Origin: a virus
Taxonomy: Duplodnaviria; Heunggongvirae; Uroviricota; Caudoviricetes
IMG/VR virus record: IMGVR_UViG_3300028833_002727
Direction: 5' to 3' (one strand)
Length of the DNA: 64,000 nt
Below are positions 1 to 64,000 of the stretch, piece after piece. Each line of letters begins with the position of its first letter. Position 1 is the stretch's first letter. Below the pieces are notes generated by a model. That model was not told the origin of the DNA. It was given only the letters and a program-made list of their open reading frames with translations, and ran no database searches. The position numbers and the translations under genes are program-made.

Positions 1-25
1 TCACTTTAATTAAAACGAAAAATAC

Positions 26-1477
26 ATGTTAACACCAGAAGAATTAGAAGAAAGTAGAATTACCGCAATGAAGGTATGTGAGCAATCATACCTCATGTAT
101 GAAAATTCAAAAAGAGAAATGATTGAGGTTGCAGCGAAAAAAACCGACAAAAACGGTGCTCCTCTATACACTGAGCAAGCAATCAAGAAAAATATACAAT
201 TGATTGAAACTGCTGAGCAGGATGTTATCGACCAGTATATTCAAATGGGCGGTACTTTGGAGGATTTACAGAAATTGAAAAGTCCTAAAAAGAAAACCGT
301 TGACAAGAAACATCTACAGGAACTTATGAAAAAGGAAACTGAAAGGGATGAATTGTTAAAGTATATTGCTAATTTAAGAGCAAATGATGTAACAACAAAA
401 CCAACAGAAAATACTGAAGAAAAGCCAGCAGAACCAGTTGTTCAAGAAGTAACAAATACACAAACAAACAGCCCATACATGTCAATGGAAGAATTACAAG
501 AGAAATTCAAACAGGTTTCAAAAGAACATGAAACACCTGAAGAAACAGAAAGACTAAATTCTGTTATGCCACAGATTGTTAATATTGGTGAACCTGGTAA
601 AATGTATGATTATGTTAAATTACCATCAAAAGGACAATGCTATCGTCACAAAAAGGATAAAGTAAGGGTGGCATATCTAACTGCTTTTGATGAAAATATG
701 ATTTTATCACCAAGCTTGTATAAGGATGGTAAATTTATTGATTTCCTTTTGAAGGCGAAGGTTTATGATGATGATATTAACCCTGAAGAGTTAACCAAGG
801 GCGATAGAGATGCTATTGTTTTATGGCTACGCGCAACCGGATATGGAAACGATTATCCAATTGTTGTTACCGACGAGGATACTGGAAGAGATTTCGACAC
901 TAACGTGGACTTATCAACATTAAACTACAAACCTTTCAAATTAAAAGGTGACGTAAATGGTTATTTTGATTTCCAATTACCAAGTACAGGCGATATTATT
1001 AAGTTTAAATTCTTAACAGTTGCTGATTTAAATGTTTTGGAACAATTGAAATTTAAAGAGAACAAGAAAATGAACGTTCTAAATGTAAGACAAATCTGTT
1101 CTAATTTAATGGATGCTGTTCGAAACAATGAGTTAATTTCAACTGTAGCACAACAGAAAGTTAAAAACACTGTTGAATTTGTACGTGATGAAATTGCTAA
1201 AAATTATGACGAAGAAAATGATTTTACATTCTCACATGAATTAACCGACAGATTACTATTACAAACAGTCTCAATAAACGGTATTACAGATAGAAAATAT
1301 ATTGAGAACTATATTTTCAGTATGAATGTAAAAGACGCCGCATCTTACCGTAAATATATCGTAGATAATGAGCCTGGAGTTGACTTTAATATTGAAGTTG
1401 AACGTCCTGAGAGTCTTGGAGGTGGCTCTATTAAATCGTTTCTGCGACTTGATCAGTTTATTTTTGTCAATTTCTAA
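26..1477 (+). CDS. Baseplate hub assembly / tail assembly chaperone (T4 gp26-like C-terminal domain)
   Basis: 483 aa ORF. The C-terminal half has VKLPSKGQCY...LTAFDENMILS...LTKGDRDAIVLWLRATGYG, typical of gp26-like proteins, and it lies directly upstream of the tape-measure gene. Confidence 0.7.
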   Translation: MLTPEELEESRITAMKVCEQSYLMYENSKREMIEVAAKKTDKNGAPLYTEQAIKKNIQLIETAEQDVIDQYIQMGGTLEDLQKLKSPKKKTVDKKHLQELMKKETERDELLKYIANLRANDVTTKPTENTEEKPAEPVVQEVTNTQTNSPYMSMEELQEKFKQVSKEHETPEETERLNSVMPQIVNIGEPGKMYDYVKLPSKGQCYRHKKDKVRVAYLTAFDENMILSPSLYKDGKFIDFLLKAKVYDDDINPEELTKGDRDAIVLWLRATGYGNDYPIVVTDEDTGRDFDTNVDLSTLNYKPFKLKGDVNGYFDFQLPSTGDIIKFKFLTVADLNVLEQLKFKENKKMNVLNVRQICSNLMDAVRNNELISTVAQQKVKNTVEFVRDEIAKNYDEENDFTFSHELTDRLLLQTVSINGITDRKYIENYIFSMNVKDAASYRKYIVDNEPGVDFNIEVERPESLGGGSIKSFLRLDQFIFVNF

Positions 1478-1478
1478 T

Positions 1479-1724
1479 GAAGGAGTAGGTGAAGCAGAGA
1501 AAAAATTGTGGGATGAGTTGTGGGGTTGTGTTAATTATTTGAAAATCCCGTTTGATACGTTAATGTCAATGCCAGTATACATCAGAAAGTTCTGGATATT
1601 AAAACATAACGAGGTTAATAACCCAGAAAACAAGTCTGGAAATGGTGAAAATAAGAATATCGACGGACAACAAATCAATTCATATGCACAATTAGAACAA
1701 AGTAATAGAAATGTCCCAAAATAA
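1479..1724 (+). CDS. Short tail-chaperone C-terminal segment (GT-like), start uncertain, possibly reached by frameshift
   Basis: Reading frame KKLWDELWGCVNYLKIPFDTLMSMPVYIRKFWILKHNE sits between the chaperone and tape measure. The open frame extends back to 1368, overlapping the upstream gene, and has no convincing ATG at its 5' end. Confidence 0.55.
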   Translation, partial: EGVGEAEKKLWDELWGCVNYLKIPFDTLMSMPVYIRKFWILKHNEVNNPENKSGNGENKNIDGQQINSYAQLEQSNRNVPK

Positions 1725-1740
1725 TGGGGCATTTTTTGTT
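1721..1740 (+). terminator. Intrinsic terminator
   Basis: ATGTCCC-AAAATAAT-GGGGCAT stem followed by a T-run. Confidence 0.55.
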
Positions 1741-1758
1741 TAAAATGTGGGTGTTTTT

Positions 1759-1766
1759 GTATTTAT
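1759..1766 (+). promoter_or_regulatory. Putative late promoter motif GTATTTAT (tape measure)
   Basis: The same motif recurs 20-45 nt upstream of structural or late-looking genes (e.g. 16595, 30453, 39335, 40330, 52410, 60927, and on the minus strand near 48640). Confidence 0.55.
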
Positions 1767-1790
1767 TATTAAGAGTAAAATATGTAGTTT

Positions 1791-4523
1791 ATGTCTGATA
1801 GAGTAATAATAGGTGGTTTTGATGAAAAGGCTTTAGAAGTTTTAGAGCATTATTTAGGTAAATCAAAAGGAAGTGTTTCTAATTCCGTTAGAAACTCAAA
1901 TAATGCTGTGTCTAGTAATGAAGTTGGTAGTTATCAACAAAATATTGAAGAAGCCAAACAACGAGTAGAAGAACTAGTTCAAAAAGAAAAAGAATTAAAA
2001 CATGCTAGAGAGTTATCTAATAAAGAAATATCTGAATTACAAGATAAATTTGCCCAAATCGGTAAATCATATGACGAGTTAACTACAAATGAAAAACGAC
2101 AATATACTATCCTAAAACATAGAATCGAAAGTGCGGTTAAATATAAAGAACAGTTAGATGAACAAATTAAAAATATAAAAACTGAAAATACTTTAATCCA
2201 CGAACAAATTGAAAATTGGGATAAAGTTGGAGAAAATATATCTGAAGCTATTATTAAAGCAAAAACGTATTCAGACGTTTTAAGAAAGATAAAACACGAT
2301 AAAGACGCAATATATGAAAAAGAACGCAGTTCTTATGATGCCGCGCGCGTAAAATTTGCTAAAGAAAACCCAGAAGATTATCAAAAATTCCGTAAAAGAG
2401 AACATAATATTGCAAAACAAAGAGGTATTGCGAGAGAATGGTTGGAGAGACACAAGACAGCATCAAAATTCTTTGGTAGTGACATTAACGAATTTGCTAA
2501 TGCTGGTAAAAAACATAGTATTGCAAAGGGTATAGCAAGTAATTTACTAACAAAGGCTGGTAATGCTGCAAGTTTCATCACAAGTGATAAACAACTATCA
2601 ATTAGTGATGTTGGTGGAAAAGTAGCAGATGTTGTTGGACAACTAGGCCCATGGGGTAAAGCAGCAGGTGCGTTGATACAAGGATTAACATCTGCTGTTG
2701 AGATGGCTGATAGAATAAATAAATCAGCGTCAGATTATGCACGCTCTGTTGGTGGTGGTGTTGCTAAAATGAAAGCCATGAGAACACAAGCAACAGATAT
2801 TGCAAGTGCAATTTCTCAATGGGGTGACAAAGCATATAAATTTGATAAAATTCTTGAACATACAGCTGAATTATCAAAAGAAACTGGACGTGTAATGGAA
2901 CATATGTCTAACATGGACTTTAAGTCTTTGGAAGATTTAAGACAATGGGGTATTGACAGTTCAGTTCTTAATCAATTTGATACTTTCGGTTTGTCAATGG
3001 AAACAATTGACAAGAGAATCAAGTCTATATATAGTAATTCTGGTAAGCAAGGTTTAAATGCAAAGGCTGTTACTGACGCCGTAACAAAAAACCTAAAAAT
3101 GGCGCAGAATTATACGTTTGCTGGAGGACTTCGTGCTCTTGAACGTATGGCTCAAAAGTCTGTTGCATTAAAATATAATATGGAAGCCGTTTCGCGCTTT
3201 GCTGATAAGGTTTCTACATTAGAAGGTGCAACAACTGCTGGTGCTCAATTATCAGTATTAGGTAGTGATTTTGCAAGAATGGGCAATCCATTAACCATGT
3301 TATATGGTGGCTTACAAGACATGGAACAACTTAACGACATGATGTTGAACATGACTAAAAACATGGCTCAATGGGATAGTGATAAAGGGCAGATGGAGAT
3401 TACAGCATACAATCGTCAACGATTAAAAGCAGCAGCAGATGCTATGGGTGTTGATTATAGTGAATTAGTAAACCAAGCAATGACTCAAGGTAAACGTAAC
3501 CGTATTGACAACCAATTGGATATGTCTGGTAAAGTAAATGATGATGCAACCAGAGAATATATCAAAAATATAGCACAAGTTGATGAAAACGGAAACGGCT
3601 ATGTGGTATTCCATGAAGGCGGAGGTGAAAGACGCGTTAATGTTGAAGATTTGAGTGAGAACGACAAAGAAAAGTTAGCGCAAGAAAGTAAACGATATTC
3701 AGATGAACAAAATGCTAAACTTGGTGATGTATTGTCTCAGACAAGAACAATAACTGAGCAGTTAAACGACTTGATAGATACATTAAGAGCAAGAATAGCA
3801 AAAGGTATTATTACTATATATAACTGGTTAGATAAACATTTTGGTGATGGTACAAATCAGATTGACGTGACTGGCATGAGTTTGTCTAACGAACAAAAAC
3901 CAACATATGATGCTGCAATTAAAGCACGCGATAAAGGTTGGAGTAATTTATCTCAAGAGGAGATAGCAGTTTTAAAAAGTGCTGGTATAACTAGTAGGGC
4001 GCAAATTGCTGGTAAAACAAATGAAGAAATATCATCCATGATGTCTGGTGTATCATCTACGCAAACTGGAAATAATACACATAATGGAACAGTTCGCGCA
4101 AAAACTAATTCAATAGGTGGTACATCACAAGCAACATCACAAAACACACAATTTGCTACAAACTCAAATGTTGCTAATCAAAATACATCATCATCACAAG
4201 GATGGAATAACAATACTAATACTACAAGTGTACCAATTAAGGCTGGTAGCAATCAAACAAAAGCTTTAACAGTTAACGAAAATAAATCTAATACTGGGAA
4301 TATAGCACAAACTAATCAAAAATTAAGTATTGAGCCTATTTCTATTAACGTTAGTGGTACTATTAAATTGACTGATGGAAGTTTAACTAAATCAATTGAT
4401 GTTACAAAATATCTTGATGATAATAGAATAATTGCACATTTGGTACGTAGTATAGAAAAAACAATTGGTTTTAGATTTAATGGTAGTGAAACTTTATCAC
4501 ATACACCATATCCTGTAGCGTAA
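1791..4523 (+). CDS. Tape measure protein
   Basis: 910 aa, Ala/Gly/Lys-rich helical and coiled-coil composition, positioned between the tail chaperone and baseplate genes. Confidence 0.7.
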   Translation: MSDRVIIGGFDEKALEVLEHYLGKSKGSVSNSVRNSNNAVSSNEVGSYQQNIEEAKQRVEELVQKEKELKHARELSNKEISELQDKFAQIGKSYDELTTNEKRQYTILKHRIESAVKYKEQLDEQIKNIKTENTLIHEQIENWDKVGENISEAIIKAKTYSDVLRKIKHDKDAIYEKERSSYDAARVKFAKENPEDYQKFRKREHNIAKQRGIAREWLERHKTASKFFGSDINEFANAGKKHSIAKGIASNLLTKAGNAASFITSDKQLSISDVGGKVADVVGQLGPWGKAAGALIQGLTSAVEMADRINKSASDYARSVGGGVAKMKAMRTQATDIASAISQWGDKAYKFDKILEHTAELSKETGRVMEHMSNMDFKSLEDLRQWGIDSSVLNQFDTFGLSMETIDKRIKSIYSNSGKQGLNAKAVTDAVTKNLKMAQNYTFAGGLRALERMAQKSVALKYNMEAVSRFADKVSTLEGATTAGAQLSVLGSDFARMGNPLTMLYGGLQDMEQLNDMMLNMTKNMAQWDSDKGQMEITAYNRQRLKAAADAMGVDYSELVNQAMTQGKRNRIDNQLDMSGKVNDDATREYIKNIAQVDENGNGYVVFHEGGGERRVNVEDLSENDKEKLAQESKRYSDEQNAKLGDVLSQTRTITEQLNDLIDTLRARIAKGIITIYNWLDKHFGDGTNQIDVTGMSLSNEQKPTYDAAIKARDKGWSNLSQEEIAVLKSAGITSRAQIAGKTNEEISSMMSGVSSTQTGNNTHNGTVRAKTNSIGGTSQATSQNTQFATNSNVANQNTSSSQGWNNNTNTTSVPIKAGSNQTKALTVNENKSNTGNIAQTNQKLSIEPISINVSGTIKLTDGSLTKSIDVTKYLDDNRIIAHLVRSIEKTIGFRFNGSETLSHTPYPVA

Positions 4524-4614
4524 ATACAGGTCGTAAACGATCGTATATATTGTAGGTAATATAATATAGAAATAAAAAAAGATAAATAAAAAGAAAAAAG
4601 AAATAAAAAAGAAT

Positions 4615-7600
4615 ATGATAGCAACAGTTGATGGAGTATTAGAACATAATAAAGAAATACGAGACAATATGTTGAAACACAACATTGGGAAGTATTCTCA
4701 ATGGCCTTTTGCTTTAAAACCAGCAATAGGCGAGTATTATGATATTGATTATAATCGAAAACTATCAGATTTAAAGGATGGTAAAGGTTTATTGTCTTTT
4801 ACACATGATGGTAAGTCAACATATTCTGAAGAAATTAAAAGAAAGTTCTTTTCTTCAAGAGAAGAAGAACCTTATTTTGTTCGTCCTTTAACTTACGGTG
4901 AATTAAATCCATGGACTGAATTCCAGAATGGAAGTTATATTCAATATATTGATGAAGTTTTTGGTAAAGATGATGTTATGAGACATGTTGATTATATCAA
5001 TAATCTATTGTCTGGACAATTTATTGAAAACGCGTTACGTCAAACTGAAGTTGGTGTTATTAAAGACATTAATGTTGCTGTCGCATTGCGTGGAATTGTT
5101 ACCACAAACCCAAATAATATGTCTGGTGAAGATACTATAATGGGAAAAATAAGTAACAGAATGTATGCTCAAACATTGTATAATGGTGCTATATTTAATA
5201 GTGACAGAATGAAGGTTAAAATACATGACGGTGAAAATTACTATGAAAAAATGTATTTAACACCAGAATTAGTTAATCAATATGGTAATAATTTAGCTAA
5301 TTTACATGAATTGAGCGATATAATGAAAATTGGCACAAACGAAACACATATTCGTGAAGATTTAGGTGCTGATGTTCATATATTAGATGGATATAATGGT
5401 AATATTGCTAATCTAAATTTGCCACAATTTAGATTGTTAAATGAACAAATAAAGAAAGCAATTGAACTTAGAGGGGTTGACAACAGTACGTTAACATCTA
5501 AAATCGTTGGCGATATATATGGTAATACATCTTTCAGAGACAATAAAGGTAATGACGTGTTATTACCAATTAGAGTATATACTCCGGTTAATGGACAGGG
5601 ATACGTGAATATATCGAAGAAAGATAGTGATTGGAGATATGAATCACTTGGGTTTATTGATGTTGATGGAGATGCTTTAGAAAGTCAAGTTAAAGGTGGT
5701 AGATATTATGGTGTATATAGTGCAAATGTATACAACGAAAAAGAAGACGATAAAACAATACCAGGTATAGATAAACTAAATGAAGAAGGAAATCAATACA
5801 ATAAATATGATGTGATTGATGATGATGTAACAACGTTATTATCAAAAACAAGTAGATTATTCCATCAAAACAAGATAGATACTTTAATTGCTAGATTCCA
5901 TACTGATAGTAGTAAATATGGTTTTCCAGAATTTACAGATACTGCCAGAAGTCAATTCGGTAATTCACATGGTAGAAACTTATTAAGATTAGATGCCGTT
6001 GGTAATCCAAATAATGATACAAATGGTTATGATAATCCATATTGTCGTACTTGGACATATCATCATCAATACAATCAAGTAAAGAAATTGATACGTCCAT
6101 TTACACACGTTGTTGGTGGTAATGAAGTTCCATATAAAAACAGAGACATTCAGGGAATGAACAAAAAATATCGTGCTTACAGAAGTGATAACGGAAAAAA
6201 CGCGATATTTGGCTATCAAAGTCTTGCTGATAATACTGTATTGCAAGAAAATGGTTTTGTTAAAATAACACCAAAATCTGGCGAGGGAGGTTATGATGTT
6301 AGAAAATGTATGTTCTCTATTGAAAACCTTGCTTGGAAAGATGTGTTACCATTTGACGACAATATATCAAAAGAACAAAGAGGTCCAAATGGCGGACGTA
6401 TTATGTGGTTCCCACCATATGATTTGGATTTCCAAGAGTCAGTAAATGTTGCATGGAACGAGAATACATTTATTGGTAGAGGCGAAAAAGTATATACATA
6501 CACAAATACAGATAGAACTGGAACACTTTCGTTCTCATTACTTATCGACCATCCAGCGATTATAAACAGTGTTACTAAAAACTCATATGAAGGTATGGGT
6601 AATGAAAAGGATCCTGAGGCGGATATATTGCGTTTCTTTGCTGGTTGCAACCTATTAGAAGAGTCTGATAAGATAACTGAAATACCAGATATTATTCCAA
6701 ATGAAAAACCTAAACCACAACAAAAAGAGGGTAAAATAGTATTCAAGATATATTATCCAAACAACTTTAGTGGTATTATAAGTGAAAAATCTGGCAACCA
6801 TGATTATAATGATTTCACTAATTATGTTTTAGGCGGTTCTAGTGATACAAGTGGAAATACGTCATATAATAGTGAAATGAGAAATGATTATTGGTGGCAG
6901 TATATTCTAGTTGGTAATAACACTTGTGTTCCTACTAATCCGGATGATTTTAGAGGCTATGAAATGAAAGCAGTTAGTGAAGAAGGAAACGGTTTAACAA
7001 ATGATGAAACAGAATATACTAATATACCATTACCAACATGTAAAGATAATAAATGTACTGTTCAACCAAATTTAGATGAAATACAAACTATTGATGGTTT
7101 TAGAAACACGTGTACATTGCATGAGTTAAATAAAGATGAAGTTTACTATTATCAAGTTGATGAGGATTTACATCAAAAATTGACAATCGAAGGTTCATAT
7201 AAAGATACAACTTCATATCAATTAAACGCAAGTTTTACAACAGTTGATGAAAAATCACCTCATCAAGCATATGAATATACCTTTGCTGAAGTAATTATGG
7301 CTCTATTAGCATATAACCAGGGTAAGGGTACTTATGGTTCACTATACAACCAATATAAGGATTATGTTATTGGTACTTTGGGTGTTGATAACAATAGAGT
7401 TCAATCACTTGTTGACATTTTTAACAACGATAAAGTTAAATTTACAGGCGTATCATATGGCGGTAGTGCTGACAACAACGACAAGACAAATTCTAGCATG
7501 TTAGCACGTCGTAGAGGTGTAACTGGTATTGAAATGTTGAAACGTTTGTTTACAAAACTACAAGATTTAGAAGAGTTAAACAATATTGTAACACAAGAAA

Positions 7601-9822
7601 GTCCAAAAACTGGTGGTAAAACAAATGTACCAGCGTATAGTAAAGAACAAAAAATAAATCGTTTCTGTGAGTTTACTATTAGTTATTTAATTCCTTCCGA
7701 GGAATTGAAAGATACTGCTGGCGATAATGGTGTTGTTGGTGGTGATAATCCTACAAGTGGTAGTACGAGCGGTGAAACAAGTGGTATTACATTTATGGAT
7801 TATATGGGAAAAATAACTGATTATAGCCCAGCACTTAAAGCTTACTCTTCAATTGTTATGGGTCCATATGCTGACGGTTATAACGACCCAATAGATAATG
7901 GTAAATTAAGACAAGCGTTTGAGGCACATTTTAATAGTTTGGACAAAACTAACATCAATTTTGATGATGATACATTTATGAAAGCGGAAGTGGATGAGTT
8001 GATGAAAAATGTAAACTACGATGCTTTAATATTAACATATGCTGTTACTGATGACGATACAAATGCTAAGTTTGCTGGTATTTACCAAGATAAAGATTGT
8101 GATGAGACTTTAGAATATTTTCCTGGACACAATGGGTATAGATGTATAAAAGGTGCTAATGGTGAACCATTACTTCCTCTAACCGATACTGAGTTTTTCA
8201 TGAAACATGTTTTTGCTTGTTTCTTGGGTGGTGATGTTAAACTATCAGATTATGAGCCGACTGAAAGTGGTTCTGTTCAGTTTACTTATGCGGTGCCTGA
8301 TTCTATAATAATTTATGAAGATGCAGAGTGCGAATCATATACAATTGATATGGATAAGTTATTAACTGAGTTTATACTTGGACGTTACTTATACGATAAA
8401 TATGATAGTTTCGCTATCATGTCAAAAGATGACAAAATACGTTACTTGGTACGTTTCTGTGAGTTAATATATGAACATGATTCAACAGTTCCTTTCGATA
8501 TTATCAATGGTACTGGACAATACAGTGATGCTGGAATAATACCGAAGAGAAGTGCAACTTTCGACTATGCAGGTGCTTATTCAGATTTGTTATCTAATCT
8601 TATTATCGACGAGGAAGATGAAGAAGGTTATGAAATACCTTGTGTCCTTGCGTTGTTGAATGAGGAAATAAGGGATGAGGAAGAAAAGAAACAGAAAGAA
8701 CAACAAGGACAACAAATACAACAAAAACGCCCAGAAACACAAGAAAACAAAGCAGCACAACAAGTATTAAGTGAGGTTGCAATGGTATATGGACGTGATG
8801 AGGATATACCAAACATTAGGTACGAAACAGAGGGTGATTATTTCAAAAATATAGAGATAACAGACCCACTGTTGTATAAGAATTTGAAGGATAAATTCAA
8901 ATACTTCAATCCAGCATATCACTCAATTTCACCTGAAGGATTTAATGCACGTTTAACATTCTTACAACAATGTACAAGACAAGGACAAACCGTTGAGATG
9001 GGTAGTACAACTGATAATGCAAAGAATGGATATACAAATACTGCCGCAAACTTAGCATTTGGTAGAATGCCAGTATGTGTTATTCGTATTGGTGATTTTA
9101 TTAACACAAGAGCGATAATTACTAGTATGTCAATATCATATGCAGCAGCAGATGGTGTTGTATGGGATTTAAACGCTGAAGGTGCTGGTGTACAGCCAAT
9201 GTATGCTAAAGTATCTCTAGGTATAACATTACTTGGTGGACAATCACTTGGTGCTCCTATTAGTAGATTGCAAAATGCAATTTCATTTAACTATTATGCA
9301 AATGCGGAGGCATATGACAATAGGGCTGACGTTGCAACATATGAGGCAAATGAAAAGGGCGGTTATAATGTATCTTACAAGAGATTATGGACACCGATAA
9401 GTAACGAAGAAGATGTTCCAAAGAATGAAAATAATCTTGGTTGGGGAAGTGAAAAAACTAACGGCACACCTTACGGTATTTTCACAAGTCCAACAGATGC
9501 ACAAATTGCTGAAAAACTAAATCCTGAAACAAGTGGTGGTACAAGTGGTGGAACAGCAGATGACAATATAGTTGAATTCTCACAAGACTTAACTGATTAT
9601 GTTAGAAGTTTCACACCTGTTCAAAACGTATTGAATCAGTTTGGTGTCACAGATCCGTTCACAATTACAATGATGTGTAATAAGGATTGTAGTGAATATG
9701 AACAATCATTTACTGGATATGAAGGTTTACATGGTTTGAAAGGATTACAAGTCATTTCGTTCTATGGATATTTGAAAGAAGCAATAAAAGATGCTGTTGA
9801 TATGTATAGAAGAGTGCATTAA
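4615..9822 (+). CDS. Large baseplate / tail-tube-initiator-like structural protein
   Basis: 1735 aa with two tube-initiator-like segments (RIMWFPPYDLDFQESVNVAWNENTFIGRGEKVYTYTNTDRTGTLSF; NLAFGRMPVCVIRIGDFINTRAIITSMSISY), in baseplate context. Confidence 0.6.
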   Translation: MIATVDGVLEHNKEIRDNMLKHNIGKYSQWPFALKPAIGEYYDIDYNRKLSDLKDGKGLLSFTHDGKSTYSEEIKRKFFSSREEEPYFVRPLTYGELNPWTEFQNGSYIQYIDEVFGKDDVMRHVDYINNLLSGQFIENALRQTEVGVIKDINVAVALRGIVTTNPNNMSGEDTIMGKISNRMYAQTLYNGAIFNSDRMKVKIHDGENYYEKMYLTPELVNQYGNNLANLHELSDIMKIGTNETHIREDLGADVHILDGYNGNIANLNLPQFRLLNEQIKKAIELRGVDNSTLTSKIVGDIYGNTSFRDNKGNDVLLPIRVYTPVNGQGYVNISKKDSDWRYESLGFIDVDGDALESQVKGGRYYGVYSANVYNEKEDDKTIPGIDKLNEEGNQYNKYDVIDDDVTTLLSKTSRLFHQNKIDTLIARFHTDSSKYGFPEFTDTARSQFGNSHGRNLLRLDAVGNPNNDTNGYDNPYCRTWTYHHQYNQVKKLIRPFTHVVGGNEVPYKNRDIQGMNKKYRAYRSDNGKNAIFGYQSLADNTVLQENGFVKITPKSGEGGYDVRKCMFSIENLAWKDVLPFDDNISKEQRGPNGGRIMWFPPYDLDFQESVNVAWNENTFIGRGEKVYTYTNTDRTGTLSFSLLIDHPAIINSVTKNSYEGMGNEKDPEADILRFFAGCNLLEESDKITEIPDIIPNEKPKPQQKEGKIVFKIYYPNNFSGIISEKSGNHDYNDFTNYVLGGSSDTSGNTSYNSEMRNDYWWQYILVGNNTCVPTNPDDFRGYEMKAVSEEGNGLTNDETEYTNIPLPTCKDNKCTVQPNLDEIQTIDGFRNTCTLHELNKDEVYYYQVDEDLHQKLTIEGSYKDTTSYQLNASFTTVDEKSPHQAYEYTFAEVIMALLAYNQGKGTYGSLYNQYKDYVIGTLGVDNNRVQSLVDIFNNDKVKFTGVSYGGSADNNDKTNSSMLARRRGVTGIEMLKRLFTKLQDLEELNNIVTQESPKTGGKTNVPAYSKEQKINRFCEFTISYLIPSEELKDTAGDNGVVGGDNPTSGSTSGETSGITFMDYMGKITDYSPALKAYSSIVMGPYADGYNDPIDNGKLRQAFEAHFNSLDKTNINFDDDTFMKAEVDELMKNVNYDALILTYAVTDDDTNAKFAGIYQDKDCDETLEYFPGHNGYRCIKGANGEPLLPLTDTEFFMKHVFACFLGGDVKLSDYEPTESGSVQFTYAVPDSIIIYEDAECESYTIDMDKLLTEFILGRYLYDKYDSFAIMSKDDKIRYLVRFCELIYEHDSTVPFDIINGTGQYSDAGIIPKRSATFDYAGAYSDLLSNLIIDEEDEEGYEIPCVLALLNEEIRDEEEKKQKEQQGQQIQQKRPETQENKAAQQVLSEVAMVYGRDEDIPNIRYETEGDYFKNIEITDPLLYKNLKDKFKYFNPAYHSISPEGFNARLTFLQQCTRQGQTVEMGSTTDNAKNGYTNTAANLAFGRMPVCVIRIGDFINTRAIITSMSISYAAADGVVWDLNAEGAGVQPMYAKVSLGITLLGGQSLGAPISRLQNAISFNYYANAEAYDNRADVATYEANEKGGYNVSYKRLWTPISNEEDVPKNENNLGWGSEKTNGTPYGIFTSPTDAQIAEKLNPETSGGTSGGTADDNIVEFSQDLTDYVRSFTPVQNVLNQFGVTDPFTITMMCNKDCSEYEQSFTGYEGLHGLKGLQVISFYGYLKEAIKDAVDMYRRVH

Positions 9823-9854
9823 AAAAATAATTGTATATTTAACAAAAAGAACGT

Positions 9855-10166
9855 ATGTCATACGATAGATATTCAAAAGTTAGGCTTAACGGGAAAATAG
9901 GTATAGTACCACACGTTGAAATACCAAAACTTGATAGTGATTATTATGAGGTATATGAGCGCGGTAAAACGAGACTTGATAACTTATCATACAAGTATTA
10001 CAAAGATACAAACTATGATTGGTTAATCATGCTTGCGAACCAGGAGTATGGTTCAATGGAGTTTGATATACCAAATGGTGCTCAGATAAGAATACCATAT
10101 CCATTACAAGGAGTGATACAGTATTACAACAACGCAATTGATAATTATAATAGGTTATACAAATAA
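9855..10166 (+). CDS. LysM-like baseplate wedge protein (gp53/tail protein X-like)
   Basis: 103 aa, TRLDNLSYKYYKDTNYDWLIMLAN...GAQIRIPYP pattern. Confidence 0.7.
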   Translation: MSYDRYSKVRLNGKIGIVPHVEIPKLDSDYYEVYERGKTRLDNLSYKYYKDTNYDWLIMLANQEYGSMEFDIPNGAQIRIPYPLQGVIQYYNNAIDNYNRLYK

Positions 10167-10174
10167 CGTAATCA

Positions 10175-13100
10175 ATGAAAGATACTACATCAGACAAAGG
10201 CATTTACAATGTAAATAGATTAACTTACATTGAACCAAATGAATTTGCTAGTTACTACAATTTAAAAAATGATGATATTGATTTTAGGGGTTTGTCATGG
10301 AACCCCGAAGATTTGTCAATTTCAGTTGATTTACAAGTTATAATTCCAAATCGTGCAGATAAGGGACAGGTTAACTATACAACAAAGATAGACGATGTAG
10401 TTATACATAGCAATGGCTCAACACCTCTTGCAAACTATATTTCTTATTTTGGTGGGACAAAATTATCATCAAATGAAAAGGATAAATCATATCTAACGGA
10501 TAACTATACCAACATTTCATTCGGTGAAATGAAGGATGGTAAATATGTAGATAAGGAAAGCCTTGGTATTTCATCAATTGACATCAACTTTGATGCACAC
10601 TTCTTCCCAATCGTAACAATCAATTTTACAGATGTAAGAGGTTCATCATTGTTTATGCCAAGTGAATATAATTTTGACAAAAGTGTTGGATTAGTTGATG
10701 ATAATTCAACGGATAGTGTGCAAAGTTTCTTTAGCGCACTATTCCATTTCCCTTACCCACGTTTTCTACTATCAGTAAAAGGTTTTTATGGAAACAAGGT
10801 GACATTCCAATTGGCTGTAAGTGATTTTAAGAGTGCTTTAAAATCTGAAACTGGCGATTATGATATAACCGTCCAGTTTATTGGTTATGTTTATGGTTTA
10901 TATACTGATTTACCATTGAATTTAGTCCTTGCTTCACCATATTTCAACGAAGAATACTGGCAAAATAAAGTAGATGATGGTACGTTCAAATACATATCAA
11001 GTAATGGCGGTGTTGGTAATGAGATATTACCATATGTAAAATTCATTACATTGGTTAATCAAAAAGACATAAATACAGAAGCATTAGGTAACAATACGAA
11101 TGTCAAAAATTTCTTAGCAAAGAAAAACGAAATAAAAAGTTTGGAAAGATTATTGAATATACACAATAGGCTTTCTAAAGATAGAACTTGTTTTATCACA
11201 AAAACATTTGAAGGATGTATTGGTAACAAATGTGTTTTTATGTATAAAACAGTTGATGAATATTTTACACTTAATGACAATTTATCAAAAGAATATTATG
11301 ATGAAATTCGTGACTATCTAAACACTTTTGATGATTCATATTATTTAAACCCTGCCATTAACCCATATTACAAAAATTTACTTACTGCGGTTGGCGGTAA
11401 TGTAAATCTAATTAAGGATGATACAAAGTATGAATATCTTGATAAGTTTAAAATATTCAATGGGATAAAAATTAGTGAATATTTTGACGTTGATGAGGCA
11501 ACTGGCAAAATTAACGCAGTAAAAGATAGGTTCAAAACAGAAACAGAAGGTGATGATGTTTTGAAAGAACAATATACCGATGTCGATTTTGTTAATGTGG
11601 ATAAAACTTTAATGCCAAGTGTTTATGCTGGATTAGTCATTAACCATTATGATTACTCTAATTTCCTAACTGCTGAGATTGAAAATTTGAGAATTGAATT
11701 AACGAGGGAAGAGAATGAAATAGTAGAGGATTTAGGTAAAGTATTTGAGGATATTATTGGATTTAGTCCTACGGTAGAGAATTTCTATCGTATGCTTTTT
11801 GCACACATTGATTGTTTTATGAATTATTTCTATAGAAAGGTGTTGGATAAAATTACTGACGCCACAAAGAAAGGTGAAAGAACAATCAATTATCTTGGTA
11901 TTCCAATTGAGAATTTGGATATGCCTAAATCACTTATTGGTAGTAACGATGCGAATAAAAACGAGTTCAGCGTATTCCCATTCCCAGGATATTTCAACGA
12001 AAAACTTGATTTAAATGGTACAAGAATGGTTGCTATGTTCCCTGGTGAGTCACCATCTCAAAATTTTAGAAACATACGTGAAGTTAGTTGTGTTGATGAG
12101 ATACTTAAAGGTACTGAATTGTTAGGTGTAAAAATGAATGAGTTTCTTGCAAACCAAAATAGTGACAATAATGATTATGCTGGAATTGGTGATACTATGT
12201 TATCAATTCTTAGTGTATTGTATGGTGGTGTTAATCCGTGGAGTGATTTCAAATTTGATTCTCAAGACGACACATTGAATATATACAAAGCACTATTCTT
12301 CTACATGACTCAGTTGGTTGCGGAGAAGCGTATTGGCTTAAACACCGACGAAAATGGTTGGGTTAAAGGAGAATATATTGATAGACAAGTTGATGCATTT
12401 TTAAATTCTGGGGTACAATTGACTGATAGTTTGAAAAATGCAATTAAACACTATGGTAATAATACTGAAGCATTGCGAAGAAATGTAATGTCACATGATG
12501 GTGAAAAAGAATATAAGTTATATGATTTTAGGTATGATAGGAATGATACAGACAACATACACGTATATGACGAATATAACAAAAACATTCTATTAACTCC
12601 AAATAGTTCTATACTAATAAAACCTAACAGTGATTTAACGGATGAAGAAAAAACAAAATATAATGCGGTTGGTATAGGTGAAGAGAAGGATTGTATCGGA
12701 AGTAACAATACAATCAGTTTACCAAACGGAACAAGCGTTGAATACGACACGTTAAAAGGATGGAATTCTCAACTTTATCAAATTGGAAATGGCACAGAAT
12801 ATTTAGGTGGTGAATTAAAACTAGGTGTATCTTGTGTGTCATTATTAAAAGATAACACTGATGTTTATAATTTAAATGATGGCGTACAGGTTCAATTCGT
12901 CGCACACAACGGAAACGCAGTTGTATTTTGGTGGACACCAAGTGATGGCGAAGTAACACTTAATGTATTTAACGAAGATAATAACATTTATAATAATCTT
13001 TCACGCTACTATAATAATGGTATTAAAGAAAAACACATTTTCTTTGTTGGAACAAAACAATACTCTATGGAACAAATTCAGGATCCATATAGACTTACTC

Positions 13101-15556
13101 CACAACCAAGTTACGATAAGTATAGTGCGCGAAATATATTTTCTGGTGTTAAAGAGTTTTATGACAAACGAGGAAATAAAAAAGAAAATACTGGGTATGA
13201 TGAATATAAACCTTTAATGGAAACTAAAAGATTTGATGTTGGCGCTGATGTTACTACTGCTGATAAACAATATGCCTTTGCAACTTATTTTTTATCTTTA
13301 TTATGCGGCGGCACAAAAGAAAAAGGAGCATTAGGAAAGATCCTTGATGTTCTTGGTGCAAAAACTAGTTTTACAGCCCTACGCAAAGTAGATTTATTAT
13401 ATTTAGGTGGCTCATTGTATTTTGCAACATGTTTTGAAAATTCAAAATGGAATGAAGGACAAACAGAGAAAAAAATTGCTGAACTAACATTTAACGGTGA
13501 ATTAGGTTCTGGTTTACTTGGTGATATTTACAAAAAAGATAAACAAACATTGTATAGTATCACAAGTTTCATGGATGGTGGTACCATAAATAAATTAGGA
13601 CAATCGTTAATTGATAATTTTAAAGAATGGTGTGATAATGAATTGTTTGGTGGTAAACAAATGTATAATAAATTAAGCGGCGGAGGTGATGCATCAGAAT
13701 ATTTCACTTTATCTGGTTTTATGTCTAACGCTAATGGATATACAGATGTTCAGGGATATACAAAAACAAGTGAATGCTCAAAATGGTTAACAGATTTGGC
13801 TTATAGTTATGAATTTATTTACGTGCTAGGAACTAAAGATAACAAAGATATTAAACTATCTAAAACCAAAGAAATCTATCCATTTTTAAAGAAATTGGCT
13901 GATAAAATTAAAGAAGAAGAGGAAAACGCAACAAACAATACTCAAAACAACAGTATTACGACTAGTGATGACAATGAAATAGAAGTTAAACGTGCGTTAT
14001 ATTATACACTTAAAAACTTATATGATAAGTGGCTTTGTGGATATTGTTATGATGAGTTCAAATTAAATAAACCAGACGAAGATTTGGAGTTCCGTAAACA
14101 ACGTTTTTGTCAATCAATTTCTGAAAAACCTGGTAAAAAGGTTAAAACATCAGAATACAATAACTTTGTTTATGTGGATCAGTTTTTTAACGATATTTCA
14201 TCACACTATATGATGGATGTTGATACTATTTCAAGTAAATTAGTCGATATATATACTGGTAATAAGAATTTGGATATTTATTCATTCATGTCATTTATGG
14301 CTGAAAAGAATAATCTTATGCTAATAGCATTACCTGTGTATAATAACATGTATAATGCAAAATCAATAGCAAGTGTTTTCACACCGAACACGTTGTATAA
14401 TATCAACAATTACGATAATTCCAATGGTATTGGTACAACATATGTTGTGATGCACGCTAGTGAGGTTTCCCACCAGTCGGAATTGTATCAAGGGTATGAA
14501 TATTGTAGGGATTATCCTGATCTTGCAGGGGTTGGATTAAATCAACAGCCAGTCGATATAAAATTGTTTAATGTTTCTGGTGCAGATGATAACACTAAAT
14601 TAAATTACAATGTTTCAGCATTTGCAGTGTCTTATTCAAAACAAAATCAGATGTATTTTAAGAAGATAAATGTTAATATGGATAATCCAAAAATGACTGA
14701 TGAGGCAATACGAAACGTTTTAGTGTTGTCCGAAGGTGGTTCACAGTCTGATATTAACCAACCAATAACAATTGGACAAAATATATATTCAATATACTCA
14801 AATCGTTCATATACTTGTACAGTTGAAATGATGGGATGCGCTAATATTACGCCTTTAATGTATTTCCAATTAAACAATATACCAATGTTTAGGGGATTAT
14901 ATATGATTATTAGTGTCAAACACTCAATTAAAGCTGGTGACATGACAACCGTATTTACTGGTGTTCGTGTTTCTAGATATAGTTTACCGGATTTAAGCCG
15001 TGCTATATTAAATAGTAACATTTTTGGCGAGTTAGAGAGTGGTAATGCTTGGAAAGATGGTAGAGATATTAGTGGCGGCTCCGTTGGTTCAGGAAAACGT
15101 TTAGAGGTTGCGACAAAATTAGGATTTAACGACCACCCAACGAAGGACGAGTGTAAAGCGAGAATGAAAACAATTGAATTAACGGCATATCCTGGAACAT
15201 CAATAACTGTTCACGAAGATTTAGTTAATGAAGTACAAAATATCTTTAATGAATTACACCAATTAAACGTAACAAACTTAACAGTTGGTGGATATTGTTA
15301 CAGAAAAATTAACAATCCAAGTCAGCCAAATTCAAATATATTATCTCTACACTCTCTTGGATGTGCTATTGATATTAACCCAGCATTAAATCCATTCGTG
15401 AAAAATGGAAAACCATTGGCAACTGGTGATGATACAACTGCTGGTAAGATAAGAACGTTAAATTCACCTATTGTACAAGTATTTGAAAAGTACGGATGGG
15501 GATGGGGAGGAACATATGGCGATTACATGCACTTCTCAAAAGCAGACGGAAAATAA
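10175..15556 (+). CDS. Baseplate hub (gp27/gpD-like) with C-terminal M15-family peptidoglycan peptidase
   Basis: 1793 aa. Hub C-terminal motif SYTCTVEMMGCANITPLMYFQLNNIPMFRGLYMIISVKHSI; terminal zinc peptidase motifs YRKIN...SLHSLGCAIDIN...FEKYGWGWGG...DYMHFS. Confidence 0.7.
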   Translation: MKDTTSDKGIYNVNRLTYIEPNEFASYYNLKNDDIDFRGLSWNPEDLSISVDLQVIIPNRADKGQVNYTTKIDDVVIHSNGSTPLANYISYFGGTKLSSNEKDKSYLTDNYTNISFGEMKDGKYVDKESLGISSIDINFDAHFFPIVTINFTDVRGSSLFMPSEYNFDKSVGLVDDNSTDSVQSFFSALFHFPYPRFLLSVKGFYGNKVTFQLAVSDFKSALKSETGDYDITVQFIGYVYGLYTDLPLNLVLASPYFNEEYWQNKVDDGTFKYISSNGGVGNEILPYVKFITLVNQKDINTEALGNNTNVKNFLAKKNEIKSLERLLNIHNRLSKDRTCFITKTFEGCIGNKCVFMYKTVDEYFTLNDNLSKEYYDEIRDYLNTFDDSYYLNPAINPYYKNLLTAVGGNVNLIKDDTKYEYLDKFKIFNGIKISEYFDVDEATGKINAVKDRFKTETEGDDVLKEQYTDVDFVNVDKTLMPSVYAGLVINHYDYSNFLTAEIENLRIELTREENEIVEDLGKVFEDIIGFSPTVENFYRMLFAHIDCFMNYFYRKVLDKITDATKKGERTINYLGIPIENLDMPKSLIGSNDANKNEFSVFPFPGYFNEKLDLNGTRMVAMFPGESPSQNFRNIREVSCVDEILKGTELLGVKMNEFLANQNSDNNDYAGIGDTMLSILSVLYGGVNPWSDFKFDSQDDTLNIYKALFFYMTQLVAEKRIGLNTDENGWVKGEYIDRQVDAFLNSGVQLTDSLKNAIKHYGNNTEALRRNVMSHDGEKEYKLYDFRYDRNDTDNIHVYDEYNKNILLTPNSSILIKPNSDLTDEEKTKYNAVGIGEEKDCIGSNNTISLPNGTSVEYDTLKGWNSQLYQIGNGTEYLGGELKLGVSCVSLLKDNTDVYNLNDGVQVQFVAHNGNAVVFWWTPSDGEVTLNVFNEDNNIYNNLSRYYNNGIKEKHIFFVGTKQYSMEQIQDPYRLTPQPSYDKYSARNIFSGVKEFYDKRGNKKENTGYDEYKPLMETKRFDVGADVTTADKQYAFATYFLSLLCGGTKEKGALGKILDVLGAKTSFTALRKVDLLYLGGSLYFATCFENSKWNEGQTEKKIAELTFNGELGSGLLGDIYKKDKQTLYSITSFMDGGTINKLGQSLIDNFKEWCDNELFGGKQMYNKLSGGGDASEYFTLSGFMSNANGYTDVQGYTKTSECSKWLTDLAYSYEFIYVLGTKDNKDIKLSKTKEIYPFLKKLADKIKEEEENATNNTQNNSITTSDDNEIEVKRALYYTLKNLYDKWLCGYCYDEFKLNKPDEDLEFRKQRFCQSISEKPGKKVKTSEYNNFVYVDQFFNDISSHYMMDVDTISSKLVDIYTGNKNLDIYSFMSFMAEKNNLMLIALPVYNNMYNAKSIASVFTPNTLYNINNYDNSNGIGTTYVVMHASEVSHQSELYQGYEYCRDYPDLAGVGLNQQPVDIKLFNVSGADDNTKLNYNVSAFAVSYSKQNQMYFKKINVNMDNPKMTDEAIRNVLVLSEGGSQSDINQPITIGQNIYSIYSNRSYTCTVEMMGCANITPLMYFQLNNIPMFRGLYMIISVKHSIKAGDMTTVFTGVRVSRYSLPDLSRAILNSNIFGELESGNAWKDGRDISGGSVGSGKRLEVATKLGFNDHPTKDECKARMKTIELTAYPGTSITVHEDLVNEVQNIFNELHQLNVTNLTVGGYCYRKINNPSQPNSNILSLHSLGCAIDINPALNPFVKNGKPLATGDDTTAGKIRTLNSPIVQVFEKYGWGWGGTYGDYMHFSKADGK

Positions 15557-15590
15557 TAGGTATATTTATAGAAAACTTTGATAAAATTTT

Positions 15591-16196
15591 ATGTATTTAG
15601 GAAGAATTATAACAAAAAGCAAAAATGTTGACACAATAGAGTTTGTTGATGTTACTAACGACAAATCGTTGGCTAAAAATTGTACAATACCAACTCTTGT
15701 TATCGGAAAAAAGAACGCGCAGGAACTTGTTGGTAAGGAAAATATACATTTTTTGGATAAGAAAATATCAGACAACCTCTATTGGACGTTTGCAAAGACG
15801 GAGCAGCGTAATGAATACGAGAATGATTTAAGAGCATTTAACGATATGCTCCTAAATAAACTTGTGAATAGTGTTCAGTATAAATATCTCAATATTTTTA
15901 CCGAGCCACTTACAAAAGTTAAGAAATTTATTGCGTTTATGCGGAATAGTAATGATAAGGTTGTTTACTTGTCATCAGATATGATATACGTTTATTGTAG
16001 AAACACTGTTTATGGTGTATCTATGAGTGATTTACAGTATATTGGTATATCAAGAGATAAAATTTTCCACAAATTAAAGCAAAACCAACACAATACAATA
16101 ATAACAAATAACTATTTCTTGACGAAAGCGATTAAAAAGTATATAAACGGTAGTAAAATACTTGTGCCGTATATCTTTTTTTTACAAAACGCATGA
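15591..16196 (+). CDS. Hypothetical protein
   Basis: 201 aa ORF with phage-like codon usage, preceded by GTATATTTATA. Confidence 0.7.
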   Translation: MYLGRIITKSKNVDTIEFVDVTNDKSLAKNCTIPTLVIGKKNAQELVGKENIHFLDKKISDNLYWTFAKTEQRNEYENDLRAFNDMLLNKLVNSVQYKYLNIFTEPLTKVKKFIAFMRNSNDKVVYLSSDMIYVYCRNTVYGVSMSDLQYIGISRDKIFHKLKQNQHNTIITNNYFLTKAIKKYINGSKILVPYIFFLQNA

Positions 16197-16299
16197 TTTT
16201 TCATAATTTGTTCCTAGATGAATTTCGGTTTACCATTTGTTGTTAACATTATTTTATTTTTTTTCCTAAAAACCCGTTGTTTTTATAATCTACAGGTAT

Positions 16300-16585
16300 T
16301 TATTACTAAAGATGTTCTTTGAGGTTTTTGTGGTTGTTACGGCTTCGCGAACCGCAACGTAAAAAAAACCACTTGCTACACTGCACTTCATTCAAGGCAC
16401 TGCCATCGGCAGATAACAGTTTTTTTATTATTGTAAGTGCAACCAGTGTTTGTAGTTTTTTCAAACCAAACACCCACTTTCGTGGATAGTACCACCTAAG
16501 TGGCAGGGTGTAGTCAATCACCCAATCGTCTGATGATACTATGTGTTGTTGGGCAAGCCCAACCCTTTAGGTTTGGGTAATTGAC
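16300..16585 (-). ncRNA. Structured element resembling an IS200/IS605 end / IscB-type omega (HEARO-like) RNA, with no associated ORF
   Basis: The minus strand starts GTCAATTACCC-AAACC-TAAA-GGGTT-GGGCTTG and pairs with GGGTGATTGAC about 60 nt later (inverted repeat 16513-16523 / 16575-16585). Further hairpins follow, and the GC content is higher than the flanks. Confidence 0.5.
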
Positions 16586-16628
16586 TGTTAAGAAGTATTT
16601 ATAAGTAACAAAAAAAGGATGTAAAACT

Positions 16629-16835
16629 ATGTTTTTAAAGAAGAAAGCACATAACTTATTTGCAAAGTCAATCAAGTTGGCTTTGAAGAACGTTAGAGGT
16701 TCTGTTACATATGTTGAGCCTGAGAAAAAAGAAGAGCCTGCTGAAGAAGCACATGATGTAGCGGAAGAAACCGTTAAACCAAAAAAAGTTAATAAACCAA
16801 GAAAAAACGTTAACGAAGATTTGGTTGAAGGTTAA
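16629..16835 (+). CDS. Small hypothetical protein
   Basis: 68 aa ORF downstream of GTATTTAT at 16595. Confidence 0.6.
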   Translation: MFLKKKAHNLFAKSIKLALKNVRGSVTYVEPEKKEEPAEEAHDVAEETVKPKKVNKPRKNVNEDLVEG

Positions 16836-17031
16836 TAATAACCAAAGTGAAAAAATATTAACAATTATGTTGAACGAAAATAATTTCGCTAATGCTCAAA
16901 ATCTATTGAACAGCCTTGGCGGTGATAAGAAAGTTAAACGTATTCGTAAAGAAGCAGGTTTAATTGAACGTGCTCAATCAGACGAGAAAATAATTCTAAC
17001 AGAGGATAATAGACAAGTATTGTTTGGTTAA
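16825..17031 (+). CDS. Small hypothetical protein (start may be the internal ATG near 16868)
   Basis: Coupled ORF with LNE/LTE motifs like other probable head proteins. Confidence 0.55.
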   Translation: MKVNNNQSEKILTIMLNENNFANAQNLLNSLGGDKKVKRIRKEAGLIERAQSDEKIILTEDNRQVLFG

Positions 17032-17905
17032 TATGAAGAAGGATGTTACATTAGAGGAAAGTAAAAAAAGATTCCAGCAGATATTAGAATTTACCTATCA
17101 TGGACGTGGAAAACACGTAATGGGTGAGGCTGGCGAAGATCAGCAAGACCCAAATGCTGCTCCCGCTCCAGATGCTGCTGGCGGCGCTCCTATGTCAGGC
17201 GGAGACCCTATGTCAGGCGGAGATCCTAATGCAATGACGCCTGCTGGAGGTGCAGATGCTGGCTCAATGCCACCAATGGGTGGTGATGCAGGTGCTCCTA
17301 TGCCAGGTGGAGATCCTAATGCAATGCCACCTTCTGGAGGTGCAGACGCTGGTGGTGCTCCACAAACTCCACAAGGGTTTAATCCGCAAGATATGGGTGG
17401 TGATGCAGGTGCTCCTATGCCAGGTGGAGATTTAACACCAGATGATTTTGAAGGCGGTGCAAATCCAGATGATGATGTTATTGATGTTAGTGAATTAACA
17501 GATGCCCAAGAAGAAACAGAGGAAAAAGTAGAGAAGTTCAACGATAAGTTTGAGCAAGTTTTCCGTGTTTTAGGGCAATGGGAAGAGTTAATCAAGTCAA
17601 ATAATGAGAAAATCGAGGATTTGAAGGCTGAATTTGAAAAACGTAATCCTACACAGGTTGAGAAATTGAGTATGCAGACGGCTAAATCCGGCCCATTCAA
17701 TGTAACCCCTGAAGATTATTGGAATGAGAAAGAAGCAACTTCAAATTATAGCACTGAACCAGATAATAATGGTAAAGGACAAGGACAATACGTAATTACT
17801 AAAGATGATGTTGAAGGAACAACAGATTGGAAGTCAATTGCAGACTCAATTAGTGATGATGCATTGTATCATCCAACCCTAAAAAATACAATGGGTAATT
17901 GGTAA
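17024..17905 (+). CDS. Gly/Pro/Ala/Met-rich acidic protein with C-terminal coiled coil (possible head/scaffold-associated)
   Basis: 293 aa with a low-complexity GGDAGAPMPGGD repeat region. Confidence 0.6.
   Translation: MVNMKKDVTLEESKKRFQQILEFTYHGRGKHVMGEAGEDQQDPNAAPAPDAAGGAPMSGGDPMSGGDPNAMTPAGGADAGSMPPMGGDAGAPMPGGDPNAMPPSGGADAGGAPQTPQGFNPQDMGGDAGAPMPGGDLTPDDFEGGANPDDDVIDVSELTDAQEETEEKVEKFNDKFEQVFRVLGQWEELIKSNNEKIEDLKAEFEKRNPTQVEKLSMQTAKSGPFNVTPEDYWNEKEATSNYSTEPDNNGKGQGQYVITKDDVEGTTDWKSIADSISDDALYHPTLKNTMGNW
17276..17431 (+). repeat. 39-bp exact direct repeat within a coding low-complexity region
   Basis: ATGGGTGGTGATGCAGGTGCTCCTATGCCAGGTGGAGAT at 17276-17314 and 17393-17431. Confidence 0.9.
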
Positions 17906-18030
17906 TTTACTGGTATGAAAATAATCATAAAAAATCGTCATTTTTGGCGATTTTTTTTGTATTTATAGTCTTTTTTGAATGTTTTATTTGTATTTATATA
18001 TGAATAGAAAAAAATTTGCGCAAATATCTA

Positions 18031-18058
18031 TTGAATTTTAAGAAAAAAAATGTATATT
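18031..18058 (+). promoter_or_regulatory. TTGNNT-N16-TATATT promoter (putative phage-sigma class)
   Basis: TTGAAT-16 nt-TATATT. The same spacing occurs at 34114, 38542, 44222 and 60882, and on the minus strand at 57946 and 35288. Confidence 0.55.
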
Positions 18059-18130
18059 TACTATGGAATAGTAAATATAAATTTCAATTTTAACGAAAAA
18101 ATAACTTTAAATTAGAAAAATTTATGTGTA

Positions 18131-19189
18131 ATGGAAAAGAAAAACATTAACCCAGAGTCTATTGAGGCTCTTGGTAAAGAAAAAGAACAACAACAAGAAC
18201 AAACTGTTGTAAACAAATTCAACGAAAAGAATTATCTTAATGTAAAACTAGACACTGCGAAAGGTGAATTATCAAAAGAGATTAAAATTCGTATTCTTCC
18301 AATCGACAGTAATAGTGATTCAGCATTCCAAGTCATTCACATGCACTATGTGAAGGTGAACAAGAAAATCTCCAAAAACGGTTTTAAGAATTACATTTGT
18401 TTGAAGAAAACAAGTGATATTGACGTTGAGCATTATGGTAAAAAATGCCCATTCTGTGAAATCAATCAAGGTGCTTGGGATAAGTACAAAGAAGTAACAG
18501 ATAAAGATGAGAAAGAAAAGTGGCGTCAATTGGCAAATGAAAACGCAGCAAACGAATATGCGATTATTCGTTGTATTGAGCGTGGACATGAGGAAGACGG
18601 CCCTAAATTCTGGAAATTCGGTTTAAGAAGTGATGAGAAGGATCCTATGCATAGTATCATCAAGTTATTCAAAACTCGTAAGAACGAGTCAATTGAAGAA
18701 AACTATGGGGAAGATTTCTTCAGAAAGCCACAAGACGAGCAAAACAGAATTATAGCAGAGGATGGTTTCGAGCCAGCAAACATTCTTGATATTTACACTG
18801 GTAAGGATTTGAAACTTACTATCAATGCTGTACGTAACAAGAATGGTGAGTTAACTGACAAGGTAACTATTGATATTGCTGATTATGGTTCAAGCAAACC
18901 ACTTGCTAAAACCGAGGAAACTATTGAGCAATGGGTAAACGACCCTAAGTTATGGAGTGATGTGTTTACAGTAAAACCTTATGAATATCTCGACATTGTT
19001 AGTAAAGGTGGTATTCCATACTTCGACAAGAAAGAGAATAAATGGGTTGAGTGGATTGATAAGGATTCTCAAAATAAAAAGGTAACTGAAGAGGAATTAG
19101 AGGTTACTGATGACATTAAGGAGAGTGCATCAGCCGCCAAACAAATGGATGTTGTGAAACAGGATGTTGACGGTGATTTACCATTTTAA
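18131..19189 (+). CDS. gp32-like single-stranded DNA-binding protein
   Basis: MHYV...NYICLK...CPFCE zinc ligands, GPKFWKFG, DIYTGKDLKLTI, acidic tail ending GDLPF. Confidence 0.75.
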   Translation: MEKKNINPESIEALGKEKEQQQEQTVVNKFNEKNYLNVKLDTAKGELSKEIKIRILPIDSNSDSAFQVIHMHYVKVNKKISKNGFKNYICLKKTSDIDVEHYGKKCPFCEINQGAWDKYKEVTDKDEKEKWRQLANENAANEYAIIRCIERGHEEDGPKFWKFGLRSDEKDPMHSIIKLFKTRKNESIEENYGEDFFRKPQDEQNRIIAEDGFEPANILDIYTGKDLKLTINAVRNKNGELTDKVTIDIADYGSSKPLAKTEETIEQWVNDPKLWSDVFTVKPYEYLDIVSKGGIPYFDKKENKWVEWIDKDSQNKKVTEEELEVTDDIKESASAAKQMDVVKQDVDGDLPF

Positions 19190-19264
19190 AAAAATTTGAT
19201 GTATATTTGGGGTGGATATTGGAAGTATCCATCCCATTACGTCATAAAATAACAACAAAAAAAT

Positions 19265-19855
19265 ATGAGCAATAAAAAACTTACGTTCCACTATGGAACA
19301 ATGAATAGTGGCAAGAGTGCGCAATTACAATTGAAGGCACACAACTTTGAAGAACGAAAAGTACCGTTTATTATTATAAAGAGTACAATAGATACGAGAG
19401 ATGGTAATAATGTGGTACATAGTCGTCCATTGGGTGATAAAGAATGTATTACAGTTAAACCAAGTGAAAACTTATTCAAGATTGTATCAACAGAGTTAAC
19501 AAACAGAGGCAAATTAAAATATGTTTTAGTTGATGAGGCACAATTTTTAACAGCAAAACAAGTTGATCAGTTGTCTGATGTAGTTGACTTCCTAGACATA
19601 GATGTTATTTGTTATGGATTAAGAAGTGATTTTAAGACACATTTATTCACTGGATCAAAGCGATTGTTTGAGATAGCAGATAGTTTTAAGGAAATTGAGT
19701 CAACTTGCGAGTGTGGTGAAAAAAATATGTTTAACGCAAGAGTAGATGCCAATGGTAATGTGGTAACAAAGGGTAAACAAATTGAAGTTGGTGGCGAAGA
19801 TAAATATCTCGCTATGTGTAGGAAATGTTACAAAGAAAAGACAAAAAATAAGTAA
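19265..19855 (+). CDS. tdk: Thymidine kinase
   Basis: YGTMNSGKS P-loop, LVDEAQFL, YGLRSDF, C-terminal CECG...MCRKC zinc site. Confidence 0.95.
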   Translation: MSNKKLTFHYGTMNSGKSAQLQLKAHNFEERKVPFIIIKSTIDTRDGNNVVHSRPLGDKECITVKPSENLFKIVSTELTNRGKLKYVLVDEAQFLTAKQVDQLSDVVDFLDIDVICYGLRSDFKTHLFTGSKRLFEIADSFKEIESTCECGEKNMFNARVDANGNVVTKGKQIEVGGEDKYLAMCRKCYKEKTKNK

Positions 19856-19862
19856 TTTTATT

Positions 19863-20354
19863 ATGAGTAAAGAATTAACAAGGGATTATATGATTAATGA
19901 AATCATGTTTAAAAATCCACACTTAAATCGAAAACATTATGAGTGCGCTACCGATAGATATTTAAAATTTCATTATGATGTGGAGTTCAATGGATTGATG
20001 GATAAACCAAAACAAGAAGATGGATGTCGGCTTTTTGGCATTGGTAATTTATATAATTACGGAGGCTACACGTTAGTTGTTGCTAGTTCAAAAGATGAGG
20101 CAAGAGATATGTTTTTGCAAAACATGTTTAAATCTTGGTTACAAGACATAGTTACATGTGAGAATGATGCTCATTTTAATGAAGATGGAGAGCCATTAAA
20201 TGGTATGGCGCATATTTATTTAGAATATAAAAATAATGGTATATACGAGTTAACAGATGATGAACTTTTTAATTATTATAAAGAACATTATCCAATAACA
20301 GATAATAATATCTTCGATTTACAAACAAGAGTTTGGGATGGAAGTAATGATTAA
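19863..20354 (+). CDS. Hypothetical protein
   Basis: Open frame 19782-20354; probable start at ATG 19863 (MSKELT), just after the tdk stop. Confidence 0.6.
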   Translation: MSKELTRDYMINEIMFKNPHLNRKHYECATDRYLKFHYDVEFNGLMDKPKQEDGCRLFGIGNLYNYGGYTLVVASSKDEARDMFLQNMFKSWLQDIVTCENDAHFNEDGEPLNGMAHIYLEYKNNGIYELTDDELFNYYKEHYPITDNNIFDLQTRVWDGSND

Positions 20355-20393
20355 ATAAAAGAAAATAAAATAATTTAAAACAGATATATTAGT

Positions 20394-21095
20394 ATGAAAG
20401 ACGGATTAGTACATGTATGTTTCGTAATAGACGAGAGTGGTTCTATGTGGGACAGCACAAGTGATGTTGTTGGTGGTTTCAAAAAGGTAATCACAGAACA
20501 AAAGGCAGTTAAAGATGGTGGTTGTATTGTATCATTGTATAAATTCAGTGATAAAGTAAGCCAAATTTACTTAGGTAAAGATGTAAATGAGATTGATGAA
20601 GATAAGTTGGTTTATTCTCCTGGTGGTTGTACTGCTATGAATGATGGTATTGGTACTGCTATTGATGAAATTGGTAAATGGCTTGCCGATAAGGACGAGA
20701 GTGAACGCCCAGAGAAGAATTTGATTGTAATTATGACTGACGGATATGAAAACGCAAGTCACGAATACACAATTGAGCAAGTTCGCGAGAGAATTAAACA
20801 CCAAACTGAGAAGTATAACTGGTCGTTCATTTACATGGGTACAGATGTAACCGATAGTACATATGCAAACACTATTGTTGGTGGTATTAGTGGTTGTACG
20901 ACATCATACAACTCAAGAAGTAACTATGCTGCAAATTATAGCATTATTAGTAGTGGTGTTAAGAGTTTCAGAAGAATGGCTAACGTTGATACTTTAACAA
21001 AGAGTGCATTGTTCGATCAGGAATTGGACGAGTCAGCAGAGCAATTAACAGCCGAATATGAAAAAGAAACAGGTAATGTAATTAACAGAGTCTAA
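20394..21095 (+). CDS. von Willebrand factor A (vWA) domain protein
   Basis: VIDESGSM MIDAS motif, GCTAMNDGIG, IMTDGYENAS. Confidence 0.9.
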   Translation: MKDGLVHVCFVIDESGSMWDSTSDVVGGFKKVITEQKAVKDGGCIVSLYKFSDKVSQIYLGKDVNEIDEDKLVYSPGGCTAMNDGIGTAIDEIGKWLADKDESERPEKNLIVIMTDGYENASHEYTIEQVRERIKHQTEKYNWSFIYMGTDVTDSTYANTIVGGISGCTTSYNSRSNYAANYSIISSGVKSFRRMANVDTLTKSALFDQELDESAEQLTAEYEKETGNVINRV

Positions 21096-21107
21096 ACGTA
21101 TTATATT

Positions 21108-22289
21108 ATGATTAGTGAGTATTTAACAAAAACATTCAAACATGGGAGAACAAAAATTTGTAGATATTTGTTTTGTCCTGAGAAATATTGGGTTGCTATC
21201 AAAGCAACAGATAAGCAGATGCAGAATGCTGCTACTGCAATTGATGAATATCTGAAAGGTTCAGGTGAAGGCTGCGATATATTGAAGGAACAATTATCAT
21301 ACTTCACTGATGATATTCAAATGAAAATCAACAAAATGTATGGTAGTAAGGATTATAGTGAAGATAATATAAAAAATCTTTGTTTCTATATTTCCATGGC
21401 GAGTGCGCTTCCATACATTCTCGGTGAAGATGATGCACAGTTAACACATACATCACTTATGAAAACCATTACTGGGAGTAAATGGAAATGCGTAGGCTTT
21501 ACATGTGGCGATGTTATTGGACAGCCCATGGAGTTTGTTCAGAAAGAATATAGAAAGGTTATGAACTATAACCCATTCTCTTTGGCATCTCACTATACCG
21601 ATGACACTGTAATGACAATTGCGGTTATGAAGTGGTTGCTTGGTGGTGAGTTAACAAGTGAGAGATTAGTACAACATGTAGTTGATTTGGGTACGGAACA
21701 CTGGGCTGCTGGATATGGACGAAACTTTAACGATTGGTTACACGGTTCAACTAACTATCAACCATATGAGAGTTATGGTAACGGCAGTGCGATGAGAGTA
21801 TCACCAGTTGCATGGTTCTTTGATAATGAGGAAGATGTTTTGAAGTATGCTAAGATGTCTGCCGACATTACCCACAATCACCCAGAAGGTGTTAAGGGTG
21901 CGCAAGCAATTGCAATGTGTATTTTCTTGGCTAGAACTGGAAGTACAAAAGAAGAAATTAAGGCATATATCGAAAAGAAATTCGGATATGATTTGAGTAG
22001 AACAACTGACATGATACGTCCGGATTATATATTCCACGTTGATTGTCAACAATCAGTACCAGAATCAATCATATGCTTCCTAGAGGCTAAATCAACACTT
22101 GAAGCAATTCAATTGGCAATTAGTCTTGGCGGTGATACAGATACAATGGCTGATATGGCTGGCGCAATTGCAGAAGCATATTATGGAGATTGTGATGATT
22201 TGTTTGAGGATACAATTGAAAAATCATTCCAATACCCAAAAGCATTTGTGGAAGTAATTAAAGAGTTTAATGAAAAAATTTCAGAATAA
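21108..22289 (+). CDS. ADP-ribosylglycohydrolase (DraG/ARH family) with extra N-terminal domain
   Basis: GDVIG, YTDDTVMT, SYGNGSAMRVSP, THNHPEG, SLGGDTDTMADMAGAIAEA motifs. Confidence 0.9.
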   Translation: MISEYLTKTFKHGRTKICRYLFCPEKYWVAIKATDKQMQNAATAIDEYLKGSGEGCDILKEQLSYFTDDIQMKINKMYGSKDYSEDNIKNLCFYISMASALPYILGEDDAQLTHTSLMKTITGSKWKCVGFTCGDVIGQPMEFVQKEYRKVMNYNPFSLASHYTDDTVMTIAVMKWLLGGELTSERLVQHVVDLGTEHWAAGYGRNFNDWLHGSTNYQPYESYGNGSAMRVSPVAWFFDNEEDVLKYAKMSADITHNHPEGVKGAQAIAMCIFLARTGSTKEEIKAYIEKKFGYDLSRTTDMIRPDYIFHVDCQQSVPESIICFLEAKSTLEAIQLAISLGGDTDTMADMAGAIAEAYYGDCDDLFEDTIEKSFQYPKAFVEVIKEFNEKISE

Positions 22290-22317
22290 TAACAACAAAC
22301 AATAAAATTTAACAACT

Positions 22318-22770
22318 ATGAGTAAATTACAAATTAGACAAGGTTTATTCGAAACCAACAGTAGTTCAACGCACACTATTACAATAGTTGATGCTGAAGA
22401 TTTTGAAAATTGGGAGAAAGACAAAGTATGGTACAATACAAGCGAAGACGATTTCTTACCGATTGACAAAGCAATTGATGCTAACATTAAAATTCTTGAA
22501 GATGAGTTTCTTGAGGGTGATAACAAATTACCAGAATCATTTAAAGAGAAGTATCGTGAATTAAAGAATTTTGAAGAAGCATATGATGAAACTCAAGATG
22601 ATTTCGATTTTGATTTCGATTATGACGATATAAGATGGGAATGGGAGTCATTCTATCTTTCTCGTGAAGCATGGAGAGATTCAAATGATGAGTATGAGGA
22701 TTTTGATGAGTCATACACAACAAAGCACGGTGACAAAGTAGTAGCGTTTGGTTACTATGGTTACAACTAA
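22318..22770 (+). CDS. Conserved phage hypothetical protein (FETNSSSTH motif), acidic
   Basis: N-terminal IRQGLFETNSSSTHTI motif recalled from large-phage hypothetical proteins. Confidence 0.7.
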   Translation: MSKLQIRQGLFETNSSSTHTITIVDAEDFENWEKDKVWYNTSEDDFLPIDKAIDANIKILEDEFLEGDNKLPESFKEKYRELKNFEEAYDETQDDFDFDFDYDDIRWEWESFYLSREAWRDSNDEYEDFDESYTTKHGDKVVAFGYYGYN

Positions 22771-22800
22771 TAATAATGCAGTGAAATTTTAACTAATTTT

Positions 22801-23982
22801 ATGGCAGGAAAACAACCATTAAAGAAAAAAGAAGTTAAAAGTTTTAGTGTACAAGATTTCAAGTCTAGTTTTTTAGGTAAAGAAACCAAGAAAACCGCAG
22901 ACAAGAATATGGACGACCAGTGGATTATTATGCCAAAGGCTTACCAGGATGCAATCAAACTTCCTGGTATCCCTATGTCCAGAACAACAATGATTCGTGG
23001 ATGGTCGGACACAGGTAAATCAACACTAAAGAACCTTGCTATTGCAAGCGCAATGAGACAAGGTATTTTACCAGTTATATTTGAAACAGAAGCAAACTTC
23101 GATTTCCAATACGCGAGAGATTGTGGTATGGATATTAAACCAGTATACGGCGATATAATTGATGAGGAAACAGGAGAGAAGACACATGGTATTGTAGACT
23201 GGGAAGGAAACTATATTCTTTTCACTCCTAAGAAGATTTGTGAGTTCTGTGGTAAAATGGATTACTCAACTGGTAAAGAGGGTAGTAAACAAAGAAAAGT
23301 GCCTGTTATTGAGGATTTAGGCTACATCATCAACACCATGTTGGAGAAGCAAGATGAAGGCGAACTCCCAATGCCGTTACTTTTTGTTTGGGACTCTGTT
23401 GGATCAGTACAATCTTGGAAATCTTATACATCAAAGGTTGGTAATAATATGTTTGATGCTAATGCTATTAACACAACCTTCAAACCAATCTTTGCAAGAA
23501 TATCAACAACTAAGGAAGTTGGTACACCATATAGCAATACAATGCTTGTAATCAATAAGATTTGGAAAGATACAGCCAATTCAGTTGGTGGTGCAGTAGC
23601 AATTGCTAATACTGGTGGTGAGGCATTCCAATTTGGTATTCGTTTACAAATTCACGTTGGTGGTGTTGCTAAGGCTGGTGTTAAAAAGTTGAAAGCAACA
23701 TATCATGGTGAGGAATATCAATATGGTACTGTTACGAAAATAACCGTTTGTAAAAACCAATTACCAACACCTTACAATATTACTTATAGTGGCACAATGT
23801 GTTGTGTACATAATGGTATTATCAGTGAGGATGAATTGGATAAATACAAAAAGGCTGAAATTCCAAAACTCATTGAAGCAAAGATGAAATCACTTAACGG
23901 TGAAAGTGTTCAAGTTAGCGCTGATGACATCGAGTTCGATGAAGTTGGACAATTAGATAACACACCTATGGTGGTAGAATAA
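22801..23982 (+). CDS. recA: RecA/UvsX-like recombinase
   Basis: Walker A GWSDTGKST, FETEANFD, FVWDSVGS, VINKIW, TGGEAFQF. Confidence 0.85.
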   Translation: MAGKQPLKKKEVKSFSVQDFKSSFLGKETKKTADKNMDDQWIIMPKAYQDAIKLPGIPMSRTTMIRGWSDTGKSTLKNLAIASAMRQGILPVIFETEANFDFQYARDCGMDIKPVYGDIIDEETGEKTHGIVDWEGNYILFTPKKICEFCGKMDYSTGKEGSKQRKVPVIEDLGYIINTMLEKQDEGELPMPLLFVWDSVGSVQSWKSYTSKVGNNMFDANAINTTFKPIFARISTTKEVGTPYSNTMLVINKIWKDTANSVGGAVAIANTGGEAFQFGIRLQIHVGGVAKAGVKKLKATYHGEEYQYGTVTKITVCKNQLPTPYNITYSGTMCCVHNGIISEDELDKYKKAEIPKLIEAKMKSLNGESVQVSADDIEFDEVGQLDNTPMVVE

Positions 23983-23984
23983 TT

Positions 23985-24016
23985 AGAAGCGGGGGAATAA
24001 CCTCCTCCGCTTTTTT
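23985..24016 (+). terminator. Intrinsic terminator
   Basis: AAGCGGGGG...CCTCCGCTT stem followed by a T-run. Confidence 0.65.
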
Positions 24017-24053
24017 AACATTTATATTTTTTTCTGTATATTTAATATAAGAT

Positions 24054-25250
24054 ATGCAACCAGTAAGAAAAACAATAAAAGAAGTACATGGAAGTTTAAT
24101 AAAGGAACCGCCCACATTGACAATGTTGGTGGATGGTAATTCCTTGTTATTCTCTTCATTTGCTGACGATAAGGTGAATTCTGAAGGTGTGCATTATGGT
24201 GCAATATTTCAATTCCTTTTACAACTTAGGATACAATTAACCAAACGACAGTTTGATAAAATTGTAGTAACTTTCGATGATGAATATTCTGGTGTTATGC
24301 GTTATAACCTATATCACGATTATAAAGCAAACAGGGATAAACATTATGAGGATTACGGCGTGTCTGATTATATGAAGCAATATAATGAGAATCTAAAACA
24401 GATGCGTAACCATATTTTCAATAAAAAGAATAAAAATGGTGAAATTAAGCCAGACAAAGTTAAGAGTGATTGGGAACAATTTGTTGATGCAAATTTTAAC
24501 CGAGAGCGTGACATCCTTTGTCTTATGTTTAATGAACTGTTTATTCGCTGGCACATGGATACCATTGTAGAGGGAGATGATTTAATAGCATTTTATTGTA
24601 AAAACAAAAAACCGAATGAGAAGATACTAATCATTTCATCTGATTTGGATTTATGTCAATTGTTGAGTGATGATATTATGGTTTACAACCAGGTCAAAAA
24701 ATTATATCTATCCAATAAGACATTTAAGCAATATTTCGGATATACAAATGAAAACGTATTAGTTAAGAAAGTTTTTTGTGGTGATACAAGTGATAACATC
24801 GGCAACATAAAAGGATTGTCAGAGGAAGGTTTCTTTAATTTGATGCCAGAGGCTAAAACCAAGAAAGTTACAATAGATGAGGTTAAGGCGCGTGCTCAGC
24901 AGTTAATTGATGAGCGTATAAGTATTAAGAAGAAGCCATATGTTCTACACCAGAACATTATAAATGGTATATCTAACAAAAGATATGATGGGGATTTCTA
25001 TGAGATAAACAAACTCATTATTGATTTGAATAATCCATTACTTACCGATGAGGCTAAGGACGAGATGGATAACATGATGAATGTACCACTTGATGTCACT
25101 GATCGAAGTGTAAAAAATCTTTTGGATATTATTTACGAGAATGATTTAACAGAGTTTAATGGTGATACACGTTTTGCTACATTTTTTGCACCATTCAAAA
25201 GAATAGAGGAAAAAGAAAAACAATTTTATGCGGTTGAAACTCAAAGCTAA
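24054..25250 (+). CDS. 5'-3' exonuclease / flap endonuclease (T4 RNase H / PolA N-terminal-like)
   Basis: LVDGNSLL, YKANR, EGDDLIA, SSDLDLCQL, GDTSDNIGNIKG. Confidence 0.9.
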   Translation: MQPVRKTIKEVHGSLIKEPPTLTMLVDGNSLLFSSFADDKVNSEGVHYGAIFQFLLQLRIQLTKRQFDKIVVTFDDEYSGVMRYNLYHDYKANRDKHYEDYGVSDYMKQYNENLKQMRNHIFNKKNKNGEIKPDKVKSDWEQFVDANFNRERDILCLMFNELFIRWHMDTIVEGDDLIAFYCKNKKPNEKILIISSDLDLCQLLSDDIMVYNQVKKLYLSNKTFKQYFGYTNENVLVKKVFCGDTSDNIGNIKGLSEEGFFNLMPEAKTKKVTIDEVKARAQQLIDERISIKKKPYVLHQNIINGISNKRYDGDFYEINKLIIDLNNPLLTDEAKDEMDNMMNVPLDVTDRSVKNLLDIIYENDLTEFNGDTRFATFFAPFKRIEEKEKQFYAVETQS

Positions 25251-25312
25251 CCGGAAAAATTGTATATTTGATTTGAGGAAACTGGATGTTTAACTTTTAA
25301 AATGACAAACTA

Positions 25313-26155
25313 ATGGAAGAAAAAACTGTAAAACAAGATGGACAATTTGAGAAGTACCCTTACTCATTTGAGTTGAGAATTAACGATAACATTGTCTGTC
25401 AGCGTTATTTTAAGATTAACGGGTTTAGAGAAGCATCGTTGGAGTCTAAGGAATTAACCGACACGTTGCGTTATTGTGCTCAGTTAATCAAAGATGATTT
25501 GAGAAGTAAGAGCAACTTGTATTATGAATATACCGCTCCACAAATTTTCAAGGATGAAGCGCAAATGCGTGAATGGGAATGGTGGAATGCACGTAGGTAT
25601 ATGAGTTTAGAAGACATAGCCAAAGAACTTGGTGATGACACTATTTTCGAGAGAAAATATACGTTCACCATCGAACCTTGCAGTTATGTAATTTTGGAAG
25701 ATGAGGATAAAACTTTCTTCTGGAATGGCAGTGAAATGGAGCCGTACAACAAGTATTTCGATAGAAATGAGTACCTTCCAGCAACATTGCGCAATGCATA
25801 TGATACACCATGCACTTTGAAACTTGCTTTCTTAGTAAATGATGTTGAAATTTGTTCAACTATTTGGGATGGTAATGTCTATCCGCGTTTCATTCGCACA
25901 AACATAGACTTATCTAACTCAAAGAACAAGTACAAGACTGGTGATAAATTCTCACCATTCGAGGCTGCAATGGTTGACATTATGAATGAACAACATAAGG
26001 ATTTAATTCCTGTTATTGTTCGTGAGTTCTGTCTAACATGTTCAGATGATGATGCGTTTACTACTAACCTCACATACGGAAACACGAAATACAAGAATGT
26101 TCCGAGTCATAGAATCTTCAGCCTACCTCGTAGCACGAGAGGCAAACAAGAGTAA
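25313..26155 (+). CDS. Hypothetical protein in replication cluster
   Basis: 280 aa ORF between the exonuclease and helicase. Confidence 0.75.
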   Translation: MEEKTVKQDGQFEKYPYSFELRINDNIVCQRYFKINGFREASLESKELTDTLRYCAQLIKDDLRSKSNLYYEYTAPQIFKDEAQMREWEWWNARRYMSLEDIAKELGDDTIFERKYTFTIEPCSYVILEDEDKTFFWNGSEMEPYNKYFDRNEYLPATLRNAYDTPCTLKLAFLVNDVEICSTIWDGNVYPRFIRTNIDLSNSKNKYKTGDKFSPFEAAMVDIMNEQHKDLIPVIVREFCLTCSDDDAFTTNLTYGNTKYKNVPSHRIFSLPRSTRGKQE

Positions 26156-26165
26156 CGAACAAATT

Positions 26166-26191
26166 GCTCGGCTTTCGAGCCGAGCTTTTTG
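26166..26191 (+). terminator. Intrinsic terminator
   Basis: GCTCGGCT-TTCG-AGCCGAGC followed by TTTTT. Confidence 0.85.
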
Positions 26192-26232
26192 TTCAAAAAA
26201 TAATAAAATTTAGTGAAAAAAAATTTAATTAA

Positions 26233-27669
26233 ATGAAAGATTCAAAAAGAGGGGATTTAGGTTATTTAGGGTTGGAATTCCAATACCGTTTAATTAGTTC
26301 TTTCTTCGTTGAGCCTGGATTCTTCAGTGATTTAAACAGCATTATCGACCAGAACATGTTCACAGATTCTCATTTACGAGGAATTGTGGCAACTATCAAA
26401 GACTATTACCGTAAGTATGGTTCAATGATTAGTTATGAAATGTTGACGATTAAAATCAATGAAAAAACTCAGGACGAAGACGAACGTCAATATTATTGGG
26501 AAACCATTGAAAAGTTGAAGCACACAACAACTGAGGGGCATGAGGAAATTGAGGAGATGGCTGAGCGCTTTTTCAAGCAACAAAACATGATTAAAGTTGC
26601 CAATAAATTGAAAGAGATTGCAGGTGACGGTGATTTATCAAAATATGATGAGTGTCAGCGCATTCTTGAAGAAGCAATGGCGATTGGCAGAAAAAGTAAC
26701 GATGAGTCACACCCATTTGATACAATAGATGAGGATTTATCAACATTGAATGTAACAACCATACCAACTGGTATCGAGCGATTAGATGAGATATTAGGTG
26801 GTGGATTGGATAAGGGTAAAGTAGGTTTGATTATCTGTCCTATGGGCGCAGGTAAAACATCAATGACTACTTGTATTGCTGGAAATGCGGCAGCATATCG
26901 TTGTGAGAAAAACAACTACGAAGGTTATAAAGTACTACAAATCGTGTTCGAGGACAAACCTCGTGACATGCACAGAAAATATATTGCGAAACTATCTCAA
27001 GTAGAGGCAAAAGACTTAAACAAAGATGAAGTAACAGTTGATTTTGTTAAAAGTATCTTGAACAACCATGAAGATAGAGAACTAATAAACAACAACATCA
27101 TTGTTAAGAAACTTGATACTGGTGAGGTAAAGGCATCCGACATTAAAGAAATAATCAGGAAAAAAATAAATGAGGGTTTCAAACCTGACTTAGTAATTAT
27201 TGATTATTTCGAGTGTATTGAGCCTGAATATGGTTCTGCTAAGGCTGACATTACCGAAAAAGAAGGTAGAACCATGCGTAAGTTTGAAACTATGGCTGGT
27301 GAGTTGGATGTTGCGATATGGATACCAACACAAGGTAATAGAGATAGTATCAAAGCAGAGGTCGTAACAAACGCTGAAGTAGGTGGTTCAATCAGAAAAA
27401 ACCAAATTGCACAAGTAGTATTAAGTGTGGCACGTAGTACTGACGACATTAAGAATAAACGCGCAACTATAGCAGTGTTGAAAAACCGTAGTGGTGGTGC
27501 TGGTGTAGTATTGAATGGTGTTATATTCGATAACGGTACTTGTACAATCAGTTGTGACAATGTAATCGACTTTGATAGCGTCATAGCATACAACGAATAT
27601 GCCGAAGAGAAAGAGGCTGAACGTAAAGAAAATATGAAAAATGAGGCAAAAAAACTTTATAGAAAATAA
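26233..27669 (+). CDS. dnaB: Replicative DNA helicase (DnaB/gp41-like)
   Basis: CPMGAGKTS Walker A, VIIDYFECI, WIPTQGNR, AVLKNRSG. Confidence 0.9.
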   Translation: MKDSKRGDLGYLGLEFQYRLISSFFVEPGFFSDLNSIIDQNMFTDSHLRGIVATIKDYYRKYGSMISYEMLTIKINEKTQDEDERQYYWETIEKLKHTTTEGHEEIEEMAERFFKQQNMIKVANKLKEIAGDGDLSKYDECQRILEEAMAIGRKSNDESHPFDTIDEDLSTLNVTTIPTGIERLDEILGGGLDKGKVGLIICPMGAGKTSMTTCIAGNAAAYRCEKNNYEGYKVLQIVFEDKPRDMHRKYIAKLSQVEAKDLNKDEVTVDFVKSILNNHEDRELINNNIIVKKLDTGEVKASDIKEIIRKKINEGFKPDLVIIDYFECIEPEYGSAKADITEKEGRTMRKFETMAGELDVAIWIPTQGNRDSIKAEVVTNAEVGGSIRKNQIAQVVLSVARSTDDIKNKRATIAVLKNRSGGAGVVLNGVIFDNGTCTISCDNVIDFDSVIAYNEYAEEKEAERKENMKNEAKKLYRK

Positions 27670-27803
27670 TTCTATTGAAAAGCCTTGTAATATCAATGGG
27701 TTACAAAAAAAGTGAAATTTTGTAACCCATTTTTAGTACTTAATTAGATTAGTTAGATATATTTATTGGATAATAATAAGAGTAAATAATAATATAGAAT
27801 TTT

Positions 27804-29978
27804 ATGGTAGTAAGAAAAAGTGATGGAAGTTATGAGGAGTTCGACAGAAAGAAACTATCAAACATAGTAAAGAAGACATTCAAGAGTGCTGGAATTACCT
27901 GCGATGAGGATTGTGTCAAGGAAATAGTTGATAGTTTGTATATATACGACGGTATAATGTGTTCTTCCATTAGAAAACAATTACAGGAACGATTTTCCGA
28001 GCGAAACGAAGAATTACTAATTGCTTATCTGACAGCAAAAGAGAAGAAAAATAGAATTAAAGATTTTGTTTCAGAAAAGAAAAAGTTCATTGAAAAATAC
28101 AAAGCATCAGATAACACAGCAAACGCCACTGTTGATGATAATTCAAATGTATCATCCAAAAACATTGGTATATTAAATGCTGAAATACATAAATCTGATA
28201 ATATTGAGATCAGTCGTGGAATGGTGATGGATAAATTAAAAGAATTGTATCCAACATTCAGGGCTAAAAATTACATTAAAGACTTAACGTCACACATCAT
28301 ATACAAACATGATGAATCATCTTTCGCTGGTGCTATTTCTCCTTATTGCTGTAGTATTACAATGTATCCATTCTTAACAAATGGTATTAGGATGCTTGGT
28401 GGATTGTCAGCAGCACCGAAAAATATCGACTCATTCTGTGGTATGTATATCAACTTAATCTTTGCCACAGCATCACAATTTGCTGGCGCGGTTGCAACAA
28501 GTGAATTCCTATTATATTTCACATATTTTGCAAAGAAAGAGTGGGGTGAGGATTTCTGGAAACGTCCAGATACTGAAATTTCGATAAATTGTGTTAGAGC
28601 AAAAACTATTAGAACACAAATACACCAGTATTTCCAACAGGTAATCTATAGTATTTGCCAACCAGCAGCATCAAGAGGTATGCAGAGTGCATTTGTTAAC
28701 TTCTCATATTTTGACAAATTGTTCTTTGAGGGTATGTTTGGTGAATTCTATTTCCCAGATGGTACGAAGCCTGATTGGGAATCACTCGAATGGACACAAC
28801 AAGAGTTCATGCAATGGTTTAATGCTGAGAGAACACGTACAATTTTAACATTCCCTGTTGAAAGTTTTGCGCTAGTTTACAAGGATGGTAAATTCCAAGA
28901 TGAAAAGAGTGCAAAATTCGTTGCTGAAGAGTATGCAAGAGGGCACAGTTTCTTCACTTACATTAGTGACACTGTGGATAGTTTGAGTTCATGCTGTAGA
29001 TTGAAAAATAAACTCCAAACCAAAGAGTTTAACTTCACGAACGGTAACATGGGTGTACAAACAGGTTCTAAATCAGTTATTACATTGAATTTAAGTCGTA
29101 TCATTCAAGATTGGTTCAATTCAATGAAGGATAAGAACGAGAATTACACATTTGATGGTAGTGACAGACAATATGCTTCACTTCATAACTATATGAATAA
29201 GATATTGGAGCGTGTATACAAGTATCACACGGCATATAATGAGTTGCTATGGGATATGTACGACGCTAACTTGTTACAGGTTTACAAGTCAGGTTTCATT
29301 GATTTGAATAAACAATATCTTACCATTGGTTTGAATGGTTTGAACCAAGCAGCAGAGTTCTTGGGATTAGTTTGTAGAGATAATGAACAATATTCTAAAT
29401 TCTGTCAGGAAATATTTGGTAATATCAAACAACAGAATACATTACACAAAGTAACAGAAGGTAAACACAAACTTACATTCAACACAGAGTGTGTACCAGC
29501 AGAAAGTTTAGCAATCAAAAACTACAACTGGGATAAAGAAGATGGTTATTGGGTTCCAACTGATACTAATCTATATGCAAGTTATGTTTACAAACCAAAT
29601 GACAAGGGTATTTCAATGTTAGAGAAGATACGTTTGCACGGTAGTAACTATATCGGTGAATACCTTGATGGTGGTTCGGCTTGTCACTTGAATAGTGATT
29701 CACACATGAGTGTAGAACAATATGCTTACTTATTGAAATATGCAGCAGATAATGGATGCCAATACCTAACTTGGAATATTCCTAACTGTGAATGTGAAGA
29801 TTGCCACTATATTTCAAAAACACCTTTCGATAAATGCCCAAAATGTGGTAGTAAAAACGTTGCAATGTGGGATAGAATTATCGGTTATCTAACAAAGGTT
29901 AAAAACTGGAGTGAAGGTAGACGTATTGAACAAAAAACACGTGTATACGAACATTTTGAAGGAGGGCGCGTATGTTAA
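27804..29978 (+). CDS. nrdD: Anaerobic ribonucleoside-triphosphate reductase (class III) with ATP cone
   Basis: MVVRKSDG ATP cone, SSCCRL, C-terminal CEDC/CPKCG zinc ligands, glycyl-radical loop RIIGYL. Confidence 0.95.
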   Translation: MVVRKSDGSYEEFDRKKLSNIVKKTFKSAGITCDEDCVKEIVDSLYIYDGIMCSSIRKQLQERFSERNEELLIAYLTAKEKKNRIKDFVSEKKKFIEKYKASDNTANATVDDNSNVSSKNIGILNAEIHKSDNIEISRGMVMDKLKELYPTFRAKNYIKDLTSHIIYKHDESSFAGAISPYCCSITMYPFLTNGIRMLGGLSAAPKNIDSFCGMYINLIFATASQFAGAVATSEFLLYFTYFAKKEWGEDFWKRPDTEISINCVRAKTIRTQIHQYFQQVIYSICQPAASRGMQSAFVNFSYFDKLFFEGMFGEFYFPDGTKPDWESLEWTQQEFMQWFNAERTRTILTFPVESFALVYKDGKFQDEKSAKFVAEEYARGHSFFTYISDTVDSLSSCCRLKNKLQTKEFNFTNGNMGVQTGSKSVITLNLSRIIQDWFNSMKDKNENYTFDGSDRQYASLHNYMNKILERVYKYHTAYNELLWDMYDANLLQVYKSGFIDLNKQYLTIGLNGLNQAAEFLGLVCRDNEQYSKFCQEIFGNIKQQNTLHKVTEGKHKLTFNTECVPAESLAIKNYNWDKEDGYWVPTDTNLYASYVYKPNDKGISMLEKIRLHGSNYIGEYLDGGSACHLNSDSHMSVEQYAYLLKYAADNGCQYLTWNIPNCECEDCHYISKTPFDKCPKCGSKNVAMWDRIIGYLTKVKNWSEGRRIEQKTRVYEHFEGGRVC

Positions 29979-30433
29979 AATATACGGATAGTCAAGTGGT
30001 ATTTAGGGAAGTACCAGACAAGATAGCGTTAGCAATCAACGTATCTCATTGCCCAAATCATTGTATTGGGTGTCATTCACCAGAGTTGCGTAGTAATATT
30101 GGTATAGAATTAACTGATGATGAATTAGATAGATTGATTACCGAAAATGACGGTATAAATTGTGTATGTTTTATGGGTGAAGGGCGTGATATTGAACGCC
30201 TTTCACACCTAATTGAAAGAGTTAAAAAACATCACAATATAGATACAGCATTATACACTGGTTCAGATAATTTCGATGAGACTATATTTGGTGGTAATTT
30301 AGATTATCTGAAAATCGGACATTATGATGAAAAGTATGGTTCATTGGACATGGAAACAACCAATCAAAGAATGTACAGACTGGTAAATGGTGTTCGTGAA
30401 GATATTACATCGTTATTTTGGAGAAAAATATAG
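29972..30433 (+). CDS. nrdG: Anaerobic RNR activating radical-SAM enzyme
   Basis: CPNHCIGCHS (CxxxCxxC) motif; overlaps the nrdD stop. Confidence 0.9.
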   Translation: MLKYTDSQVVFREVPDKIALAINVSHCPNHCIGCHSPELRSNIGIELTDDELDRLITENDGINCVCFMGEGRDIERLSHLIERVKKHHNIDTALYTGSDNFDETIFGGNLDYLKIGHYDEKYGSLDMETTNQRMYRLVNGVREDITSLFWRKI

Positions 30434-30472
30434 TAGTTTCTGGATTTAGCAAGTATTTATTACCAAAGAATA

Positions 30473-39360: not shown

Positions 39361-39753
39361 ATGGCAAAGAAGAAACAATCATTAGTAAACGAGGAACTTC
39401 CAGTAGAAGAAACAATACAGGAAGAAGTGATAGAAGAAGTACCGCAGGTTGAAGAGGAAGTTGTTACTGAAACTCCAGTCGAAGAAGAAGCGGTTGAACA
39501 GGAGGAAACTGTAGATCCTGAAAAGGTAATTGAAGAATTTAACGAAGCAGCAAAGAATATTGATTCATTTGTAACAAATACAACAACTCAAGAAGAGTTA
39601 AGTAAGAAACTTGAAGATGAGTTGAAGCGCGCTTCAAATGTTGAAGAACAACTAGAAAAGCAAATCGCCGACTTGGAAAAGAAAGTATCACCAGAAATGA
39701 AGAGAGGTTTTACACAATTCTGGATGGGCGCAAGCGAAGGTTGGTTTAACTAA
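39361..39753 (+). CDS. Glu-rich acidic hypothetical protein
   Basis: 130 aa; GTATTTAT upstream at about 39335. Confidence 0.7.
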   Translation: MAKKKQSLVNEELPVEETIQEEVIEEVPQVEEEVVTETPVEEEAVEQEETVDPEKVIEEFNEAAKNIDSFVTNTTTQEELSKKLEDELKRASNVEEQLEKQIADLEKKVSPEMKRGFTQFWMGASEGWFN

Positions 39754-39779
39754 TAAAAATGCAAATCAAGTAACAGAAT

Positions 39780-40271
39780 ATGAAAGGTAGTACACAATAC
39801 GAATACATGAGAAGTATGATGGACATGTCTAGAAAATTATTCGAGGCAAAACAACGTCCAAGTATTAAGAGGTTTATGCTTACTGAGGAAGAGCAAAAAC
39901 GTGATGCAATTGCAATTACAAACGATGCCAGATTTGGACAAAGTGTATTGCAAGGGCAGATTGACTCATTTAAGCAAACAGTAAACGCTGGTGCAAAATT
40001 TGCAAAAGAAAATGCTGATGAACCAGAAAATAATCCGCTTGTATACTACCCAAAAACTGGTAATTTAGTATTCAGTGGTTCAATTCCGCAATTAAACAAC
40101 TTGAAATTCCAATTTAGTTTGAATGATACAACTGGTTCACCATATATCTTTGTTGATGGTTTATGTCTAAGTGAAGACGCTATCAAAACACTATCAAAAC
40201 TTAGAGGTTTCTTCCTTAACTGGAGAGACGAATGGGAGAACTCAGGCGATTTACTTGATAAATTACACTAA
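39780..40271 (+). CDS. Hypothetical protein
   Basis: 163 aa ORF. Confidence 0.7.
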   Translation: MKGSTQYEYMRSMMDMSRKLFEAKQRPSIKRFMLTEEEQKRDAIAITNDARFGQSVLQGQIDSFKQTVNAGAKFAKENADEPENNPLVYYPKTGNLVFSGSIPQLNNLKFQFSLNDTTGSPYIFVDGLCLSEDAIKTLSKLRGFFLNWRDEWENSGDLLDKLH

Positions 40272-40355
40272 AAAGGATGAAAATGAATATGGAGGGGTTC
40301 TTAACTCCTCCTTTTTGTTTTTAATAAAGTATTTATTAGTAAATAATATGGTTGT

Positions 40356-40544
40356 ATGATGTTGACAGAACAAAAAATAGTAGAACTTGTTACTGAAAAC
40401 TTAGAAAAAGCGGATTTACAAAAGTATGTCAAGAACGACAAAGATTTCGAGAAACGAGTAAAACAAATAGCGGCTGATGTTGTCACTGAACTGTTTAGAG
40501 TGTTGTGGCAGCATAATGCGATTTTCAAAAATCTTAGTAAGTAA
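40356..40544 (+). CDS. Small hypothetical protein
   Basis: 62 aa; late motif upstream; MLTEQKIVELVTEN. Confidence 0.6.
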   Translation: MMLTEQKIVELVTENLEKADLQKYVKNDKDFEKRVKQIAADVVTELFRVLWQHNAIFKNLSK

Positions 40545-41659
40545 TGTACGGAAATATAGATTTTGACATAGATAAAGTTGAAACAATTGTATATTCACCA
40601 GAGAGTGTTCCAGACCCAGAGGATTTCGATATTAACGACTATGAGTCAGAGGAAGATATGCAATATGACATCGCACATTCGTACACTTTCTATATTGAAC
40701 GTTTTAATGATTCGTTTGGCGAAGCGTTAAATGATAGAGGCGTTGAAATGGATTGTGATGACATTGAGGAAATGTTCGGAGAAGATATATTGCAGATGAT
40801 GCTTAATGGTGAAGGTATACGTCGTGGTGGTGGTACAAAGGAATTAACAATTGGCGCTAACACAACGCCTAAAAGTATGTCTTTACAGGATGTTGATGAT
40901 GTAGCAAAGAGAATTCTACCAACTACTACGTATTATCCTGGTTGTAGGGGTTTTATTCTATACGATGGTACAATTGTTCAAACGGAGGCTGAACACAACA
41001 TGTGCAGCGTTATAGATGGCATCAATGGTACATTTCAATTTATAGAACTTGGTAACATACGTATATTAAATCAATCTGCCGATTTAGCAAAAGAACCGAC
41101 ACCACAACAAAGGCGTGTATTAGCACAGGTAATTGACTCATATTCTAATAGCGATTTCTATCTTGATATTATGACAGGCGATGCTATTGGCGTACATTAT
41201 TATCAACCAGACTACAGAAGAGTTCTTGGTGATATTGACAGATATTTTTCTGAAGGTATAAAACCAAACCCAGAACAATTATATGAACAAATGGTAACAG
41301 AAAAAAAGGAAGAAACAACATTCTATAGGTTTTACTCTGAAATTAGAGGCTTTTTAACCAAACTACTTAAAAACCCTATCAAAGCGAAACCAACTAAATA
41401 TCTTGAAGATAGAGGTTTAACACAAAAACGTTTAATTAAAATGCTTCGAGATAATGACATCGTTAAAAGAGATGAAAAAATACTTGTACCAGGTAAGGAT
41501 GATGTAAAACATGTTACATATTCCGTTAAATACACTCTAAAATCAGATACATTCGAAGACAAAATAGAGAAAATATATCACAAATATTTTCCGGATGAAG
41601 AATTGAAAGAAAATACTATTAAAAGAAAAATAATGGAAAGTATATTCAGAAATAAGTAA
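40544..41659 (+). CDS. Hypothetical multidomain protein
   Basis: 371 aa with an acidic N-terminus and basic C-terminal domain. Confidence 0.7.
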   Translation: MYGNIDFDIDKVETIVYSPESVPDPEDFDINDYESEEDMQYDIAHSYTFYIERFNDSFGEALNDRGVEMDCDDIEEMFGEDILQMMLNGEGIRRGGGTKELTIGANTTPKSMSLQDVDDVAKRILPTTTYYPGCRGFILYDGTIVQTEAEHNMCSVIDGINGTFQFIELGNIRILNQSADLAKEPTPQQRRVLAQVIDSYSNSDFYLDIMTGDAIGVHYYQPDYRRVLGDIDRYFSEGIKPNPEQLYEQMVTEKKEETTFYRFYSEIRGFLTKLLKNPIKAKPTKYLEDRGLTQKRLIKMLRDNDIVKRDEKILVPGKDDVKHVTYSVKYTLKSDTFEDKIEKIYHKYFPDEELKENTIKRKIMESIFRNK

Positions 41660-41661
41660 TT

Positions 41662-41895
41662 ATGGGAAGAAAAGTTATTTTTACAGAAGAACAGTTGAAA
41701 CACATCGCTGAGGCTTGTGGTGGAAACGGTGATGAGATTGTTGAAGCAACAACATGTGGTAGTGTTGGTGCATCTACAACACGTGGTGATATGGGTTATG
41801 ACACACCAGGTTTTAATACAAGTGATAAAAAATTCTGGGGTGATGCATTAAACCACCAAAATGCTGGTTTTGAGCGCGTTGGCGATAAGAAGTAA
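41662..41895 (+). CDS. Small hypothetical protein
   Basis: 77 aa; KVIFTEEQLKHIAE motif. Confidence 0.6.
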   Translation: MGRKVIFTEEQLKHIAEACGGNGDEIVEATTCGSVGASTTRGDMGYDTPGFNTSDKKFWGDALNHQNAGFERVGDKK

Positions 41896-42098
41896 TGTAC
41901 AATAATAATCAATACAATGATGTTTACCGTCGTCAATTACAAGATGCAAAAGATAAAATTGACGAAATTCTAAAAAAGAAAAGTGAAGAAGGTAAACTGG
42001 ATGATGTAGAACGTTTAAAATTAGAACAACAACGTTTCCTTGCTCCGTTGTTTGATATGACGTTCGGTTTTAACGAACGTTTTAGAAATCCATGGTAA
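41895..42098 (+). CDS. Small hypothetical protein
   Basis: 67 aa coupled ORF (TAATG). Confidence 0.6.
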   Translation: MYNNNQYNDVYRRQLQDAKDKIDEILKKKSEEGKLDDVERLKLEQQRFLAPLFDMTFGFNERFRNPW

Positions 42099-42102
42099 AA
42101 AT

Positions 42103-42663
42103 ATGAATACAGTTAAGTTTAAAGTAGAATTTAGAAGTTATAATGATATAACAGAGGGTTATCCAAGTATTTTCAATTATTTGGCAAGTAGTGAAAGTGC
42201 CAAAAAAGAAGGTACTTTGGTTCGTATTGATTTACACAGAGATGAAAGTAAAAAACAACATTGTTTAGATGAGGATGATATATACTTCCCAAAAGGTTTA
42301 CACATATACAATCTTGACATGCCGTTGGATAAAGAAAGTCACGAAGACAACGTTGCCACTTTTGAAGTTGAGGAAAGCAACGCGTGGGGTATGTGGAAGT
42401 TTTTAATGGCTTTGGGTACACACGGTAATGGTGGACACAGTTATGAACTTTGTGTTGGAGATAAATGGTTAGATGTTGATGGTGATGGTGCTGATTGGTT
42501 AAAGAAAATCAACGACGCTGACTCACACAAATGGAAGAAAATCAACTCATATAACTACAAGGATTATGCACTGGAAAAAGACAATGAAGAAGTACTAACT
42601 GAACATAAATTAAGACGTATAATAAAAGAGGTAATCCTGGAGGAAATAAAAAACATAAATTAA
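42103..42663 (+). CDS. Hypothetical protein
   Basis: 186 aa ending LTEHKLRRIIKEVILEE. Confidence 0.65.
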   Translation: MNTVKFKVEFRSYNDITEGYPSIFNYLASSESAKKEGTLVRIDLHRDESKKQHCLDEDDIYFPKGLHIYNLDMPLDKESHEDNVATFEVEESNAWGMWKFLMALGTHGNGGHSYELCVGDKWLDVDGDGADWLKKINDADSHKWKKINSYNYKDYALEKDNEEVLTEHKLRRIIKEVILEEIKNIN

Positions 42664-42752
42664 GTGGCTTAAAGCCGCTTTTTTTTGTATTTTTGAAAAT
42701 GAACAGATATTTATATATAAAATAATAATGCACATAAATATCTCGAAAAAGT

Positions 42753-43592
42753 ATGATTACAAAAGAATTTACTGTAGGAGATTTAAAAAGATTGATTGCG
42801 GAAAGTTCAAAGAACGAGTTTAAACCAGTTTTAGGCCCAAATGTTGAAAGTGACAATAAATCTAACAACGATAAGTCCTACAAAGATGCTGAGAAACGAG
42901 CAAAAGATTATGATGGCGGTTTAAGCAAAGAAGAAAAAAGGGAATTACCTAAAAAAGAGGATTTCAACCGCACAACATTGGATTATAACCCACGTGTAGA
43001 ACCAGATAAGAACTGGAAAGAAAAAGTGGAAGCACAAGCAAAGGGTTATACTTCAAAAATGGAAGAAAAGAACGGTATAGAAAAAGCGGCTCAATTTGAT
43101 GATAAAGGTAAAATACTAAATCAATTCAAAGACGCAAATAAAGAAATTGAAAAAGAGAAAAACGCTCTTGCTACATCTGGTTTAGTGTCTAGTGAAATGG
43201 ATAAAAAAGGCGAGACGAAAGAGAAGCCAACAATGATGGAGTCTACCTTACCAAAGCCAAAGAGGCTTTTATTTAAACATAGACGTTTTTTAAACGAGTC
43301 TCAAATGTTACAACTCATCCCAGAAGAAATGAAAAAGAATGGACAAGTAATTCATATGGAAGACGCACATAGTAACGAATACGTGGTAGAGTGTGTTGAG
43401 AGCAAGTTAACTGGGACGATTGAAACACATGTTACATCTTACAAAAACAAAGAGAAGATGAATGAACAAATGGATCGTATTCAACAATTATTTGATTATA
43501 ATAGCAGAACAACAAGTGGACGTAATGTAAAACCTTCAAAATTGAATGAGGATGCTGAGTTTATGAATTTGATGAATATGACAAGAAAATAA
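42753..43592 (+). CDS. Hypothetical protein (probable head-associated)
   Basis: 279 aa, charged; ATATTTATATA upstream. Confidence 0.7.
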   Translation: MITKEFTVGDLKRLIAESSKNEFKPVLGPNVESDNKSNNDKSYKDAEKRAKDYDGGLSKEEKRELPKKEDFNRTTLDYNPRVEPDKNWKEKVEAQAKGYTSKMEEKNGIEKAAQFDDKGKILNQFKDANKEIEKEKNALATSGLVSSEMDKKGETKEKPTMMESTLPKPKRLLFKHRRFLNESQMLQLIPEEMKKNGQVIHMEDAHSNEYVVECVESKLTGTIETHVTSYKNKEKMNEQMDRIQQLFDYNSRTTSGRNVKPSKLNEDAEFMNLMNMTRK

Positions 43593-43625
43593 TATAAAGT
43601 AAAAATAGGTTAAGGGTAAAGGTAT

Positions 43626-44204
43626 ATGAAATTATTGTCGATAATATTGTCATTTTTTGTTAAATTAGGGGAAGTATTAAGTAGTATCTATGGGTGGTTG
43701 CTTATGGTTTGTATGATTGCGTTAAACTTTTTAACCGACTACCAGATGGCATTTATTGCTGTCATTACTTGTATTTTAATTGATATGGTAGTTGGTATCT
43801 GGTGTGCTTTAAAACAAAAAAAGTACGCCAAATCAGAGTTGATGCGAGATACGTTTAGTAAACTATTCATCTACTGTGGAGCATTGGTAATGGTTATTTT
43901 TATGGAAAAGTTAATCGGTATTGAAATTCTCGTTACCACAAATATATGTGCAGCAGTGATTTGTGCTACTGAGTTGTGGAGTATTGCTGGTAATGCTCTG
44001 ATAATTAACCCAAATCTACATTTTTTCAAATTGATTAAATTCGCACTTGTTGGTGAAATAGCAAGGAAACTTCACATGGAAGAAACTGATGTGAAAGAAA
44101 CACTTGAAAAAGGTGAGTCACTTATTGAAGAGTCAAAGAAAAAAACAACTAAAAAAACTAAAGAGAAAAAAGAAAAAGAACATGAAAATAACAAAACCAT
44201 CTGA
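43626..44204 (+). CDS. Holin-like membrane protein
   Basis: Multiple transmembrane segments, ILIDMVVGIWCA...SELMRDTFSKLFIY, ELWSIAGN, and a charged C-tail. Confidence 0.65.
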   Translation: MKLLSIILSFFVKLGEVLSSIYGWLLMVCMIALNFLTDYQMAFIAVITCILIDMVVGIWCALKQKKYAKSELMRDTFSKLFIYCGALVMVIFMEKLIGIEILVTTNICAAVICATELWSIAGNALIINPNLHFFKLIKFALVGEIARKLHMEETDVKETLEKGESLIEESKKKTTKKTKEKKEKEHENNKTI

Positions 44205-44269
44205 TAAAGGTGGTTTTTTTATTGCCTTTTTAAAAAAAAAGTATATATTTGAATAAAACATAGTGAAAT

Positions 44270-44458
44270 ATGATAGGAAAAAAAATAATGGTATTTATTT
44301 TAATGTTCGCAATTTTGGTTGTGATACATTATGTGCTTGATATTGTCAAAGCATTTAGATTGGGTAACATAAAGGAAAGAACCTGGAAGGATAGCGTGAT
44401 ACTCGGTATATCACTATCTTACATTTTAACAATAATTTTTACTGGATTTAGTTTATAA
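44270..44458 (+). CDS. Small membrane protein
   Basis: 62 aa with two hydrophobic helices; TTGCCT-N16-TATATT upstream. Confidence 0.6.
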   Translation: MIGKKIMVFILMFAILVVIHYVLDIVKAFRLGNIKERTWKDSVILGISLSYILTIIFTGFSL

Positions 44459-44463
44459 AAGAT

Positions 44464-45081
44464 ATGGATGTAAACGAGAGAATTAGAAACGTTGGCAAAT
44501 ATTTTGCAATGTTCAATGTACACGACGGTGTTGTATGTGTTGGTGTTCGTTTTCCAGATAAATGGACATTATTTGATGCACAAACAATTTGTGATGAGTT
44601 CAACATACAAATAAAATCAAAAGATGGTGTTACTTTCTTTTTGTGTGACATTAACGATGGTTTCGACCCTGTATTTGATGCTGTTGATTTCATTATAGAG
44701 CAGAATAAATCTTTGGAGGAGAAAACAAATCTATTGAAACAAAAGGTTGAAGAGTTACGCACTTTATTCGAACAAGAAAGTTTGGAGAAATTAAAAACAC
44801 TTCAATTTGTGTTTGAATATGAAGAAAATAATGAGGAAGATGGTTTTGTTCCTGTTGATGAAGTTACATTACCAGTTGACATTAAACAACAATTGCGTAA
44901 GAACAACAAAAAAACTGAAACACAAAAAGAACCAGAAAATAAAAATGTAATCACAGTAGAAGAAACAGATAAGGTTGTTATTGATGAGCCAGCAAAAGCA
45001 CCAAAAAGGGGTAAAAGAAAAAACAACCCAGGTGATTCTTCATTGATGAATTATGTAAAAGACGCTTTAGATAATGAGTAA
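44464..45081 (+). CDS. Hypothetical protein
   Basis: 205 aa ORF with a central coiled coil. Confidence 0.7.
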   Translation: MDVNERIRNVGKYFAMFNVHDGVVCVGVRFPDKWTLFDAQTICDEFNIQIKSKDGVTFFLCDINDGFDPVFDAVDFIIEQNKSLEEKTNLLKQKVEELRTLFEQESLEKLKTLQFVFEYEENNEEDGFVPVDEVTLPVDIKQQLRKNNKKTETQKEPENKNVITVEETDKVVIDEPAKAPKRGKRKNNPGDSSLMNYVKDALDNE

Positions 45082-45469
45082 TTGGTTTATATTGATATGC
45101 TACATACTTGCGCTCTATGGGTTTAGTGATATTATAACACAAAGTATGGGGCCTGGTTATATATTTCTTAAAATTAGACTATTGGCTGAGCGCATTAGTC
45201 CAAACCTTGGTATGTTATTCAAGTGCATGTGGTGTTTCCCAACTAATGCTGGTATAGCGTTTTCACTACTTAACTGGTTTTTCTTGCCAATATACATATC
45301 GCCGTTTAATATGATTTTTGCCGATTATCATAACCTATGGTACATGTCATTAGTTGCGGCATTGTTAGACGGTTGTTTCACTGGGGCAATATGCGCACTA
45401 ATATTTAATGTGTATGATTATGTAGATAAGAGTACACCTATATTTGAAGACGATAACGATAATGAGTAA
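45074..45469 (+). CDS. Membrane protein with CxxC (DUF1360-like)
   Basis: Hydrophobic helices flanking LFKCMWCF. Confidence 0.55.
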   Translation: MSNWFILICYILALYGFSDIITQSMGPGYIFLKIRLLAERISPNLGMLFKCMWCFPTNAGIAFSLLNWFFLPIYISPFNMIFADYHNLWYMSLVAALLDGCFTGAICALIFNVYDYVDKSTPIFEDDNDNE

Positions 45470-45893
45470 AGTTAAAAAACAAGAGAAAAAGGGGCAATTT
45501 ATCGAACAACAGTTAGACAAATTAAAAGATGAACAATTGAAATCAATGGAGGTTGTCGAAACTGTTAAAGATAACTTTGCTGGCAACGTTGAAGAAACAA
45601 TTGAAGCCAATAAAGGAGATGTTTTTAATTCTGATTACTTCGCTGAAGCATTCAGAAAAATTGATGCTGATCGAATTTCAACACAAATTGAAATGGACAA
45701 AATTGACGAGGAGATTGAGGCAGAAGAACAAGCAAAGCAATTGGAAGAAGAGAATAAAAAGAAGGCTTTAATCGAACAGAAATTAGAAGAGGCAAAAAAT
45801 ACTGTAAATAAGGATGACGTTGTTGATGATGATGCTAAAAAAGACGAGTCAACCAAAATGTCATTTTTCGACAAATTATTGAAGGTTTTATGA
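45462..45893 (+). CDS. Coiled-coil acidic hypothetical protein
   Basis: Probable start MSKVKK at 45462. Confidence 0.65.
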   Translation: MSKVKKQEKKGQFIEQQLDKLKDEQLKSMEVVETVKDNFAGNVEETIEANKGDVFNSDYFAEAFRKIDADRISTQIEMDKIDEEIEAEEQAKQLEEENKKKALIEQKLEEAKNTVNKDDVVDDDAKKDESTKMSFFDKLLKVL

Positions 45894-46153
45894 TAAACGT
45901 ACCAAAATATGATGATTTACTAAAAGTCGAGGAGTTTTTACGTGAAAATGAACTTGATAGTGGGAATTTAGCAGTAGTTATATACATTCAAACACAAGAA
46001 AGGTTAAATCGTATAAACAAAGACTACTACTATAAAGCAAATCCACATGGCGAAAGTCCGTTGGATCAGAACATTGATAATGTGAATATTCAAATAGGTA
46101 ACGTAACTTTCACATATAGATTACCAGAACAAAATGAGGATAGTCAAGGATAA
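45890..46153 (+). CDS. Hypothetical protein
   Basis: 87 aa coupled ORF. Confidence 0.6.
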   Translation: MINVPKYDDLLKVEEFLRENELDSGNLAVVIYIQTQERLNRINKDYYYKANPHGESPLDQNIDNVNIQIGNVTFTYRLPEQNEDSQG

Positions 46154-46799
46154 ACAACTTATTGAGGATGTACATAACTATGACATTGTACTTTTTGGAA
46201 TGGGTGTTAACAATGCCATGAACAAAGGGTTTTCATATGATATAGCATTAAATTTTCCTGATGTCAGAATCAATGAAAATTTGACTGGTTATGGTGATTT
46301 GAGAAAATATGGAAAAGTACATGAAACGAAAACTGATGATGGTGTAATTTTTTGTGCTTGTTATTGTTATAATCCAGGGTTAAAAAAGAAAACCGATGGT
46401 GTTTATATTGATTATGATGCGCTTGAAAAATGTTTGATTGATGTTTATAACAAACACAAAAACAAACGAATAGCATGTCCTATTATTGGGCAAGATAAAT
46501 ATGACGGTGAAGGGGATAAAGATAAAATACTAGAAATATTTCGCCGAGTTTTCCCTGATGAGTGTGATATAACTCTTTATGATTTTGTTCAACAGGATTT
46601 TAGAACAGAAAGATATAAAGAGGCAGTATCTGCAAGAAAGAGATATACTGATGGTGAAATAAGTAAAGATGAGTTTAAGCATTTGAAAAAGATTAACGAA
46701 TGGAAACGACTCAATGGTATATTCAAAGAAATGCCAGACGAGTTCGAATATAAACCAAGAAAAAAAGCACAAAACAAAATTATTATTACAAAAAAATGA
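46134..46799 (+). CDS. Divergent macrodomain (Poa1p/DarG-like) protein
   Basis: IVLFGMGVNNAMNKGFSYDIALNFP and YDALEKCL...IACPIIG resemble the macrodomain pattern HGCN..MGAGIA..I...FP / IAMPRIG. Confidence 0.6.
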   Translation: MRIVKDKQLIEDVHNYDIVLFGMGVNNAMNKGFSYDIALNFPDVRINENLTGYGDLRKYGKVHETKTDDGVIFCACYCYNPGLKKKTDGVYIDYDALEKCLIDVYNKHKNKRIACPIIGQDKYDGEGDKDKILEIFRRVFPDECDITLYDFVQQDFRTERYKEAVSARKRYTDGEISKDEFKHLKKINEWKRLNGIFKEMPDEFEYKPRKKAQNKIIITKK

Positions 46800-46817
46800 A
46801 ATAATTTTTGCAATTTG

Positions 46818-46849
46818 TTTGGTTAATTGAAAAATTTGTTGTATCTTTG
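46818..46849 (+). promoter_or_regulatory. Bacteroidota host sigma-A promoter
   Basis: TTTG (46818-21)-N20-TATCTTTG (46842-49). Confidence 0.8.
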
Positions 46850-46893
46850 CAGCGAGTTTGAATAATAAGGTAGATAGAAAAAAATAAAAAGTA

Positions 46894-47298
46894 ATGGCCG
46901 TTTTAACTATAAAACTAACTCCTGACATTCTGAAGTTAGTTTCAAACATTCGTTTTCAAGAGGTTCCAGAACCACCTAAAGAAAATGACACAAGAGAGCA
47001 AATTATATACGCGATAGACTATGGTAGCGTCTATGGCGGTTCTTACGTATTTGAGGATGTAGCATACATCCTTGGTAGATACGACGAACACATACCGGGC
47101 ACGGAAGAAGACCCACTCGGTGTTCAATTTCCAAGAGAATTAGAGGATTACATGTGGGATATTCACACATATATTATGGACAACATTGATTCTATCGAGG
47201 AATTGGTACATCAGTTTTGTAACAAGGGCGGTTTGAAGCCTGGTGTATATCAATGTAAAAGCCACTGTAGACTTTGGGAATATAAAGGTGAAGAATAA
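46894..47298 (+). CDS. Hypothetical protein
   Basis: 134 aa, first gene after the host-type promoter. Confidence 0.7.
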   Translation: MAVLTIKLTPDILKLVSNIRFQEVPEPPKENDTREQIIYAIDYGSVYGGSYVFEDVAYILGRYDEHIPGTEEDPLGVQFPRELEDYMWDIHTYIMDNIDSIEELVHQFCNKGGLKPGVYQCKSHCRLWEYKGEE

Positions 47299-47358
47299 GC
47301 GATTTTACAAAATTTAGATACATTAGAACAAGTTTTTCAACAATTAAAATTTAAGTAC

Positions 47359-48225
47359 ATGAACACACTTATTACTGGAAACACAAAATTTTATTCACAA
47401 ACACAAAACAGAGAATTTATTGAAGTACTAAGACGAAATCCACCATTTACACCAGAAGAAGAAGTAGATGCATTCAAACGTTTATATGCTGGCGATGAGA
47501 AAGCACTTGATGAAATTGTTGCCCGTAACCAAAGATGGGTATATTCAGTAGCAAAGGAATTTGCGCGAGACGAAATTGAGGTTATGGATTACGTCCAGGA
47601 AGGTAACATCGGATTACTGAAAGCCATTGAAAAATACGATTTAAACAAGGGTTTAAAGTTTATCACATATGCAGTGTGGTATATGCGACGTGAAATGAAC
47701 GCGCATATGAACACTGATAGGGATTTGGTTACGAAGAGTAACAATGCCAAGTACGGTAAAAAACTTGAAAAAATCAAAAATGAGTTTTTTGTTCAGAATG
47801 GTTACAAAGCAACATTTGATGACATCAAGGAAATTTTTGAAGAAAAATATGGTATCGTAGTTAATGATGAGCGTGATTTGTATGATTTGGATATTAGTTC
47901 AATCAACGAGAACGTAAACGATGACACCACATTCGAGGAATGTGATGATTTTATTAAAGCAACCGCAACAGAAAACGAGGCTATCTACGATGAGGACAAG
48001 GAGTATTTTAAGGAGTTAGTAACGCCGATTATAAATTCCTTACCAGATAAACACAGAGAACTGATTAAGAAACTCTACCATATTGGATATGAAGATATAT
48101 ATACAACTGAGCAGTTATGTCAGGAATATAACCTATACGATGAACAGGCTTTGAAACAAGTTGAGAAACAAATTCTTGAACTCATGAAAGAGCGAATGAT
48201 GAAACGCTATAGAAAAGCAGTATAA
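47359..48225 (+). CDS. RpoD-like sigma-70 factor with divergent region 4
   Basis: FTPEEEV, IVARNQRWVYSVAKEF, DYVQEGNIGLLKAIEKYD, KFITYAVWYMR. Confidence 0.85.
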   Translation: MNTLITGNTKFYSQTQNREFIEVLRRNPPFTPEEEVDAFKRLYAGDEKALDEIVARNQRWVYSVAKEFARDEIEVMDYVQEGNIGLLKAIEKYDLNKGLKFITYAVWYMRREMNAHMNTDRDLVTKSNNAKYGKKLEKIKNEFFVQNGYKATFDDIKEIFEEKYGIVVNDERDLYDLDISSINENVNDDTTFEECDDFIKATATENEAIYDEDKEYFKELVTPIINSLPDKHRELIKKLYHIGYEDIYTTEQLCQEYNLYDEQALKQVEKQILELMKERMMKRYRKAV

Positions 48226-48256
48226 AAAAAACCACCAGTCGTTGGTGGTTTTTTTA
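48226..48256. terminator. Bidirectional terminator
   Basis: AAAAAAACCACCA-GTCGT-TGGTGGTTTTTTT between convergent genes. Confidence 0.85.
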
Positions 48257-48622
48257 TTATGCCATTGAGTTAATGTAGTCGTCTTTCATGTTGTAAAGTC
48301 TTGTGATTTCATCGTCATCAAAACTGTATTGTTTACCTTCAGCATCTTCTCCCTGGAATTTTTTAGTAAACAAACTACGAGCATTACCTTGTTCAACTTC
48401 ATCACCGTTTTCAGCGCCGTATAATCTATATGCTAAAGCGGCATGGTTAGACTGATCGCTGTTTAACCATTTCATAACACTTTCACGTTTTGCACGTTTA
48501 TCAGTTTGCCCGTCGTTATTAACGTCGTTACTACCATTGTATTCGAACAATGATTCTTTTAATATACCATATATGGCTTCTTCTAGAAATTGTTTTTGTT
48601 TTCCTGTTAACATAATTCTCAC
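48257..48622 (-). CDS. Hypothetical protein (probable head-internal, late)
   Basis: 121 aa; AAGTATTTAT upstream on the minus strand; MLTGKQKQFLEEAIYGILKES. Confidence 0.7.
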   Translation of the reverse strand: MRIMLTGKQKQFLEEAIYGILKESLFEYNGSNDVNNDGQTDKRAKRESVMKWLNSDQSNHAALAYRLYGAENGDEVEQGNARSLFTKKFQGEDAEGKQYSFDDDEITRLYNMKDDYINSMA

Positions 48623-48700
48623 TATTTTTTACTAATAAATACTTCTTTAATATAAAAAACGTATATTTATGATGAGTTTAACTATAAAATTTTGATTAAA

Positions 48701-49111
48701 ATGGCAATTTTTGTTTACAACAGAGAAAAAGAGATGTTTGACGGTGACAATAACTACAGAATATACCGTCCTTACCTACTTGGTAATCCGTATACACACA
48801 TTAGAAATAAGGAAACAAAGGCGATGTATATAGTAGGCAGTCGTGAAGAGGCTGTTCAAAAATATAGTCACTATTTTGATGTGATGTACCAGACAAATCT
48901 CGACTTTAGGGATGTGGTTGATGAGATGTACGAAAAATACAAAAATGGTGAGGATATATATCTTGAATGTTATTGTAAAAAGTATTTATGTAAAGATACA
49001 GCACCACACAAAGATGAAGTTTCTTGTCATGGTGATATTATCAAATCAAAACTTGAACAAAGATTACTAAAAGAGAAAATAACTAACTTGAAGAATAAAA
49101 CTGAGGTTTAA
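48701..49111 (+). CDS. DUF4326-like protein
   Basis: LLGNPY...LECYC...CHGDII. Confidence 0.65.
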   Translation: MAIFVYNREKEMFDGDNNYRIYRPYLLGNPYTHIRNKETKAMYIVGSREEAVQKYSHYFDVMYQTNLDFRDVVDEMYEKYKNGEDIYLECYCKKYLCKDTAPHKDEVSCHGDIIKSKLEQRLLKEKITNLKNKTEV

Positions 49112-49112
49112 T

Positions 49113-50012
49113 ATGGAAACGATAAAGCAACGAAAATTCTGGGTTGAACACTACAATGACGAAAAATATGTTGCAATACGTTCTAAAATCAAAGAAGCCT
49201 TCAAAGATTTAATTTTTGATGAATTACCACACAAATATTACTTACACGGGAAAGAAATAACATGTGTATCAAACGTTACTCACCTGTTTGTGCCACATTT
49301 TGATGAAGATGGTATGGCGCAAGCGACGTTTGAGCGCAATTTCAACAATCCTAAATCACAGTATTACCGCATGACTCCTACAATGATTAAGGAATCATGG
49401 AAGAAAATATCAAGTGATGCGTGTGCTCTTGGTACTGATAGACACTTGTTTGCCGAAAGCCTATTTTATTTCACAACCGGACAATTGGATTTAGTGCCAG
49501 ATGAATTTAAGGAACGTATTAAAACAGATGAGAATGGTGAGACTATATTTTGTGCAGAAATGCCAAAAGAAGTTGCAGCCATGAATTTTTACAAAGATTT
49601 ACCTGATTGTTACATACCAATATTAGCGGAAACAAAGGTTTATGACGAAGATTTGAACTACAGTGGTACATTCGACTTATTGATGTATTACGATGCAACA
49701 CTGAACGGAAAAAGTGACAATAACAGTGGTTTGTTAGTCCTTGACTGGAAGACAAACAAGGATTTATACAAAAACTTCAATGGCGAGAAAATGTTATATC
49801 CGTTCGAAGACTTACTCAACATGAGTTTGAATGTGTATAAATTACAATTGTCCTTATACATGAACTGCATCGAGAAAATTGGTTTCAAAGTCATTGATCG
49901 AAAGCTAATGTGGCTGAAAAATGACGGTAGATACGAGAAGATTGAGTTAGAGGAGTATGTTGATAGACTTGTAAAATATCTAACAGAACACCCAATTAAA
50001 ATGAATAACTAA
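49113..50012 (+). CDS. PD-(D/E)XK exonuclease (Cas4/lambda-exo-like)
   Basis: ALGTDRH, ETKVYD...YSGTFDLL, VLDWKTNK, YKLQLSLY. Confidence 0.8.
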   Translation: METIKQRKFWVEHYNDEKYVAIRSKIKEAFKDLIFDELPHKYYLHGKEITCVSNVTHLFVPHFDEDGMAQATFERNFNNPKSQYYRMTPTMIKESWKKISSDACALGTDRHLFAESLFYFTTGQLDLVPDEFKERIKTDENGETIFCAEMPKEVAAMNFYKDLPDCYIPILAETKVYDEDLNYSGTFDLLMYYDATLNGKSDNNSGLLVLDWKTNKDLYKNFNGEKMLYPFEDLLNMSLNVYKLQLSLYMNCIEKIGFKVIDRKLMWLKNDGRYEKIELEEYVDRLVKYLTEHPIKMNN

Positions 50013-50032
50013 AAACAAAAAATATAAAGTAT

Positions 50033-50353
50033 ATGAAAGAATTAAAAACAGTAGAAGAATTAGATAAGTTGTTAACAGAACAAAACAGCACACTAACAAT
50101 CGTAAAGGTAGGCGCTCATTGGTGCGGCCCATGTAAAATGTTGGAACGTACAATTAGTGAAATTGAACCGACTCTTGAAGGTGTAGAATTTTATGCCGTT
50201 GACGTTGACGAAGCAGATGAAGAATTAGTTGAAAGATTTCAGGTTCAGAGTGTTCCAGTACTATTATTCTTCAATGAAGGATTACAGGTTGACAGAGTAA
50301 TTGGCGCACGTGGAAAATCTGAGTTACTTGAACTTATTGAAAAGAATAAGTAA
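50033..50353 (+). CDS. trxA: Thioredoxin
   Basis: WCGPC active site, VQSVP. Confidence 0.95.
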   Translation: MKELKTVEELDKLLTEQNSTLTIVKVGAHWCGPCKMLERTISEIEPTLEGVEFYAVDVDEADEELVERFQVQSVPVLLFFNEGLQVDRVIGARGKSELLELIEKNK

Positions 50354-50397
50354 AGAAATAGGGCATTAGTCCTATTTTTTTTGTATATTTGGTACAC

Positions 50398-51420
50398 ATG
50401 TTTGAAGAGATATACAAAATATTAGTTGAGTTTCTTGGTGAGAGTAAGCAAGGTGGTTATGATAGGGAGACATACCAGTACCAATTTGGATGCCCTCGTT
50501 GTATTGACGAATATGGTGAAGATGAGGCGCTGAAATACCACCTTGATATAAACATTAAGGATGGTATATTTAAATGCTGGAAATGCGTTTCCCAGGATGA
50601 GGATATGCAGGGTAAACTTGGTAAACTCATTAAAATGTACGGCTCTGCTGATCTTTACAAAAGGTACAAAGAGGCAATTAAATCTATAAAAGAGTCACAT
50701 TTGTATGAACTATCAGATTTCAGTGGACTAACAATTTCGTTTGAAGCCAACACGTACGTTCGTTTGCCAAAAACATTCAGACACATCAATATCAACAAGT
50801 GTCACGACAAGCGGTTACTTGAGTATTTAGAAAAGCGAAAAATCAACCAAGAATTTATAGATAAATTCTCTTTGGGTTACACAACATGGGATGAAGAAGA
50901 TTATTCCATGCGCAATCGTATTATTATTCCATCATATGATGAGTTCGGCGACTTGAATTACTATCTTGGGCGTGACTACACAGGTAAAAGTAAATTACGT
51001 TACAAGAACTGCGATGCTGACAAAAAAGAAATAGTCTTCCAGGAGTCACTAATCAATTGGGATTCAACAATCTATTTGTGTGAAGGTTCTTTTGATGCAA
51101 TGCGTTTTCCATCAAATGGTATAGCAATGCTTGGTAAAAGTCTCGGTAATGAATACGTTCTATATAAAAAAATTATGGAACGCGCAAATGCTGATGTTGT
51201 AATTGTGTTAGATGGAGATACGGCGGAAATTGAAACTAAAAAACTATACAAATTATTGAATGTTGGTAGATTGTTTGGTAAAGTAAAATATATCGACTTG
51301 TGGAACGGTATATCACCATACAAGGATATGAGTGAAATTTATGAGCACGATGGTAAAAAAGGTATCTTGAATGTGCTTAAACAAGTAAAACAATATAACG
51401 AAATAGATTTAATATATTGA
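50398..51420 (+). CDS. dnaG: DNA primase (Zn finger + TOPRIM)
   Basis: CPRC...CWKC, NRIIIPSYD, YYLGR, LCEGSFDAM, VLDGD. Confidence 0.85.
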   Translation: MFEEIYKILVEFLGESKQGGYDRETYQYQFGCPRCIDEYGEDEALKYHLDINIKDGIFKCWKCVSQDEDMQGKLGKLIKMYGSADLYKRYKEAIKSIKESHLYELSDFSGLTISFEANTYVRLPKTFRHININKCHDKRLLEYLEKRKINQEFIDKFSLGYTTWDEEDYSMRNRIIIPSYDEFGDLNYYLGRDYTGKSKLRYKNCDADKKEIVFQESLINWDSTIYLCEGSFDAMRFPSNGIAMLGKSLGNEYVLYKKIMERANADVVIVLDGDTAEIETKKLYKLLNVGRLFGKVKYIDLWNGISPYKDMSEIYEHDGKKGILNVLKQVKQYNEIDLIY

Positions 51421-51424
51421 TGAT

Positions 51425-51598
51425 ATGACGTTAAAATATGAAATAGAACTTGAAGTAAACTACGAGGTTTACGGCGAAAATCCAAAAGATGCTATAGAGG
51501 ATTGGAAGCGTGCTGTTGAGTATGCACTGACGCATGATTTAAATCAATGGGATATGACGACATATAAACTAAAATGCGTTGAAGAGAACATATTGTAG
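51425..51598 (+). CDS. Small hypothetical protein (57 aa, below ORF-track cutoff)
   Basis: MTLKYEIELEVNYEVYGENPKDAIEDWKRAVE...; fills the gap between primase and MTase. Confidence 0.55.
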   Translation: MTLKYEIELEVNYEVYGENPKDAIEDWKRAVEYALTHDLNQWDMTTYKLKCVEENIL

Positions 51599-51600
51599 TT

Positions 51601-52347
51601 ATGGAATTAAATAAAATATACAATATAGATGTATTGGTTGGGTTGAAACAATTGGCTGATGACTCAATTGATTTAATTATTACATCACCACCGTATAATA
51701 AAAACGGTATAAACGGTAGTATTAAACAAACAAAAAACTGTAAATGGACTAAAAGTATTGACTATGGTGGTGATAGTAACGTTGACAATCTACCAGAACC
51801 ATTGTATCAAGATTGGCAAATTCAAGTATTAAACGAGTGTTACCGTGTGTTAAAGCCAAAAGGTTCAATGTTCTACAATCACAAGAACAGAATTGAAACT
51901 GGTAAGGGTAGAATAATATCGCCATATCAATGGTTATTACACACAGATTTTAATATCCGTCAAGAAATTATTTGGGATAGAGGGAGTACAAATAACGTTG
52001 ATAAATCGAGATATTTACCGACTACAGAATTGATATTTTGGTTATCCAAATCTACACGCCCGAATTTTAGTAGGGAATTAGATACGAAATTCAAAAAAGA
52101 GGTGTGGAGTTTTCCGTTTGAAAAAAGCACGAAGCACCCAGCACCATTCCCAATAGATTTGCCTGATAATGTAATATCATGTATTCCAGATAAGGAAAAC
52201 ATTGTTGTTTTAGATCCATTCATGGGTTCTGGAACGACAGCGTTAAGTGCAATCAAAAATGGATGTAAAGGATATATAGGATTTGAGAAATTCCAAGAAT
52301 ATATTGATTTAGCAAACGAAAGAATAAAAAATTTATCGTATATTTAA
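51601..52347 (+). CDS. N4-C/N6-A DNA methyltransferase (beta class)
   Basis: IITSPPYN, YRVLKPKGS, HPAPFP, VLDPFMGSGTT. Confidence 0.92.
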   Translation: MELNKIYNIDVLVGLKQLADDSIDLIITSPPYNKNGINGSIKQTKNCKWTKSIDYGGDSNVDNLPEPLYQDWQIQVLNECYRVLKPKGSMFYNHKNRIETGKGRIISPYQWLLHTDFNIRQEIIWDRGSTNNVDKSRYLPTTELIFWLSKSTRPNFSRELDTKFKKEVWSFPFEKSTKHPAPFPIDLPDNVISCIPDKENIVVLDPFMGSGTTALSAIKNGCKGYIGFEKFQEYIDLANERIKNLSYI

Positions 52348-52443
52348 TAAGAAAAATAAAGCAGAGGAAAAATAAAAGCACCACCATATGATATTTTTCT
52401 CGGAACGGTAGTATTTATATATAAGAAAAAAGATATAAATATT

Positions 52444-53451
52444 ATGGGAAAAAAAATAACATCTGAAGAAATATTAGTAAATTTTAAAAAAGTACATGGC
52501 GATAGATATGATTATTCCTTAGTGAAAGATTTTATTGAAAGTAACAATTATAACGGTGTAAAAACAAAATTACCTATAATTTGTAGAGAACATGGGTTAT
52601 TTTTCCAAGATTATGGACATCATTATAATAGAAAACATGGGTGTCCAAAATGTGCTAAAAATGGCGTAAAATATACGTTTGAAGAATATAAAAAGAAAAT
52701 AAAAAGTATTTTTGGTGATGATATAATAGTCCTTAGTAATGATTATAAAAATTCTCACACAAAAATGAAATTTTTATGTAAAAAACATGGTGAATTTGAA
52801 ACTAAACCATATTATTTACTACAAAATCATGGTTGTCCATTGTGCGGTAGTGAAAAAACTGGCGACGCAATCAGATTAACACAAGAACAGTTTATTGAAA
52901 AAGCGCGTGTTGTCCATGGTAATAAATATGATTATAATAAATCTGTTTATATTGATTATGAAACATCACTAACAATTATATGTCATAAAAAGAATAGAAA
53001 AGGCGTTGAGCACGGTGAATTTCAACAAACACCACATTCACATTTACATGGTTGTGGTTGCCAAATATGCAATAGGAGCCATTTAGAACGCGAAATTGCT
53101 GATATATTAGATAATGAGAATATAAAATATGAAGAACAAAAACGTTTTTTGTGGCTTGGTTTAATGGAAGTTGATTTTTATTTACCAGATTATGATTTAG
53201 TAATTGAATGTCAAGGTGAACAGCATTATGTACCATGTAATTTTGGAAGTAAAGAAAAAACGCCAGAAGAAATGTTCAAATACGTGAAAGAAAGAGACGA
53301 AAAGAAAAAAAGAGCATTAGAAGAACACGGATTAGATGTGATTTATTACACACATTATGTTGAAGAAAATGAAAATACTTTTAATACTAAAGAAAATTTA
53401 AAAAAATATTTAGAAAAACGTGATAGAATTAAACAAGATTTACAATTGTAA
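52444..53451 (+). mobile_element. Free-standing mobile endonuclease (repeated Zn-binding/DUF723-like units plus C-terminal PD-(D/E)XK domain)
   Basis: Three VHG.KYDY...IIC..HG.F...H..GCP.C repeats, then EVDFYLPDYDLVIECQGEQHY. It has its own GTATTTAT upstream and is inserted between two MTases. Confidence 0.75.
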
Positions 53452-54544
53452 CTGTTTAGATGGTTTGCGCCAATTAGAAAATGAAACGGTTGATTTAACA
53501 GTTACATCTTGCCCTTATGATAATTTGAGGACATATGGTTCAACCGTAAATGAAGACACATGGAATTTTGATGTATTTAAACCAATCGCAAAAGAACTAT
53601 ACAGAGTAACAAGAAAAGGTGGCGTAGTTGTATGGGTTGTTGGCGACGCTGTAGTTGATGGTGGAGAAACTGGTAGTTCATTCAGACAAGCGTTGTATTT
53701 TCAGGAATGTGGTTTCAAACTACATGACACGATGATTTACGAAAAGAACAGTTCGACGTTCCCAGCACGCGCAGACTCAAAACGTTATAGCCAGATTTTT
53801 GAATACATGTTCGTATTCGTTAAAGGAAAAATTCGTAGCGATATTAAACTTATTGCTGATAAGAAAAACAAGTGGTTTGGTTGGACAAACTGGGGGCAGC
53901 ACTCACAATATGATACGGAAGGTAATTTGGTAAAAGCGAAGAATATACGCCCAATACCAGAATTTAGTCTTAGAACAAACATATGGAAATATAGTGTATC
54001 GTTTAATGATAAGACAGGACACCCAGCAGTATTCCCTGAAAAATTAGCTGAAGATAACATTCTATCTTGGAGTTGTGAAGGTGATTTAGTATTAGATCCA
54101 TTCATGGGTTCTGGAACAACCGCAAAAATGGCGATGCTTAACAACCGTAACTACATTGGCTTTGAGTTGAACAAAGATTATTATGAAAAATCACTTGAGC
54201 GTGTAGCAAAATATGAAGGTAAGGTTAATGACAGATTAACGGGTGTTACCATCATGGATGAGGTTGGCGAAAGCGAGATGGATTTACAATGCGATATTGA
54301 TAATGATAAGGAAATTGAAGGTAAAACCGCATTGTTTGCTCAATTACTTGATGAAATGAATAAGTATTTCAATGAGCAATCATTAAGTATTTTGAAGAAC
54401 CTCAAACTCACATTCGTAAACAAAGCAAATGATGAACGCGTTAAGAAAGTGATGTCTGGTGATACTGGAATTGAACCGAAATTAACCATTCCATCAAAAC
54501 CAAATGAAAATAATGGTGGCATCAAAATTAAAGTGAAAATTTAA
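53420..54544 (+). CDS. N4-C/N6-A DNA methyltransferase (beta class) with C-terminal extension
   Basis: VTSCPYD, LYRVTRKGG, HPAVFPE, VLDPFMGSGTT; GTG start overlapping the endonuclease end. Confidence 0.9.
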   Translation: MIELNKIYNCNCLDGLRQLENETVDLTVTSCPYDNLRTYGSTVNEDTWNFDVFKPIAKELYRVTRKGGVVVWVVGDAVVDGGETGSSFRQALYFQECGFKLHDTMIYEKNSSTFPARADSKRYSQIFEYMFVFVKGKIRSDIKLIADKKNKWFGWTNWGQHSQYDTEGNLVKAKNIRPIPEFSLRTNIWKYSVSFNDKTGHPAVFPEKLAEDNILSWSCEGDLVLDPFMGSGTTAKMAMLNNRNYIGFELNKDYYEKSLERVAKYEGKVNDRLTGVTIMDEVGESEMDLQCDIDNDKEIEGKTALFAQLLDEMNKYFNEQSLSILKNLKLTFVNKANDERVKKVMSGDTGIEPKLTIPSKPNENNGGIKIKVKI

Positions 54545-54545
54545 T

Positions 54546-55160
54546 ATGGCTCGAAAACCAAATTTTAAATATGACGATGAAGTATATGGTAAATTCGGTG
54601 AAGATGATTTCAAAAATTTCTGTGATGAAATAAATTACACTTTTTTAGACGTATCTAAAGATGAAAGATTCCAGATTGCAGATATTGATTTTCTAATTTC
54701 ACCATCACTGGATTTACCTTGTTACGGATTGGATATTATCAATGTTAAAGAACTTATTTTTGACAGGTATCCGAAAGATAGAATGCCATTGACTTATAAA
54801 TTTGAAGTGAAAACTGATACTCGTTCGTTTGAAACAAGAAACATTGTAGTTGAAATGATTTCACATGATTTTTCTGGGTGTATGGCTAACAGTAAAGCGG
54901 ATTTTGTATATTATGTTTTTGTTGATGATTCAGGTGATGAAATCGTGAAAAAAGAGGCATGGTATATCAATCTATATAAACTTAGAGAGTATCTACGAAT
55001 TAACTTCTTTGGACATAGAAAATATGAAGATTTTGATGATATAAGTAAAGAGTTTGGAATAATTACCAATAATTACGATACTTATGACGATAAAGTTGCT
55101 AACTTTTTAGTCAACATTGAAAAATTACAAGAAAATGGTATAGCAAAAAGAGTGTTTTAA
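54546..55160 (+). CDS. Restriction-endonuclease-like PD-(D/E)XK nuclease
   Basis: DIDFLI...FEVKTD...RNIVVEM...SKADFVYYVF; starts 2 nt after the MTase stop. Confidence 0.6.
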   Translation: MARKPNFKYDDEVYGKFGEDDFKNFCDEINYTFLDVSKDERFQIADIDFLISPSLDLPCYGLDIINVKELIFDRYPKDRMPLTYKFEVKTDTRSFETRNIVVEMISHDFSGCMANSKADFVYYVFVDDSGDEIVKKEAWYINLYKLREYLRINFFGHRKYEDFDDISKEFGIITNNYDTYDDKVANFLVNIEKLQENGIAKRVF

Positions 55161-55161
55161 T

Positions 55162-56001
55162 ATGATAACAAAAATAATACAAATAGGTGATATACATATT
55201 AGAAATTTACGTAGAAGTGACGAATATAAAACACAGTTTGATGAATTTCTAAACATGTGTAGTAAAATAGTAAACGAAAACGGTGTAGAAAACACGCGTA
55301 TCGTTGTATGCGGTGACGTATTACACAATAAAACAGATATTTCTCCAGAAGGATATACACTTGCAACGTGGTTTTTACGTAAATTAGATGATTTATGCAC
55401 CACGTTAGTGTTTGCTGGTAATCACGACGTTAACACTGGTAATACGAACAATCGTTTAGACCCTTTATCAGTAATATTCTCATTACATAATTTTAATAGA
55501 GTATATTATTTGGACAAAGAATTGGGTTACACATCTGGTAGCATCGCTGACGAAAACGTTGTATGGTGTCTATATTCAATATTTGATAAGTTCATGAAAC
55601 CAACAGGATTGGCTGAAATGCGTGCCAGTCCGGATTATGAAGGCGCAACATTTGTTGGATTATATCATGGAGAAGTTAAATCAGCAAAGACAGATGTTGG
55701 ATATGTGTTTGAAAACGGATTAGATCCTGAATATTTTAATGATGTTGATTTTGCGCTACTTGGACATGTACATAAAAGACAATGTATTAGTAGTAATGGC
55801 GTACAACTGGTATATTCTGGTAGTTTAATCCAGCAGGATCACGGAGAAAATATTTCTGGACATGGTTTTGTGGTTTGGGATGTTGAAAATCATACATATG
55901 AATGTCAGGATGTACCGAACGCAGAAAACGGTTTTTATACAGTAACAATAAATGGTGAAACCGATATAGATAAAAATAAAGAAGAGTTTATAAATTTATA
56001 A
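55162..56001 (+). CDS. sbcD: SbcD/Mre11 (gp47-like) metallophosphoesterase
   Basis: GDIH, CGDVLH, AGNHD, LYHG, LLGHVH, YSGSLIQQDHGE. Confidence 0.9.
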   Translation: MITKIIQIGDIHIRNLRRSDEYKTQFDEFLNMCSKIVNENGVENTRIVVCGDVLHNKTDISPEGYTLATWFLRKLDDLCTTLVFAGNHDVNTGNTNNRLDPLSVIFSLHNFNRVYYLDKELGYTSGSIADENVVWCLYSIFDKFMKPTGLAEMRASPDYEGATFVGLYHGEVKSAKTDVGYVFENGLDPEYFNDVDFALLGHVHKRQCISSNGVQLVYSGSLIQQDHGENISGHGFVVWDVENHTYECQDVPNAENGFYTVTINGETDIDKNKEEFINL

Positions 56002-56005
56002 CATT

Positions 56006-56293
56006 ATGGAAAAACGAGTTAATTCTAAAGAAGTTGGTTTATGGGTTGTGCGTGATGTAGATGGACTATATCTGTGTAACAGAAAACCATACAAAGATTT
56101 TCACGATGAAATGGATTTTGTATGGGGATGTGAAGGTGATTTCATAAAAATTGATAATATTGATAACTATTTTCAACAAAAATACAGTAAAGTATCTTAT
56201 TCTTCAATTTTTTCATCTTTGAAATATGAAGACGAACCAGTAAAAGTTGATATTTTACCACAACATTTTAATGAACAAATAGAAAAAGAATAA
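56006..56293 (+). CDS. Hypothetical protein
   Basis: 95 aa; LWVVRDVDG.LYL..RKP pattern seen in Bacteroidota phage small proteins. Confidence 0.6.
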   Translation: MEKRVNSKEVGLWVVRDVDGLYLCNRKPYKDFHDEMDFVWGCEGDFIKIDNIDNYFQQKYSKVSYSSIFSSLKYEDEPVKVDILPQHFNEQIEKE

Positions 56294-56322
56294 AAAAGCA
56301 ACCTACCTGGTTGCTTTTTCTT
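56293..56322. terminator. Bidirectional terminator
   Basis: AAAAAGCAACC-TACCT-GGTTGCTTTTT. Confidence 0.8.
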
Positions 56323-57082
56323 TTTTTAGGTTAAGGTTTATTTGATGAACCGCGTTCATCAATGGCGCATCACCATCTGCTTGCACGATAAGCGCAGGTA
56401 TATCTTTGTTTAAGCAATGTGAGTCATAATATGGTTGTTCTGGGTTGATAAATGTGTGACTATCGCCCATTCGTGGGTCGAGAACGAAAATTTCCCTCAA
56501 TTCCGGGTATGAAATACCGAATTTTTCAGCCAATTTAGCAAATTCTGCACAGAATGTTACTTTTAAACCTAAGAAACAGTTTTCCATGTATTTCGCTAAC
56601 TCGGCAGTTCTAAAATCAGTGAATGTTATGCGGAAATCTTTCGTCTTTACACTGTAATATAGTTGTGCAACCTGTTCTGTGTATTTTCTTTCACCAGCAA
56701 GAACCAAGAAATTTGGACTTGGATCAGCGTGACGCGTTGTACCGTAATATTCAGGAGAAAATACAATAGGATTGTAAGCACAGACGTTTCTCAAATACTC
56801 TGTACAACCAACAGGGATGGTTGATTTAATAACAAATACCTTTGTTTGACATGCAAATTTATCAATGCTCTCTTTTACAATTGAAAAATCACAAGAACCA
56901 TCACCTCTCATATCTGTTGGAACACATATAAACGTGAAGTCATACGTTTTTGGGATTTTAACTTTTGAATATTTGTCTATGTACTTGTCATAAATATCAA
57001 TATCACCAGCATTTTCTAATTCTTTATGCATGTGTTTGCCGATATTTCCATATCCAACAATCAAAATTTGTTTTTTACTCAT
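56303..57082 (-). CDS. ugd: UDP-glucose/GDP-mannose dehydrogenase family protein lacking the C-terminal domain
   Basis: IVGYGNIG Rossmann, FICVPT, VIKSTIPVG, FSPE, AELAKYMEN, DPRMG, HCLNKD (catalytic Cys). Confidence 0.8.
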   Translation of the reverse strand: MSKKQILIVGYGNIGKHMHKELENAGDIDIYDKYIDKYSKVKIPKTYDFTFICVPTDMRGDGSCDFSIVKESIDKFACQTKVFVIKSTIPVGCTEYLRNVCAYNPIVFSPEYYGTTRHADPSPNFLVLAGERKYTEQVAQLYYSVKTKDFRITFTDFRTAELAKYMENCFLGLKVTFCAEFAKLAEKFGISYPELREIFVLDPRMGDSHTFINPEQPYYDSHCLNKDIPALIVQADGDAPLMNAVHQINLNLKKEKATR

Positions 57083-57084
57083 GT

Positions 57085-57906
57085 TTACGTTGCTTTTTGT
57101 CTAATTTTATTTAAATTCCAGCCAGTTAAATCTGCTATCTGGTTAATTATCATTTTTCCGCGCTGGCTGTATGATGTTAATTGTCCCATAAAGTAAATGT
57201 GGTGTACTTTATGTTTCTGTGTATGTGTATTCAATTCGTTATATAAGCGAATAGCGTCTGATCCATTTTTACAAATCACAAATCTAAGCCGATTACCATC
57301 ATATGTTAGTATAACTTTGTTTTTGTATACGTAACATTGGATTACAATTGAATTATCCTCTAAAAACTCTTCCATAATCAGATTATCATAAATCCATTGG
57401 AATGTTTTTCTATCACTTTGTGGATTATATCCATATACCCAAAACTTTTCCTCTTTCAAACATGGAAATTTGTCATAAATCTTCCACACTTCTGAGTTTG
57501 TAGTATGTTCAACTAATCTACCATATTCATCACGTAATTTTGTTGGTAATTTATCCCCATCGTTTCGGATACGCTTCAAAATTAAATATTCCGAAACATA
57601 TTCTGTTGTGTTATACCTATCACTACCTAATCTTGAGGTATTAACATACTTTACTGGTAACAAAACGTTGCTATTTTCAGTTTCAAGAATTTTTTTAACC
57701 GCTTCAACCTCCGTTAAGTCGTGAAAAATTCCAATAAATTCATCTTGTTTGTTAAATGTGCATTTAACAATCTTAAAATCCCACGTTTCTTGCCACTCAC
57801 GCCCTCTTTTTCGTGGAGTGTGTTTTTTACCAGTTTTTTTATGTCTACCTACCTTTTTTTTGTAGTAATAGTAGTATTTTGTACCGTCTTTACGTGTTTT
57901 TATCAT
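57085..57906 (-). CDS. Hypothetical protein with basic N-terminus
   Basis: 273 aa; TTGACA-N16-TATATT upstream on the minus strand. Confidence 0.7.
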   Translation of the reverse strand: MIKTRKDGTKYYYYYKKKVGRHKKTGKKHTPRKRGREWQETWDFKIVKCTFNKQDEFIGIFHDLTEVEAVKKILETENSNVLLPVKYVNTSRLGSDRYNTTEYVSEYLILKRIRNDGDKLPTKLRDEYGRLVEHTTNSEVWKIYDKFPCLKEEKFWVYGYNPQSDRKTFQWIYDNLIMEEFLEDNSIVIQCYVYKNKVILTYDGNRLRFVICKNGSDAIRLYNELNTHTQKHKVHHIYFMGQLTSYSQRGKMIINQIADLTGWNLNKIRQKAT

Positions 57907-57932
57907 CTTTTTTATTGAAATATAGTAAAAAA

Positions 57933-57964
57933 TTTGGTTATGTCAAGTTTTTTTACTATCTTTG
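57933..57964 (+). promoter_or_regulatory. Bacteroidota host sigma-A promoter
   Basis: TTTG (57933-36)-N20-TATCTTTG (57957-64). Confidence 0.8.
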
Positions 57965-57993
57965 CACTCGAATTTAAAAAGAAAGGAGAAAAT

Positions 57994-58575
57994 ATGAAAA
58001 AAATTCTAGTTTTTATATTGTTTGCGTTTGTCGCAACGCAAATGTTTGGACAAAACAACGACACGTATGTCGGTAGTGCTTATTATCGTCCTATTGTAGG
58101 TGGATTGTATCAAAAAGATGACATTGTTGGTGCAGTGTTCTATGTCGACGAAACACGCAACGTTATGAAGTTACTATGTATCACGAGATATGATATTATG
58201 GGTGACGACAAATGGACATATACGAACCTATGCCGAAATCTAAAAAAACATGGCTGGAATTTACTAAACAAAAACGTATGTGAGGAATTTGTTGCTAACA
58301 TGCCGACAATTGAAGTAAATGAGACTTTAGATAAAAATCGGTATTATAATTTCTTACATTACGCGAACATAGCCATGGAAAGTGAACCAAATGGTAAACA
58401 TGTAAACATATTTAACCCCTATTTCAAAAATAGGCGATATGAAAAAACATGGCGATATGTAAATGTTATTTACGAAGATAATACAAAAATTGTTAAAGAA
58501 ATTGAAGGATTTTGCGTCACAGGGTGGCGAGAAGTCCCATTAGAACCAGAATATGTCACTCACTTTCCACGGTGA
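57994..58575 (+). CDS. Secreted/periplasmic hypothetical protein
   Basis: Probable start MKKILVFILFAFVATQMFG, a Bacteroidota-type signal peptide ending before Gln. Confidence 0.65.
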   Translation: MKKILVFILFAFVATQMFGQNNDTYVGSAYYRPIVGGLYQKDDIVGAVFYVDETRNVMKLLCITRYDIMGDDKWTYTNLCRNLKKHGWNLLNKNVCEEFVANMPTIEVNETLDKNRYYNFLHYANIAMESEPNGKHVNIFNPYFKNRRYEKTWRYVNVIYEDNTKIVKEIEGFCVTGWREVPLEPEYVTHFPR

Positions 58576-58597
58576 GTGATTTTTTTTATGTATATTT

Positions 58598-58822
58598 ATG
58601 TTGAAATTGAAATTAGATAATATGTATTTTTGTTTAGTAATAGCAATTTTGATGACATTTCTGTGGATTGATAATCTTGTAGTGTCATCCATAAATGCAC
58701 GTGTTAATCCTTATCAAAAAACTGATGAGGATAAAAATCGGGATGAGAGGGATGCGAAAAAACGCACCGCTTACATCATTATAGCCTCATTGTTTTGGGC
58801 TGCGGTTATATTCTTCTTTTGA
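58598..58822 (+). CDS. Small two-helix membrane protein
   Basis: 74 aa with hydrophobic ends. Confidence 0.6.
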   Translation: MLKLKLDNMYFCLVIAILMTFLWIDNLVVSSINARVNPYQKTDEDKNRDERDAKKRTAYIIIASLFWAAVIFFF

Positions 58823-58842
58823 TAATTCAAATTAAAATATAC

Positions 58843-64000: not shown

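Follow-up and report, generated by a model that had tools for sequence, protein, structure and literature searches.

A Protein-Less IS200/IS605-Type Element with a Probable TnpB Guide-RNA Scaffold in a Caudoviricetes Phage Genome

We found that positions 16205–16585 of the 64,000-nucleotide stretch of phage DNA analysed here (the window) are occupied by a 381-bp insertion, which is probably a protein-less, non-autonomous, PATE-like IS200/IS605 element that has lost tnpB and kept the scaffold of a TnpB guide RNA, and for which we propose homing. Stand-alone omegaRNAs and PATEs that encode omegaRNAs have already been described (PMC10691335, PMC10055086, PMC9581776), and the element is a further case of this stand-alone guide-RNA kind, of the TnpB type rather than the IscB/HEARO type. 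The window corresponds to C1:113885–177884 of the 183,649-bp IMG/VR virus record IMGVR_UViG_3300028833_002727 (G000; CheckV completeness 54%), and public sequencing runs indicate the sheep gut as the habitat of the phage.

Structured Block and Its Gene Context

The initial annotation, made from the letters of the window alone, had marked a structured noncoding block of about 290 nt at 16300–16585. The GC content of this block is 0.39–0.41, against 0.26–0.33 in the flanks, and its neighbours on either side are the plus-strand ORFs 15591–16196 and 16629–16835. All the strings quoted from it proved to be present at their places on the minus strand, between 16585 and 16378. This strand starts at 16585 with GTCAATTACCC..CCTAAAGG..GGGCTTG, and the closing GGGTGATTGAC gives an 11-nt inverted repeat with one mismatch. 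The same strand contains the hairpins CCACTTAGGTGG, CCACGAAAGTGG, and CTGCCGATGGCAG, the long-range pairing ACACTG..GCACTT/AAGTGCAGTGT, and a terminal stem of 8 bp, like that of HEARO. The block is structured, as annotated; the true unit is larger and covers 16205–16585, according to the empty site and the 381-base skips described in the next section.

The minimum free energy of the minus strand, with z = −4.35 to −4.62 against dinucleotide shuffles, indicates structure above chance. For the present copy, folding is more stable on the minus strand than on the plus strand (−107 vs. −95 kcal/mol, z = −4.6 vs. −1.3, a gap of about 9–12 kcal/mol). Since the conserved helices are all Watson–Crick paired here, this asymmetry is due to pairings outside the conserved helices of the family and is otherwise unexplained.

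A blastn search of 15500–17100 against GenBank phages gave no match, and a PHROGs search of the neighbouring ORFs returned nothing. Farther along the window, the GC content reaches 0.56–0.58 at 17100–17400, inside ORF 17024–17905, compared with about 0.30 around it; this ORF encodes 293 aa with Gly/Pro/Met-rich patterns and is overlapped by a 186-aa antisense ORF.

Insertion Borders and Target Motif

The insertion, its borders, and its flanks comprise the following features:

16200–16204, plus strand: TTCAT target, or transposon-adjacent motif (TAM), directly left of the insertion in the junction alignment with L115.
16205–16585, plus strand: ORF-less mini-element of 381 bp with sharp borders and no target-site duplication.
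16205–16329, plus strand: left-end segment, AT-rich and devoid of a recognisable subterminal hairpin.
16586–16605, plus strand: presumed guide, the flanking DNA past the right end, by the geometry of TnpB omegaRNAs.

A sibling phage contig, L115 (L114/L115), whose flanks are 85–88% identical to those in the window, is without exactly 16205–16585, and its junction alignment shows that the 381-bp insertion produced no target-site duplication. The plus strand reads TTCAT / element / TGTTAAGAAG here, and in L115 TTCAT is followed directly by TGTTAAGAAG, with 30 nt identical to 16586–16615. The bases beside each border differ, so that the borders of the insertion are unambiguous. In two DNA runs that belong to other studies, X5 and X6 (the latter sampled from goat gut), contigs likewise bridge the site and skip 381 bases. 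The empty site for which the initial annotation had proposed to compare relatives was thus found in L115, X5, and X6. In addition, X5 holds a copy of 16455–16585, about 92% identical, with a different right flank, which means that the element occupies another site elsewhere too. It should be noted that the joint in X5 and X6 lies 2 nt further left (16202->16584), which would fit an allele with TTCAC rather than TTCAT before the target, that is, a changed TAM.

In the copies of L103 and L106, the common sequence gives out immediately ahead of ATGAAT on the GTCAA strand; on the tnpB-sense strand this corresponds, in our reading, to TTCAT. Characteristically, ISC and IS605B elements have a 5'-GTCA terminus and insert at N|ATGA without duplicating the target (PMC4810608), and TTCAT is the TAM of GstIscB, a Geobacillus IscB element (PMC10055086).

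The two ends of the element differ. A subterminal hairpin is present at the right end (16558–16577), and its left-end counterpart was not found within 70 nt of the end, where the single-stranded DNA fold of 16205–16275 gave −2.1 kcal/mol with z = +0.36. Related mini-elements, L226/L154 among them, have a left hairpin of 8–9 bp with a TTTA loop, 10–45 nt from TTCAT. With its degenerate left end, the present copy may no longer be able to transpose.

No Pfam family was matched by the internal ORFs of the element (71 and 56 aa), and tblastn detected only a 23-aa pseudo-coding tail resembling TnpB C-termini. This trace in the window has 48% identity over its 23 aa and is colinear and interrupted by stops. 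The tnpB frames of L096, L103, L105, L106, and their relatives traverse the whole 3' module of the omegaRNA and stop inside the right-end hairpin, and the tails conserved by such read-through include ..VN.PIV.. and ..QAPIPLG.

RNA Family of the Element

The RNA-related features of the element are as follows:

16330–16372, strand not assigned: two-tier hairpin, GTGG..CCAC around GTTGCGG..CCGTAAC (minus strand), found in folds, upstream of the RNA modules.
16378–16449, plus strand: module 2 domain, with a closing stem around AAGGCA (16394–16399), CTGCC-ATC-GGCAG (16400–16412), and AACAGTT (16415–16421), a motif common to relatives.
16453–16585, plus strand: transposon right end, doubling as the 3' module of a TnpB-type omegaRNA scaffold (R1, 97.6 bits).
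16506–16523, plus strand: covarying helix CACCC/GGGTG with the loop GTCAAT at 16513–16518 (74 loci, RNAalifold).
16558–16577, plus strand: right-end hairpin CCCAACC-CTTTA-GGTTTGGG, common to IscB-type (HEARO) and TnpB-type ends.

By eye, the two-tier hairpin has two G·U pairs on the minus strand.

At gathering thresholds, Rfam gave no match over the whole window, and the plus strand of the element matched no Rfam family at E values up to 10. With relaxed thresholds, HEARO (RF02033) aligned to the minus strand at 16585–16452 with 28.1 bits (E = 1e-3), the gathering score being 83. The alignment spans the whole model and requires a 116-position deletion; a bona fide HEARO RNA, that of L087, scores 103.7 bits. 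The alignment to the element includes the 5' P1 stem enclosing the CCUAAAGG hairpin, which is the part common to TnpB-type ends.

A covariance model, R1, was built from 28 tnpB-linked RNA sequences, with the window sequence and all mini-elements left out. R1 matched the plus strand at 16453–16585 over the full model with 97.6 bits (E = 2.2e-25), and the end of this match, 16585, is the insertion border. The match is the sole one in the window and in the 184-kb record, where blastn and nhmmer also found no second copy of the element. On other ORF-less mini-elements R1 scores 60–122 bits, and on twelve motif-bearing loci picked as IscB/HEARO-type it scores 15–29 bits.

The pattern of the right-end hairpin occurs at 106 viral loci. 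Because this hairpin is common to both types of ends, weak mutual cross-matches arise, namely the 28 bits of HEARO here and the 15–29 bits of R1 on IscB loci. The termini of ISC elements recur in mirror orientation on IS605B elements (PMC4810608), and this accounts for the weak HEARO match on the element. Beyond the first ~55 nt, the element resembles tnpB-linked loci only; a plain alignment with the IscB-linked RNAs L040, L028, L076, and L109 was also tried, and the likeness was confined to these first ~55 nt.

The initial annotation had assigned the block to the IscB omega/HEARO architecture, an assignment that is poorly supported, HEARO giving 28.1 bits where 83 are required for gathering and R1 giving 97.6 bits on the plus strand; its further remark, that the reverse complement is like TnpB right ends, turned out to be the better reading. 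The covariance-model search that it proposed was thus negative for HEARO and positive for the model derived from tnpB-linked modules.

In the helix at 16506–16523, the variable triplets of the pattern GGNNN/NNNCC are fully complementary in 74 viral loci; in the RNAalifold analysis, the helix shows 18–20 double changes per pair and no breaks. The loop GTCAAT at 16513–16518 would pair with the terminal ATTGAC at 16580–16585 in a predicted pseudoknot.

Linkage to tnpB and Strand of the RNA

In 39 of the 106 terminal-motif loci, the opposite strand carries a tnpB of about 400 aa whose end falls within the motif; in 26 loci, tblastn detects a match to IscB-like proteins on the sense strand. A Pfam scan run separately on 29 ORFs downstream of the motif found RRXRR in 16. 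Since tnpB is antisense in some loci and IscB is sense in others, one type of end serves both transposons in mirror orientation.

A second motif, TTGG-N4-TTGAC-N5-CCTGYC, is present in 7 of the 39 tnpB-linked loci, in 1 of the 22 nuclease-less loci, and in none of the 26 IscB-like loci. Scanning for it yielded the 74 viral loci mentioned above; nearly all of those with enough sequence carry a full-length tnpB (about 400 aa) that terminates within the module, and iscB was found at none of the 74. R1 also has matches in cellular genomes, located at the 3' end of tnpB and on its coding strand, with 98.7 bits in Prevotella sp. CAG:1092 and further matches in Bacteroidales from sheep rumen, red deer, and horse.

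The RNAalifold consensus of the tnpB-sense strand contains 21 pairs, 15 of them with compensatory changes, and 69 G·U vs. 9 A·C cells; covariation among homologues, a point named in the initial annotation, is therefore present. The minimum free energy is better on the tnpB-sense strand in 36 of 41 elements and on the opposite strand in 19 of 23 IscB-type controls. The strand preference of the present copy is the reverse of that of the 36 of 41 tnpB-linked relatives. The TnpB proteins of the clade have invariant Asp, Glu, and Asp columns, motifs that can be read as the RuvC triad. By homology, the functional strand of the element is probably the plus strand, opposite to that of the HEARO reading.

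Partner Genes

The 184-kb record (54% complete by CheckV) contains no match to IscB (PF14239), no Y1 transposase (TnpA), and no TnpB of the cognate clade. Its HNH matches belong to proteins of 193–312 aa without an RRXRR or RuvC match. Three tandem paralogous HNH endonuclease genes (230–312 aa) lie at G000:C1:61189–65592 on the minus strand, with Pfam matches also to HTH or zinc-ribbon-like domains.

The TnpB-like genes of the record all lie within G000:C1 6.7–19 kb. They include a canonical TnpB of 380 aa (G000:C1:6717–7859, plus strand) with HTH_OrfB, OrfB_IS605, and TNB domains and a 552-aa protein (G000:C1:13827–15485, minus strand) whose sole Pfam match is the TnpB/Cas12f TNB domain. The statement of the initial annotation that the window holds no IscB, TnpB, or TnpA ORF was confirmed, the TnpB-like genes being more than 95 kb beyond the end of the window; the search of the rest of the genome that it suggested, which covered the 184-kb record, gave no IscB and did give TnpB, which is of another clade. 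The 380-aa TnpB of the phage was considered as a partner and rejected: the RNA downstream of its gene is unrelated, its identity to the TnpBs of the clade is 26–32%, and there is no R1 match there. The complete 356-kb relative G002, searched for IscB, TnpA, and the R1 module, has none of these. Relatives of the cognate TnpB are found in Prevotella and rumen Bacteroidales.

A different arrangement was seen in L087 (IMGVR_UViG_3300009680_000013), where, downstream of HEARO at 1913–2163 and on the same strand, a TnpB-like ORF (2368–3561) stands in the place of IscB; L065 is arranged likewise. The TnpB-like ORF of L087 encodes 397 aa and is 43% identical to the TnpB of the phage studied here. Two elements lying side by side, or an unusual pairing, could explain this.

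Related Mini-Elements

The AAGGCA-hairpin-AACAGTT motif of module 2 recurs in 13 full-length elements, where it lies within the tnpB ORF, 256–282 nt from the right end, and in the ORF-less L226/L154, L197, and L135/L163 it lies 126–171 nt from the end. The arms of its hairpin vary in sequence and stay complementary. Compared with their full-length relatives, the mini-elements are missing about 100–150 nt between the modules, plus most of tnpB, by separate deletions. Four separate mini-element lineages (the present one, L226/L154, L197, and L135/L163) nevertheless retain both modules with intact helices. Since both modules were kept though the coding constraint was gone, we read this as a sign of selection on the RNA.

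The complete, terminally repeated genome G007 (IMGVR_UViG_3300021400_001148; 354,809 bp) holds four ORF-less mini-elements of about 290–316 bp, located at:

C1:11963–12086, locus L320.
C1:25588–25722, locus L321.
C1:29736–29858, locus L322.
C1:245766–245887, locus L323.

As in the window, TTCAT adjoins the left end of all four, and the right flank is different in each. Neither a TnpB of any kind nor a Y1 transposase (TnpA) was found in complete G007. One of the copies is without the nested hairpin, and another is without module 2 and ends in TTTAC.

Proposed Mechanism

According to the model that we favour, the parent would have been a TnpB-encoding transposon of the IS605B/IS1341 type, from which tnpB was lost and the two omegaRNA/reRNA modules and the right end were retained. 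The element would have inserted after TTCAT in the gap between two phage genes, with no target duplication. Its plus strand would be transcribed codirectionally with the flanking genes, and the scaffold, at about 16378–16585, would run on into some 16–20 nt of the flank (16586–16605) as the guide; that the flank beyond the right end serves as the guide is the established geometry of TnpB omegaRNAs (PMC10055086). A compatible TnpB would take up the RNA in trans and might come from the unseen half of the phage genome, from a co-infecting element, or from the Bacteroidales host. Together with the RNA it would cut genomes that have the empty site (TTCAT plus the guide match), as in the sibling phages, and recombinational repair after the cut would copy or keep the element. 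Transposition would need TnpA in trans.

Contigs from RNA libraries of one sheep-gut sample (X3 and X4), which may include DNA, cover 16218/16222–17000 and 15870–16098 and leave 16099–16217 uncovered. The guide region was also considered as a repeated phage promoter box and rejected in this role, with 10 matches vs. 6.8 expected.

The initial annotation had concluded that the block is an orphan IS200/IS605 end with a guide-RNA scaffold, either non-autonomous or stand-alone, possibly domesticated by the phage. The first part agrees with our data; nothing supports the domestication.

A bolder proposal is that giant phages of rumen and gut Bacteroidales carry guide-RNA-only mini-transposons with no nuclease or transposase, which borrow the TnpB of the host during infection and, with a guide set by the insertion site, have it cut co-infecting siblings that are without the insertion. 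We regard this as a rather long shot. If true, it would represent RNA-guided homing or the exclusion of competitors between phages, like the free-standing homing endonucleases of T-even phages.

Alternative Explanations

The most serious alternative, which we consider unlikely yet well worth weighing, is a decaying fossil, that is, a former tnpB transposon or mini-element that now has no functional RNA and no movement, the polymorphism among siblings being one old insertion. It would account for the left end without a single-stranded DNA hairpin, the absence of a cognate TnpB or TnpA in 184 kb, the single copy in the record, and a strand asymmetry of folding unlike that of working relatives. 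However, all the conserved helices of both modules are intact and Watson–Crick paired, the R1 score is as high as in tnpB-linked copies, and independent lineages of mini-elements keep both modules, which argues against decay.

It is much less probable that the minus strand encodes an IscB-type omegaRNA (HEARO), with its guide upstream of 16585 and IscB encoded elsewhere. The whole-model match at 16585–16452, the better folding of the minus strand (z = −4.6), an 8-bp P1 stem resembling the HEARO consensus, and the first 33 nt, which are almost identical to those of the IscB loci L040 and L028, all point in this direction. However, 28 bits with a 116-position deletion are far under the gathering score, genuine HEARO reaching about 100 bits (L087), and R1 reaches 97.6 bits on the other strand. 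The second motif and module 2 are in none of the 26 loci with a sense-strand IscB-like match, no IscB was found in the record or in the complete relative, and the mirror-orientation termini of ISC and IS605B (PMC4810608) account for the weak match.

Finally, it is hardly credible that the phage has taken the element over to regulate the neighbouring genes, be it as promoter, terminator, or antisense RNA. Its place 44 nt ahead of the next gene's start codon might suggest such a role, but the sibling and more distant relatives manage without the element, it shows no promoter or terminator consensus of its own, and its sequence is explained by the transposon family.

Comparison with Known Systems and Significance

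Like the published stand-alone omegaRNAs and PATEs, the probable TnpB-type mini-element described here has no protein gene, has ends of the IS200/IS605 type, and was evidently mobilised, as empty sites exist. By analogy, its scaffold would adjoin the end and use the flank as the guide, and the nuclease and transposase would come from elsewhere; stand-alone omegaRNAs acting in trans are described in PMC10691335, which cites Altae-Tran et al. 2021. In the published cases, a compatible effector is present in the genome, whereas here there is none in the 184-kb record, and G007 is without TnpB or TnpA. The scaffold is also, unlike in the published cases, shortened by about 100–150 nt between the modules relative to full-length relatives.

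With the IS605B/IS1341-type (TnpB-only) elements (Kapitonov et al. 2016, PMC4810608), the element shares the right end (bottom-strand GTCAA), the N|ATGA = TTCAT| target, and the absence of duplication. It differs from them in having no tnpB ORF of about 400 aa (about 1.2 kb), in its length of 381 bp vs. about 1.34 kb, and in its degenerate left-end hairpin. The element lacks the overlap with the 3' end of tnpB of a canonical TnpB omegaRNA locus and is therefore filed as a stand-alone derivative. The terminal GUCAA..UUGAC stem, the CCC..CCUAAAGG..GGG hairpin, and the place at the right end are as in HEARO (RF02033), but no IscB ORF follows it, the remainder of the RNA is unrelated, and the functional strand, judged by homology, is probably the opposite one.

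The current understanding of OMEGA systems is unchanged by these results. What they correct is a plausible misfiling: the mirror-image ends of IscB and TnpB elements give weak cross-matches of about 20–29 bits, and for sub-threshold HEARO matches in phage genomes the opposite strand should be checked. The independent deletions of about 100–150 nt suggest a dispensable part of the omegaRNA scaffold, which is useful for shortening TnpB guide RNAs.

Taken together, our results indicate that very large phage genomes devoid of TnpB and TnpA harbour guide-RNA elements without effectors, several of them in the case of G007, and that such elements must rely on the infected cell or other elements.
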